64,000 nt of DNA. Source: Lama glama. Lineage: Eukaryota. The notes below the pieces were generated by a model that did no database searches, had not been told where the DNA came from, and worked only from the letters and a program-made list of their open reading frames with translations. Of the stretch, positions 1-64,000 are shown piece by piece. A program made the translations under genes and the position numbers. The stretch is taken from NCBI GenBank assembly GCA_028534125.1, contig CM052821.1, positions 8,618,001-8,682,000 of the forward strand. Direction: 5' to 3'. Each line of letters starts with the position of its first letter. Within the stretch, counting starts at the first letter, position 1.

Positions 1-700
1 TTGATCAAATACAGAATGGCTTTGCATCCAAGCAGAGGATCCACAGGGTTGCAGTCTGTCAAAAGAGAACAAACTGACAGCAAAACCTTTGAAATAGTCA
101 GAGGTACTCCAGTTGTCCTTAAGTATGTCCAGATGGATGACTCCCAGATTGTTAATGTTGCAGTGATAGATTCTGTTGCAGAAAGTAAACTTTGGTGTGG
201 ACAATAAGATGAAATTGTGATATACAGAAAAAAACACACAACCTTCATATACAGAACCTGGTGGACTAAGTGTAGTCAGTCTCGATTCATAAATGTTCTC
301 CCTTGGCCAGCATTGCAGTTAGGTGGGGAGAATCCAGGCTTATTTCATCTAGCTCCTCCTGAATTCTTTTAGCGCTGGTGGATAATTTAGCAGTGGTTTT
401 GCTTGAGAGTTTGGTGCTTTTCTTCTGCTGGGAGGCAGAAAGATTTCTTGCTTATTCCTTAGGCTTTGGAGTGGCTGGTTCTTGACCATCCACATCTGAA
501 TCACCACTGTTGGTCTGGGGCTCTCATTCTCAGACATTTGCCTATCACTGGACATCTTGGTGAAATTATTTCTTAGAAAACTCTGCTGCCTGCTCAGGCC
601 ACTCATTAGATGCTATACTTGGTGGGGAGGAGGCGGGGAGGGAGAAAAGGAACCCGAGAAAGTTCTAGGCGGGGAGTATGGAACGTTGAAAGTTGGAGGG
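1..700 (-). pseudogene. UBE2E3: Processed pseudogene of ubiquitin-conjugating enzyme E2 E3 (runs off the window start)
   Basis: ATG at 555-553 begins MSSDRQMSENESP (UBE2E3 begins MSSDRQRSDDESP). Other frames give [31 protein letters not shown] and TDCNPVDPL with no introns. There are multiple frameshifts, the catalytic Cys of ICLD is changed to His, and 5'UTR-like sequence extends to about 700. Confidence 0.9.
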
Positions 701-829
701 GGTTGTCTGCAATAAACACTTAATACCTGTTTCCTTAGGAACTTACATAATAGTAATTAGAGAATTTTAGCCAGTTGAACATAGTAGACATTAGACATAA
801 TTTGATCAAGTATTGATCCTGCACTGCTG

Positions 830-2200
830 TGGTTGCACCAGCTTTCACTGTAATGCTTGAGCGTTTCTCTATCACTAAACACTAGCCAACCAACTGATAT
901 TTGGTAGTCTATCAGGTGTGAAGTGCCTTCTCCTTGCTATTTTAATTGCTAATGAGTTTAAGCATCTCTTCATACATTCTTTAGTCATATGCGTTTCCCT
1001 CTTATAGAAGGAATATACTGTTGCATATACTTTGTCTTTCCTACTGGGTTTTCCTTCCTTGTTGTTTTGAAGGACTTGCTTGTATAGTCTAGAACTGATC
1101 TCTTGTCAGTTTTACATACTACAAATCTCTTCTATCATATTTCTATTATCTTTGTCCATGGTGTTCCTCATTGTACCTAACCTTTTAAATTGATGAATCC
1201 AAATTTATGATTATTTTTTGCCTTATGGTTTGTGCTGGTAACATTTAGTCTGAGAAGTCCTTTGCCATGCTAACTCACGAAGATATTCTACTTTTTATTA
1301 TACTAACTTTATAGTTTTATCTTTGACATTTAGGTCTACTGTATAAATGTAGAGGTAGTGTTAGATAGGGATCCAATTTGAATTTCTTCATATGATATCA
1401 GCCTTCCCTTTACATAATCTACGTATTTCCCATTGATTTTTGTGGCAACTTGAGCAAATGTTAACTTCCTATACATACGTAAATTTCTCACTGGGCTCTC
1501 ATTGGTTTGTTTGTCTACCTCACTCTTTTTCTTACTGTGTCCTTGTAATATTGGCTAATATCTAGGAAGGCAGTTATCTTCCCTTCTTTCTTTTCTTTTT
1601 AAGAGATTGACTTGGATATTCACGAATCTTTATTCTTCCATATGAATATTAGAGTAAGTTTATTGAGATTCTTAAACAATCCAATAGGAATTTTGATTGG
1701 TTTCATGTTAAGGTTATAGGTTAAAATGGAGGAAAATCTGAAATATTTTTAGTAGTTAATCATTCCATCCAAAGCATGGAGTGTTTCTCCATTTAGTCAA
1801 AGAATTTTCAATGTCTTTTATTAGAATATGAACGTTTTTCTCCATAGAAGTCTTCTGTATTCTACATTAGGTTAATTACTAGAAACTTAATAACTTTTGT
1901 TGCTTTTGTTCATAGTATTTTATTGTTGATTTTATTTTTTAATTTGTTATTTTTGGTGTAAATACATTCTATTGATTTTGGTAATTTGATCTTGTAACTA
2001 AACTTGCTTTTTGGTTCCAGTGGTTAATTTTGTTGGGTTTTCTAAGTAATGATTATACCATCAGGTAACAGGGCGATAATAATGATTTCCTTAGGTAGAT
2101 GACAATACTATAATGCAGCAACAATAACAATAAAATTAAACTGTAGGGGTGTAGTTGGCAAGGTTACTTTATGCCCAGTCTTAAAGACAGGGCTTCTAGA
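830..2200 (-). mobile_element. Old L1 (LINE-1) ORF2 fragments, antisense
   Basis: T-rich, degenerate L1 antisense phrases (e.g. ggaattttgattgg, ccatccaaagcatggagtgtttctccattta). Confidence 0.7.
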
Positions 2201-2690
2201 AATCATCAACGAAATGGAAAGTCAACCTACAGAATGGGAGAAAATATTTGCAAATTATATATCTGATAAGGGGTTAATATCCAAAATATGTAAAGAATTC
2301 ATACAACTAAATAGCAAAACAAACAGATGAACAAAAAACAATGAAAAAACCTGATTAAAAAATGGACAGAAGATGTGAAGAGACAATTTTTCAAAGAAAA
2401 CATACACATAGCCAAAAGGTACATGAAAAGATGATCAACATCACTAATCATTAGGGAAATGCAAATTAAAATCACGAAATATTGCCTCCCACATATTAAA
2501 ATGGCCATTATCAAAAAGATAACAAGTGTTGGCCAGGATGTGGACAAAAGGGAACCCCCTTGGGAACACAGATTGGTTCAGGCACTATGGAAACCTGGAT
2601 GCATATTTCTCAAAAATACAAAAACAAAATTATCATATGGTCCAGCAACTCCACTTCTGGGTATTTACCTGCAGAAAACTAAAACACTAA
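2200..2690 (+). mobile_element. L1 ORF2 3' fragment
   Basis: caacctacagaatgggagaaaatatttgcaaa...tcactaatcattagggaaatgcaaattaaaa, typical of the L1 ORF2 C-terminal region. Confidence 0.9.
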
Positions 2691-2869
2691 CTTGTGCTAA
2701 GTTCACTAACTTGAGATATGTGTTTTTTCTTTAATTAGCAGAAATCTTTGGATGTTCAACAACCTGGTTTGTTTTTGCAAAACGCCTATATATCCTGGCT
2801 CCTCCCTTCCTATGACTGTTTAGCTCCCATAAACTGCTAACTCCCTGAGGGCAAGAGGTTTTTTTTTTG

Positions 2870-3100
2870 TACTAACGGGGAGAGTTAGATATGTTTCCAA
2901 TGATAAAGACTCAAAGGATCCAAAATGGCAATTCGTATAAGTCTATAATTTGTATGAAAAAGATATAACATAGCAACAGCATTAAAATAAGGATATGCAC
3001 CACAGCCAAAGCCTGCCTCACAGCAAGGGGTCCAGAGAGGACTGGAGGGAGTCAGTTGTCCTCTCTCTGCAGGGTCTTACCAGCATGTGCTTTTATTGTT
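2870..3100. mobile_element. LTR fragment, related to the copy at ~4550-5090
   Basis: 2870-3070 aligns by eye with 4550-4760 (agttaga...catagcaa..gcat.aa..taaggata...cagccaaag.ctgcc). Confidence 0.5.
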
Positions 3101-3109
3101 AGAGCTGCT

Positions 3110-3720
3110 CCAGGCCCTTGCTCAAAACCTGCCAACCCCCACGTTTAGCAGGAGTGAACATAAATCTTCAAGTTAAAGTGTCCAGAGATAAGGAAGGAAG
3201 AGACACACACACACACACACACACACAGATAGAACCAGCTGAGACCAAGATGGTGATGAATCTGACCTCCAACAGACCCTGAGTCTCATTATATGTTGAT
3301 TTTACTACATTAGCATATTATATGACACAACTACCAGTGGCCAGGACTGGACATTAAGGAACAAAATATGGATACAAAAAAAGGGGTGGCACCCACTCCC
3401 TGGAAAAAGACCTGCCCTTTCCCTAGGAGATTAATGCATATGCCCCCCCCATCCTTAGCCTCACTCCTCCTCCCTTTATCTCTACTCTTTAAAATTAAAT
3501 CACCCTCACCAGGTGGGCGAGAAGTTGATTTGTGAACTTAGTTCCTGCTTGCCCATTCTTGGCCACTGAATAAAGCTTGTGCTGTGTTGATCTCAGCTTC
3601 AGTTTCATTATTCGTCTACTTGAATCCGAACAGAAAAAGAATCACTTCCCACCCAGGCAGAGAACCTTGGCCGGGCTAGAGCCCGACCATGGTCCACACA
3701 TCTCAATTTTGAAACACTTT
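3110..3720 (+). mobile_element. Probable solo ERV LTR containing a (CA)n microsatellite
   Basis: LTR-like layout: purine-rich U3-like region, tttaaaa box near 3490 and AATAAA at ~3569; (CA)n at ~3203-3228. Confidence 0.55.
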
Positions 3721-4549
3721 CTCTCTTGATTAGAAACCATCGACTTGTGTATGAAACACATCAGAATCGGGGGCTCAGACTTCTCGGATGTGTATGACAG
3801 ATCACTCCCTTGATTCCGTCTAGTAAACTAGCAGCTGCCCCATGAAGCATCCTTGCAATAGTAGCAACCATTTAAAGAGCCAAGGTGAGCCCAAACATTC
3901 CCTCAGGAGCAAGTAAATGTTCTCTTCCGCTCAGCAGTATTCAAGGACAGGGACATTGAACCTGGGTCTAAAATTCTCAGTAGCCATTTCAACAAGGGCT
4001 CATCAGGGAGCTGCTTTTAATACACGACAAAATGTCTCAGTGCTTTCACTCAGCAATCCCTTACCTTCGTGGCTTCTTGCCCTCCATCGTCAGCTGGTCC
4101 CACTTGAATTACCTTTTTATTTGTAATTCGTCTTGCAGGTGTAGCCAGTTTATGGGTACGGTTGCCCAGGTTCCCTCGGCTGGAACTCCATTTCCTGGCC
4201 AGAGAGAGCAAAGCTCAACCAAAGGAAATTCTGAGCTTTTATTTTCGTGAACATTGAGTGCAGCAACCACGGAACTGAATTTTAGAGGACCTGCCGTGTG
4301 CTTGAAGTTTCCTGCTAATCCATTTTGCTAGACTTCAAGACAGGTTTTACCATTTTCAGATTCCACTAGAAGGTGTTACTATCAGTAACTGATTTCAGAG
4401 CATGTGCTACTTCATACCAAGGGTGACACGGCAACTGTCTGGCATCAATGACTCATTTTCACCCCTTTTATCAGAATCATATTTTTTCTATTTAAATAAT
4501 GCCTTAGTCAGATGAGATGGGGGTGGGTGGGTTTCTGATCCTAACTGAT

Positions 4550-6130
4550 CTAATGGCAGCAGTTAGACAGTGTTTGATCATTAAGGGATACTCACAGGGT
4601 CCCAAATAACAATGCTTATAAATCTATGATTATTGCAGGAAAAAGATACAACATAGCAATAGCATCAAGTAAGGATAAACCTTACAGCCAAAGTCTGCCC
4701 CCTAGCAAGGCATCCAGAGACCTAGCATGAGCTCTAAATGTCCTCTCTTTGCAAGGCCAGGCCAGGAGACACTTCTTTCACAGATCTGGAATCACTGATG
4801 GGTGCATGGGACACTTTGGGGCCCGGGAGCCCAAAAGGAGTCTAGACTGATCTTATGTGCTATTGATCACATAGGCACATTCTTACTAAGTAGCCAGCCC
4901 CAACAGCACAGGCCTCCGTGAGGTCTTATTGAGACCAGATGCAAATCATTAATCTCATTGTTATCGATAAATAAGGCTGACACATTGGGATATACTACCT
5001 TAGAACTCACCTTGAACCTATGGATACAAAGTAACACTATTAACCAGTACCTTTCATACCTTGATCCGGGATCAGTACCATGCAGCTATGTCTCTTATTT
5101 TAGTAAAAAAGTTTAGGCTAATTCCATGTCTTGGCAACTGTAAATAATGCTGCTATGAACATTGGGGTGCAGGTGTCTTTTCTAATTAGTGGTTATTTTT
5201 TTCCAGATAAAAACCCAGGAATGGAATTGCTGGGTCATACGGTAGTTCTAGTTTAAATTTTTCGGGAAACTTCCATACTGTTTCCCACAGTGGCTGTAAG
5301 AATTGACATTCCTACCAACAGTATATGAGGATTCCAGAGGTGACTACTTTTTAATGGTGGCCTGGCTTGGTCCTATGCTGTCTCCTGCTCCAGATGTAAC
5401 TCATGGCCTCTGGTGCTTATGTACGGCCCTCCCTGGTAATCTATCGTGACATTCGGTTACTGGCAAGACTGTCCATGGCACATCTTCTAATTCAACTTCT
5501 TTTTTCCAGCCGTTAGACCCTTTGCAGGTTGCTGGCTCGCTCACTGAAGCAAATATCCTTGTTCCACTAGTACAGTCACTGCCTTCCTATGTCATGCTAA
5601 GGCTAAGAGAAACTCAGGGTGACCTCTCACTACTTAAACCTACACAGTTTTTCCTGCCATTTTCAGTTTGTGGTCATTGCACCATATTTTGTGGGAGAAT
5701 TCTCAAAGGGTTACCATTTTTCTGGATTCCAGATAACTTAACAATGGTCGGAGAGAGAACTGGTTTTTGACATGTTTGTTCACCTGTGTACATTTTCTTG
5801 CCCAAGTCCACCTCTTCGTTCTTTTTTCATGTACTCTCTAGGGACCAATCTGAGTGGGACCAGAGGCCAGTCCAAGGCTTAGGAATGGTGGACACAGGAG
5901 AAATCTCACCATTGCTAGTCATGTTATCTTAGCCTCTCCACGGTACTCCTTCCTTTTGGGGGTTGATGGATGCTTTCTGGGTAGAGGGAAATGATGCCTA
6001 AATTAATTAATTCCAACCACTTGAGTTGGATCTAATATAAGAAATCAGAGTTAAGCGGGAAAGCCTGACTTCTGAAACGCTCACCGAATTCTCTTCCCTT
6101 ACCACTGATACCACACACAGCGCGATATAT
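4550..6130 (-). mobile_element. Old ERVL-type LTR plus degenerate internal sequence, interrupted by an L1 fragment (5100-5340)
   Basis: Similar to the 2870 LTR fragment. 5100-5340 is classic antisense L1 (aatgctgctatgaacattggggtgcaggtgtcttt). Confidence 0.45.
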
Positions 6131-6189
6131 TGGGCCAGAGATGAGCAAGGGATTCTCTCTCCTATTTCCTGTCTCTTCCCACACTCATT

Positions 6190-6715
6190 TTTTTTTTTTG
6201 TGGTGAAAACAGTTAAGATCCACCCTCTTAGTAAATTTCAAGTATGTAACACACTATGATTAACTATATTCACATTGCTGTCCATTAGATCTCCAGAACT
6301 TATTTATCTTTTTTTTTTAAATCCATTCTGCCACTCTATGCCTCTTGTTGGAGAATTCAATCCATTTACATACAGAGTAATTATTGATAGGCAAGGAATT
6401 GCTAATGCTATTTGTAGTTTCTTTGTTCTTTCCTCCTCTCTCGCTGTCTTCTTTTGTGACTTGATGACTTTCTATATCGATATGTTTTGATTCCCTTCTC
6501 TTTAACTTTTGTGTATATATTGTAGGTTTTTGCTTTGTGGTTACTGTGAAACTTAGACATCTCATAAGAGTTTCATCTGGGTTGATAACTTAACTTCAAT
6601 TACATGCAAAATCTCTACCCTTTCACTTCCCCTTTTATGTTTTTGATGTCAGTTTCACCTCTTTTTATATTGCATAATAAATGAAAAATTTTTGTAGCTG
6701 TATTTAAAATATTTT
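6190..6715 (-). mobile_element. L1 fragments, antisense (3' end with poly-T, then the ORF1/ORF2 junction region)
   Basis: Poly-T followed by ttaagatccaccctcttagtaaatttcaagtat; then tttttaaatccattctgccactctatgcctc. The minus-strand ORF 6317-6565 is L1-like. Confidence 0.8.
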
Positions 6716-6717
6716 TG

Positions 6718-6810
6718 TGGGAGAGGGTATAGCTCAGTGGTTGAGTGCTTGCTTAGCATGCAAGAGGTCCTGGGTTCAATCCCCAGTACCTCCATTATAA
6801 ATAAATAAGT
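6718..6810 (+). mobile_element. tRNA-derived SINE (camelid Vic-1 type)
   Basis: gggagagggtatagctcagtggttgagtgcttgcttagcatgcaagaggtcctgggttcaatccccagtacctcca with Pol III A and B boxes and an (ATAA)n tail. A second copy is at 62871. Confidence 0.9.
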
Positions 6811-7359
6811 AGATCTTTGAACAACTGAAAAAACTTTCAACCTTCATGAGTCACTTTGTTTGAAGTCTTTATTGTGTATATATATCATGTAACTTTTTTG
6901 ACCCACTCTTAAAGTCTTTTCCTTTTATTTGATGAATTTATATTTCTGTTATTGTTATAATATGTGCTTCTTGAATTTTTCTGTGATGTTATCACTTTTA
7001 AAACTTAAAAAAAGTTTTTGTGCTCTCTTGGCACTATTTTGTTTTCTTTCTTTTGTTTGTGACAAAAATGTCCTGCTACCTTTACTCTTCTGAAGAATAC
7101 TAGCTACAATATGACAATGTATAATCTATACAGAGGTAAAAAGATGAGAATCCCCAAGTTCTACAATTAGGCCACCTTTTATTCATATGTAGGTCAAAAT
7201 AAAGAGGTTCACAGATATACAAGGTCTTAGAATATTTCATAATGTCTATTTCTTAAAAAAAATCTGGGTAAGTGCACATTACAACAAAATGAAAGCAGAA
7301 TGAGATAAAGAACTCATGAATAACTGATGAGTAACACTCAGGTAATGAGTATTAGTGTT

Positions 7360-7560
7360 CCAGGGCTCTGTGTATTCATTTCATTTAATTCTCACAATAC
7401 CTCTGTAATGTAGGCACTGTTATTACCCCAATTTTACACCTAGGAAACTGAGACAGAGAAATGAAGTAATTTACCAGCGTCATAAAGCTTATCAGGGTAG
7501 AGTGAGGGTAGGAATACAGGCAACTGGCCGTGTAAGACTATGCATCTAACCATTATTCTC
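7360..7560 (-). mobile_element. MIR SINE
   Basis: tcatttaattctcacaatacctctgtaatgtaggcactgttattaccccaattttaca..ggaaactgagacagaga matches the MIR core. Confidence 0.8.
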
Positions 7561-8271
7561 TACTGTGGAAAAGAAAAAACGGAGGAACGTGCTATTAAAG
7601 GAATACCAGTGAATATCAAATAAGCTCAAATTAGAATGAGCCCAAATGACTATAGAAATTATAATTAAAATCCGTAATATACTTGATTTGAATGTTACAA
7701 AATGTAAATAGAATAATTTGTGGAAGATTACCAGGAAAAAAATTACAGAAGGTAGAAAAAAAGGGAGGAAGGGAGTGAATGGACATGGCAGAGAGAAGAG
7801 AGAGTTTGTTAAAGTAAAATAAATCTATAATCTTTCGTGGGAGGTGCCAACATATTTTGTTCTTAAGGTTTAAACTTATAAATATATATTTAAAACTTTA
7901 ACATTATAAAGAATAAATAAAAATAGTTAAATACCACAGAGAACAACAAATTAAATAAAATCTTTACCAAAGTCAATCAATAAGACAAAAAATGAGTGAC
8001 AGGATACACAAATGATTAATGCAGGAAATACAAAACGTCTGAGTTCCAGAAAGAAAGTGGAGGTGGTGGTGTGAGAGAGTAGGAGGAAAAATAGAGCACA
8101 GATCTATAGCCATAAACAAGATATAATTTCTTGTATTTTATTTTTCATTCTCAAGATAGCCAGGGAGAGGGTGGTACAGGGCTCCCTTAAAGTTAGTGGT
8201 CTAGAATTCTATCTTAAGTCCAAGCACTTGGCAACACAAACTCATTTGCTCTTATTCTGTGTCCTTGTTCA

Positions 8272-9207
8272 CTACCTAAAATATTGCAGATATTTCTCCC
8301 ACACCCTTTTCACAGCTGCCTTCACTTCCATGTTCTTGAGGCTGTAGATGAAGGGGTTCAGCATGGGTGTGACCGCACTATACTGCAAGGAGGAGAGCAA
8401 ATCCAGGGAGGAACCAGAGGAAGGCATGAGATAGCGAACAAAACCTGAGCCGAAGAACAGGACCACCGCAATGAGATGGGAGGAGCAGGTGGAGAAGGCC
8501 TTACTTCTGCCTGTAGTGGAGCTGATGCTCAGGATGGTGGAGACAATGCGAACATAAGAGAAGAAGACTGGGAGGAACGTTCCAAAACCATGCAGTAAGA
8601 TTAAGCAGATCAAGATGTCAATATTGACAGAGATATCAGAGCAAGACAGAGGGAAGAGGGAGGGCAGCTCACACGTGTAGTGGTGTATGATTTGAGCCTC
8701 ACAAAAGTCCAGGTTAATAGCCAAAAGCACAATTATGACTGAATTGAAAGAGGCCAGACCCCAGGAGGCCAGTAAAAGCTTTATGCAGAACTGGCTGCTC
8801 ATCACTTGGCTATATAATAGTGGATGGCAGATGGCGACATAGCGGTCATAGGCCATCACTGAGAGCAGAAAGGCTTCGGTCCCTGCAGTGATAAACACAA
8901 AGAAGACTTGAGTCAGGCAGCCCTCAACAGGGATGGTTTTCTTCTCAGACAGGAGGTCCTTCAGTAGCTTGGGCACAGTGACAGAAGAGAAGCAGAGGTC
9001 TAGGAATGAGAGATTACTTAAGAAGAAGTACATGGGCGTGTGGAGGTGGGAGTCAGTCCTGATCACCAGCAGCATCGTCAGGTTCCCCATCATGGTCAGG
9101 AGGTAGATCCCCAGGAAGAGCACAAAGAGCAGAGCCTCGATGTGGGGGTCATCAGACAGCCCAGTGAGAATAAACTCGGTGATGGTGCTGTGGTTCCTCA
9201 AGGCCAT
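8272..9207 (-). CDS. Olfactory receptor, OR8S subfamily (OR8S1-like paralogue A), intact, 311 aa
   Basis: Single-exon ORF with an NHS glycosylation site and the motifs LHTPMYFFLSNLS, MAYDRYVAICHPLLY, KAFSTCSSHL and PMLNPFIYSLKN. Confidence 0.95.
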   Translation of the reverse strand: MALRNHSTITEFILTGLSDDPHIEALLFVLFLGIYLLTMMGNLTMLLVIRTDSHLHTPMYFFLSNLSFLDLCFSSVTVPKLLKDLLSEKKTIPVEGCLTQVFFVFITAGTEAFLLSVMAYDRYVAICHPLLYSQVMSSQFCIKLLLASWGLASFNSVIIVLLAINLDFCEAQIIHHYTCELPSLFPLSCSDISVNIDILICLILLHGFGTFLPVFFSYVRIVSTILSISSTTGRSKAFSTCSSHLIAVVLFFGSGFVRYLMPSSGSSLDLLSSLQYSAVTPMLNPFIYSLKNMEVKAAVKRVWEKYLQYFR

Positions 9208-11253
9208 TTGTGGAGGACCTTTCTTTGGAGTGAAATAGAAAGAGGGATGAGAGCGTCTGTCTCCTCCAGAGCTTCACCCCTCTTCTCACACATCCTTCCC
9301 TGCTCTGCTTAGACTCTGCGCTCAGACATCTCAAAGCTGCCCTAACTGTATCTCAGTGTTTTCATCCTGTTTTGTGGTCACTGATCTTGGGTCCCAGTCT
9401 TCACATACTTCAGATAATCCCATTCTTCTTCCATAGGCATTTACTGGGAAAATGAGTATCTCTGGCTTACCTCTACCTTCACAGTATTTAGATTCCACTC
9501 CGTCCTTCCTATCCTTTAGAAATCCTAAAATTTCTAACACAAGTTCTAGCACAAATCTAAACCTTCTCTCCTCTCTTCAGTTTCCCCATCATATTTTTTT
9601 GTTGTTGTTCAAAATCTTAATAGGATTGACATCCAGTTGGTGCAGTAGGTACAGTGCCAAGGGCCACAATTCTTTTACGGCTGATGGAAATGTTTTGTTT
9701 TGTTTTTTTAAAGATCAGAAGGAAAAAAATGTAGACTGGATTCTATTTCTCTCTATAACTGTAATCATAAAGCACAAATTTTAATATATTTTATCAAGAA
9801 GGAGACTACAATGGCAAAAGTGCCTGGGGCCAATGAAAGTCATGATGTGCCCTGCTCCGTCCTTCATAAATAGCACATTTCACTTTAATAGGATTGTAAT
9901 ATATACAGAGACCTTTATTACTTATCTTAATTGTTTCAAGGCAATGCTGTGAGATTTGACAGGGAATTATTATCCTTGGGACAGGGAATTTTATCCCCAT
10001 TTACCTGGGAGAAGTCTGCTACTAAAGAATATTTGGCAATGTCATGTTGACAACAAGTAGAAGAAACAGGAAATAAACCACATTATGTTCTAACATTATC
10101 AGCCCAATATCTAGGCTTAGTCCCCAGGAATAAGGGATGCTTTTCTTACTCTGACATTAAGAGCACTTCCTCATCTGCCCCTTAACCTTTTAGCCATTTT
10201 GGCTGCTTTCAGTACAGAAAGGTCTATTTCTATTCTTCTTCTTTCAAATGTCCTCCTAATTCCACTGATTCAAATTCTCCCAGCCCTTCCAATGTGCCCT
10301 ATAAACAGACTTATTTCCTTAGAGCCTGTCTTGCCTGCTCTACCCTTTAACCCACAGCTCTCTGTTGAAATCACTGGACCCCTTGGTCTCAGCTGCCTTA
10401 TGTCATAGTCTAAATTCTGTTTCTTTTCTCATGCTAAATATACATCTTGGTTTTCCTCCCTGGATTGTGAGTTCCTTGACAATAAGGGCTATAACTTAAC
10501 AACAACAATGATAAATCAGCATTTCTCTGGCTCTGTCCCCATTCATTCTGTCCCCACCCATGAGCTTCTGATCACCTCTCAAATTCCTCTTAGATTATCT
10601 TGGAATAATCTCTTTATGGCATCTCATGTGTACCTCAGACAAGCCCTCCTGACTACTCTAAGCTAAGTCTCATCCTTCATTCCAGTGGCCCCAGGTGTAC
10701 TACTGCCTGGCAGAAACGTTACTGATGTTATTGTCCACCAGCGATGCCATGCTGCCTGCCTATGTTTCACAGGGGCTACTGCTGCTGAATGTGCTGTCTC
10801 ATGTCCTTGCAACATCCTTTGATGCCCTCTCTTTTTTGTATAATCCACTAGCACGTTTGCCACCATTGCAAGAAGCTCTTGCATTCATGGTATGGATACT
10901 CTATTGCCCCAGGAGGGTCAGAGTGAAAAGATTCTTACAGTTTTCTTTTAAACTTCTCTTTCACCCTCTTACTCTAGGTATCAGCTTTGTGAGTAGTTTA
11001 TACTAGTGCCGATACTAAGAATCACTTTGAACCCTAATTTCTAGGACTTTGTGGTAAGTCACTGTCTTATGTGAAGGTTCCTGCCTCACTTGGACATTTT
11101 GGGGCTAATTGGCCAGTATTCTGTTTTTGTCCATCAGTCCACAATCTGATCCCATGAGAGGCTTCTGTCCTCACAAAATTATACGGTCTTGCTGATTCAG
11201 AGAGCTCTGTTTCTGACCTATACAGCTTGCCAACAATCTATCATCAAGAGATG

Positions 11254-11396
11254 GAACTTATATCAAGAACTTACATCAAGAGAAGCTTAAATTCTGATTT
11301 CTTTAACAAACATATCAAAGGAACTTATATCAAGAGAAGCTTATATCAAGAGAACTTACATCAAGTGAAGCTTAAATTCTGATTTCTTTAACAAAC
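11254..11396. repeat. Local imperfect tandem duplication (gaacttatatcaag...gaagcttaaattctgatttctttaacaaac x2)
   Basis: Two copies of gaagcttaaattctgatttctttaacaaac plus short atcaagag repeats. The paralogous site at ~21600 has one copy. Confidence 0.85.
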
Positions 11397-13589
11397 CTGT
11401 GTGCCAGGACAAACAGGGCAATGTTCACCCTTGTGTGTCTTCAGGAGGTTACCTTTGATCTTCTGTTGGTGAAGCAGAACCAGCTGGAGAAATCACTTTT
11501 GGGGCTCCTGCATGGATACAAGTGTCAATGCTGTTGAAAGCAGTATCTTGAATCTCTACCAGCAAAGTGAAATGACGAACAGAAGCCAGTCTTTCCCAAG
11601 ATTTAGATATTTCAAAAATTTATTGATACGGCTATCTTGAAAATTGCTTCCATTCCTCCACTTTCACTCACAAAGGGGGACTTAGCCACAGTGTCCACAG
11701 GGGCTTCAAGCTCTCATATTAAGAACCTGGCCTTAAGAACTGTAGTATTTGCAGAGAATCATGTTCTGTCCTATCCGACACGAACATTTTCTATGAATGA
11801 AGGCGGCAGCTACTTCTCTGCGTGTGATTTTCAAGTTATCACTAAGAAAAGAACCTCCCTCTCCCTCACCATCCCTAAATAACACCTCAGACTGATGCCC
11901 GAGGTTTCTTTCATGATCAGGGACAACTCTTTTCATTTGAATTCTAGATCATAAGCATAAAAGCATTTTAAAGCATAAAAATAAGTCACACTTGCAGCCA
12001 CTCTTATGAAGGGAAGATGTTGGCTTCATTGAATCCTACTGTATAAAAGACTGATGCCAGATTTAGAATATTGGGTGAGAGCAGGAAAAGACTATAGGGA
12101 AAGACAGGGAGGTTGATCATGGAGGGGTAGGAGATGTAAAATGAGGATTTCAGAAGTGTTTTAGATAAGCACCCGTGTCACCATTTTACCAACAGACACC
12201 ATATCCATGACATGCCTGGATCAATTTCTCTTACAAAAAGATGAAGCAGGATATTGGGTATGTTTATGAATTTATGGCTTTCAGGAGGTTCATTAAATTC
12301 AATATCTTCTCTAATTCAGCTGTTAATACAGAAAATCACAGGTTTATTTCACTGATTTAGGAGTAAGCCCAAAGTTAAAAGGAACTGATGGAGATATTAT
12401 GTTAGTTACCTGATCTCGCTCAAGGATCAGCTATTTGAGAGCATAAAATAAAGAGATTCTTTAGGTATCTGTCAAAGAACCTTGCTTACATTGACTGCTT
12501 AAAAATGTTTCTGGAATAAAGAAATGAGTGAAGGGTGTGTGTGGAGGGTCAGGCTGGACAGGGTGACTTGAGTGGGTTGAGGGGCAACAGTCAGACCCTA
12601 GGTGCAGGGGGAGGAATCTGAACCTGGGAGAAGAATATCAGCTCCGGAGGCAGGAAGGACCAAAAGCAAGCTTCATCCACTCGAAATGATTGTCAGAGCT
12701 GTCCCCTCCTGTGCTCCTTCGCACTATGCACAGTGTCTCCATGGTTACTAGATATGAGGGTGATGTTAATAACAGAAAAAAAATCTACTGCAGTTCTTCC
12801 AACTGGTGTACTGAGCAAGCAGATAAATAAGTACCTCAAAACAGTGCAATATCTATCTCTGATGTCCGCATTTCAATTCCAGGCTTTGGCTTTTTGCAAT
12901 CTTTCGGAATCCTAAAGCAAGAGGATTTATGTTTAGATTTTAAAGTGTCATTTTCCTCAGCTGTTAAGCAGGGAGGGAAGAAAGACCTTTCTGAGAAGGT
13001 GTCCAAAGCAGTTGTACAAATGCACCATTTGGAGAAACAGATGTCAGAGTCTCATCCAGGAGAGATGATCTGCCAAGGAGTAGGATAGTTTAGGGATGAG
13101 GAATGGGTGGATCAGGAGCCTCCTGCTTTAGGACTAATGGAATGGATCATGAAGTGGCAGGAGGTGGAGGTGGGGGAGAGAATAAGCAGCAGAGTTAAAA
13201 CACACACAGAACTTTACAGGTAGAAAAATAGGTGGAATACCAGAAAATCAGAGACGACATTACCATTCTCCTGGCTCTTCTGGGAAGAGGCAGCTCCATA
13301 TGTTCCATCCTTGCCATCATGGCTAGGCAAGTCATAGGTAAAGTCTCCCTGCAAGAGAACGTCTGTCACAGGAGTCTGACCCTTTACAGAGTAGGTAGCT
13401 TTTTCTCTTTGCTGTCAACTAATTTAGGATGTTCGAATAGCTCAAGCCCTGGAGGCACTGGGTATGCCGCAGTATCGGGATAGTCCCCTGAATAACTAAG
13501 CCCAGAGTGGGGTCACGCTGGAACGCAGGACCCAGTATAGAAAGGCAAGGACAATTTCCCCAAAACTCGTACAGCAGGCAAATATTTTG

Positions 13590-14210
13590 TGAAAAGCTTC
13601 TCGCATGATCTCAGGTGCAGTAATGTGCCTTCTCTTTGTCTCCTCTGTGGTTCTGAACACTCTTTTAAGAGCATGGTTTTAGGAAATCACTCTAATGGAA
13701 CCAATCAGGAGGTGATTTGCTTAGGCAGCCGTGGGCTGCGTTGGGCACCCAGGGGCAGCGGGGCCACTGCTCTGTATTCCCTGAAGTCCCAGCCTGAAGC
13801 CAAGCTCTGGACTCACTAAGTACACAGTTTCCAGTTAACCAGAAAGTTGCACTTAGTAGGAGGCACAAGAGATTCTCTCTAGAGCAGTATTTGGAGTTTC
13901 TGAAGTAAGGCAATTATTTAAAACCTAGAAGAGAATTCTTATTAGGCTTGGGGTGGCGCTAAGAAAAGGAGAAAGGGAGAATAATACAGAGATTTAAAGA
14001 AATATTTATTTGCTGAGAAATGGACAGTTTCCTCAGGCAAGATGGAGCTGAGAATGCCCTTAAGGAATTGTCACGGGAACTGAGCTATGACACAATGCTG
14101 ATCTCCAGGTCTTTTTTGAGTGTACATTTGAGTTTTCCTTATTTTCACAACAGGATTGTCTATTATAACAACTAAATAAGAGGAGATAACTCTTACCTTG
14201 AGAAAATTAT
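13590..14210 (-). promoter_or_regulatory. Candidate OR promoter / 5'UTR exon block conserved between the two duplicated units
   Basis: A well-conserved non-coding block relative to 23555-24160. It carries ccaatcag, the O/E(EBF)-like site cacccagggg (paralogue cacccaaggga) and a minus-strand donor AAG|GTAAGA at ~14195. Confidence 0.4.
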
Positions 14211-15269
14211 TGAGCTTTAAGAGTTTCCATTGTAAGCATATAGTGAAACTTGAAAAGAGTTTGTTAAAGAGTAATGATTCAAGTATATAATCAGTTATTT
14301 TAAATAAATCCTATAATGGGATTATAAAATGTCTAAAGTCAAAAATTTTTATTCCTTACTTGAGGCAAAAGAGTCACCAACACTTTAATGCAATTTATGT
14401 GTATGTAACAAACACAGGAGATTTACTCAAATTAGCCTACGTGATGCAAACATCAATAAAAAATTTATTTAGTCTCCATTTCTTCAGTAAAGAGTGAGTG
14501 CCAGGCACTGAGAGAGATGTGAGAGGTTCCAGAACGAACAAGATGTGCTCTTGCTCATCCTCTTAAGTCCTCCTAGGTGAAAGTAGGCATTGTCTTTAAA
14601 GGTCATCCTTTGAGAGAGGCTAAATCCAGACTCAGATGACTGCTTCATGTCTGACGGCATGTCAACAAATAAATATATTAATTCTAGAAAGCAAACGTTA
14701 CCTTTTGTAATAAAAGCCAATTTCGTATGATTTTTGTGGGGTTGGGGAAATATTGATCTTTTACTGGCATTGCATCTGAAAACATGAGTATAAATAAGGT
14801 AAGAGCCATTATCATTTGTGGCCATTTAGGACCTGACATGAGTGAGTGAGAGACAGACCCGTCTTACTGGTTGACCAGTAGTGATTTCGTGTCGCCTTCT
14901 TGGTTGTCTGGGAAGAGAAGGGCATACGTGAGCGGCACTAGAACTTCTCAAGCCGCCAGCTGATCCAGAACAGTCCTTTCATTTGTTTATGTTTGTATGT
15001 AAGATAAAAAATAATATATTCAGGGCTGAAATATGTTTGAAAACATTTGATCTGGTTTAGCCCTTTATTTTAAATGAACATAATAAAAGTGACGTAGAAG
15101 ATGAGACAGTTGGAGGCAAAGCATGGTTTTCAAGCAGTAAGTTTTTGTGATATTCATAATTTCATTTATGCCGCCAGTCAGGCGCAACCAACAGGACTAT
15201 GAGAATTTTATACTCTTATCAATGAGAAAAATGTATGAGAATGACATAATGGAGAATAGGTTTCATGGA

Positions 15270-16020
15270 GTCCTTGGTTCATAGTAGGTATTTTAATATT
15301 TGTTATGTAAAGGTACGAATAAACATACTCTACTTTGTATATGCTGCACTTGAGATATATGTGTCACATGTGGTACGATGTGTGAGTCTATGGTCAGGAG
15401 GTTAGTTTGGACAAAAGATACAGATTAGAGAGTCATAACCATATAAGTGGTCATTAAAACCATGGTGGTGAATAGACTGATCCCAAGAAAGACTGTTTAC
15501 GGAAAAGGAAGCTTCCCAAAGACAGAACTGTGGAATAGCATCACTTATAGAGATAGTAAGGAAGGGGAAACTGCAAATAGACTGAGGTGGGGTTGTCTTT
15601 AGATCCAGGGGTGACACTTAGAGGATCCAAAACCAGAGTCACCAGAGAAAGAAAAGGATCAGTAATACTGTCAAACTGCATCAGTTACTGATGATAAAGA
15701 CTCAAGGACCTGGAGGCAACGCTTCAGGGATTATCCCTTAACAATAAGTCCATTGATTTACATAAATTTCTACTGCTATTCCACACCCAGATTGCATTAA
15801 GTATCCATCTTCTGATCTCTAGAAGCATCCTGTACATAGCCTGAAATAAAAATCCCACAATTATGATACGGTTACCTGTTTACATATCTGTTGTTTCCAC
15901 TAGACAGTCTGCCTGAAAGCAGAAGCTGTGTCTTCATTCATCTTTGTACCTTGACAGTCCTAGTTGGTGAATCAGTATGTTATGAAGGGATGAGCATGAG
16001 TTTAAAGATAAAAGAGAGAT
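15270..16020. mobile_element. Degenerate L2 fragments
   Basis: L2-like phrases such as tggtcaggaggttagtttggac..agatacagattagagagtcat and atctgttgtttccactagacagtctgcctgaaagcagaagctgtgtc. Confidence 0.55.
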
Positions 16021-16409
16021 AAGGCCGAGGACAACAGAGATGAGAAAGTATAATGATTTTATTTTAAAAGATGGGATGAAATAGCATATTAATACGTATG
16101 GAAAAATGTTTATACTGAACCCAACACCAAGTGCAGTGTGAATGGGAGGAGGAACGAGAACCGCTGGTAGATCAAAACAGTGAAGGAGAAAAAGGAGTTT
16201 AGGGATGACTTCCCACCTTCTGGGCTTAAGTGCACCTGAATTGTAGTAGCCCAACCTCCATTCTCCGATCAGCCCATTACCTGGGTATAAACAATCCAGT
16301 CCCTCGGTCACAAATGACAAGTCTAGGAGTGGAGATTAGACTTAACCAGTCTCACATTTCTCCCTCTTTATACATAAATATGGTCAGATCTTTTTATTAA
16401 AAAATCAAA

Positions 16410-16562
16410 AATTTAGCACAGGGAAGTATATGAAATATCTTGTAATAACCATAATGGAAAAGAATATGAAAAAAATTTGTATATGTATAATCGAATCACT
16501 TTGATGTACACCCAAAACTAACACAACACTGAAAATCAAATATACTTCAATTAAAAAAAATG
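16410..16562 (+). mobile_element. L1 3' UTR end with A tail
   Basis: tagcacagggaa...gaatcactttgatgtacacccaaaactaacacaacactgaaaatcaaatatacttcaattaaaaaaaa, a cetartiodactyl-type L1 3' terminus. Confidence 0.85.
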
Positions 16563-18548
16563 AAACAAAATTTCTCATCTTGACACCATTTATTGTTACT
16601 TTCCTCTTTCATTCTTTTTCTTTTCTTGCTTTCATTCTTTTTAATACTAAATTCCTTGACAGTGTGATCTAAATTAACTGTTTTATTTTATATCTTCCTA
16701 CTTACTCAGCACCCTGATATCTGGCTTCCACCCCACCACTGCTGCCACTGGTATTACTTATACGTATTTCTGGAATGAGAGACTATTTTATAGCATGAGG
16801 AACTGGTCGGTGGGGGTAGATGGCCCAGGATTAATTAGCTCAAACCAGTTCTCAAGACAAATTACTGACAAGTCCATCTAAATAAATGTGAATTTGCCTA
16901 AAATCTCCACTGCCAAATTTAGATTTCACATATAATGGGATGGTTTCATTCCCTTTGGTGACATAAACAATCCTTTCTTAAATATATCACTTTATTGAGG
17001 TATGACTGACATAAAAAAAGTTTATACATATTTAATGTATACAACTTCATGAGTTTGGAGATAAGTATACTCTTGTGAAGCNNNNNNNNNNNNNNNNNNN
17101 NNNNNNNNNNNNNNNNNNNNNNNNNNNNNNNNNNNNNNNNNNNNNNNNNNNNNNNNNNNNNNNNNNNNNNNNNNNNNNNNNNNNNNNNNNNNNNNNNNNN
17201 NNNNNNNNNNNNNNNNNNATTGATAAGCTACCAGTTAAGTCTGATGCAGAAACTTATTCCAGTCACTTAATTACAAGCTCAGTGAAATTTCATAATTCCT
17301 CAGTCATACATGGTTTAAAATTATTCACATTTTCACCTTCATGTCTGTTGTCACAGGTAATGTTATGCTTTGTGCAGGCACCCACTGTGGTGTTTGTGAC
17401 GGGGCATCTACTCCACATCAGTGGCTTCCTTAGTCCTCTACCAGCCTCCTGCTCCACATAGGACCCATCCCTTCTTGGCTTTAGGTATGTCTCACTCCCT
17501 GCTGGCAATCTATGTGTCTTTAATCCTCCTCATCCAGTTGTTGGCAATATCGACCACGCTGAATCCTCTGATTCAACTCCTTATTCCACTCGTGGTACAC
17601 TTCGCTGGTCACTAGCGCTCTCACTATAAGGTAATATCCAGCACCTCTAGCGGAAACACAGAAATCTTCTTCTATCCTCCCGTGCCATTCTAAGTCCAAG
17701 AGAAACTCAGGAAATTGTCTCCTATCTACTTAGATCTACATGGGAAATAAAGTTTTAACTTGTTTTACAAGTCTTTCAGTATGTGTTAGAGTGTAAATGA
17801 AGGTGATTGTTGAGTTAGGGGACATTATTCTCTATTCTATGAGCAAATCGTAAGAATTTTAAAGTGTTATTAGAAGTGATGTCATTATTATAAGCCTCTT
17901 AATTTGGTAACAGCTGCAGTGATTTGTAAGAAAAGACTGCTCCTGTGTTGACCCCAGGAATGGTTGTTTAGGTCATCTACGTAGTCAGTTCAGGGCTTCC
18001 TTCAGGTCTAGAGGAAGAAAGGGAATACGGTTTAGTGCCCGGTAAAATATCTCTTCTAAGAAGCCTCTCCTGGGTCTGTTGGCTGCACATGGGGTTGAGG
18101 CATCCACTGAGAAAACAGCAGAGGCTCAGTTCAGACTCTGCAAAATGTGGAGGCAAGTGCTCAGGAGCAGTAAGAGCAGCAGTCAGGGAACAAGGAACAC
18201 AGAGTTCAATAGATAGGTGTACCCAAAGAATGTAGAAAGTTTGTTGTGACCCACTAGAAAAATTATTTCCTTAGTTCAACTTTATTTTTTGTCAAAATTT
18301 ATAAAACTCGATCTCCATCTTTGTGGGGTTTTTGTTGTTGTTGTTGTTAGTTAAGAGGTCTTGAAGACTGATTTATTTGTGATGGCCTCACTGTAAGGAG
18401 ATGTAACACCATCAGCAGAAGCTTGTATCTTCCAAGTGGAGTGTGAGAGCAGCTGAATTACCAAGAAGGCTGAATTCACACTCAGCAAATCTGCATTAAA
18501 TTCAGGGAATATAATTCTCGCAATTATACTGAGTAAATGTGACTTAGT

Positions 18549-19487
18549 TCACCACTTGAAATATTGCAAATATTTCCCCAGTGTCCTTTTCACAGCTGTC
18601 TTTACCTCCTTGTTTTTGAGGCTGTAGATGAGGGGATTCAGCAGGGGTGTGATCACACTGTACTGTATGGAGAAGAGTAAAATAAGGGAGGAACCAGAGG
18701 GAGGCATGAGATAGCGAAGCATCCCTGAGCCGAAGAACAGGATCACTGCAATGAGGTGGGAGGAGCAGGTGGAGAAGGCCTTGCTTCTGCCTGCAGTGGA
18801 GCTGATGCTCAGGATGTTGAGTATAATATGGACATAGGAGAAGAAGATTGGGAGGAAGTTTCCAAACCCAAGGAATATAGTGGATAATGACAAGATACTG
18901 ATACTGATGGAGATATCAGAGCAAGACAGAGGGAAGAGGGAGGGCAGCTCACACATGTAGTGGTGTATGGTTTGAGCATCACAGAAGTCCAGGTTAATAG
19001 CCAAAAGCTCAATGATGACTGCATTGAGAGAGGCCAGACCCCATGAGATCAACACCAGCCTCACACAGAGCTGGTGGCTCATCACTTGGCCATAGACCAG
19101 CGGGTGGCAGATGGCGGCATAGCGGTCATAGGCCATGGCAGAGAGCAGACACGCTTCATTCCCTGGACCGAGGAACACGAAGAAGATCTGGGCCAGACAA
19201 CCTTCTACCGAGATGGTTTTCTGCTCAGATAGGAGGTCCTTCAGTAGCTTAGGCACAGCGACACAAGATAAATAGAGGTCCACGAATGATAGATGACTCA
19301 GAAAGAAGTACATGGGTGTGTGGAGGTGGGAGTCAGCCCTGATCACCAGCATCATTGTCAGGTTCCCCATCATTGTCAAGATATAAAACACTAGGAAGAG
19401 CACAAAGAGCAGAGCCTCGATGTGGGGTTCATCAGACAGCCCAGTGAGAATAAACTCGGTGATGGTGCTGTGGTTCCTCAAGGCCAC
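18549..19487 (-). CDS. Olfactory receptor, OR8S subfamily (paralogue B); full 7TM ORF but the canonical ATG is replaced by GTG
   Basis: 312 uninterrupted codons with MAYDRYAAICHPLVY, KAFSTCSSHL and PLLNPLIYSLKN. The codon at 19487-19485 is GTG where paralogue A has ATG. The ORF-track start at 19532 is also a GTG. Confidence 0.85.
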   Translation of the reverse strand: MALRNHSTITEFILTGLSDEPHIEALLFVLFLVFYILTMMGNLTMMLVIRADSHLHTPMYFFLSHLSFVDLYLSCVAVPKLLKDLLSEQKTISVEGCLAQIFFVFLGPGNEACLLSAMAYDRYAAICHPLVYGQVMSHQLCVRLVLISWGLASLNAVIIELLAINLDFCDAQTIHHYMCELPSLFPLSCSDISISISILSLSTIFLGFGNFLPIFFSYVHIILNILSISSTAGRSKAFSTCSSHLIAVILFFGSGMLRYLMPPSGSSLILLFSIQYSVITPLLNPLIYSLKNKEVKTAVKRTLGKYLQYFKW

Positions 19488-20598
19488 TTGTGGAGGGTCT
19501 ATCTGTGGAGTACAACAGAGCAATGAGATCACCTGTGGCTGTTCCTCTCTCCTTCAGTATATCATCACTTCTAATCATCCCTCCCTGGTCATCCTGGATG
19601 CTGGGTCCTGGATGCTTGAATTATTATAATTCAAAGTTATCCTCACTGATGTCAGTAGAAATTTAGAAATTTTATCTTGTTTTGTTATTATTGATCTTGG
19701 GTTATAGTCTTCACACACTTCAGAGAGTCCTACACCTTTTCCATGGGGATTTAATTGGAGAAATAAATGTATATGGCTTATCTACGCATAGATGGATGAT
19801 ATGTAATTTCAGCTGGATTCTTCTTATAGTTTAGAAATTCTTATAGTCATTCAGTTTTGAAAAACATTATAGCACATATCTTCAAAAGTTGTTCTAAACC
19901 TTCTCTCAGCTCCACATTTCTCAATTATTATTTCTTTTTTCATAGTCACCCAATAGCTTTTAAAGTTAACAGTATATTAATTTTTAGTAAGGTTTTTGCA
20001 TGTAGGGTCTTTTTTAGATCACTGTTTCAAGTTGTTCCCCCTGGGCATTTATGATTTATTTTGGCAGGCACTCATGTCCATTTTACTCGTGGGAAAACTG
20101 ATATTCATGGAGATTTTGTAGTGTCATGTTGAGAAACAGTGTTTGAGCCAGGAAATAAATTCAACCGTTTTTTTCTAAATCAGTTCTCCACTTGGTGCAC
20201 AGCATTATAGACTGTTTTTCCTACGCTTACAGTTGGAGTCCTTCATTTTCCCTTAATCTTTCAATCGTTTAGTTTGCCTCTGATACCAGATAGGTTTATA
20301 TTATTCTGTGAGTGTGCTCACAGTGTTTTCTACTTCAAAAGTCCTCTTTCTTAATTCAGCTAATCCAAATTCTCACGGGCCTTCCAGCCTCAGCTTCCCT
20401 CTTGTGAAGTGTGTGTTGACTGATCTCTCCTCTAAATCCACAGCTCTCTATCCAAACACTGGGTTCCTTGCGTCATGTCATAGTCTGAACTTTGCTTTTA
20501 TTCTCATTTAATGTTAAGCATGTATCTCAGTTTTCCCTCTAGACTGTGAACTGCTTGAGAACACGGACCCCCATCTAACAAGAACAACCGTAACTCAC

Positions 20599-20625
20599 CA
20601 TTTCTTTGACTTCCTTTCTGAACAT
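20599..20625 (-). CDS. Candidate upstream coding mini-exon (MFRKEVKEM) for OR paralogue B
   Basis: The minus strand reads ATG TTC AGA AAG GAA GTC AAA GAA ATG|GTGAGT. This phase-0 donor matches the phase-0 acceptor ctgttgtactccacag|ATA GAC CCT CCA CAA GTG GCC at 19502. There is no transcript evidence. Confidence 0.45.
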
Positions 20626-23600
20626 TCTGTGTTAGCTTCAGATTAGGCCTTTCAGATGATTCTGAAACTTCCCACATGACATCTCACGTGTGCCTCAGAC
20701 AAGAAAGCTCTTGACAACTCCAGTCACAATCTCCTTCTTTCACTTCACTGTTTCCAATAGCACTGAAGCCTGGCAGAAGTGTTGCTGACGTTGCTGTCCA
20801 TCAGTGGTGCCATGCTACCTACCCAGGATGCACTGGGCTGCTGCTGCTGAATTTCAAGGATGCTACTATCTACATGGATCACGTTATCTTATGTCACTGC
20901 AGACTCTCTGATGAGATCTCATTATTCTTTTTTTAAAGAATGCACAGGCCTTTTGCCATCATGTAAGAAGCTCCTTATAGTTTTGGTGTGGATGCACTAT
21001 TCTTTTGTTGTTCTATAAGGGTCAGAGTGAAATATCACTATAGTTTTCTCTTAATCATATCTTTTATCCTCAGTCTCATTTAGGTGTCCAAGAGGATCAG
21101 GATGGTGAGCAGCACATATGAGAAGGGATACTATACCTAGAATAATTTTGAATCCTAATTTATAGTTCTACAAAGTAGGTCATGTCCTATTTATGAAAAC
21201 TACTGCATGACTTGGACATTTTCAACTAACTTACCAGTCTTCTGCTTCTGTTTGACACTCTGCTATCTGACTCAAAGTAGACTTCTGAACTTACAAAATT
21301 TTTTCCCCCTCCTTTTTCGGTTGTATTAGGTAGAACTATTATAGTTGGACTGCACGTACACATTATATTGCATGTAAATACATATATACAGTATACTGCA
21401 CATTTTTGTAGTTTACATGTATGTACTAATGATTGTTTCTAAGAACAGATTAGATCTTTAGCTTTTTAAACTTACATAGTTATCAAAGGAATAAAGCCAA
21501 CTACAAAATAATTTTAAAACTGTTTTTTTTTCAGAGTACCTGTTTCTGGCCATTCTATCCTTGCAAATGATCTATGACCCCAAATTAAATAATCAAAAGA
21601 AGCTTAAATTCTGATCACATTAACAAGCCTATCAATTTAAGCTTCAGCTCATCTTACCCAAATCTAAGTTACCCGTGGGCCTGGACAAATAGGGTAATGT
21701 TCACTTTTCTGTCCCTCCAGGACTTTGATGTAGTGATGCAGAAGCATAAGCCGCTGGAGGATTTACTGCTGAGGATCCTGCATGGATAAATTTGTAAATG
21801 CTGTTGAAAGCAAAACTTTTTCATGAAGTTTATAAAAGCAAATTAAAATAATAAGTTTTGAACTTATTTCTTTTGCGGAGCTTTGATGTTTTTATGTATT
21901 TTAATTATTTGGGTTTTTAAAGCTACCCTGAAAATTGCTTCTTTTTTTCCACTTTGACTCACTGGGACACCTGACTACAGTGGCCATGACAAGGTCAGGC
22001 TTTCACATTAAGTGAGATTAGTTGTGGAATCTCTTATATTTCTTCAGCGCAGTATTTCTGGAGAATCCTCTTTCTCTCTTATCCTACCCCCACATTTGGT
22101 GTGTATGAAGACGTTACCTGTATCCTGTGATCTGCACGGTATCACAGAGCAGGGAGTCCAGCCACCCTGCTCATCTTAGAGAACCTCACACAGATGTGAT
22201 GGATTTCTTTAAACACTAGTATAAAGTCTTGCAATTCAATTCTAGATCAAGTCATTAGGGGATAAATCTGAGTTTTCATTTACTTATGGAATAGAAAGTA
22301 TTGGCTTCACTTCATACAGTCTTATGACACTGAGTCAGATTCATATAAGTGTGAGAACAGAAGAAATCGTGGAAAGTGAACAATGGAGCAGTAGATCACA
22401 GCAAAGGGAAAACAGCTGTGAAAAGGGGATTTTAGAGGTGTTCTAGACAAGCCTTGACCACAGTGGTTGTTTAAAGACATTTTTGAAATGAATAAATGCA
22501 TTAATGGTGTCTGTGGGATGTTAGCCTTTACACGCTGGCTAAAGGGACCCTGAGTACTGAGGGTCAATATTTAGACTTTAGGGGCAAGAGGGAGAAATTT
22601 GATCAACAGAGAAAGATAGCAGTGCTGGAAGGATGAAGGGACTAAAGACAAATTCATCCACTTGTAATTATTCTCCTAGCTGTCCACTCCTGTGTTCCCT
22701 CGCATTTTTCATACCGCCTCCGTGGGAACCAGATCTGTTTAACTTACAGAATATGTTTACTGACACCACTCTAAAGGAATTCTGGCCAATTAGGGGAATA
22801 ATTAGCTCCAGAAATCCAGTATCTATCTCTGATACCCTTATTTCATTCTGGGCGCCAGCTTTCTGCAGTGAGAGGATTTATGCCTAGGTTGTAAGGTGTC
22901 CCAGTCCCCAGTGTTATACAGGGAGGAATGAGAGACCTTTCTGATTTACTTTGCAGGGCAGCTGGAACAGATGCATCTTTGGAAGAGTGAGATATCTGGT
23001 CCGTTCAAGGAGAGGAGGTGGCATGCCAAGGAGTGGGAAGTTACCATTCCAGCCCAGGGGGAATGGAGTATAGTGGGATCTTCTGACTTTAGAATGAATG
23101 GAATGCATCACAAAGTGGCAGTGGTTAGGAGTGGAGAAGAGGACAAACAGCAGATTAAAGCACACACAAAACTTCCCAGGGAGAAAAATATGGGGACATC
23201 AGAAAAATCAAGGAAGATATTACCATTTTTTGATTTTTCTGGAGGGAAGCAGCTCCTGAGTCTTCTGTCTTTCATGTCACAGGCTGACACATCAGTGGTA
23301 AAGTCCCCCAGAAGAGCACCTGTCACAGGACTTTCACACTCAACATATCAGATTTTTTCTTTGCTGTCAATGAGTGCAGGGCATTCGAGAGGTTCAAGCT
23401 CTAGAAGCACTGGAAATGTCACTGATTCAGGATTATTCTTCTTTATATCTTAACTTAGAGTGGTCTCATTCTGCAATGCAGACCACTATATGGAAAGACA
23501 AAAACAATCTCCCTAAAGAAGCTCAAATTCTGCACAACTGGCTTATATTTCTTTAAAATCTTCTCACATGATATCAAGTGCAGTGATGTGCCTTCTTTTC

Positions 23601-25186
23601 ATTTATTTCCTCTGTGGCTCTGAATATTCTTCTATGAGCATTGATTAAATAAATCAGTCTTTAACGGAACCAATCAGAAGGCCATCTGTGCTTAGGCAGC
23701 CATGGGTTGGGTCAGGCACCCAAGGGAAGCTGGCCACTGCCCTGTATCCCCTGAAGTCTCAGTCTGATGCTGAGCTCCGGAGTGACTAACCTCAAAGTTT
23801 CCAATTAACTAGAAATTCAAACCTCGAAGGAGGCACAAGGGTTATTTCCAAGACAGTATTTGAAATTTCTCACTTGATGCAATTATTTGAAGTCTAGAAA
23901 AAGCTATTATTAGGTTAGTTGAGAATGAAAAGGGGAGAATAAAAAAGGGATTGAAAAATTAATCTGCTGGAAAAGGGACATTTTCCTCATGACCATGTGG
24001 GGCTGAGAATGCCCTTTAGGAATTCTCACGGACTCTGAGCTATAACACATCATTGAGCTCCAGGTCATTTTTGATTGTAGATACATTTTTTTTTATATAC
24101 AGCAAAGATGTCCTTTATATTGATTAAATGAGAAGAGATAACCCCACCCTCGGAAAATTACTGGGCCTTGATTTTGTAGATTTTCTATAGTCCAAGCATA
24201 TAATGAATTTCTAAATAGTATGTTAAAGAGTTACTAATTCAAGAATACTATGAATTAGTATAAAAATTTCTGCTATGTGTTATTAAAATGCCTAAAGTCA
24301 ACTTTTTTGATTTCTGATCTAAGTTAGATAATGACATTTCTTATCTAGTTAGTTAGATAATGATAACATTATCAAAATTTAATGAAATTTACCTACAACT
24401 AGGAAACGCAGAGGACACGTCTCCATTAATTTAATCAAAGTCATGTATGGTCAGTCAAAATTTATTTACCAAGCACTTCTTTATTTTGTTGTGTGTACTT
24501 GTACTGACCGATGATGGGGCTTCATGCTAAATAACAGATGTTCCTTGTCATCCACTTAAGCCCCTGTAGGTGGAAATAGGCATTATTTTTGCAATTTCAT
24601 CCTTTGAGAGACATCCTTTGAGAGAGATCCAATCTTAACTCATTGCTTGGTATTTGATTGCACGTTAGCAAGTAGATATCTCAGTGTTAGGAAGCAAACA
24701 TTTCTCCTTGTAATAGAGGTCAATCTGGTTTGAGTTTTGTGTTGTTTTGGAAATGTTTCTTGTTGACTGTACTGCCTTGGTAAATATGTCATACAAACAA
24801 GGTAAGAGCCTTTAACCTTTCTGGCATCTTTGGGCTTGATGATGTTTATGAGAGATAGGAGAAATCTTTCCGTATAGTTGCCAAGGAAACAGACGACTGA
24901 GTGATAGCAGTTTCATGTAGACTTACTGGGAGTAGGAAAAAGGGAGGGTTAGGTGAATGAGGTTACTTCTTAATCCTCCAACTAATCCAGAGTGGTTCTA
25001 CTTTAATCACTCCTGGTTTTGTTTTTATGTGCGTCTTTAAAATATAATGCTGTAAGTACATTATGTATCTGCAAACTGGAAATGTACATTGAATGATGTG
25101 AAGTTAAACAGGAAGTAGAAAGTGTAAATGATCAGGTGTAAATTATTAAGTTATAAGATATTAAATACTAAATAGAATGACAAGTT

Positions 25187-25236
25187 AAGAATGTATATGC
25201 TATCCTTAAAAAAAAAAGAATGTATATGCTATCCTT
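25187..25236 (+). mobile_element. Solitary poly(A) insertion with a perfect 21-bp target-site duplication
   Basis: aagaatgtatatgctatcctt - A8 - aagaatgtatatgctatcctt, preceded by TT (TT/AAGA, an L1 endonuclease-type site). Confidence 0.7.
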
Positions 25237-26137
25237 AGAGGAACAACTAAAAAGAGATATGGCTTATTGTCCATTAGAAGAAATAACAAAACAGTAATAT
25301 AATCATGGGTCATGCCATGAAGTAGGAATCAATCCCTGAACCATACTATTTGCTGAATAGGCCCAAGGGCCTCTTTCATTCTTGTCAGGACAAGTGCTAA
25401 CATCTTCCTTCCTACATAGATTATTACAACACAGGATTTTAAATTCAACTTCTGTTAATCCAAATAGATATGCAAATAGACAGTTAAGCTCATACAGTAG
25501 ACAACTGTATGCAGCAATTCTAAAGGTAAGTTCATCTGGAGAACATTTCCTTGCAACTAGATAAACAAAAATTCCAGCATTTCTTATTTTTTCTTTTGCT
25601 TGACACATGGGTGTAAAAAGCAAAAGGCAAGTGTGAAAAGATATTGAAGTCTACCTTAAAGTCCTCATTCTCAAACCCAAAAGCAAGTTATGTGAGCATG
25701 TTCTAGTCAGTCAGTTTGGTTTCAGGGAATAACCCTCACTCAAGTAATGGCAAGTTTGTTGTAATGATACATGTGAACAGGAAAAGACAAACACTGAGTC
25801 TCATGAAAAGCAAAAGGTATTACAAAGCCAGGGCACGGGAAGACCAGAACATACAGTAGAGCTGGATCAGATCATCTTCATTTAGTCATTTCCCCATGAC
25901 AACGACTCACTGCATGAGTGTTTCCCATTAGCACATCCTAGGATTTCCAGTTTAAACTCTAGAGAAAGTGAAAATGTTTGGCTCAGGCTATAATGTATCT
26001 ACTTAATTTGAACAAGGTCCCATCATAGGCTAACGAGTAACCTGTGAGTTAGTTTCTAAGCATTGGCTCAGTTGACTTTTGTACTTTCTGAAACTCATTT
26101 CCACTTAACACTTAAGAATATAATTAATGTAAACGAT

Positions 26138-27211
26138 CTTTTCCTATCATCGTGAAGCAGAAGTCACCAAGCATTGGATTGTTCACCCACTAATAGGGAA
26201 CATGAGCTGGGAGTAGACCCTTGTGTGACAGGTTAGTTTTATTCTACTGATGATGTGCTGTTGCCACGGTAATCCTGCTCAGTAGGAGAGAAACCTCAGG
26301 TTCAGACACTTGGTGTAATGTGCTTGGCTGAGGAGCAAATGAAGCGAAGCACCCTCTATGGGATTATGATTTAATGCCGCTAAGAATCCCGCCCAGGCGG
26401 AAGGATACGGGAACACCAGGTGGAAGGATACGGGAACGCCAGGAAAGACTCAGTTGGCGTCCTCCTCAGGCTGTGAGTACGGGAGTGTTCCACCAGCATG
26501 GGGACCAGAGCCCTTCCGCCTGGAACACGTGGTGGCCAGAAAGCAGCTGCTTCCTCACTCGTCACTCAACACAGGTAGGTGGGTTGTGGGGAATCTGGTG
26601 CTAAACCATTCCTAGACCATCTGCTTCTGGTTCAGAGTTTCCTACCTAGCAGAGCAGCTCCTTCAGTGCCATCTATTGAAAGTCAGCCCTCACAGAAGGG
26701 TTTATCCCTCCCGTTGTCCTTTACTCCTTGGCCCCACCCCCAGTCCCTCCCCAACTCCCCCACGTCCCAAGCAGAACCCAGGGGCTGGCACAAGGTCTGC
26801 CCATCTTCCTTCCTCCTTCCTCTCCTGGCATGCTCCACCGGGATCGGCATCTTCGCCTGCCCACAAGACCCCAGTATGCCAGGCCGGAGCGTTGGCGGGT
26901 CTCCCGTGCACGTCCCCAGACAGCCCGGACAGCCTGGCACTAGTGGGTCCCGGAAGGCACCCGTCCAGTCTAGGCCAAGCCTCAGCCAAGCAGGCGCCGA
27001 CTACCCTGAGAAAGGGGCGAGGAGGGTGCCAGGTGGAACCCTTTTTCAGGGGAGAACTGGAGCAAAGGGTGGTGTCTGCGCTTGTTCCCGATCCAGTTCA
27101 TGCCTGCGTTTTCCTGCCGCCCCTGCGCTGGGGGGATGTGAGGTGGGGGATGGGTGGGCTGGTCAGGCTGATCAGGGCCCTTGGGCTCTTACCGTAAAAA
27201 AAAAAAAAAAA
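26138..27211 (+). pseudogene. Retroposed pre-rRNA fragment: 3' ~570 nt of 28S rRNA, ~490 nt of putative 3'ETS and poly(A)
   Basis: ttcctatcatcgtgaagcagaa..caagcattggattgttcacccactaatagggaac and ctattgaaagtcagccctcacagaagggtttatc are diagnostic of the 28S 3' domain and 3' end (ends ~26706). A GC-rich tract follows to A16 at 27196-27211. Many substitutions, largely CpG decay. Confidence 0.92.
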
Positions 27212-27259
27212 GCCCCCCCCCGAACTTTTTAATGTAACATAAATAAAGTTGATATAGGA

Positions 27260-27860
27260 AGAATGGGTTGCAAGAGGATGGTAGTTTCCCAGGTTTTGGT
27301 AGAGTCCCTGGGACACACTAGCCAAGTTAGGGTCCTTGGCTTCCTGCAGGAAAAAAAATTCAAGGGTGAGCAGTAGTAGAGTTAAGGTAGGTTTATTCAG
27401 AGCTACCTATGCCATAGACAGAGTGCAGGCCTTCTCAGAATGCCAGAGAGGCCACAAGGCATGGGGGTGGTTAATGCAAAAGTAGGTTTACACACTCCAT
27501 AGACAGAGTGTGGGCCATCTCAAACGGCAAGAGAAAGACCATGAGGTTCAAGGCTGTCAGTTTTTAATGGGCTCAGTAAACTTCATATGCTGACAAGTGG
27601 GAGGATTATTCCAACTACTTTGGGAAAGGGGCTGGGATTCCCAGGAATTGGGCCATCACCCACTTTTTGACCTTTTATGGTCAGCCTTGAAACTGTCGTG
27701 GTGCCTGTGGGAGTACCATTTGGCATGCTGTTGTATTTCAATCAGAGTATAATGAAGCTCAAGGTCTACTGGGAGTTGAATCTTCCACTATCTTGGTGCT
27801 CTCTGTTGTGTCATTCTTTGGATGGTTGTACCCTGCCCACTTCCCTTCTGTCTCAAAATC
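27260..27860 (-). mobile_element. ERV LTR, antisense
   Basis: gggtccttggcttcctgcagga..aattcaagggtgagc..ggtaggtttattcagag (AATAAA on the minus strand), with internal tandem ccatagacagagtg repeats. Confidence 0.7.
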
Positions 27861-27999
27861 ACACTAATTATATTGGGCGCCACTTGGAAGAGGTTCATTT
27901 TTTTTTCTGGATTATGAATTATAATGTAGGCAGTCTCAAGATAGGCAGGTCAGATCAGAGTAACTACTTTTATGCAAGGTGATATCTGAACTTTATTTT

Positions 28000-28556
28000 T
28001 TAGGTGGGGAAACTCAGGTCTGGCTGCTCACTGATCTAAAAGCAATACTGGAGAGGCAAATTTAGAAAAGAAAGTTGCTTTTAATCAGAATGCCGGCAGT
28101 CTGGGAAGATGGTGGACTTAGTGTCTGCAAAAAAAAAAAAAAAAAAACCAACTCTGAAGATTCTGCTCAGCTATGAATATTTTTAAAGGGAAAAGGGGAA
28201 CTAACGTCACTTAATCACTGAGATGAGGGGTCAGAGTCGTGCTCATCCCGCATTGTGCACAGGCGTGTCCACTTCTTGTGATCTTTCTTTAGAAGTTGTC
28301 TTGTTGACATAGTTTGCTGCGAGATTACTGAAGGGGAAGCTAGGGAAGAGATTGGTCATCTGTTCATTACTTATTCATTTCTACTTCTTTGATCTATGGA
28401 AAGAACCAACAGGTTAGGCAAGGTACTATGTGATCAAAAGATCTGAAAGGTGTGCTAGGGCTGGAGCTGAGTAGAGCATGGAGGTGCCTGGTTTAAAGTT
28501 AATGACCAAAGGGGCTTCCTGTAAAGAGCTCTTTCCTGTCAAAAGCTGCTTACAAA
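28000..28556 (-). mobile_element. Second ERV LTR, antisense
   Basis: ggaaactcaggtctggctgctc..aagcaatactggagaggc..ttgcttttaatcagaatgccggc, ending in gctgcttaca. Confidence 0.6.
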
Positions 28557-29900
28557 GTGACAAGCTCAGATTTGTATATAAAGGGATCACTCTTGGCTAT
28601 GTGTGGAGGTATAATGCAGGAGGGAAATAACTAGGGTGAATGCAATCTATTCAGAGGATTTTTTTCCCTTGATTAGAGTGGGAATAATGAGGAGTGGATA
28701 GTTTTCAAGAACTATTTAGAAGGTAAAGTTGGAATGATTTGGTGGGAGTTGGTGTGGGAAATGGAGGGAGAAAGAAGAGGAGGGTGACTACTAGATTCCC
28801 AACTTGGGTGAGTTACCAAATAATACAAGGAATTAACTTAAGAGGGATATAATATATTTTAGGCTTGTTGATACAGAGGCATCAATGGAATGTAAAGAGT
28901 GAGATATTCAGTATTCAGATGCATAAAGGGATAAACTCTAAGATGGGCTCTGATCTGGGATGCAGAGTTTGGCTTTAGGCTGGAAATTAAACCACAAGAA
29001 TGGGTATGAGTTCCTGCTGAGAATGATTAGATTTGAGGTGAGCCATGAACAATGAACAGAATCTTAGAGAACCACAACATTAAGGGAGGGACCCCAGAGC
29101 AATTCTAATCACCATAGTCAAATACAGCTGAGAGCTTTGAAATAACAGATGTTGCAAAAGACTATAGGATTTAGCACTTAAGCTATTTTGGTGCTAGAAC
29201 AGCTTGAGGACTTGGGGTCAGGTGAAGAGATTAGGTTTACCAGATTTCCCTTTAGCAGCCAATAACCCCAAACCCTCAATGAATTAAAGCAACAAGCATT
29301 TAATTCTTGCTGATAAATATGGTGTCCATGTTGGCATGACTCTGGTTTGGCTGAGCTCATTTGGGATCAGATACAGTTCTGCTCTACATGGCTCTCATTC
29401 TGGTACCCAGGATGAAGCATCAGTAGCTACCTGGAGTAGGCAGAGGATAAGCATTTAGGAAGCAAATGGAAAGGCACAATGTCTTAAATTTTCCACTAAA
29501 AACTGGCACATTTCTCTTCTCACATTTCATTGGTCAAAGCAATCCATATGGCCAAGTCCAGTTCAGTGGGAGATGGGAAAACATACCCTAATCCTAATAG
29601 TACAGGGAGGGGGATGTCAATATTTGATGGATAGTAAGCCTAACTAAGCATAGTTGGCAAAAATGGGTAAATGGGAAGATTGGATACTCTTTAGGAAGTT
29701 TGAAAAATAGCCATTAATTATTAACAATTAATATGGATAAAGTACTGTTTTAAGTGTTTAATTTATAAGATATAATTCAATCAATACAAGCAATCTACAA
29801 GTAGGTAATAATATCAGTCTATTTTGTAGATTACAAAATCAGGCACAGAAAGGTTCAGCATTATGCTCAAAGTCATTTAACTTAAAATATCAGAGCAAAG
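28557..29900. mobile_element. Ancient repeats: L2 (28557-29230), MLT1/MaLR (29240-29640), MIR (29720-29900)
   Basis: L2: aaagggatcactcttggctatgtgtggagg. MLT1: cacatttcattggtcaaagcaatccatatggccaagtcc. MIR: attttgtagattacaaaatcaggcacagaaaggtt. Confidence 0.6.
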
Positions 29901-30689
29901 GACATGAAGGACCACAAGTTTTGGTTAATGTAGAAGACTGCTTGCTGCCTAATCCCAAAGACAATGGCACGTGCTCAGCTTTCTCCTGCTCTAAATCAGG
30001 GAGCCATGTATTCTTTAAGTGCTTCTTGCGGTTCATCATCAGAATAAGTCTTAGCCTTGATTTCAGTGACTGAAATAATTTTTTAAATAACCTGTGGGCA
30101 CACCACAAAGTTCATCATCTTTGTTTTCCTGGCTATAAATAATACATATAATAATTCTCATTATTGCTATACAGAAAATACCATTGAATGATTACAAGTT
30201 ATATTTTAAAACACAATGAATTTAGACATAAATCATAAGTAGCATGTAAAAATTCTCAGAAAATACAAATTTGTTGTGTCATATAACACGTACTGCATAT
30301 TTCATAAACCCTTGCTAAAATAATGAAAAGGAAATCACTAAAAAAAAATTGACTAAAACCCCTCATTCTCCAATTAAGCTAAATGGAAAAAATAGTGCTG
30401 AAAGGAGGTGAACTTCTGGAGAGGTCTTAATTTTCCCATGTTGCCCAGAAGAAACATTTTCCCTCATGTTCCAACTCTCAAGTATAGAGCAGAAGGGTTC
30501 TTGGTAGCACTCAAGTCACTCAACTGATAATTGCTCTGGGCAAACTGTTAGCACTTTTGTCTATCTGCAAGGCTTCCCACTTAAAGCACAAACCCCTCCA
30601 TGGACCTCAAGTTGATAACTTTTCTCCCTGAGATTCAACACTTTTTGGTGAATTCTTATGTTTTCCAGTGCCTTTCTGTACATTTAATT

Positions 30690-31189
30690 NNNNNNNNNNN
30701 NNNNNNNNNNNNNNNNNNNNNNNNNNNNNNNNNNNNNNNNNNNNNNNNNNNNNNNNNNNNNNNNNNNNNNNNNNNNNNNNNNNNNNNNNNNNNNNNNNNN
30801 NNNNNNNNNNNNNNNNNNNNNNNNNNNNNNNNNNNNNNNNNNNNNNNNNNNNNNNNNNNNNNNNNNNNNNNNNNNNNNNNNNNNNNNNNNNNNNNNNNNN
30901 NNNNNNNNNNNNNNNNNNNNNNNNNNNNNNNNNNNNNNNNNNNNNNNNNNNNNNNNNNNNNNNNNNNNNNNNNNNNNNNNNNNNNNNNNNNNNNNNNNNN
31001 NNNNNNNNNNNNNNNNNNNNNNNNNNNNNNNNNNNNNNNNNNNNNNNNNNNNNNNNNNNNNNNNNNNNNNNNNNNNNNNNNNNNNNNNNNNNNNNNNNNN
31101 NNNNNNNNNNNNNNNNNNNNNNNNNNNNNNNNNNNNNNNNNNNNNNNNNNNNNNNNNNNNNNNNNNNNNNNNNNNNNNNNNNNNNNNNN
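30690..31189. other. Assembly gap of exactly 500 N; other N runs occur near 17.1, 36.2-36.8, 42.4, 54.3, 55.6, 60.1, 62.4 and 63.5 kb, mostly within L1
   Basis: Directly visible N runs. Confidence 0.95.
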
Positions 31190-32044
31190 TGAGAATGGAT
31201 TTATGTCTTATAGGTAACAATGAATTATGTGAAAGTGATGCCTTAAAATCGGCAAACCACCAATCCCTACACAGCAACCAGGTGTTGGACAGCTGAGAGA
31301 TAAGAGACAAAGATGGTTTCAGGATTCACCTGTGATGAGATCAAACCCAATTATTTGTCTAAGGCCTGACCTCTACAAGGAAAAGAACAGTGATGAGCTC
31401 AGCCAGTTGGAGAAAACATAAACCTGAATGAAGACTGTGAGGAACAAAGTTTCTGGAGCCAGAGAGCCTCCATGCAGCCTCTCACACTGAACATCTGGCC
31501 ACCATACTGCACGTTTGGACATTTTATCTGAGTCTTGAGCTCTGCCTCAGTATGTCCATTGTCTCTCTGCAGAACTTTTAGCTTTTTATGCCTGTCTTCT
31601 ATGACCACCCAATTGAACTTCTTCTATCTTTCTACTCTCTAACTCATCTATAACTTTTCTGTCTTGCAGATCCAGGACCCTACATTCTTATCAAATGTAT
31701 GGCTTTTAATGTATTCCCCAGAGTCAATAAAAATAATGACAGATTCATGAAACTAATGATTTTACTAAGGCAAATGTTTCAGAAAGAGAAAAATGAATCA
31801 ATTTGTTCATAACAAAACTTTCTAGATTAAGGTGGTTACTTAATAACTTGCTTTTCCTTTAAAAGAAAATAAAGTGAACTATCCTTCCTGTAATCACTTC
31901 ATGCCATCCTCTCATGCACTTCTAGTTTAGGTTGTGGGATCTCACATCACAAGTAGTCAGGAGTATTCCTGACTACTGTAAACTCACCCCATGTCTTTTT
32001 ATACACAAATTTACTCCAGTTCTTCACCATCCTCTGTTTTTATT

Positions 32045-32986
32045 TCAGCACCTGATATGCTGCAAATACTTTTCTAAAGTTCTTTGCAGAGCTGCCTTCT
32101 TCACCTCCTTGTTTTTCAGGCTGTAAATGAGGGGATTCAGCATAGGAGTGACTACAGTATATTGCACAGAGAAGATCAACTGCATGGGGGAACCCGAATT
32201 TGGCATGAGATGGCGGAGCAAACCTGAGCCAAAGTAAAGCGCCTCTGCAGTGAGGTGGGAGGAGCAGGTGGAGAAGGCCTTGCTTCTGCCTGAGGTAGAG
32301 CTGATGCTCAGGATGGTGGCGATAATGCGGACATAGGATAGGAAGACCAAAAGGAAGGTTCCCAGCCCATGCAGAAGAGTGGAACAGAGCAAAGCAATGA
32401 GGTTCCTGGATATATCAGAGCAGGACAGCGGGAGGAGAGAGGGCATTTCACAGCTGTAGTGAGGGATGATTTTGGCCTCACAGAAGATCATGTTCATTGC
32501 TAGGAAGATATTGATGAGTGCGTCCAGAAAGCCCAGGCCCCAGGAGCCCCACACAAGCTGCATGTACAGCTGTTTATTCATGATCTGTCCATAAAGCAGT
32601 GGGTGGCAGATGGCGGCATAGCGGTCATAGGCCATCACGGAAAGCAGACAGGCTTCAGTCCCCGCAGCAACAAACACAAAGAAGACCTGGGCCAGGCAGC
32701 CCTCCACTGATATCGTTTTCTTTTGAGACAGGAGGTCCTTCAGTAGCTTGGGCACAGTGACTGAAGACAAGCAGATATCAACAAAAGAGAGGTGACTCAG
32801 GAAGAAGTACATGGGCGTGTGGAGGTGGGAGTCAGCCCTGATCACCAGCAGCATCGTCAGATTCCCCATCAGGGTCAGGAGGTAGATCCCCAGGAATAAC
32901 ACAAAGAGCAGAGCCTGGATGTGAGGGTTGGCAGACAGTCCAAGGAGGATGAACTCTGTGACAGTGCTGTGGTTCCCCAAGTCCAT
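32045..32986 (-). CDS. OR8S1: Olfactory receptor 8S1 orthologue, intact, 313 aa
   Basis: Carries motifs I recognise from human OR8S1: QLYMQLVWGSWGLGFLDALIN, EMPSLLPLSCSDISR, GSGLLRHLMPNSGSP and IFSVQYTVVTPMLN. An acceptor tttctag| lies 16 nt before the ATG, and the gene is syntenic with C12orf54. Confidence 0.9.
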   Translation of the reverse strand: MDLGNHSTVTEFILLGLSANPHIQALLFVLFLGIYLLTLMGNLTMLLVIRADSHLHTPMYFFLSHLSFVDICLSSVTVPKLLKDLLSQKKTISVEGCLAQVFFVFVAAGTEACLLSVMAYDRYAAICHPLLYGQIMNKQLYMQLVWGSWGLGFLDALINIFLAMNMIFCEAKIIPHYSCEMPSLLPLSCSDISRNLIALLCSTLLHGLGTFLLVFLSYVRIIATILSISSTSGRSKAFSTCSSHLTAEALYFGSGLLRHLMPNSGSPMQLIFSVQYTVVTPMLNPLIYSLKNKEVKKAALQRTLEKYLQHIRC

Positions 32987-33499
32987 TTACAAAGGCCTTT
33001 CCCTAGAAATAATATAAAAAGTCATGGAAGCCCAAAGGCTGTTTCCCTCAAGGAAGTTTTTCATTGCATCGGTTCTCTTTTCATATCATTATGATTCAGT
33101 AAACATTTTTGCTTCCTATTATGACCTGGGTTTGTATCAGTTACTTCAAACAAAAAGATAATTAGGATATGCTGCCTGCTACTAAAATTGTCTGTTGAAA
33201 AATATGGATATGCAGACTAAATATATAACCAGAATTAATGCAATGGGAGCTCAAACTGTGATTTAGTGAGGGCCAATAGTAACACTACATTGGGTGAATT
33301 TGACATTTTAAAGAAAGTGTATGACTGCTCTTGGAAAATGTTCCTGAGAGATATTTAGTTTGCCTGAACATTTGGTTCGTGTTCAAATGCTCAGGAATGA
33401 GAAAAATCAAGTCATTTTTGGTTAAACATAGGTAGTTCTGAGAAGCTGAAGCCTAGGAAATAAGTGGGCATCAGAGATCTTGGCTAAATAAGTGGGCTC

Positions 33500-33660
33500 C
33501 TATATCAGACTAGGTTCAAATTTCAGCTCCACCTCTAATTAGCTACATGACTTTGTACAAGATGCATAAAGCTGTTTGCTTTGATGTCCTTATGTATAAA
33601 ACACAGATGTAACAGTACCAAGAGGGATTCTAGGATTAAATACGAAATTATGAAGTTCTT
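33500..33660 (+). mobile_element. MIR SINE
   Basis: tcagactaggttcaaatttcagctccacctctaattagctacatgactttgtacaag. Confidence 0.7.
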
Positions 33661-35904
33661 TAAAAGCACCTCTTACTATTATGATTATTTGAGATTGTGA
33701 GTCTAATCAAATGACACCTAAATCCTCACATCAAAGACCAAACCTGTTGCTGTTAATACTGTTGTTGTTGTTATTATTTTGTATGTCTTTACCAGAAGAG
33801 GTGTAAAAAAAATCACACTGAAATCACTACCAGTAGCTGCGCTCCTCTGCTCATGACCACAGTTGCAAGGTAAATTGGAATTTTAGAATGATTTTGAAGT
33901 GGAGCAATTTGCAATTACTGTGGACGCTTTCACTCAGAAAGGACAGCATGTAATTGCCACCAATGGGTATACCTGCCACACCGTGCAGATGACAAGGCAG
34001 AAAACGTGGTTGGGACTCAGTGTAGACCCCTGGGCCCACCTGGAAGAGCATTACTAGGATGAATGTGTTCCCAGGTCAGGTCAGAATTTCCAGGAAAGGA
34101 AGCAAGAGGAATGCTTAAAAGGAATTCATGCCAGGGAAGACTTAAAGCAGCAGCCAGGATAGAGGACTCTGCCCAGTACTACGCTTTCTGGGCCTCACTC
34201 CAAGACAGTACAGCAAACAGGTTTGGAAAGTCACCCTGTAGGACGGTGAAAGTTTGACTCAAGAGCTCTTACCTTCTGCTGGAAGTTCCCACTGCTGCTA
34301 CTCTCTGCCCCTCAGAAGGAAGGCTCCACCCACTGACTTCTGTTCGTGTTCAGAGGCCTGTTTAAACCGGCATATGACATTCAATCCTTTCTCTTCCTGT
34401 TTTGTACAGATATTTAGATGAACTTTCGACTTTCCTCCTGAGACGTTGTCCTTAGTCTCCATATCCCAAATGTCTCCTTCACGGCCAGGTTGTGTTCATG
34501 TCTCTCAGCTCTGTTTCTCAGGCCTGGATGACTACAGGGCTCCATCTGCGGGAACACTGACTATTCACTAGTGATTTCCATCTCTGTCCTCACACCCTCA
34601 AGTTTGACCTTGGGTTACCCACAGGACTCATTATGGTGCCTCAGTCTACTTCCTGGTCCTGTCCATTCCCAGCAAGACCAAAGCTTAGCCAAGGAGAAGT
34701 TCTGATTCTTACTCATTAACCCCTGGCCATGAACCCACCTCAGAATCCTTCCCACACCCCCAAAACAGATTACCTGTACATCCTGTCCAATAAGTCAATC
34801 TGTTCTCCAGCGTGGCTGTAGGACTTTGATCTAGCTCCATCTACTAAGAAGGAAAATGACCTGCAGGAAGTGGCTTCTAAGTCTTATAGCATGAGAGAAT
34901 TTATAAAATCCTATTGATGTTGAAACGCTTTTACTGAATTCTACACTATTAAACTTACATAGCCATAGGGCAGTTTCTTTCTTTCTTTTTTTTTTTTTTT
35001 TGAGAAGTCTCAAATACACCTTATTTTCCTTCTTTCCAGTATCATGTCTCAGCCACACATAGCATTGTCTGGGTTTAACCAGTCCACGGGACGGCTATGA
35101 TTAGGCAGCTGGTTGGTTTGATTCCTTGCCTCTGGCAGTGCCAGGGATGGTGAGGGCAACAGCTTTTATATTACATAGTCACAATCTGAAGTTCCAAGAA
35201 CTGTTTTTAACATTGAATTTTATGAGAACCAATGGGGACCTCTTAGGTGTGGCCTTTGGAACGTTTAGGTGATGCAATGACCTGTGAATATTAATTCAAA
35301 ATTTCTGAGTCTAGTGGGAGTTAAAGGTAGAAAGAGTGGCCAAAGGCATATTTGCCTGACTTCCTAAGCAGGAAAGGAAAAATTTACAGTTGACACTCCA
35401 AGGGTTGCATCTTCTCTCTGGGACTTCTCAGGCAAAATCATCTCCTGTTAACTTTGCTGTGTAAAAGTGATTTGATGATCAAATAAGTAAAAAGACAAGG
35501 CTAATAAGTGCAGTAATTTGCCTAAACTATATACTCCAATCTATTTCTTTATGTGTTTATTTAGTTTCCTACATAGGACTTTGTTATAGTTTGAGTACTC
35601 CCAATTTGGGAGTATTTAGGAACGCACTTATTTGATAAGTTTATTGTAATCTTAAGTACAAATAGACTTACATAAATCAAAATTTCCACTTGTTTATTTA
35701 CAATGAACTATGAGGTTTCATCCAAACTAGACTGTTCTGGCGTAATTTTTCCCCTCACTCTTACTTGTCAATTAAACAAGTAACAAAAGAAACACAATTT
35801 AAGGATGTTTGGAATAATTAAGTCCACTTTTTTAGAATATTTGCTTTTCTTGTGAATCTATATAAATCTTAAAGTATTTTGGTTTTATTATTTAATATGA
35901 TTAA

Positions 35905-36800
35905 TTAATTTTAACTGAACTATAGTTGATTTACAATATTGTGTTAGTTTCAGGTGTACAGAAAAGTGATTCAGTTATATATAAATGTACATATATATTC
36001 TTTAGATTCTTTTCTAAGTATTACAAGATATTAAATATAGTTCCCTGTGCTATACAGTAAATCCTTGTTTATTTTATGTGTGTATGTGTTAATCCCATAC
36101 TCTTAATTTATCCCTCTCCCACCTCTTTTTTTTTAAGATTCCGTATCATATAGTATTTGTCTTTCTCTGCCTGACTGCATNNNNNNNNNNNNNNNNNNNN
36201 NNNNNNNNNNNNNNNNNNNNNNNNNNNNNNNNNNNNNNNNNNNNNNNNNNNNNNNNNNNNNNNNNNNNNNNNNNNNNNNNNNNNNNNNNNNNNNNNNNNN
36301 NNNNNNNNNNNNNNNNNNNNNNNNNNNNNNNNNNNNNNNNNNNNNNNNNNNNNNNNNNNNNNNNNNNNNNNNNNNNNNNNNNNNNNNNNNNNNNNNNNNN
36401 NNNNNNCTTTTCAAATTAGAATTTATTCTTNNNNNNNNNNNNNNNNNNNNNNNNNNNNNNNNNNNNNNNNNNNNNNNNNNNNNNNNNNNNNNNNNNNNNN
36501 NNNNNNNNNNNNNNNNNNNNNNNNNNNNNNNNNNNNNNNNNNNNNNNNNNNNNNNNNNNNNNNNNNNNNNNNNNNNNNNNNNNNNNNNNNNNNNNNNNNN
36601 NNNNNNNNNNNNATATTGGCTATACTGTCCNNNNNNNNNNNNNNNNNNNNNNNNNNNNNNNNNNNNNNNNNNNNNNNNNNNNNNNNNNNNNNNNNNNNNN
36701 NNNNNNNNNNNNNNNNNNNNNNNNNNNNNNNNNNNNNNNNNNNNNNNNNNNNNNNNNNNNNNNNNNNNNNNNNNNNNNNNNNNNNNNNNNNNNNNNNTTA
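35905..36800 (-). mobile_element. L1 3' end, antisense, with N gaps
   Basis: tatagttgatttacaatattgtgttagtttcaggtgtacagaaaagtgattcagttata...atagttccctgtgctatacagta. Confidence 0.9.
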
Positions 36801-37399
36801 TTATTTTATGATTATAACATTTATTCACTCATGTGTCTAAAAGTTTACACATTTATGAATGTGCACATTGAAGGGTCCCATGGCAAGAAACAATCGGGTT
36901 TTGGAAGGTGTGTTTGAGGTTGCTCTCTATCTCTAAATACAAACTCACTTTCTTCAGCACCTTCAGTTCATTTTGCTTGTATTCAAGGGCTGCACAGCTG
37001 AAGTTCATTTTTCTCCTCCAACATGACTGGAAGTCTATTATTGTCTTTAACTCAACCATCTGGAATCTTTATTTAATAATGACATTATGGCTTTCATTGA
37101 ATTTTCTCATCACAATGAATTAAGATACAAATATTTCACCTAATAAAATCACAGTGAACATTTGGGGAGTAATGAGAATCAATCCTTTTATTTTCCACAT
37201 TTTCTAAATTGGAGATGGTAATAGATTCCACTGTTTTCCCTCTGTACTAAGCGTGTAATTCCTCTGCACTCATTCCTTATGCACTGTGAATGTATCTTCT
37301 AACACCTGACATTGTGTAGACTTAGAAAGTTTTTCTTAATGTCAATTCATACAATGTCTGGCTAGTGTCATAGATTCTGGCTCTTTTTTTGTATTCCAC

Positions 37400-37488
37400 A
37401 GTAATTTTTCCACCAGTAACATGGAAAGAACTTTCGCAGTGTTTCTCTCATAGCTGCCTTCACCTCCTTGTTCTTCAGGCTGTAGATG
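37400..37488 (-). pseudogene. 3' remnant of a fourth olfactory receptor
   Basis: The minus strand encodes IYSLKNKEVKAAMRETLRKFF, matching the C-termini of the neighbouring ORs. Homology stops abruptly at a (TG/TA) microsatellite at ~37488. Confidence 0.75.
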
Positions 37489-37737
37489 TGTGTATGTATA
37501 CATACACATGTGTGTGTATAATGCCTCAACACATTACTATTACACAGAATATTCATTTAAGTTTGCCTACATGTTCAAACTTTCAGTTGCTCTTAATTCA
37601 TTCCTCTGTGGCAATGTTTCCACTTAGGAACATATTTCTTCTACATAAAGAAATCCTTTCCGTATTTTTATTGTGAAAGTACACTAGTACCAAATGTATT
37701 CAGCTATTGTTTGTCTGAAAATATTTCTCTTTCATTT

Positions 37738-40700
37738 CTTTTTTGAAAAGGCACACTTTAAATAACTTTTTATTACCAGGTGAAGTTATGTAGGTACAGA
37801 GTAATTAGAAACTTCTGAAAGAGCATAACTGTTTAAAAAATGGCTCATTCACTATATAAATAATGTCTAGTATCTCATTGGTATATCACTATTCGAAAGG
37901 CCTTGACCAAAAAAGTCCCAAATAAAACACTCAATTCAATGTTTTAAGCCCCGCTTTGCTAATTAAGCTTATGAGCACATGTGAGGCTGCTAAAGAAAAG
38001 GGATACAAAATCAGGCAGAGCTGGGGACATTGGCAATGCTTAGGGCTGTCAGCCAGACTCTAGACAAGGAGATGAGGTAGTTCTTTTCTGAGTCACTCTA
38101 CTTGAATTATTGTTCTGTTATTCGACACAGTAGATCATTAGAGAAATGAAAAATGAACTAACATAATAAGGAGGTTACTGAATTGTTGGGACTACATGTC
38201 ATGTTTACATTTAGCAAATTCAGATAGCCGTAACAAAAATAGCCTCTATCATTGTCAGTTATGAAGATAATTATCCATCTAGCCTTTTATGTTTGCTGGA
38301 TAACAATACAGAACAGATGAGCTATAAATGATACTGTTCTATGTCAAAAATACTAGCTTTTAAAATTTGTGTTTACAAGCACTCACTGCTTCAAGGTTAG
38401 GCTTGTTAAGTGATTAAGAATAATTTTATTACAGCAACATGTATGTATTTCATTCTAAAAGAATAAATGCAAAAAAAGAAACAGCTGTTATTTTTGTTTG
38501 CAGCCTGTGAAATTGAGTTATTTTGCTGATGTGTATGGTCATTTTAGGTCCATGCCTCCTTCTGAAAATGCTACACACCCAGATTTTAAATGCATCAAAG
38601 TTATAACAGTTCCATCTTAGACTTGATCAGAGCCAAATATTGCAAGCAACTGATTTCTCAGCTCAAACAATGCATAACTAACATGTTGGGAACAAGCTAT
38701 GGAGCAAGGGAACATAGATTAATAGAGACTTTTTATTTAAAGGTAAAATATGCCAAATGGCCCTCTGAAACAGGTTATTTCTACTTTCACACTTGTCAAC
38801 CTGTATATGATCTCCTAATCTTAATTTCTTTCTTCTTAAATAAGGGGCTGATTTGGACTGACTTGCTGAGAATGATGTCTATAAGAGAAAAAGATTTCTG
38901 TGGTTATAGAGCTTCTGATAGGTTTGCAGAAATTATAGGTAAAGAGGGTAGTCAAGAAGTAAACCAGCTTCACTGTATGCCCCAAAGACTTTCTCAGTGG
39001 TATTGACAGAAGCTGCTAATCCTAGGTTATACTTTGTAGCTGTGGGCATGATTTGCCTGGCAGAAAACTCCGTAGTGTAAACTAAACCAAAATACGTAAT
39101 GTTTTTTCTTGGATGCACCTGATACTCTGTTTTGGAACCCACTGTGGGTACAACAGGAATACTTGTACCGTGCTTTCAAATTTTCTTTCTAAACTCTCTT
39201 GAACAAACATGAGTAAGTGGTAGTTAGAATCTGTCATATTTGAAGGTCCAATGGTCATAGCTGACATGATTATATTCTTCAGCCACTCCTTCAGCATTCA
39301 GGTAGAGATCAGAAATAACCATAATGTTCCTCTCCAGAAAACTCTTATCAGATTCTGAAGTTGTTGGTCCACTGGAAACTTCCATAATGATCATAGCTTT
39401 GACTCTGAGTGCACTGGATTTGGTCAACTGCTTCTCATTGGCAGTGGGGATCAGTATGTCATGGTCTACTTCCAGGGTGCTTCCTTCATAGGGCTTTGCT
39501 TGGGGAAGCCCAGGATTAACCCATGCTGCAATGTGAAGTCTTCTAGTTCCTTTTGGTCAATGCCATCTGAATTTCATATGTTCCCATTAGATTCACCAAC
39601 ATCAACACATTTAGCACTGATACAATGTAAATATCTCAGAGGGCAGGCCATCATTGCCAAATCCCTGAATAACAAATATTTTATCTCTAAACCCTTGTGT
39701 CATGCCTAAAATGCTCATGTAAGAAGCTTCATTGAGGAAGTTTTCAATCCCATGTAAAACACCATGACCAGTAGCAGAGTCAAGTCTGTGGATACCACCC
39801 TGGCTGATGGGTTTACCAGTAACTGTGGGCATGTTACTACCTAAGGTCCCTATGGTGCTGACATAAGTATCAGCAATCCAGGACATCTCTCACTCACCTG
39901 TGCCTGTCTAGGGCAGACACATCAAGATTTACTGAGTCTCCTTTTTTGGTAATTACATGGTGAACTTCCTTGTGATCTTTTCCAATTCAGTATCGATGTG
40001 GTTCTTGAGTGATCTTAACACCAGCTTTTGGCAACCTCAAATGGCACGTAAACCACAGCAGATTGTACGTCATCAGAGTAGCCAAAGCTTTTACTTCATC
40101 TACACTCACATCTTCTCTGTAATGGATACTTCCCTTACAGGGTGTGACGTGCTGGCTGTGCTGGGCCCCATAGCCCTCAGTGTCCCCCCAGGAGCCGCTG
40201 CCACGCAGGCTGGGGAAGGGCAGGATCCATACGTGGTTTCAGGGGTCGATGATTTTCCTGATGCCACGCACGGGTTCCGCTTCTGCTCCTCATTCTCCTA
40301 GATCTCAAAGTCTTCTATCAATCAGCTGGTCATTCATAATGCTCGTGCCACAGTCGGTTAAAGAAGCTGTCTACCACCTTGAGGAAGCCGGGGTCATATC
40401 GCGGTTGCTATGGTGTCGCCAGGTGGGCGGGCCCAGGAGGCCAGGGCGCATGCGGAACAGAACGTGGGGCGAGGCCTGGAGGAGAGGCGCGCTCTCCGAG
40501 GCTTTAGGGCGGGCTGCCTTTTAAGCTTCCTGCCTTCCTCGCTGTCCTCTCCTTTGTCACCATCCGGCACCTGATCTGGAGGAGCCGCCTCTGTCTGCCG
40601 TGGCTGAGCAACACGTGGAAACGGCGGGGTGGGACCCGGCATCCTGCGCGCCTGGCCTGGGCCTCCGCCCGGCCTCTCCCCACCTCACCTCGGCTCACCT

Positions 40701-40744
40701 GCCGGTCGTGGGGCGACGGAGGATCTCGTCCTGCATGTTTGAGG
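37738..40744 (-). pseudogene. GLUD1: Processed pseudogene of glutamate dehydrogenase 1 with full 3'UTR and long GC-rich 5' region
   Basis: Intronless fragments [67 protein letters not shown] and KYNLGL..KVFGAYSEAG. AATAAA (37769-37774 on the minus strand) and a short poly(A) at ~37739-37744. Many frameshifts and stops. Degenerate TSD tatttctctttcattt (37722) / tatgttttctttcattt (40745). Confidence 0.95.
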
Positions 40745-41849
40745 TATGTTTTCTTTCATTTTGAGGTGCATTCTGAGGTGCAGAACTCTAGTCTGCATTT
40801 GTTTTCTTCATCTTTTCCAGAACTTAATTTATAGTCTTAAGGCTTCCATCACTTATATTGGGAAATAAGTTTCAGTCTAATATTTGCTCCACTGAAGGCA
40901 GGCTCACCCTTACTTATTTCCTGGGTAAAAAGTACAAACATCGAAGCCCTCAACCCAAGGCTCTTTCCTGTCCCACCCTTGGGTCTTTCGTGAAGTGAGA
41001 GGGCCTGTGCATGCTTAAATAAGCAGCACACCCTGGAGCTCCAGGCACACTCCTCAGGCCTGGTGTACACACGCCTGGGGAGAGAGGGCGGTGAGGCCTG
41101 GGAATAGGCCTGAGGCTGTTTGGGCGGGGAATTCCGAGGGCAGGGATCTTTGGAGTGCGATTTACAGAGTGTGCTGCTGTGGGTGGGTGTATCAGCTGGA
41201 CTCCGCAGGACACATGCCCAGGCCTGGGCCACAGTTGCCTAAAGGGGTCTAAAGGTGGTGTGTTCAAAGGTAGTTTGCCTTTTGTCTCAAGCTGTTTTAA
41301 AACTTTTCTTTTTGTGTTTGGTTTTCAGTGGTTTATTGTGCATGTCTAGATGTGGTTCCTTTTGTATTTGTCCTGCTGGAGGTTCACAGTGGTTGTTAAA
41401 CGACTCTCTGTTACCTCTAAACCCACCCTTAAGCTTTGTGATGTGCAGAATTGTATGTTTGTTCTTCCTGTCTTGACATCTCATGCTGTACTACCCTGAA
41501 AATGTTTTCATAGTGTCAGAAAAAAAGAATATGGGAAGTATACTTTTTCTTTGACATCTGACTCCTCTTAGTTTGTGGCACTAGAGGGAGACCACTCACT
41601 GTTTCTGTTAGCATCACCCCAGCAATAGCTGGGGTTCCACTTGCAGCTTTTCCCAGCATTCCTGGAACTAGTCTCCTCAAGCGTTCGCAGACAGAGCAGC
41701 CGCAAGAAAGCTCCCCTTCCCAAAGACCTCTTCTCTGAGCTCCTCAGATAGCTGCACAGCTGGGCAGCACCCCTCTTCAGGAAGTCCCAGCAGACAGAGC
41801 ATCTCCTGCAGGTTGTTAAACGCCTCTCTCTTATCCCCAAACCCACACC

Positions 41850-42670
41850 ACAGTGAAAGATCTTATAGTGATCTTCTCACCGTCTCTATAGTTTTGCCTT
41901 TTCCAGAATGTCAAACTCTTCATTTTAGCTTCCTTAGTGGCATTGATGTTGAACATCTTTTTATGTGCTTATTTACTATCTGTATATGTTCTTTAGTAAG
42001 AAATCTGTTCTTTTGCCCATTTTTTAATTGTTATTCATTTCCTTATTGTTGAGTTTTTAAAGTCTTTTGTTTAGCTAATGTGTCTTTTGCAAATATTTTC
42101 TCCCAGTCTGTGACTTGTCTTCTCATTATCTTGACTTTCAGAAGTAAAATTTTGAAGGTAACTCCATCAACACCCCTTTTTTTGAAGTTTTACCTATTTT
42201 TCTGGGTGAATTTTGCTATCTTTGTCAATGTCTATAAAATGTCTTACTGGGATTTTATATTGTATTTACCTGTTTTTGGAACTGGAAAACCACTAAAAGC
42301 ATTTTAAATACTGTTGAGTTAGCATGAAAATAGAAAGCATCCTTGTATAGTTTTTGTTTTCAAAACAACCCTAAAATTATGAANNNNNNNNNNNNNNNNN
42401 NNNNNNNNNNNNNNNNNNNNNNNNNNNNNNNNNNNNNNNNNNNNNNNNNNNNNNNNNNNNNNNNNNNNNNNNNNNNNNNNNNNTATACAGCAAAGTGATT
42501 CAGTTATACATATATATAAAAATATGTATTCTTTTTCAGATTCTTTTCCATTATAGGTTATTACAAGATATTGAATATAGTTCCCCATGCTATATAGTAG
42601 GTCCTTGTTGTTTATCTACTTTATATATAGTAGTGTGTATCTGTTACTCCTGAATTCCAAATTCACCCAT
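41850..42670 (-). mobile_element. L1 fragments, antisense (older piece 41850-42370; younger 3' end 42484-42670)
   Basis: gatgttgaacatctttttatgtgcttatttactatctgtata; tatacagcaaagtgattcagttatac..ccattataggttattacaagatattg. Confidence 0.85.
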
Positions 42671-43039
42671 CCCCAATATTTGTATACTTTTTATATGTGA
42701 TTTTTTTGTGTAAGTTTTGTTTAGAAAAGAAAGAGTAAGTTAAGAACTCCATCTTCCCTGTCATATGTGCATTTATATGTGCCAAGGTCACCATCTTTGA
42801 CAAATATCCTATATAGCATTTTCCTGTAGGAAATATTTTTTGACTCCGTGGCTTTTTCACAGTCTTGGGGATAGCTATGTTGGAATCATAGACTGTGAGA
42901 CCATCTGGATTACAGAATAATAGAAATGAAAGAAGCCTTTAGCATTTTCTATTTATGCCTCCTTATTTACAGGGAAGGGAATTGAGAACTGGTGGTGTTC
43001 TCTGAATTACATCCTACTACCCAGTAAGATCAAATAGGG

Positions 43040-43385
43040 TAAACGTCTTTCACACCACATTTATTTTATCAGTTGTTGTTTGCTGGTCTCTTTGCTTGGC
43101 AGTTGTGATGTGTGTGGGTCTCACTTGATTTCCAAGTTCCCCGTTGTAGCCACAGACCCTGGCATTTCTGCCTGTGAGTATCATTCCCTCTTCTGGATCA
43201 GTGGGGATGTCTGCCTAATAACTTTTTTTTTTTCCAGGCAACCAAAGCTGTGCCCTAGATGTCACAGTCACATAGATGGGAATAAAAGAAATTTAGTTTA
43301 CCAGGCAGGTGGCACTGAAAGTAAAAGCAGATCTCTTGGTGATACTTCTGCCTTCTTTACCCTATCCCAAGATATCCAGCTCAGA
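43040..43385 (-). other. C12orf54: Predicted non-coding terminal (3'UTR) exon of C12orf54
   Basis: Acceptor cttctccctcag| at 43386 and minus-strand AATAAA at 43060-43065. It pairs with the donor CAG|GTGTTT at 44367. Confidence 0.45.
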
Positions 43386-44406
43386 CTGAGGGAGAAGATC
43401 CACTGGTTGTGTACCACCTGCTTTCTGCATAGGGCCCACTCTTTGCTACCCTACTCTTGCTGCCTGTGTGGTACTGAAGAGGAAGGAAGTTTCCTGCCTT
43501 AATTTCCAAGTCAAAACTGAGGTTTGAATGATAATAGAGGTTTTGTGAATGTATATGTTCTTTTAGAAAGATGTAATCTTGTTGCAAAATACTAGGACGT
43601 TTTGTGTATTTTGCTGATACATGGAGAAAATGGGATAAAATATTTGAAAGGGGACTATTCAAGAAAATACAGAGTCACTGTACTTAGGCACACGCAGATG
43701 AGTCTAATTTTCTCCATCAGTCATCACGCAGATTCGACAGGGTCATATAGATGGTGTGGCTAGCTTAGTGTATGCCACACACAGGTGAGCATCTGTGGTG
43801 GTCTTTTTCTCCATATGAGATTAGGTATCAGGTGAAACTAGGGAGCAGGGGAGTTAAAAAGGTTGAGGAAATGGCCTACCACTTAAGCAGTTCCTTTGAG
43901 GGCAGTACACTCAAGTATTTTATTAATGAAAATCTTGACAATGGGGTCTATTATGGACCTACAGTATTTGACTTTTGATTCTGAATTAAGCACCAAAGGT
44001 AATATAAGTTTCCAGAGCACTTTCCAGAAGTGAATAATGGGCCTCACATTTCTTAGTGTGTGTTTAAACTTTTTTTCCATTTCTCTATCCCATAGTTGTC
44101 TCTGATTCCTGAACACTCCTCCCTCCCTGTACAAGAACTACCTACGCAGTGTTTGGCTCTTTGCCTCAGTCACAGAGACCAAAAGATCCTGGCTCAGCCC
44201 TGCCCTCGGGCTTCTACCCTCTCACTCGATTATCCCTCATATTGGACCACACCTGCTGAGGGGGTTGCTCTGTCATGTTGGAGTGAGGACTTATGAGGCC
44301 TGGGTTCCTGGCTACAGCAGGATGGGCAGAGTGGAGGTCAGGGGAAAGGCCATCTGGGTGAAACACCTGGCAGAAGCAAAGGTGGTCTTCTTCCTTGATT
44401 GTAGGG

Positions 44407-44548
44407 TTAGGGTCTAGGGTAGCAAGCTGATTGATCAGAGAACTGGCTTCTCAATTTGTGGGCCTGGACCCCTGACGGCTGCTCTCCACTGCTTGGCAGC
44501 AGTCTTTCCAACTTCGGGGTCATCCCAGAATCTGAACGCTTGACACTT
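44407..44548 (-). CDS. C12orf54: C12orf54 last coding exon (SVKRSDSG...YPRP*)
   Basis: Acceptor tttggtacag|; stop TAA at 44409-44407. Confidence 0.9.
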
Positions 44549-47500
44549 CTGTACCAAATAGAGAAGGCTGTGAATGTTTAAGGGAGAGAGATCTCATCTC
44601 TGGGGCCCCCCTCCCTGGCCTACACTGTATTTAAGGATTTTGTTGTCAGACTCCACCAGGAATGGGCATCAGTGGCTCTGGGAGTTGCAATTCCCTGATG
44701 ACCGTGTGTTCCATAGGAAAGAGCCCTTGCTGGCATTAGGAGACTTTGTGTCTTAACGTATCAGAGCCTCTTTATCTGGAAGGTCAGGAAATTTCCTCAT
44801 GTTTGCCTCAGAGGAATGTTAAAATAAAGTAAAATCACTGATCCAATATGGTTTCCAATAGAAAGTGCTCCTCATATGTAAAGATTTACAACAATTATAT
44901 TTAAGATTTATATAAATATGAGATTACCAGTTATTCCTTTCATAGTTTCAGCACTGATCAGTTTAAATTCAGCACTGTCTCTTTTAGAGGATTGTTTTTT
45001 ATTTCACTATGGCTAACTCTTTAGGGTAGGATCAAATTTGGTTCAAATAGGGATCTGGGAAGTTCAACATCTCCATTTCCTGACTCAGGTGGGACCATAT
45101 CTGAAATGTGTCAAACTGATTTTAAAAAGTATTTCTGAAGTCCTCTGCAGAACACGATGCTGCTGTCTTGACTACCCAGTGCCCTGTTTGTCAGTTCTCA
45201 CTGTTGGAGAGTCATTTCTAATGTCTAAATTAAATCTCTGGTCTTTTTTCTCCTAGTCTTTTTCTTATGGAAAAGAAATTGACATCTCCTAATGTTGGGG
45301 CAATGAACTTTCAAGTTTTTAAAATTTTCTTCTTCTAAGTCCTTCTCCATCTAAGTTCCTGATTTTTTACTCCCTTTTGAGGGCTTTTCTTTCTTATCTG
45401 TCCTTCTTCCTATCTTCCCTCATTTCTCCAGTTGAATGAATAGAATCTCCCAAAATCTTATGGTGAGGTGCAGGACTGATCCTGAGATTCCAGAGATTTC
45501 TGATGGGGCTGAGGATGGAGGAGGAAGCCCTGGCTCTGTATTTCACCATTAGTTGAGAGTGATGGGGGACCACCTCCTGCCCCTTTAGAAGATACCTATA
45601 TTGGAAGTACAGGTTTCTGAAGGCTCAAGGCTCAGAGGCAGCAATATTGTTAGCCACTACACCCATATCCAGATGGATGCCTTCTCCCTTGGGGACTATC
45701 AAAAGAGGGCCACTTACCCAGTCCTCGATGCAGATGATATGGGTGTCATGGAGTAGTTGCTCATCCCTGAGGGGGACACAGGAAGGAATCATTCCGTTAC
45801 AGGGGCCTGGAACTGTCTCTCTAGGAGCCCTGAGCCCTGCTCACATCCTTAGTTTGAAGTAAAGCCAGTCAAAGTGGGAGAGGCCAGAACTTGTGGGGAA
45901 ACTGAAGACCTATAGGCCTATCAGAGAGGTGGTTGCAGAATGTGGCACCAGACATCTGGTTATTTATAAATCACACCGAATCATGGCCACCAGACCCCTG
46001 TTTAACCAGTGCTGGCCATCAAGAGTTAGCAGAAAACCTCAGTCCTAGGGCTCCAACATTGGAACAGGTCCTTGTATTTTTTTTGCATGGAAAATGGGTA
46101 CAACAAGACTTGAGTTCTCCTCATCTTATTCTGAATTCCCCCACCCATCCACCGCCCACCTTTAGGAAGCAGAAAAGCAACAACAGCAAGTAAAATCCCA
46201 AATCCACATTTTCACACTGGGTCATCAAGCAGGTGTTCCAGGGCCCTGCAGTGACCTATTTGGAAATCAGCCTTCCTTGAATAAAGGAGAGCATCCTTCA
46301 AGCTGAAGTACACCTGGCTCTTTTAACCTGTTGACTCCTAGGGTTCAGCAGCCAAGAGAAGTTTCCTGTGTATCTCACAATGGATTCCACTTGGCCGTGT
46401 TGCCTTATCATTCTGGAATGGGGGTGACTGACCGGGTTTGGAGAAAGAGCAGAGGGCGTTCTCTCTGGACTGGCTGTCTTAAAAGAGCCACAGGAAGGTT
46501 CAGACTCTTTTGAGCTCTGTTTTGTGAAGGAGCTGGAAAAGCATTATTGTAGTTTCAATTCCCAGAGAGAGCCCTCAGCTAGTCAGAATCTCCTTTCAAT
46601 TTCCTCCTCTAATTCCTGCACCCATATCTGAAGTATCCTTAATCTTTTCATGGGACTTGGAAGTCCCTGAATTAAATCTTATTTCATTGTGACAATAGAG
46701 GATATTTCAGTGGGCTCAGTCATTTATATCTTTGATACTCAAATTCTGATCCCTGAACCAGCAGCACATCACATGGGAGCCTCTTAGAAATACAGAATCA
46801 CAGAATCTCAGAATCTCAGGCCACCCCCGTAGACCTGCTGAATCAAAATCTGCTTTTTAACAGGGTACCCAGGTGATTTGTGTACATGCAAAAGTTTGAA
46901 AAGCCCTGATTTTTAAGTTCCTTGGAAAGAGCGCTAAATACGGCTTTTATGTCATAATCCTAGGCTCCTGGATGTTTTGATATTTTCCTGAAACACTAAA
47001 ATTTGCCTGTGGGCATTTGAGAGCTATACCTTGACCACCCTGAATAGTCATTCCATTCTGATCTCCCCACTATTCAGTCCCTCCCATCGCAGCCCTGCTA
47101 AACCCTTACACAGGGCTGGGAAGCTGCTTACCCTTGATTGTTGTCTCCTCTACAGAGAAGTGCCATGTCTGACCAAGGACTGAGAGTTCCTCAGGCCCTC
47201 AACAGCCATCCCAAGGAAGGAAGGGATCCTGCTGCCCCTGTCCAGATAACTGGACTGGACAGAGGCGAGATGAACGGTGCCTGAACTCCAACTTTCAGCC
47301 AAATGGAAGTTCCCATGAAGAGACTCTGTATGAACTCCTTTTTCCCTCCCACCACTCTTCGTTTAGCCAAACCTTGAAATATTGCTCTTTTACCTCGAGT
47401 CCGAGCATCTTCCTGGAGCTGAAAAATAATGAGAATTCAGAGAAGTCAGAGACTCAGGGGCCAGCTATAGACTTGGGGAAATGTAGGGATGCCTGTGTGA

Positions 47501-50500
47501 GACATATGGGCTTTTTGAGAATGGAATTAAATGCTGAGTTTCCTGAAAGCAGAATTTGTGTTGAGTGTGAGACACACAGTTTATCACATACAGTTATAAT
47601 TAGTCATTCAGTGACCTCTCCTCTTTTATTCTTTCTGGCTTTTCTGCTCTCCCTTTTCTGGCCCCTTTCACTCTCCTTATTGAGTATGTGCTGGTTCTCT
47701 GAGGTGAACCTTTAAGATACGTGAAAGACCTTTAAAAATTCCCTCTTACTCATCCCAGAGTAAATAGCTGCTGCTGGTATACACTTTGGGCCCCCTGAGC
47801 TCCCAGTTGGTGGCCAGATGGTGTTTCTACATAACAGTGCTCTAGGGCAGGGTCTTAACATTTGCCTAATCAGAAAGAAAGCACCTTCTGAATCTCTCTC
47901 TCCTGGCTATCTTTTGCTTGACTCTGTCTCGGTATTTAAGTACAAAAATGGCCCTTCTAATTTGTTTGTGACTACAGTGTCTGTCAGACTGACAAAACAA
48001 TGTGCACCAGCCTGGGTGGTCTCTGAGGGCAGGGATTGTGCCTAGGTGAACCCCTGAAAAAGGACTAGAACTTGAAGACAGCTTCAGCACAGAGGATGTC
48101 AGATGGGGCTTGTACCTTTGTTTATAGGCCCTGAGAGGATGGAAGTCAACGCACGCAAGTCCCACTCACGGACAAGCCGCCTCCTCCCACCAGCTCACGT
48201 CCTGCTGGGAGGAGACTTGGGCCTCAGGGGACTAAAGTTCTGGGTAGAGTGGAGGCATCCGACATCAAGGAAAACTTGGGTGAAAATATCAAGCTTCTGA
48301 TCTCTGCACTCTTTTACCCGCAGCCAGATGGAGGCAAAGGCTGGTGTAATTTTTTCCCTAAGGTAAGCCTCAGGCACAGCAGCAGAATATAATGACATGA
48401 TTCTTGGACTAGAAAAGGGCTTAGTTCAAAGGCTAAGAGTGGTACAGGTAGTGAAATAGAGGGGATTTCTTTTCAGTGCCTTCTCAATTACTTTACCCAT
48501 CACTTTTCCCCAACCAGAAAGAGAGAGCTACTGTTTCTAAGACCATGGGAGTCTCGTATTATTTTTAGATTTTAACTTTAATGAAATTAGATCTTTATTC
48601 AGAGGAACAAAAGTTAAGAAATCTGTACAAAAGTTTCTCAGTTCCTGTGGTTTTATAATATTAGTACTTGTTCCAAGTTTTGTGTTTGCCTGTGTAGCAG
48701 TCTGTTGATAAGTAATGTTGTTAACATAGAGCAAAAAGTTAAGGTGGGACAGTCGGCTTGGCAGGACTGAGACATATCAACACCTTGAGCAAGCTAGTAT
48801 ACAACTCAGTGTCTGGGGCCAGCCAATAATATACTGCATGCTTGACTATATTTTAAATATTTGATAAGTGTTTGTATAGAAAAAAGACTGAAATCTGTGT
48901 GGTAGAAGAGCAGAAGAGGATTGTTCTGCTTAGCCAAAGTTTGGATCTGGGCTCTATTTGTATTTCCCTGCAATTAATACACATATTCTCCTAATAAGGA
49001 AATTTACCATGTCATTTGGGGCTTCTAACTCAGTCACTTTCAGTATTTCATATAACTGCATAGAATATTCTTGTAGAGAGTAGTTCTGGTAGATACAAAT
49101 GTTTCTCCATATTTTCATATTTCCACAAGGGAATTGTTAGGCATCTTCTTGCCTTAGCTTCCTGGACTGACAAGTCCAGCTACTTTTTTGAGGGAGAAAT
49201 ACTTAGATAAAGAAATGAAACTAAAACCTTGATCAGAGTCAGCATCACAGTAGGGTATGGGAAAGACAGGAGCAAGGGAAGTAATGTGGCCAGGGAGTTT
49301 AGTGAATGGAAATTTAATCTCACCTCCTTCTGTATATCCCTAAAAGCCATTAGCACCTGACAGAAGACAAAAATTATGGAAAAATTAATGTTATAGACTT
49401 TATTACAAAGGGATATAATATATAGAATCTCCCAGTTGGGCTGTAGAGTGTGAAGGCCAAGAGACTATGGCTTCCTAGCTGTAAGCAGTACATCCCATTG
49501 ATTTGGGGGCCACTGTTTCTCCATATGGTAAATGGGTGAAATACAGGAAGTTATTTAAAGAGCGCTGAGTTGTGAAAAAAGTGTAAATGAAACCCACTAT
49601 TATATTTCATTTCAGTTCATTGGTCCATGTTCTGAAGCTGAGCATAGCTGTTAAGATCAACCCATATTTGTATTTAGATTATAATACACAGGAGGACAAC
49701 ACCAAATGTTGGTGAATTTCTTCACAGAGCAGCTGCAACTCGAACTGCAACACAGCACAGCTGGAGCTCTCATACATTTTTAGAAGGAGTGTAGAATTGT
49801 GTGATGACTTTGGGGAAAAGCTCTGGCAGTTTCTTGTAAAACTAAAAATGCACCTATGCTGTCACTCATCCATAGATGGATACAATGACCATTGGAAATC
49901 TGAATTTCTTCAGTTTGGGGAGAGGATGAGGACTTTAAGACAGATGGCTGTATCTTATTTGGTGGAAATACAGAGTTTTTGTTGATATTCAGGAGTTTCA
50001 ACGTGTGTATAAGGGTGCATATGGAAGCTGAATAGTCAATGGGGTGGACTGTGCCAGTTATCAACTTACTGCGGCTCAACAACCCTGTGTTCACTCTTTG
50101 TTATATCATATTTATCTTTTATTAGGTCATAGGTATCCATTTATGTAGGATGGTTTTCTGACCCATATCTAAGCAACTCATTCTTTAGTACTAAAATAAT
50201 TGTAAGAACATTATTCTAACATTTAAATTAAGATTATTTCTTTCTGTAAAACTTATAGGAAGAGTCACTGAAAATCATAGAGAATAAAAAGGTTGATCAC
50301 GTTACTCATTTCATATAATATTGTTCAATGCGGGCTTGCAGGAAAGGCTATAAAGACTTCCACTTACTTAAAAAAATTTTTTAAACATCCATAATCTTTG
50401 ATTTAATAAAGTCTTTTTCTGCTTGGCTTCATATGGGCAATTGACATTGTAAGTTCAGAAGGGATCAGTTGTCCTCTAATTCTCATCTCCATGTCAGAGT

Positions 50501-53500
50501 TTAAATGTACATACAACTAGAATGTCAAGATTGGGAAGCTGAAGTAGCTGATGTTTTTGAGAAGGTCTCAGAAACTCCAAGTAAATATCTATCTTCTGTG
50601 AAAGTTCCCAACAGTTTGCTTTGGCTGTCTATGGGCATAACGAGCTTCTGCAGTGACGTACCAGTCAAAAATAGGGTGAAATCTGGCATTTTCATGTTTG
50701 AGAATTAGTTACCTTGGTTGTCATTTTCCTGTTGCTGGGAAACCAAGGACATTTTGTCAAAGTGAAAAAGACATCCCTTTTTATAGAAATTAAAAGAATT
50801 TACTCTCACATTCATTAAATATAAGTCTTTTTAAAGCAGTTTCAACAGGGAAATATATACAAGATCCTGTGGTATCTCACAGCGAAAAAAATGTGACAAT
50901 GAATATATGTATGTTCATGGATAACTAAAAAATTGTGCTCTACACTGGAATTTGATGCAGCATTGTAAAATGAATATAACTCAATAAAAAATGTTAAAAA
51001 AAAAAGCAATTTCAGAAAGTAGGGCTTACTAATGTAGATTCTGAAACTAACTGCTTATGGCATTGCTTCAGGTGGAAGGCTGAAGGTAACAGGTTCTCAT
51101 CGGTGACCTACTGGGCCTATGTTTCTTTTCCAACTCATAGTTTTCAGAACCCAAAACATTCTCTTGATAGGATTCAGTAATTTCATTCATTATCAAAAAT
51201 GATTTATCTGTCTTCTACAAAAGAAGATACTTTTCAACTGGATCTCTTATGCAATTTAAATGATTTAATCTAATTTCCTTGAAGTAAAATTAAAGTATTA
51301 TCTTTTTCATAACCAAAGAAAGGGCAGTTCTTCATATCCAAGTGTGGACTCATTTCTTTTACTTCTTTTTAACACTTTAGGAGTGTCTAGTAACAGGTCT
51401 GAGTTTCTCAAATCTAATAAATTAAAGAACGGGAAAGCTCCAGGCATACTTTTTTACTTTTAGCCAGTATTCACATTTAAATTATTGTCAATAAATTTGG
51501 AAATATGTAGAACATTTTGAAGTGTTAAAAAAATGTTGTTGGCAACCTCTGATGCCACAGAGCAAATCTGGCATTTGTGCTTCTTCAGAATCTTTATCAA
51601 AATACTCTAAAGAAAATTTGGTAACAAAGAAGTGTAGTAACAAAGCAATTTATCATTGTAAATAATGCAAAGCAGAATGATGTCCAACTATTGAAATTAT
51701 GTTGAAATTATATCTGAATGACATAAGCAAATTTTATGTCTTTTAATGTCTTGATATAGATCTTCTAGACATAGTCAGTGGGAGAAAACAATCCTCCTCT
51801 GTGCTAATGACAAGATCCTAATCATGTTCCAGACAGGAACTCCAGAAGCAATGGGACCACTTAGCATATTACACTCCGAAACAACAGCTCACTAGTAATT
51901 ATACAAAAGTTAGTCATTTTATGGACTTAATTTGGGATTCAAGTAGATAAAACTAAACACCTGTACTCTTCAGGTTGATTCTTTTATTTTTTTGAGAGTT
52001 TTATTTTGGAGCTAACTCATTCTGGAGGGGCTAAATCTTTATATTCTATGATACAGGAATCAAGGGTCACAGTCAAGTGTTTGTCAGACAATTTAAGTGG
52101 CTCTAGAAGTAAAATAGCTTTCTTTCTGATCAGAAATGGAGTTAGAATCTTTAATTGGTAACAACAAAATGGTAACATTGCCTTCTTCTCTCTGAGAGTT
52201 AAAATAAATGGCTTTTTCAGTATTTGCCCTAAGGTGCTGGCTAGTGGATGAGCAACTATTCATTACATAGTGCTTGTTAAAAGGCTAGCAGAGAAAAAAC
52301 ATTTGAAAGGGCTTATCTAATGAATAGGTGGATGTTGAGAATGGACACTGAGATGCACAGATACAAGGAGTCTCTATGAGGGTTTGGGACTGGATGAGTA
52401 ATAGAACAAGCTGGGAGGGAGCATGGTAATTCTTCACCATCAATCAGCAGATTGTTCAAGGGGAAAGAGAAATTTGCTCCTTTAAGTCCCCTCTCCCTTC
52501 TCCTATCTCTCACCATGCTGTCAAAGATGACCCTCATGTACTCACCTGGTCCCACAGGGTTTCAGTGATTGTTACCTGTATTTCCTGTTGAAATAAGAGA
52601 CAAATCTTGGGTGAAATGAGAGACAAATCTTGGGAATGTTACCCTAACTCTCCTGGAATCTGAACTGACGCATCATGAAGCTGACAGAATACAAAGTACT
52701 TTTTGGAATTGAGATGCATGCTTGAAGTCATGCCATTTGTCAGGCAGCCCAAAGTCTTCTTCAGCCCTACTATGTCATTTTCAGCCTGTACCTTCTGTCA
52801 TCTCTTTATCTAATCAGTAGGTGATAGGTATAAACAGACTCACATGTTTACCCACCTTATTAACACTTACATAGTCTGCCTGCTCCTGGAGTCATCAAGT
52901 ATAGTAGTGGCATTGAAGGTGTTACCTGGTTTTAGCAGACAGTGACCTACCAGCTGGTCAAGGCACTCTGACCTACAATGCCAAAGTCCTCCAAGATATG
53001 GTCCTCGTTAGGCACTTTTCCCATCTCCTGGCCACACAGCCTTTCCACCTTTGTTATCCCCAGGACCCAGGATCCCCAAAGGAACCAGTGTATTTGGAAG
53101 TCTTACCCACCTCTGGTCTCATTGTGTCTTCAATGGGTTTTCTGGAAAGAAAGGGTGATATAAATCTGTTGAGGCACTGGGTAGGTGACATCAGCAAAAT
53201 GGCAGTATAGGAGATTACAGCCCTCATATCCTCAACAGAAAACATCAAATTTTGACAACCATCCTTGGATGGAAATATCTTTATGGGAAACCAGGAGCCC
53301 AGTGGAGAGATTCCAGCACCACATTCAAGAAAAAAAAAATCCATGAATAGATGCATTCAAATGGGTAAGAAAAATAGTTTCACTTTACTCATGTCACTCC
53401 TCCCCAAAGGCAGCATAGCTTAGTGCCAATAGGGACCCTTTCAGCCTGTGATTTCTTCTGTCAGGGAAAGTGAGAGTGGAATGAACACCTTGATTCCCCA

Positions 53501-56500
53501 GCCTTGTAAGACATTGACTTAAAGGCCCACTTCTGCTTCACCCTACCCAGATTACTGAAGTAATTGGCGTAGCTGAATCATGTTGGGGGGAGCTGGGAAC
53601 ACGAAAAAGGGGTGGGCACAGGTGGCATCTATCACATGGATCTCAAAAACCAGCTGCAGATCCTACTAGCTGGTTTGTGGACTCCACCAAGAGGGCAACC
53701 CGTGAACACTGTGGGACTCCTCAACTGCAGGTCACCCCCTCAGCTGACTGACATGTGCCCCCAGCACTTCACACACCCCCCAAGATGGTGCACGCAAGCC
53801 TCTTCAGACAGGATGTAGATATCAGTATCTGGCTCAACTATGTGGGGATGGGAGAAGATGTGCCATCTTGAATGCTCCCGGGCACCACAATGGGGAAAAG
53901 AAACAGGAGGCTCTAAGCTCCCAAAATGACTTTATGGGATTAAGGCACAAAATCCTAAGCACAAAATCCTAAGGCACAAAATCTTTAAGAGAGAACAAGA
54001 AGACAAGGGTAAATGCATCCATAGGAAAGGCCTGAGACTGCCCCCCACCCCCATTCCCACCAAATCTTTAACTGGGCTGATTGGTGAAGAAGATCTTTCA
54101 CTCCTGAAGTCAGTCAGTAACGAATGGAAGAGGGGACTGCTTCTTCAGATAAAAAGACCACAATGCAACAGGAAGAATCAAGAAAACATAACACCACCAA
54201 AGAAACAAAATAAAGCTTCAGTGATGGATCCCAAAGAAATGAGATCCATGAGTTGCCTAAGAAGTAATTCCAAACAGTTATATTAAGTAGGCTCAGTGAA
54301 CCACAAGAGAACATGGACAACTAATGGANNNNNNNNNNNNNNNNNNNNNNNNNNNNNNNNNNNNNNNNNNNNNNNNNNNNNNNNNNNNNNNNNNNNNNNN
54401 NNNNNNNNNNNNNNNNNNNNNNNNNNNNNNNNNNNNNNNNNNNNNNNNNNNNNNNNNNNNNNNNNNNNNNNNNNNNNNNNNNNNNNNAACTTGGAGACAG
54501 ATAATTTGAAATCCAGAGAAATAAAAATTTTAAAAAGAATGCAAAAGTGTGAGGAAAGCCTATGTGACTTATGAGAAACTATCACATGGCATAATACGGG
54601 CACTTTGAGAGCCCCAGAAAGAACAGGGAAAGGGAAAAGGATAGAAAACTTATTTAAAGAAATAATAACAGAAAATGTCCCAAATCTGGGATGGGAAATT
54701 AACATCTAGATCTGTGATGCTCAAAAATTCCAGAGAAGCTGAACATCAAGAGGTCTTCACCGATACATTATAATCAAATTGTCTAAAGTCAAAGAGAATT
54801 TGGAAAGCAGCAAGAAAAAGTGAATGCCACATTCAAGGGAACTCCTGAAAGACTATCAGGGGACTTCTCAGCACACATCTTGTAGGCCAGGAGGGAGTAG
54901 GAAGATAGAATCAAAGTATCAAAAGGAAAAAACCTGCTAACTAAGAATATTTTACCTGGCAAAGCTGTCCTTCAGAAATGAAGCAGAGATAAAGACTTTC
55001 CCAGACAAACAAAAGCTTTATCACCTCTAGACTTGGCATACAACAAATGCTAAAGGGAGTTCTTCAAGTTGAAATGAAAGGATGATAGCATAATGAAAAC
55101 ATAAGTAATAAGTCTCACTGGAAAAGGTAAGTATATAGTCTGATTCAGAATACTTTAATACTCTAAGTGTGGTGCTTTAATCACTTTTAATACTAGTATG
55201 AAAGTTTAAACAGAAGAATGAAAAATAAATATAGCTGCAATAATTTTTAATGGATACACATTATAAAAAGATGTAAATAGTGATCAGTAACATAAAATGT
55301 GGGGAAGGGGTGAAAAAAAATGAAGTTTTTGTATGCAGTCACAGCTGTTCAGCTTAAAAAAGATACAGTATAGGATGTTCTGTGTAAGCCTCATGGTAAC
55401 CACAAAGAAAAAACCTTTAGTAGATACACAGAAGATAAAAAGGAATCAAAGCATGCTGTTATAAAAATTCAACAAATCACAGAAGATGACAGCAAGAGAG
55501 GAAGAAAGGAACAAGAGAACTATAAAATAGAGCACAACAACATGGTAATGGTAATTATTGGTAATTATCAACTAGGCAAGAGTTAAGAAGTGTTGACGAG
55601 GATGTAGAGGAAAGGAATTTTNNNNNNNNNNNNNNNNNNNNNNNNNNNNNNNNNNNNNNNNNNNNNNNNNNNNNNNNNNNNNNNNNNNNNNNNNNNNNNN
55701 NNNNNNNNNNNNNNNNNNNNNNNNNNNNNNNNNNNNNNNNNNNNNNNNNNNNNAATTATTGTTTTTAACAGATACCTGCATTCCTATGTTCATTGCAGCA
55801 TTATTCAGAACAGCCAAAATATGGAAACAACTTAATGTCCATGATGGATGGGTGGCTAGGGACAGCTCTTCCTCAGTCTAAGTCCACACCACGACCCTTA
55901 TCCTGAAAACCTCCTTACTTTTAAGATTCTTCTCCCCATGGATTTCATCTGCCTATTCTAGGGAGTAGGGAGGGGAGAGAAAATAAAACAGAACTGGGCT
56001 CATCTTGAGTTTTCTCTTCTAGTTTCTCCTCTAGCTGAGTTTTAATTCAAATCCTTGTAAACGGAGATAGTGAATAATTGACAAACTGAGTAAATGATAC
56101 TGGGGGAAAGGGTTAGGAGGGGGTGTGTGTGTGGTGTGATATGAAAGAGAATATTTTATATATATACATTATATGTATATTTTTATATTATATATATATA
56201 TATAAAAAGAGACAGACAAGAGGATTAGAGGAGGGGGGAAAGGGGGGTGAGGGGGCGGGAGGAGAGGAGAAGAGATGCACTCACAGTATTATTCTAGTCA
56301 TTTGTTACTGGAAATTGAGGCTGAAGAAGATCGAGACTCTATTAACCAGGCACTGAAGTAGGTGCCTTGATCCACATATCTTATCCTCAAACAGTGGACT
56401 GGGCTATTTACTGTGCAGCAAACTGAGGCTCTGATAGTAGTGAAAAAGCTGAGATTCCAGCCCAGGTCTGTTTGATTCCGCTCTTTGTTAATGGCTTCTC

Positions 56501-57733
56501 CAAAAGAGGACACATTTTATAGCTGAATCATCAAAAGCCTAACTGCATGCAGTGGGAAGAATTTGGGGACAAAATAGTTTGTTTGAATTCCAACTTCACC
56601 GTGTTCCAGTTCCAGGACCTTTGGCAAGTATCTTTGCCTATGTGAATTTGTTTCTACACCTAAGAAACAGGAGGAGTGATCTTTAGGTTTTGGGGGGATG
56701 GGTGTGAATCATAAGCCTTTGTAGCTGTTAAGTTTTCAAATATTATTATTCGTTCATTTCAAATAATACTGTTATTTCAATTACTGTAATAGTAATACTG
56801 TTATTACTATTTTTAGAGTGTCTTGCCCACTTCTGCTGCCAAAGCATCAGTTTATCAGCAGAGAAATCAGGTCTTTGATGTGGTTTATGAGCTTTCCTGT
56901 AAAGAACTCTCAGATACTCCAGTGTCTACTTCCTGTTTTCTCCTCGGGGTTCTGCAGCTGTCCAGAAGAGAATTCATACTCTTAGAATAGGTTTCCATCT
57001 TCCTTCAAGTTTCAGCCTTCTCAATACCTCACTGGCTCTCAGACTTGAGGCCCAGTTAATTATTCTGGGCATTTAAATAAGATAGTCAGCCTAGAAACCT
57101 AGAAGACACTTTTAACTCTTTCTTTCTGAATTCCTACAAATTCTTACCTCAGGGTATCTCCTGCATACTTCAAAAGCTCAAGCCAAGTGTCAATTCTTTC
57201 CTGACCCATAAGTTTACAGCAAGCATCCCGTTTTTTTTGATTTTATTGATAATATTGCCTGGATCTTGTATTCAGTCTCAAGCAGTAGATTCTGGCCCTT
57301 CCCTCCACCCCAGGACAAGGAAAGCATGGTTTCAGGTGTCTAGACTTGCTTTACATTGTAGGGGACATAAGGACTTCTTAGAGTAAGTTGGCCTTAGGAT
57401 AAATAAATGTTCCTGGATTATATACCCAACTAACTCCTAGAGAAATGTCAGATTGATGCCCACCCTCTACATTAGAATGATACAGGTTTGCTTTTGTTCC
57501 TTCCATTAAGGAGGTGGGGAGGAGAGACGACACGTGCAGATTCCAGCCTTCCCCAACCAGCAGATAGGTGCGGCCATAGGAGGAATGGGAGACAGGGGAC
57601 CCTGTTTCTTCTCCCATAGAGAATATTCAATCTAAGGACTTTTGAGCATCTTTATTAGCCCCACTTACCTTATCTGCTGCTTGGAGGTCCTTCCTGACTT
57701 TTGTTCTTGATCCTGGAAAGCATGCTGTGCCAT
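44407..57733 (-). CDS. C12orf54: C12orf54 orthologue, spliced CDS: join(57733-57669, 53141-53111, 52584-52546, 49356-49324, 47418-47394, 45766-45718, 44548-44407), 127 aa
   Basis: All six introns are GT-AG with matching phases, and the exons total 384 nt. Protein: [127 protein letters not shown]. This is recognisably similar to human C12orf54 (MAQHPCQDQEQK...[26 protein letters not shown]), which lies next to OR8S1. Confidence 0.93.
45718..45766 (-). CDS. C12orf54: C12orf54 exon ([17 protein letters not shown])
   Basis: tccccctcag| ... |gtaagt. Confidence 0.9.
46735..46910. mobile_element. MER5A-like DNA transposon (MITE)
   Basis: accagcagcacatcacatgggagcctcttagaaatacagaatc..caggccacccc..gacctgctgaatcaaaatctgctttttaacagg..ccaggtgatt. 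Confidence 0.8.
47394..47418 (-). CDS. C12orf54: C12orf54 25-nt micro-exon (LQEDARTR)
   Basis: tatttttcag|CTCCAGGAAGATGCTCGGACTCGAG|gtaaaa. Confidence 0.9.
49324..49356 (-). CDS. C12orf54: C12orf54 33-nt exon ([11 protein letters not shown])
   Basis: tcttctgtcag| ... |gtgaga. Confidence 0.9.
50845..51006 (+). mobile_element. Short L1 3' end with A tail
   Basis: acagggaaatatatacaagatcctgtggtatctcacag..gtgctctacactggaatttg..actcaataaaaaatgttaaaaaaaaaa. Confidence 0.85.
52546..52584 (-). CDS. C12orf54: C12orf54 39-nt exon ([13 protein letters not shown])
   Basis: ttatttcaacag| ... |gtgagt. Confidence 0.92.
53111..53141 (-). CDS. C12orf54: C12orf54 31-nt exon ([10 protein letters not shown])
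   Basis: ctttctttccag| ... |gtgggt. Confidence 0.9.
53180..55850 (+). mobile_element. L1 with 5'UTR, degenerate ORF1 and ORF2 start, joined to an ORF2 3' piece (intronic, antisense to C12orf54)
   Basis: The 5' terminus gacatcagcaaaatggcag is YY1-like. ORF1 phrases include gaaaacttatttaaagaaataataacagaaaa and aaagactttcccagacaaac. The sequence jumps at ~55570 to aagtgttgacgaggatgtagaggaaagg and tgttcattgcagcattattc. Confidence 0.85.
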
Positions 57734-57790
57734 TTGTCCTTGAACAGAAGTCAGAGACTCTGGAGCTGAAGATGGAGATGGCTCCATGTC
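57669..57790 (-). CDS. C12orf54: C12orf54 first coding exon (ATG at 57733; in-frame upstream ATG at 57787)
   Basis: tttccccag|GACATGGAGCC...CAAATGGCACAGCAT...ATAAG|gtaagt. Confidence 0.9.
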
Positions 57791-58486
57791 CTGGGGAAAC
57801 ATAAATGAATAGGGGGAGAGAGCAGGTGTGTAGTGAGAAGAGAGCACTTGCCAGTGGAGAACTACCAGGACAGATGCCTCAGTAGTTCAGGAAGCATCTG
57901 TGTTTTGAATGGGTCAGTGTGTTTGTGTGTGAGTGTGTTTGTGTTTGTGTGAAAGTGTGTATAAAGAAAGATAAGGGTGAGAGGAGGAAGGAAGTGTTTG
58001 CCCCAGATAAAGTCTCCTTGCCATCTTTTTCAGTAAGAACATAAATTCCAGTGAGAAGGTGGGTAGAAAAAAATAGAAGAGAAACTAAGTAAAAAATAAT
58101 AGCTGGCTAGGGTTGGGGCTAGGAAATTGGCCAGAGGCTCCGTGAGGGGAAGGTGGGTCCTCAGGCAGGGATAGGAAATAGTGTGTAATGGATTCAAGAC
58201 TGGAAAAGTCCCCATCCCATCCTACCTCACGGTCACAATCTTCACGGTCAACTAAGGGTAGCACTGTAGGCTGGAGGTCTGTCAGCTCCAGCCTTCAAGT
58301 GTTTGTAGGGAAGAGAAAAACCCCACAGTTGATACTGTTAAAAACACGTGGGGCTGAGAGGTCAAATCAGTGACCCAGGCAGAGTTGAATCCTCCTTTGA
58401 CAAGTTGCTTCCCAGTTCCCCGCTCTCATCCTTCCTCACCTCCAAACTCTAGTCAGGAACTAGGGCAATTATGTCCAGAAACTTAC

Positions 58487-58640
58487 CCAGGTGGGCTCCC
58501 CAAGCTGTTCTTCTCCCCACCCCTTCCCCCCTAGAATTTCTCCTCCTCAAGCCCCATCTCAGAACAGCCTCATCTCATCTGTGCCTTTGTCAGCCTAGCC
58601 CTGTTCAACTCTTCTGTGACCTCAGCTGTGACCTCATAGA
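58487..58640 (-). promoter_or_regulatory. C12orf54: Predicted C12orf54 non-coding exon 1 and promoter with two CRE-like TGAGGTCA motifs
   Basis: Donor TGG|GTAAGT at 58487. TGACCTCA occurs at 58617-58624 and 58629-58636. The TSS cannot be determined from sequence. Confidence 0.5.
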
Positions 58641-58839
58641 TCTGAGACACCTGGCTCTCCCCCCACCCTCAGCCCAGGTTTCATTCCATCTAGGTGGTAA
58701 TGATAAAATAGTGAGCTAATATTGTGAAATTTTAGTTTTAATTTGTGGGAATTTTTGCTGCATCACTGACCTCCACCCATTGCATTAGACATTCACTACT
58801 TCTGAGAGTCAGTAGGAATGAGCCCAGAAAAAGAATCAG

Positions 58840-59050
58840 TTATTTATTTATTTATTTTAAACATTTTTTATTGATTTATAATCATTTTACAATGTTGTGT
58901 CAAATACCAGTGTAGAGCACAATTTTTCAGTTATTCATGAACATATATATATTCATTGTCACATTTTTTTCTCTGTGAGCTACCATAAGATCTTGTATAT
59001 ATTTCCCTCTGCTATACAGTATTATCTTGTTTATCTATTGTACATTTTGA
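58840..59050 (-). mobile_element. Short L1 3' end, antisense
   Basis: Reverse complement of the same family as the 50845 element (tttttattgatttataatcattttacaatgttgtgtcaaat..gtagagcacaa). Confidence 0.85.
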
Positions 59051-59574
59051 AAAAAATTTTTTGGATAGACTGGGATTTCAAAGTTTTATATTTTTAATTT
59101 CAAAACAGGGTCTAAAAAGTTCGGCTTTGATTTCAAGAGCTAGGTCCTTGAGAGAACTGGTTTTGTGTTGAATTCCAAAAGTCTTTGACTTGAAAGATCA
59201 AGAGAGATTGATGAATTATCATGACTGTATAGCCTTAGGATGAAAACCGTTTTCTGCAGGAAAAAATAGTGGTATGTATAGATATTTAAAAATAGGTGTA
59301 ATAGTGCCAAAAAGAAGGCAGGAAGTGAATATTCGAGAAGAGATAAGTTAGATGTAGGTGTGTAGCTCTGAGGGGGACCCGCTGCTTTTTGGTGATGGTA
59401 CATGTAAAATCCCCCAATATGTTTAAAAATCTGAGAATAGAAGGAAACAGGGACCTACTTCCTCCCTGCAACTGGAAACCCAGGAAGAACAGCCACAGGG
59501 AGTGTACTGAGCCAACAGGAGGAGATTGTGGTAAAATGTATGTTGGCAAACAGGGTTTAAGATAGTACCTTCCA

Positions 59575-60960
59575 GTTCCAGACATTTTAACAGTGCTGAT
59601 TCTTCCAATTCATGATCATGGAGTATCTTTCCATTTATTTGTATCATCTTCAATTTCCTTCATCAATGACTTCTAGTCTTCAGAGTATATAGGTCTTTTA
59701 CCTCCTCAGTATTTCTTCCTAGGTATTTTATTCTCTTTGATGCAATTGTAAATGAGATTGTTTTCTTGCTTTCTCTTTCTGATAATTTATTATTAGTATA
59801 TAGAAAAGTAACATATTTCCATATATTAATCTTGTATCCTGCAGCTTTACCAAATTAATTTATTAATTCTAATAGTTTTTGGGTGGAGACTTTAGGGTTT
59901 TCTATATATGGCATCATTTATGTATGTATGTATTTTTTATTAATAGACTTTATTTTTTAGAGCAATTTCAGGTTCACAGCAGAATTGAGCAGAAAATACA
60001 GAGTTTACACATATCCCTCCCTACCCACATATATATACTCCCCTACCCTCAACATCCCTCATCAGTTTGTCATATTTGGTAGAATCGATGGACANNNNNN
60101 NNNNNNNNNNNNNNNNNNNNNNNNNNNNNNNNNNNNNNNNNNNNNNNNNNNNNNNNNNNNNNNNNNNNNNNNNNNNNNNNNNNNNNNNNNNNNNNNNNNN
60201 NNNNNNNNNNNNNNNNNNNNNNNNNNNNNNNNNNNNNNNNNNNNNNNNNNNNCCATCTTTTCATTCCTCCCTCCCCCCCAAACTCCTGGAAACCACCATC
60301 TTTTTATTGTTTCTGTAGCTTTGTATATGGCATCATTTCATCAGACAGTTTTACTTCTTCCCTTCCAATTTTAATGCTTTTTCTTTCTTTCTTTCTTTTT
60401 TTTTTTTTTTTTGTCTGATTGCTGTGGCTAAGACAGTACCCCATTGCAGGCTGGGATGCATGCTGGGGCAGTCCTGACAAGCTGGCCAGAGCCCCAGGCA
60501 GTTTTCAATCTGCTGCCTTCATGCTGTGACCAGAAGTAAGCAAATCTGTGTGCGCTCTCTTCAAGAGCAGAGTCTTGGTTCTCTTATAGCCCTCTAATAA
60601 ACCCCATGGGCTTTTAAACCAGTGAAGGGAGGCTTGTCTTCCTGGTGTCAGACCCCAGGGCTGGGGTGCCTAGTATGTGGCTTGAAGCCCTTCCTTACCA
60701 GGGAGGATTCCCTAGCCTGTGATATCCCCCTCCTCTTTTTGTCCCCCAATGTGGGTCCTGACTAGATCACTTCTGTTTACTTCTTACCAGACTCCATGTG
60801 GAAATATCTTTACAACCTTGGCTGTAGAAGAGCTGTTTTGATAGTTCCCAAGTTGACTTTAGTGACAGTCACTCTGTATGTAGTTACAGTTTTGGTTTGT
60901 TTGTGAGGGGAGGTGAGCCCAGTGCTTCTACTCTACCAGCTTGATCTCCTCCCAACTTCA
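59575..60960 (-). mobile_element. L1 fragments, antisense (ORF2 piece, nested 3' end, 5'UTR-like piece)
   Basis: gattcttccaattcatgatcatggagtatctttccatttatttg; ttagagcaatttcaggttcacagcagaattgagc; cttgtcttcctggtgtcagaccccagggctggggtgcc. Confidence 0.8.
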
Positions 60961-61134
60961 GGTTTTTTTATTCCTCAAGTCTTCTGTTCAATCTCTCTGC
61001 CTCTATACCTGTGAATTCTGAAAGAAAAACCTGATAACTCTCTCTGGTTGTGTGTATGTCGAAAATTTCTGTTCTTCTCATGTCTCTCTGGGAGAGAGAC
61101 TTTCTTTCTACCCCAAGCCTTGGCTTCTGTAGCA

Positions 61135-61410
61135 TTGGAGAGCAGGGTGGGAAGGGACAGACTGGGAGTTCAAGATTTGTAGATACTGACAGGTATATAT
61201 ATATAGAATAGATAAACAATTTTATGCTGTATAGCACAGGGAAATATATTTAAGGTCTTGTAGTAGCTCACAGTGAAAAAGACTAAGAAAATGAATATAT
61301 ATATATTCATATATGACTGAAAACTTGTGCTGTATACCAGAAATTGACACAACATTGTAAACTGACTATAACTCAATAAAACAAAACAAACAAACAAACA
61401 AACAAAAAAC
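61135..61410 (+). mobile_element. L1 3' end with a (CAAA)n tail
   Basis: gggaagggacagactgggagttcaagatttgtagatact..tgtatagcacagggaaatatatt..aactcaataaaacaaaacaaac. Confidence 0.9.
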
Positions 61411-64000
61411 TCATGGAGGCCAGAAGGCAGTGAAATGACATATTTAAGGTGTTCAAAGAATGAGAATATTACAAAGAAGTCTATAGCCAGCTAAATAATT
61501 GTTCAGAAATAAATGTTGCTTATTACAAAACCACAGCAATTAAAGCAATGTGATGCTGGCTTAAAGATAGATATACAGATCAATGGATTAGAATTTAAAC
61601 CCACATATTTGTAGTCAATTGATAGCCAATCAAGAGTACCAAGACAGTCAACGGGGAAAAGTACTTTTCAACAAATGATATGGGGACAGTTAACTATATG
61701 AAAAAAAATAAAGTTGAACCCCTGCCCCATATCATACACGAGACTTAACTCAAAATGCATCAAAAGCCCAAATGTAAGAACTAAAACTATAAAACTCTTA
61801 GAAGAAAATAGACAAAAATATTCATGATTATGGGTTAAGCAATAGCTTCTTAGATATAACACCTAAACCACAAGATACAAAAGAAAACATAGATAAATTG
61901 AACTTTATCAAAATTAAAATCTTTTGCACTTTAAAGACACTATTAGAAAACTGAAAAGATAGCCCTAAGAATGGGAGAAAATATTTGCAAGTCGTATATC
62001 AGACAAGATTCTAGTATTCAACTATACTAAAGATTCTTGCAGCTTAAGAACAAAAAGGCAAATAACCCAATTAGAAAATGGACATAAGTTTGGAATATAT
62101 ATTTGTCCAAAGTTGATATTCAAATTGCCTGTAAGTACAAGAAAAGTCCTCTACGTTGTTAACAATGGGAGAAATACAAAGCAAAATAACACAATGCCAC
62201 TTTACACCTATTAGGATAATAATGGTGATGATGATGATGATGATGATGATAGACAGTAACAAGTGTTGGAAAGGATATGAAGAAATTGAAACTCTTACAT
62301 TTGGGATGTAAAGTAGTATAGCCACTTTGGAAAACATTTTGGCAGTTCTTCAAAAAGTTAGAGTGTTATCATAAGAATCAGCAGTTTCACTCATAAGAGA
62401 GCTAAAACATATGTTCACACAGANNNNNNNNNNNNNNNNNNNNNNNNNNNNNNNNNNNNNNNNNNNNNNNNNNNNNNNNNNNNNNNNNNNNNNNNNNNNN
62501 NNNNNNNNNNNNNNNNNNNNNNNNNNNNNNNNNNNNNNNNNNNNNNNNNNNNNNNNNNNNNNNNNNNNNNNNNNAACAAAAACACTATTCAGCAAGGTTA
62601 CTATTCAAATTTGAAAGAGAATAGAGAGTATTACAGACAAGCAAAAACTAAAAGAGTTCATCACCACTAAATTGGCTTTACAAGAAATGTTAAAGGGACT
62701 TCATTAAGTGGAAAAGACAATGCCACAAGGAGAAATATGAAAATTACAAAAGGAGAAATATCACTGGCAAAGACAAACATACAGTAAAGGTAGTAGAACA
62801 ACCACTTATAAAGGTTGTAGGAAGGTTAAAAGACAAAAGTAGTAAAATCATCTATTTGCACAATAAGTAAGGGGGAAGGTATAGCTCAGTGGCAGAGTGC
62901 ATGCTTAGCATGCACGAGGTCCTGGGTTTAATCCCCAGTACCTCCATTAAAATAAATAAATAAGCCTAGTTACCTCCCTCTACCAAAAAACCCCCACAAT
63001 AGGTAAATAAGGGATAGACAAAACAAAAAGATATAAATATGATGGCAAAACATTAAACATGGTGAGTGGGAATTAAAAGGTAGGGAGGTTACAGTGCATT
63101 TGAACTTAGGAGATCATCAACTTAAAATAATCACATATATATAGATTGTAATATATGAAACTATGGTAACCGCAAACCAAAACCTTATACCAGATAGACA
63201 CACAAAAAAGAGAAAGGAATCCAAACATAACACTAAAAACAGCCATCAACACAAGAGAAGAGAGCAAGAGAATAGGGGACAAGAAAGAAAAAAAAAAAAA
63301 GAATGAACTACAGAAACAACAAGAGAAATTACCAAAATGGCAGTATGTACATGTCTATCAATAATTACTTTAAAAGTAAATGAAGGAGATGCTCCAATCA
63401 AAAGACAGAGCTGTTGAATGGATGAAAAATCAAGACCTATGTATAAGGTGCCTACAAGAGACTCACTTCAGACCTAAAGAAACACATACTGAAAGTGAGG
63501 GGATGGAAAAAGGTATTCCCTGAAAGTGGAAATTAAAAGAAAANNNNNNNNNNNNNNNNNNNNNNNNNNNNNNNNNNNNNNNNNNNNNNNNNNNNNNNNN
63601 NNNNNNNNNNNNNNNNNNNNNNNNNNNNNNNNNNNNNNNNNNNNNNNNNNNNNNNNNNNNNNNNNNNNNNNNNNNNNNNNNNNNNNNNNNNNNNNNNNNN
63701 NNNNTATTAACAAACATGAAGAGAGACATTGAAAATAATACAAGAATAGTAAGGTTCTTTAACACTTCACTTACATCAATTGACAAATCATCCAGACAGA
63801 AAATCAAGAAAACAGTGGCCTGAAATGACACATTAGACCCTATGAACTTGATACATGGAACATTCCAACTGAAAGCAGCATAATACATGGTCTTTTCAGG
63901 TACACATGGAACATTGTCCAGGATAGATCGTATGCTAGGCCACAAAACATGCCTTGGTAAATTTAAGAAAACAGAATTCATATCAGGCATATTTTCTGAC
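61410..64000 (+). mobile_element. L1 fragments, sense (ORF2 3' part, then ORF1 end / ORF2 endonuclease region of another copy)
   Basis: cagatcaatggattagaattt; gaatgggagaaaatatttgcaag; cctacaagagactcacttcagacctaaaga; acatggaacattgtccaggatagatc. Confidence 0.9.
62871..62994 (+). mobile_element. tRNA-derived SINE (Vic-1 type) nested in L1, with TSD
   Basis: gggggaaggtatagctcagtggcagagtgcatgcttagcatgcacgaggtcctgggtttaatccccagtacctcc, flanked by cacaataagtaa / cacaataggtaa. Confidence 0.92.

Follow-up and report, generated by a model that had tools for sequence, protein, structure and literature searches.

A camelid OR8S-like olfactory receptor gene that has lost its start codon and may be rescued by splicing from an upstream ATG

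Background

Split olfactory receptor (OR) genes were defined by Barnes et al. 2020 (PMC7055050), with 13 cases in human and 41 in mouse. In the part of that paper used here, the class 1 split ORs are receptors formerly called pseudogenes for want of a start ATG (for example, Olfr1174-ps/1175-ps/1177-ps and OR5D3P, with the intron at amino acid 9); 5' exons of a single codon (intron at amino acid 1) are given for Olfr286-288, Olfr735/OR4Q3 and Olfr1358, and the introns of the mouse split ORs range from 550 to 22628 nucleotides (nt).

The DNA analyzed here is a stretch of 64,000 nt from Lama glama (the window), in which genes A, B and C are all OR8S1-like receptors by similarity and Pfam. Gene B resembles class 1 as presented in that source: its main exon is without a start ATG, an upstream exon would supply the start in frame, the predicted intron would lie in the N-terminal domain and, at 1096 nt, fall inside the mouse range, and the predicted product would have 318-326 amino acids (aa). 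The sequence criteria given there for class 1 describe what is found in B, namely no start ATG, a two-exon open reading frame (ORF) of 300-350 aa (in B a predicted one) and no downstream ATG yielding a protein of more than 300 aa. Our main reading is that translation of B begins at an ATG forming the end of an upstream exon, which is spliced in frame over a 1.1-kb intron (20599->19502); we give it a probability of roughly 0.4. The broader statement, that B is a camelid-specific split OR of the known class with its start in any upstream exon, is probable at somewhat better than even odds. The features are collected in Table 1.

Table 1. Features of the OR8S-like locus (window coordinates; P, gene model; X, sequencing run)
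Feature	Position	Strand	Remarks
Gene B main exon	18549..19502	-	OR8S1-like, clade of cattle OR8S25; acceptor, 5 codons, then GTG and 312 open codons
GTG at the site of the family's ATG	19485..19487	-	Seen in window; same in DNA runs X14 and X10; Val in Camelus models P0125 and P0127
Splice acceptor, polypyrimidine tract and CAG	19503..19530	-	Best of 96 AGs between donor and coding sequence (CDS); same in X14 and X10; homologue of the 9222 site in A
Putative intron, 1096 nt, phase 0, predicted	19503..20598	-	In-silico splice
ATG/GTGAGT donor, abutting ATG 20601-20599	20593..20601	-	Kept in X14, X10 and X15; gives M-IDPPQVALRNH, 318 aa
9-codon in-frame mini-ORF	20599..20625	-	First ATG lost in X15
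Possible upstream exon extent if internal (putative)	20599..21012	-	21012 is the best acceptor within 630 nt
Rival coding 5' exon	21235..21363	-	Strongest donor, CTG/GTAAGT at 21234; in-frame ATG 43 codons up
Rival coding 5' exon	21673..21747	-	Used by older Bactrian model P0127, 342 aa; weaker donor near homologous place in A
Exon of spliced antisense RNA	17379..17484	+	X15 shows the 3' end; 5' limit is a prediction based on an acceptor; donor TAG/GTATGT
Next antisense exon	20761..21000, continues past 21000	+	Acceptor ...ttccaatAG before 20761; X15
Paralogue A	8272..9222 (CDS 9207-8275)	-	311 aa, own ATG at 9207, AAG acceptor at 9222; 1 aa from alpaca P0066
A's mini-exon homologue	10514..10546	-	Two ATGs 24 nt apart; donor position reads CTGATT
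Paralogue C	32045..32986 (CDS 32986-32048)	-	313 aa, own ATG, acceptor 16 nt upstream
Likely A/B gene-conversion tract	19393..19486 (vs 9113-9206)	-	Codons 1-31 without synonymous difference; overall 47/231 same-residue codons have one

Loss of the start codon in gene B

Gene B encodes a 7tm_4 domain protein (Pfam, E 1.9e-52), and its best matches in a protein search are named olfactory receptor 8S1-like, at up to 84% identity. A first-pass annotation of this DNA had reported a GTG at 19487 with 312 open codons and a next in-frame Met inside the first transmembrane helix (TM1). Both are present exactly as described, the Met being residue 39 (M39) and the product from it, 274 aa long, being without most of TM1. 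That annotation had also asked for the base at 19487 to be checked in raw reads; the GTG is unchanged in both DNA runs that were compared (X14 and X10, 2 of 14 listed high-share runs, the comparison covering the 5' 83 nt of the main exon). In the contigs of these runs, which come from two other organisms and cover 19457-21000, the GTG, the acceptor and the donor are all unchanged.

The dromedary (P0125) and Bactrian (P0127) models have Val at position 1, both reading TDPPQVALRNH. An assembly error or a rare allele at 19487 is ruled out by these models together with X14 and X10. Because the window has GTG and both Camelus models have Val, the start loss predates the split of the Old World and New World camelid tribes, which is placed at about 16.3 million years (My) ago in the part of PMC12127551 used here. 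Judged from these sequences, the loss of the B start is real and camelid-wide, and older than about 16 My.

The RefSeq entries XP_031538720, XP_032349759, XP_010962752 and XP_031319488 represent the B locus and lie 2-9 aa from the window's B. The models of V. pacos, C. ferus, C. bactrianus and C. dromedarius begin at M39 and have 274 aa, free of stop or X; an older version has a different 5' exon and 342 aa, and the 20599 donor is used by none of them. The camelid B models were drawn from the protein cluster of alpaca A, in which the two longer models are P0125 and P0127. An exact look-up of the window's A, B, the M39 and M40 forms and C in the protein collection returned 0/5 identical entries.

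A candidate upstream exon

The first-pass annotation had proposed that B is rescued by splicing. The acceptor (...ctccacag) lies at 19502, 15 nt upstream of the GTG and in phase 0, and the ATG-GTGAGT donor lies at 20599/20598, both where it had placed them; joining them in silico gives 326 aa, MFRKEVKEM-IDPPQVALRNH..., and starting at the ATG at 20601 instead of that at 20625 gives 318 aa. Either two-exon ORF aligns without gaps against the orthologues, with the seven-transmembrane region intact. The nine-codon start MFRKEVKEM did not hold up as the conserved form. In a single X15 contig (depth 4.1), from a relative 2-3% diverged, the ATG at 20625 reads ACG, with the donor-abutting ATG and GTGAGT preserved; in 3/3 runs covering it, codon 2 of the mini-ORF is unlike the window. 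Since only the donor-touching ATG survives in X15, a one-codon contribution (318 aa) is likelier than MFRKEVKEM as the candidate common to the relatives.

Among strong donors, that at 20598 lies nearest to B, and it comes second of the 174 GT sites in 3.5 kb when scored with a crude frequency matrix that is good for ranking sites only. The start Met and the donor are kept in all three close relatives covering the site, at 0.3-3% divergence only; nine nt would stay unchanged at 2-3% divergence about three times in four, and such retention being expected by chance, the conservation of the donor says little. The motif itself is near chance level (the window has 0.19 donors per kb per strand that score at least 8 and have an ATG in frame within 60 nt). 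Two points weigh against the 20598 donor: the closest paralogue, A, is without it, and an in-frame ATG accompanies seven more donors within 6 kb, including a stronger one (21234) and one on which a gene model relies (21672). The usual arrangement at this locus places an acceptor closely before the start codon (15 nt in A, 15 nt in B, 16 nt in C), so that B could be rescued from any donor in phase 0 that has an open ATG. Scanning for promoter motifs with O/E and homeodomain patterns found no cluster fixing a start site. In searches for further copies of the upstream block, a genome search matched the block itself alone, and a local blastn of 20 neighboring stretches matched A alone.

RNA evidence

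The 20599->19502 junction was seen in none of four runs (two of them RNA or RNA-guessed, neither covering the B main exon; none known to be olfactory, and no olfactory run identified among the 24 listed). No B sense transcript was seen in the runs; X15 and X18 are without coverage over 19420-19680, a gap that carries no weight either way, and the four 151-nt pieces of X18 resemble DNA or unspliced RNA. An X15 contig reads unspliced across the 20598 donor; it sits inside an antisense intron and is therefore uninformative on B's own splicing. The antisense splice appears in X15 as 27 loose letters matching 17455-17481 (+) with 2 mismatches (0/100 shuffles), followed by the acceptor at 20760/20761. 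It has canonical GT-AG ends and comes from a single contig of a single run, with a short side of 30 letters; its 3276-nt intron contains all of the B CDS and the donor.

The alpha-lactalbumin gene (+; L028:1501-1656, equal to G000:C6:8606122-8606838) lies about 12 kb before the window and is transcribed towards the OR cluster. Read-through from that gene, about 29 kb upstream, is a possible source of the antisense RNA.

Constraint on gene B

Compared with Camelus, the window's B has 7 (dromedary) or 9 (Bactrian) differing residues among 312, and the control gene A has 6/311. Neutral simulation leads to an expectation of about 14 aa differences for B at 2.1% divergence, a rate pooled from 13 differences/558 non-coding nt in X15 and from the GlyCam-1 introns (34-35 differences fixed between Old and New World camelids over about 1693 nt, by hand count from Table 2 in the part of PMC12849490 used here). 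Under neutrality, the probability of at most 7 differences is 0.03-0.06 and of at most 9 is 0.11-0.17, that of an open frame is 0.21-0.25, and the joint probabilities are 0.013-0.020 (open and at most 7) and 0.037-0.057 (open and at most 9). The test uses protein counts, an indirect neutral rate and, uncorrected, a frame picked for being open; its result is borderline, and the signal is gone at 1.5% neutral divergence (P 0.25).

A stretch that is probably non-coding differs from the Bactrian model at 3/25 codons, as against 7/312 for B versus dromedary (Fisher P 0.03). B departs from the consensus at 2/146 highly conserved columns, the mean over 118 homologues (120 matches minus 2 fused models) being 2.06; at a 90% threshold it has 10 departures against a mean of 5.6, and 15/118 homologues have as many. 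Branch lengths in the tree show faster evolution in B than in A, at 0.12 vs 0.057 for the stem and 0.031 vs 0.020 for the crown. These comparisons provide moderate evidence for continued function, with B apparently constrained but relaxed, and B is probably neither dead nor misassembled.

Paralogues A and C and the age of the duplication

Genes A and B align over the entire 1096-nt putative intron. At A's site the first-pass annotation had described two ATGs separated by 24 nt, a CTGATT at the donor position, an AAG acceptor and A's own ATG, all of which are there; its description of the AAG as weakened needs qualifying, the site being A's best acceptor (7.2 vs 9.0 on the crude matrix). The same AAG acceptor is used by the dromedary gene model P0125. 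The run of codons without synonymous difference suggests gene conversion just downstream of the B start codon; the tract does not narrow the age of the GTG. More 50-nt blocks of 47-49 matches between the two CDSs occur further along.

The B clade makes up 13 rows of a 46-row tree (support 93/99) and includes pig, cattle OR8S25, deer, goat, oryx, horse, rhino and pangolin. The in-exon ATG is present in all 11 non-camelid clade-B proteins, which start MALRNH in the main exon (annotated proteins begin with Met by construction). Since these orthologues keep the ATG, the A/B duplication is much older than the start loss; on the tree it predates the pig/horse/camel split, and A's own ATG is the ancestral state.

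The earlier proposal that the duplicates had divided two ancestral ways of starting translation (subfunctionalization) found no support, and we regard it as very remote. It draws on the alignment of both upstream ATGs between A and B and on the mirror-image states of the genes, A having the in-exon ATG without the donor and B the reverse. However, every non-camelid member of clade B has the in-exon ATG, and B lost its own tens of My after the duplication. Donors of B that score at least 6 and align to A reach that score in A in 0/13 cases (three more are unaligned), the reverse comparison gives 0/8, and A/B upstream identity is flat at 0.63-0.81 over 5 kb, with no peak at the mini-exon. As no aligned strong donor is shared, A's missing GT is ordinary background turnover; complementary losses dating from the duplication were not found for this pair.

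Alternative explanations

If no upstream exon serves B, the gene could be a start-loss pseudogene in slow decay, any product being the 274-aa form from M39, without the N-terminus and most of TM1. Substitution in camelids is slow enough that 21-25% of neutral simulations along the Old/New World path left the frame open, B has a longer stem and more tip changes than A (R50S, L106F, T57K, A77V, L47Q, I269), the current RefSeq models use M39, and the runs, of which the RNA or RNA-guessed ones did not cover the main exon, yielded no sense transcript. Against decay stand the joint neutral probability of an open frame with so few changes (0.013-0.057), the count of B differences between the tribes, which matches that of intact A, and the intact highly conserved columns; we consider it rather unlikely. 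Initiation at the GTG itself would produce the exact family N-terminus, and GUG starts occur in mammals (PMC5666671, in the part used here). The start context is weak, however, with G at +4 but C at -3, and near-cognate starts are described in the same source as far less efficient and more context-dependent, which makes this a highly unlikely explanation.

A functional split gene could also take its start from another upstream exon, through the donor at 21672 or 21234 or one further up. An in-frame ATG accompanies 8/26 of the donors scoring at least 5 within 6 kb upstream of B, among which 21234 has the highest score, and 21747-21673 is open with an ATG in the window and in the Bactrian model and has a donor-like site near the homologous place in A. 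Yet these exons would add 30-48 residues, more than most published N-terminal split cases; the 21672 donor is weaker (6.8 vs 9.8) and stands behind a short upstream ORF, the codons of 21747-21673 diverge at a neutral-like rate (3/25), and later versions of the Bactrian and other models omit this exon. When the first 80 aa of P0127 were searched against proteins, the extension occurred in no other protein among the 25 matches listed. Overall, a start in one of these other exons seems unlikely. A six-codon upstream ORF occupies the same place in both genes on the minus strand, just behind a shared AG (MQDPQQ in B, 21783; MQEPQK in A, 11513).

Proposed origin of the split

Of the split-exon rescue first proposed for B, the view of a gene that is probably neither dead nor misassembled stands, and the ATG-GTGAGT remains the best single candidate; its junction was seen in 0/4 runs. 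Under the main reading, splicing at 20599->19502, the intron would be an ordinary 5'-untranslated region (5'-UTR) intron that precedes the start codon in all OR8S paralogues here. The upstream ATG, presumably older than the A/B duplication, would have chanced to be in frame; it could have made the in-exon ATG dispensable, and the latter would have mutated before about 16 My ago. The common product would be M-(I/T)DPPQVALRNHS..., 318 aa, retaining the N5 glycosylation site and TM1, and New World camelids might gain eight extra residues via the ATG at 20625.

We tentatively see here, at rather less than even odds, a split OR caught at birth: the start codon would have moved upstream over an existing 5'-UTR intron, with no insertion of an intron into the CDS, as an old incidental ATG at the last three bases before the donor took over in the camelid ancestor and the canonical ATG decayed, in a gene that now lies inside the intron of an antisense RNA. 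If this is true, the 274-aa RefSeq models of four camelids, which are without the N-terminus and most of TM1, are wrong, repertoire counts that score start-less ORs as pseudogenes are too low, and the locus offers a dated, lineage-restricted case of split-OR origin; the class itself being published, the surprise is modest.

Other receptors and gene models

Several other OR sequences were noted. In one (L016:6139-5372 and 3734-3591, minus strand), a 1.6-kb intron interrupts the coding sequence near residue 257; its layout is that listed for OR5BS1P/Olfr240-ps1 in the part of Barnes et al. used here, and it may be that gene, judging by layout and neighborhood. An isolated OR 3'-end fragment of 26 codons (37410-37487, minus strand) sits beside a TA/CA repeat upstream of paralogue C. 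An OR without an in-exon Met (L014:906-1830, minus strand) has damaged motifs and a shifted 3' end and resembles a pseudogene, with ATG-GT sites upstream. Two near-identical OR8S-like genes on unplaced 1.8-kb contigs (L004 and L005; C219220 and C219642) are probably alleles or recent copies. The models P0125 (dromedary), P0154 and P0164 (goat) and P0001 and P0002 (pangolin) fuse adjacent OR8S paralogues via the pre-start acceptor and are likely prediction artefacts.

Comparison with known split receptors

Gene B groups with cattle OR8S25 among the OR8S genes (human OR8S1, cattle OR8S25, mouse Olfr282), and it is unlike the annotated ones, which have an intronless CDS starting MALRNH or MAWxNH. 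Human OR8S1 is a single-exon gene in the Barnes GTF, and the split list, in the part of PMC7055050 used here, includes no OR8S gene, nor Olfr281-285. Literature searches on camelid ORs, OR8S1, GTG starts and antisense or read-through RNA returned no title on the B locus.

The class 1 cases, as described in that part of the paper, have RNA junctions, and their Met and junction are conserved in other mammals, whereas B is known from its sequence and in camelids, its non-camelid orthologues having the in-exon ATG. The split-OR class is thus already published, and B is most likely a further case of it, with the 20598 donor as the best, though unproven, candidate for its start. The two also differ in how the split would have arisen: Barnes et al. 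describe, in the same part, the insertion of introns, whereas the start of B more likely moved over a 5'-UTR intron that already existed.
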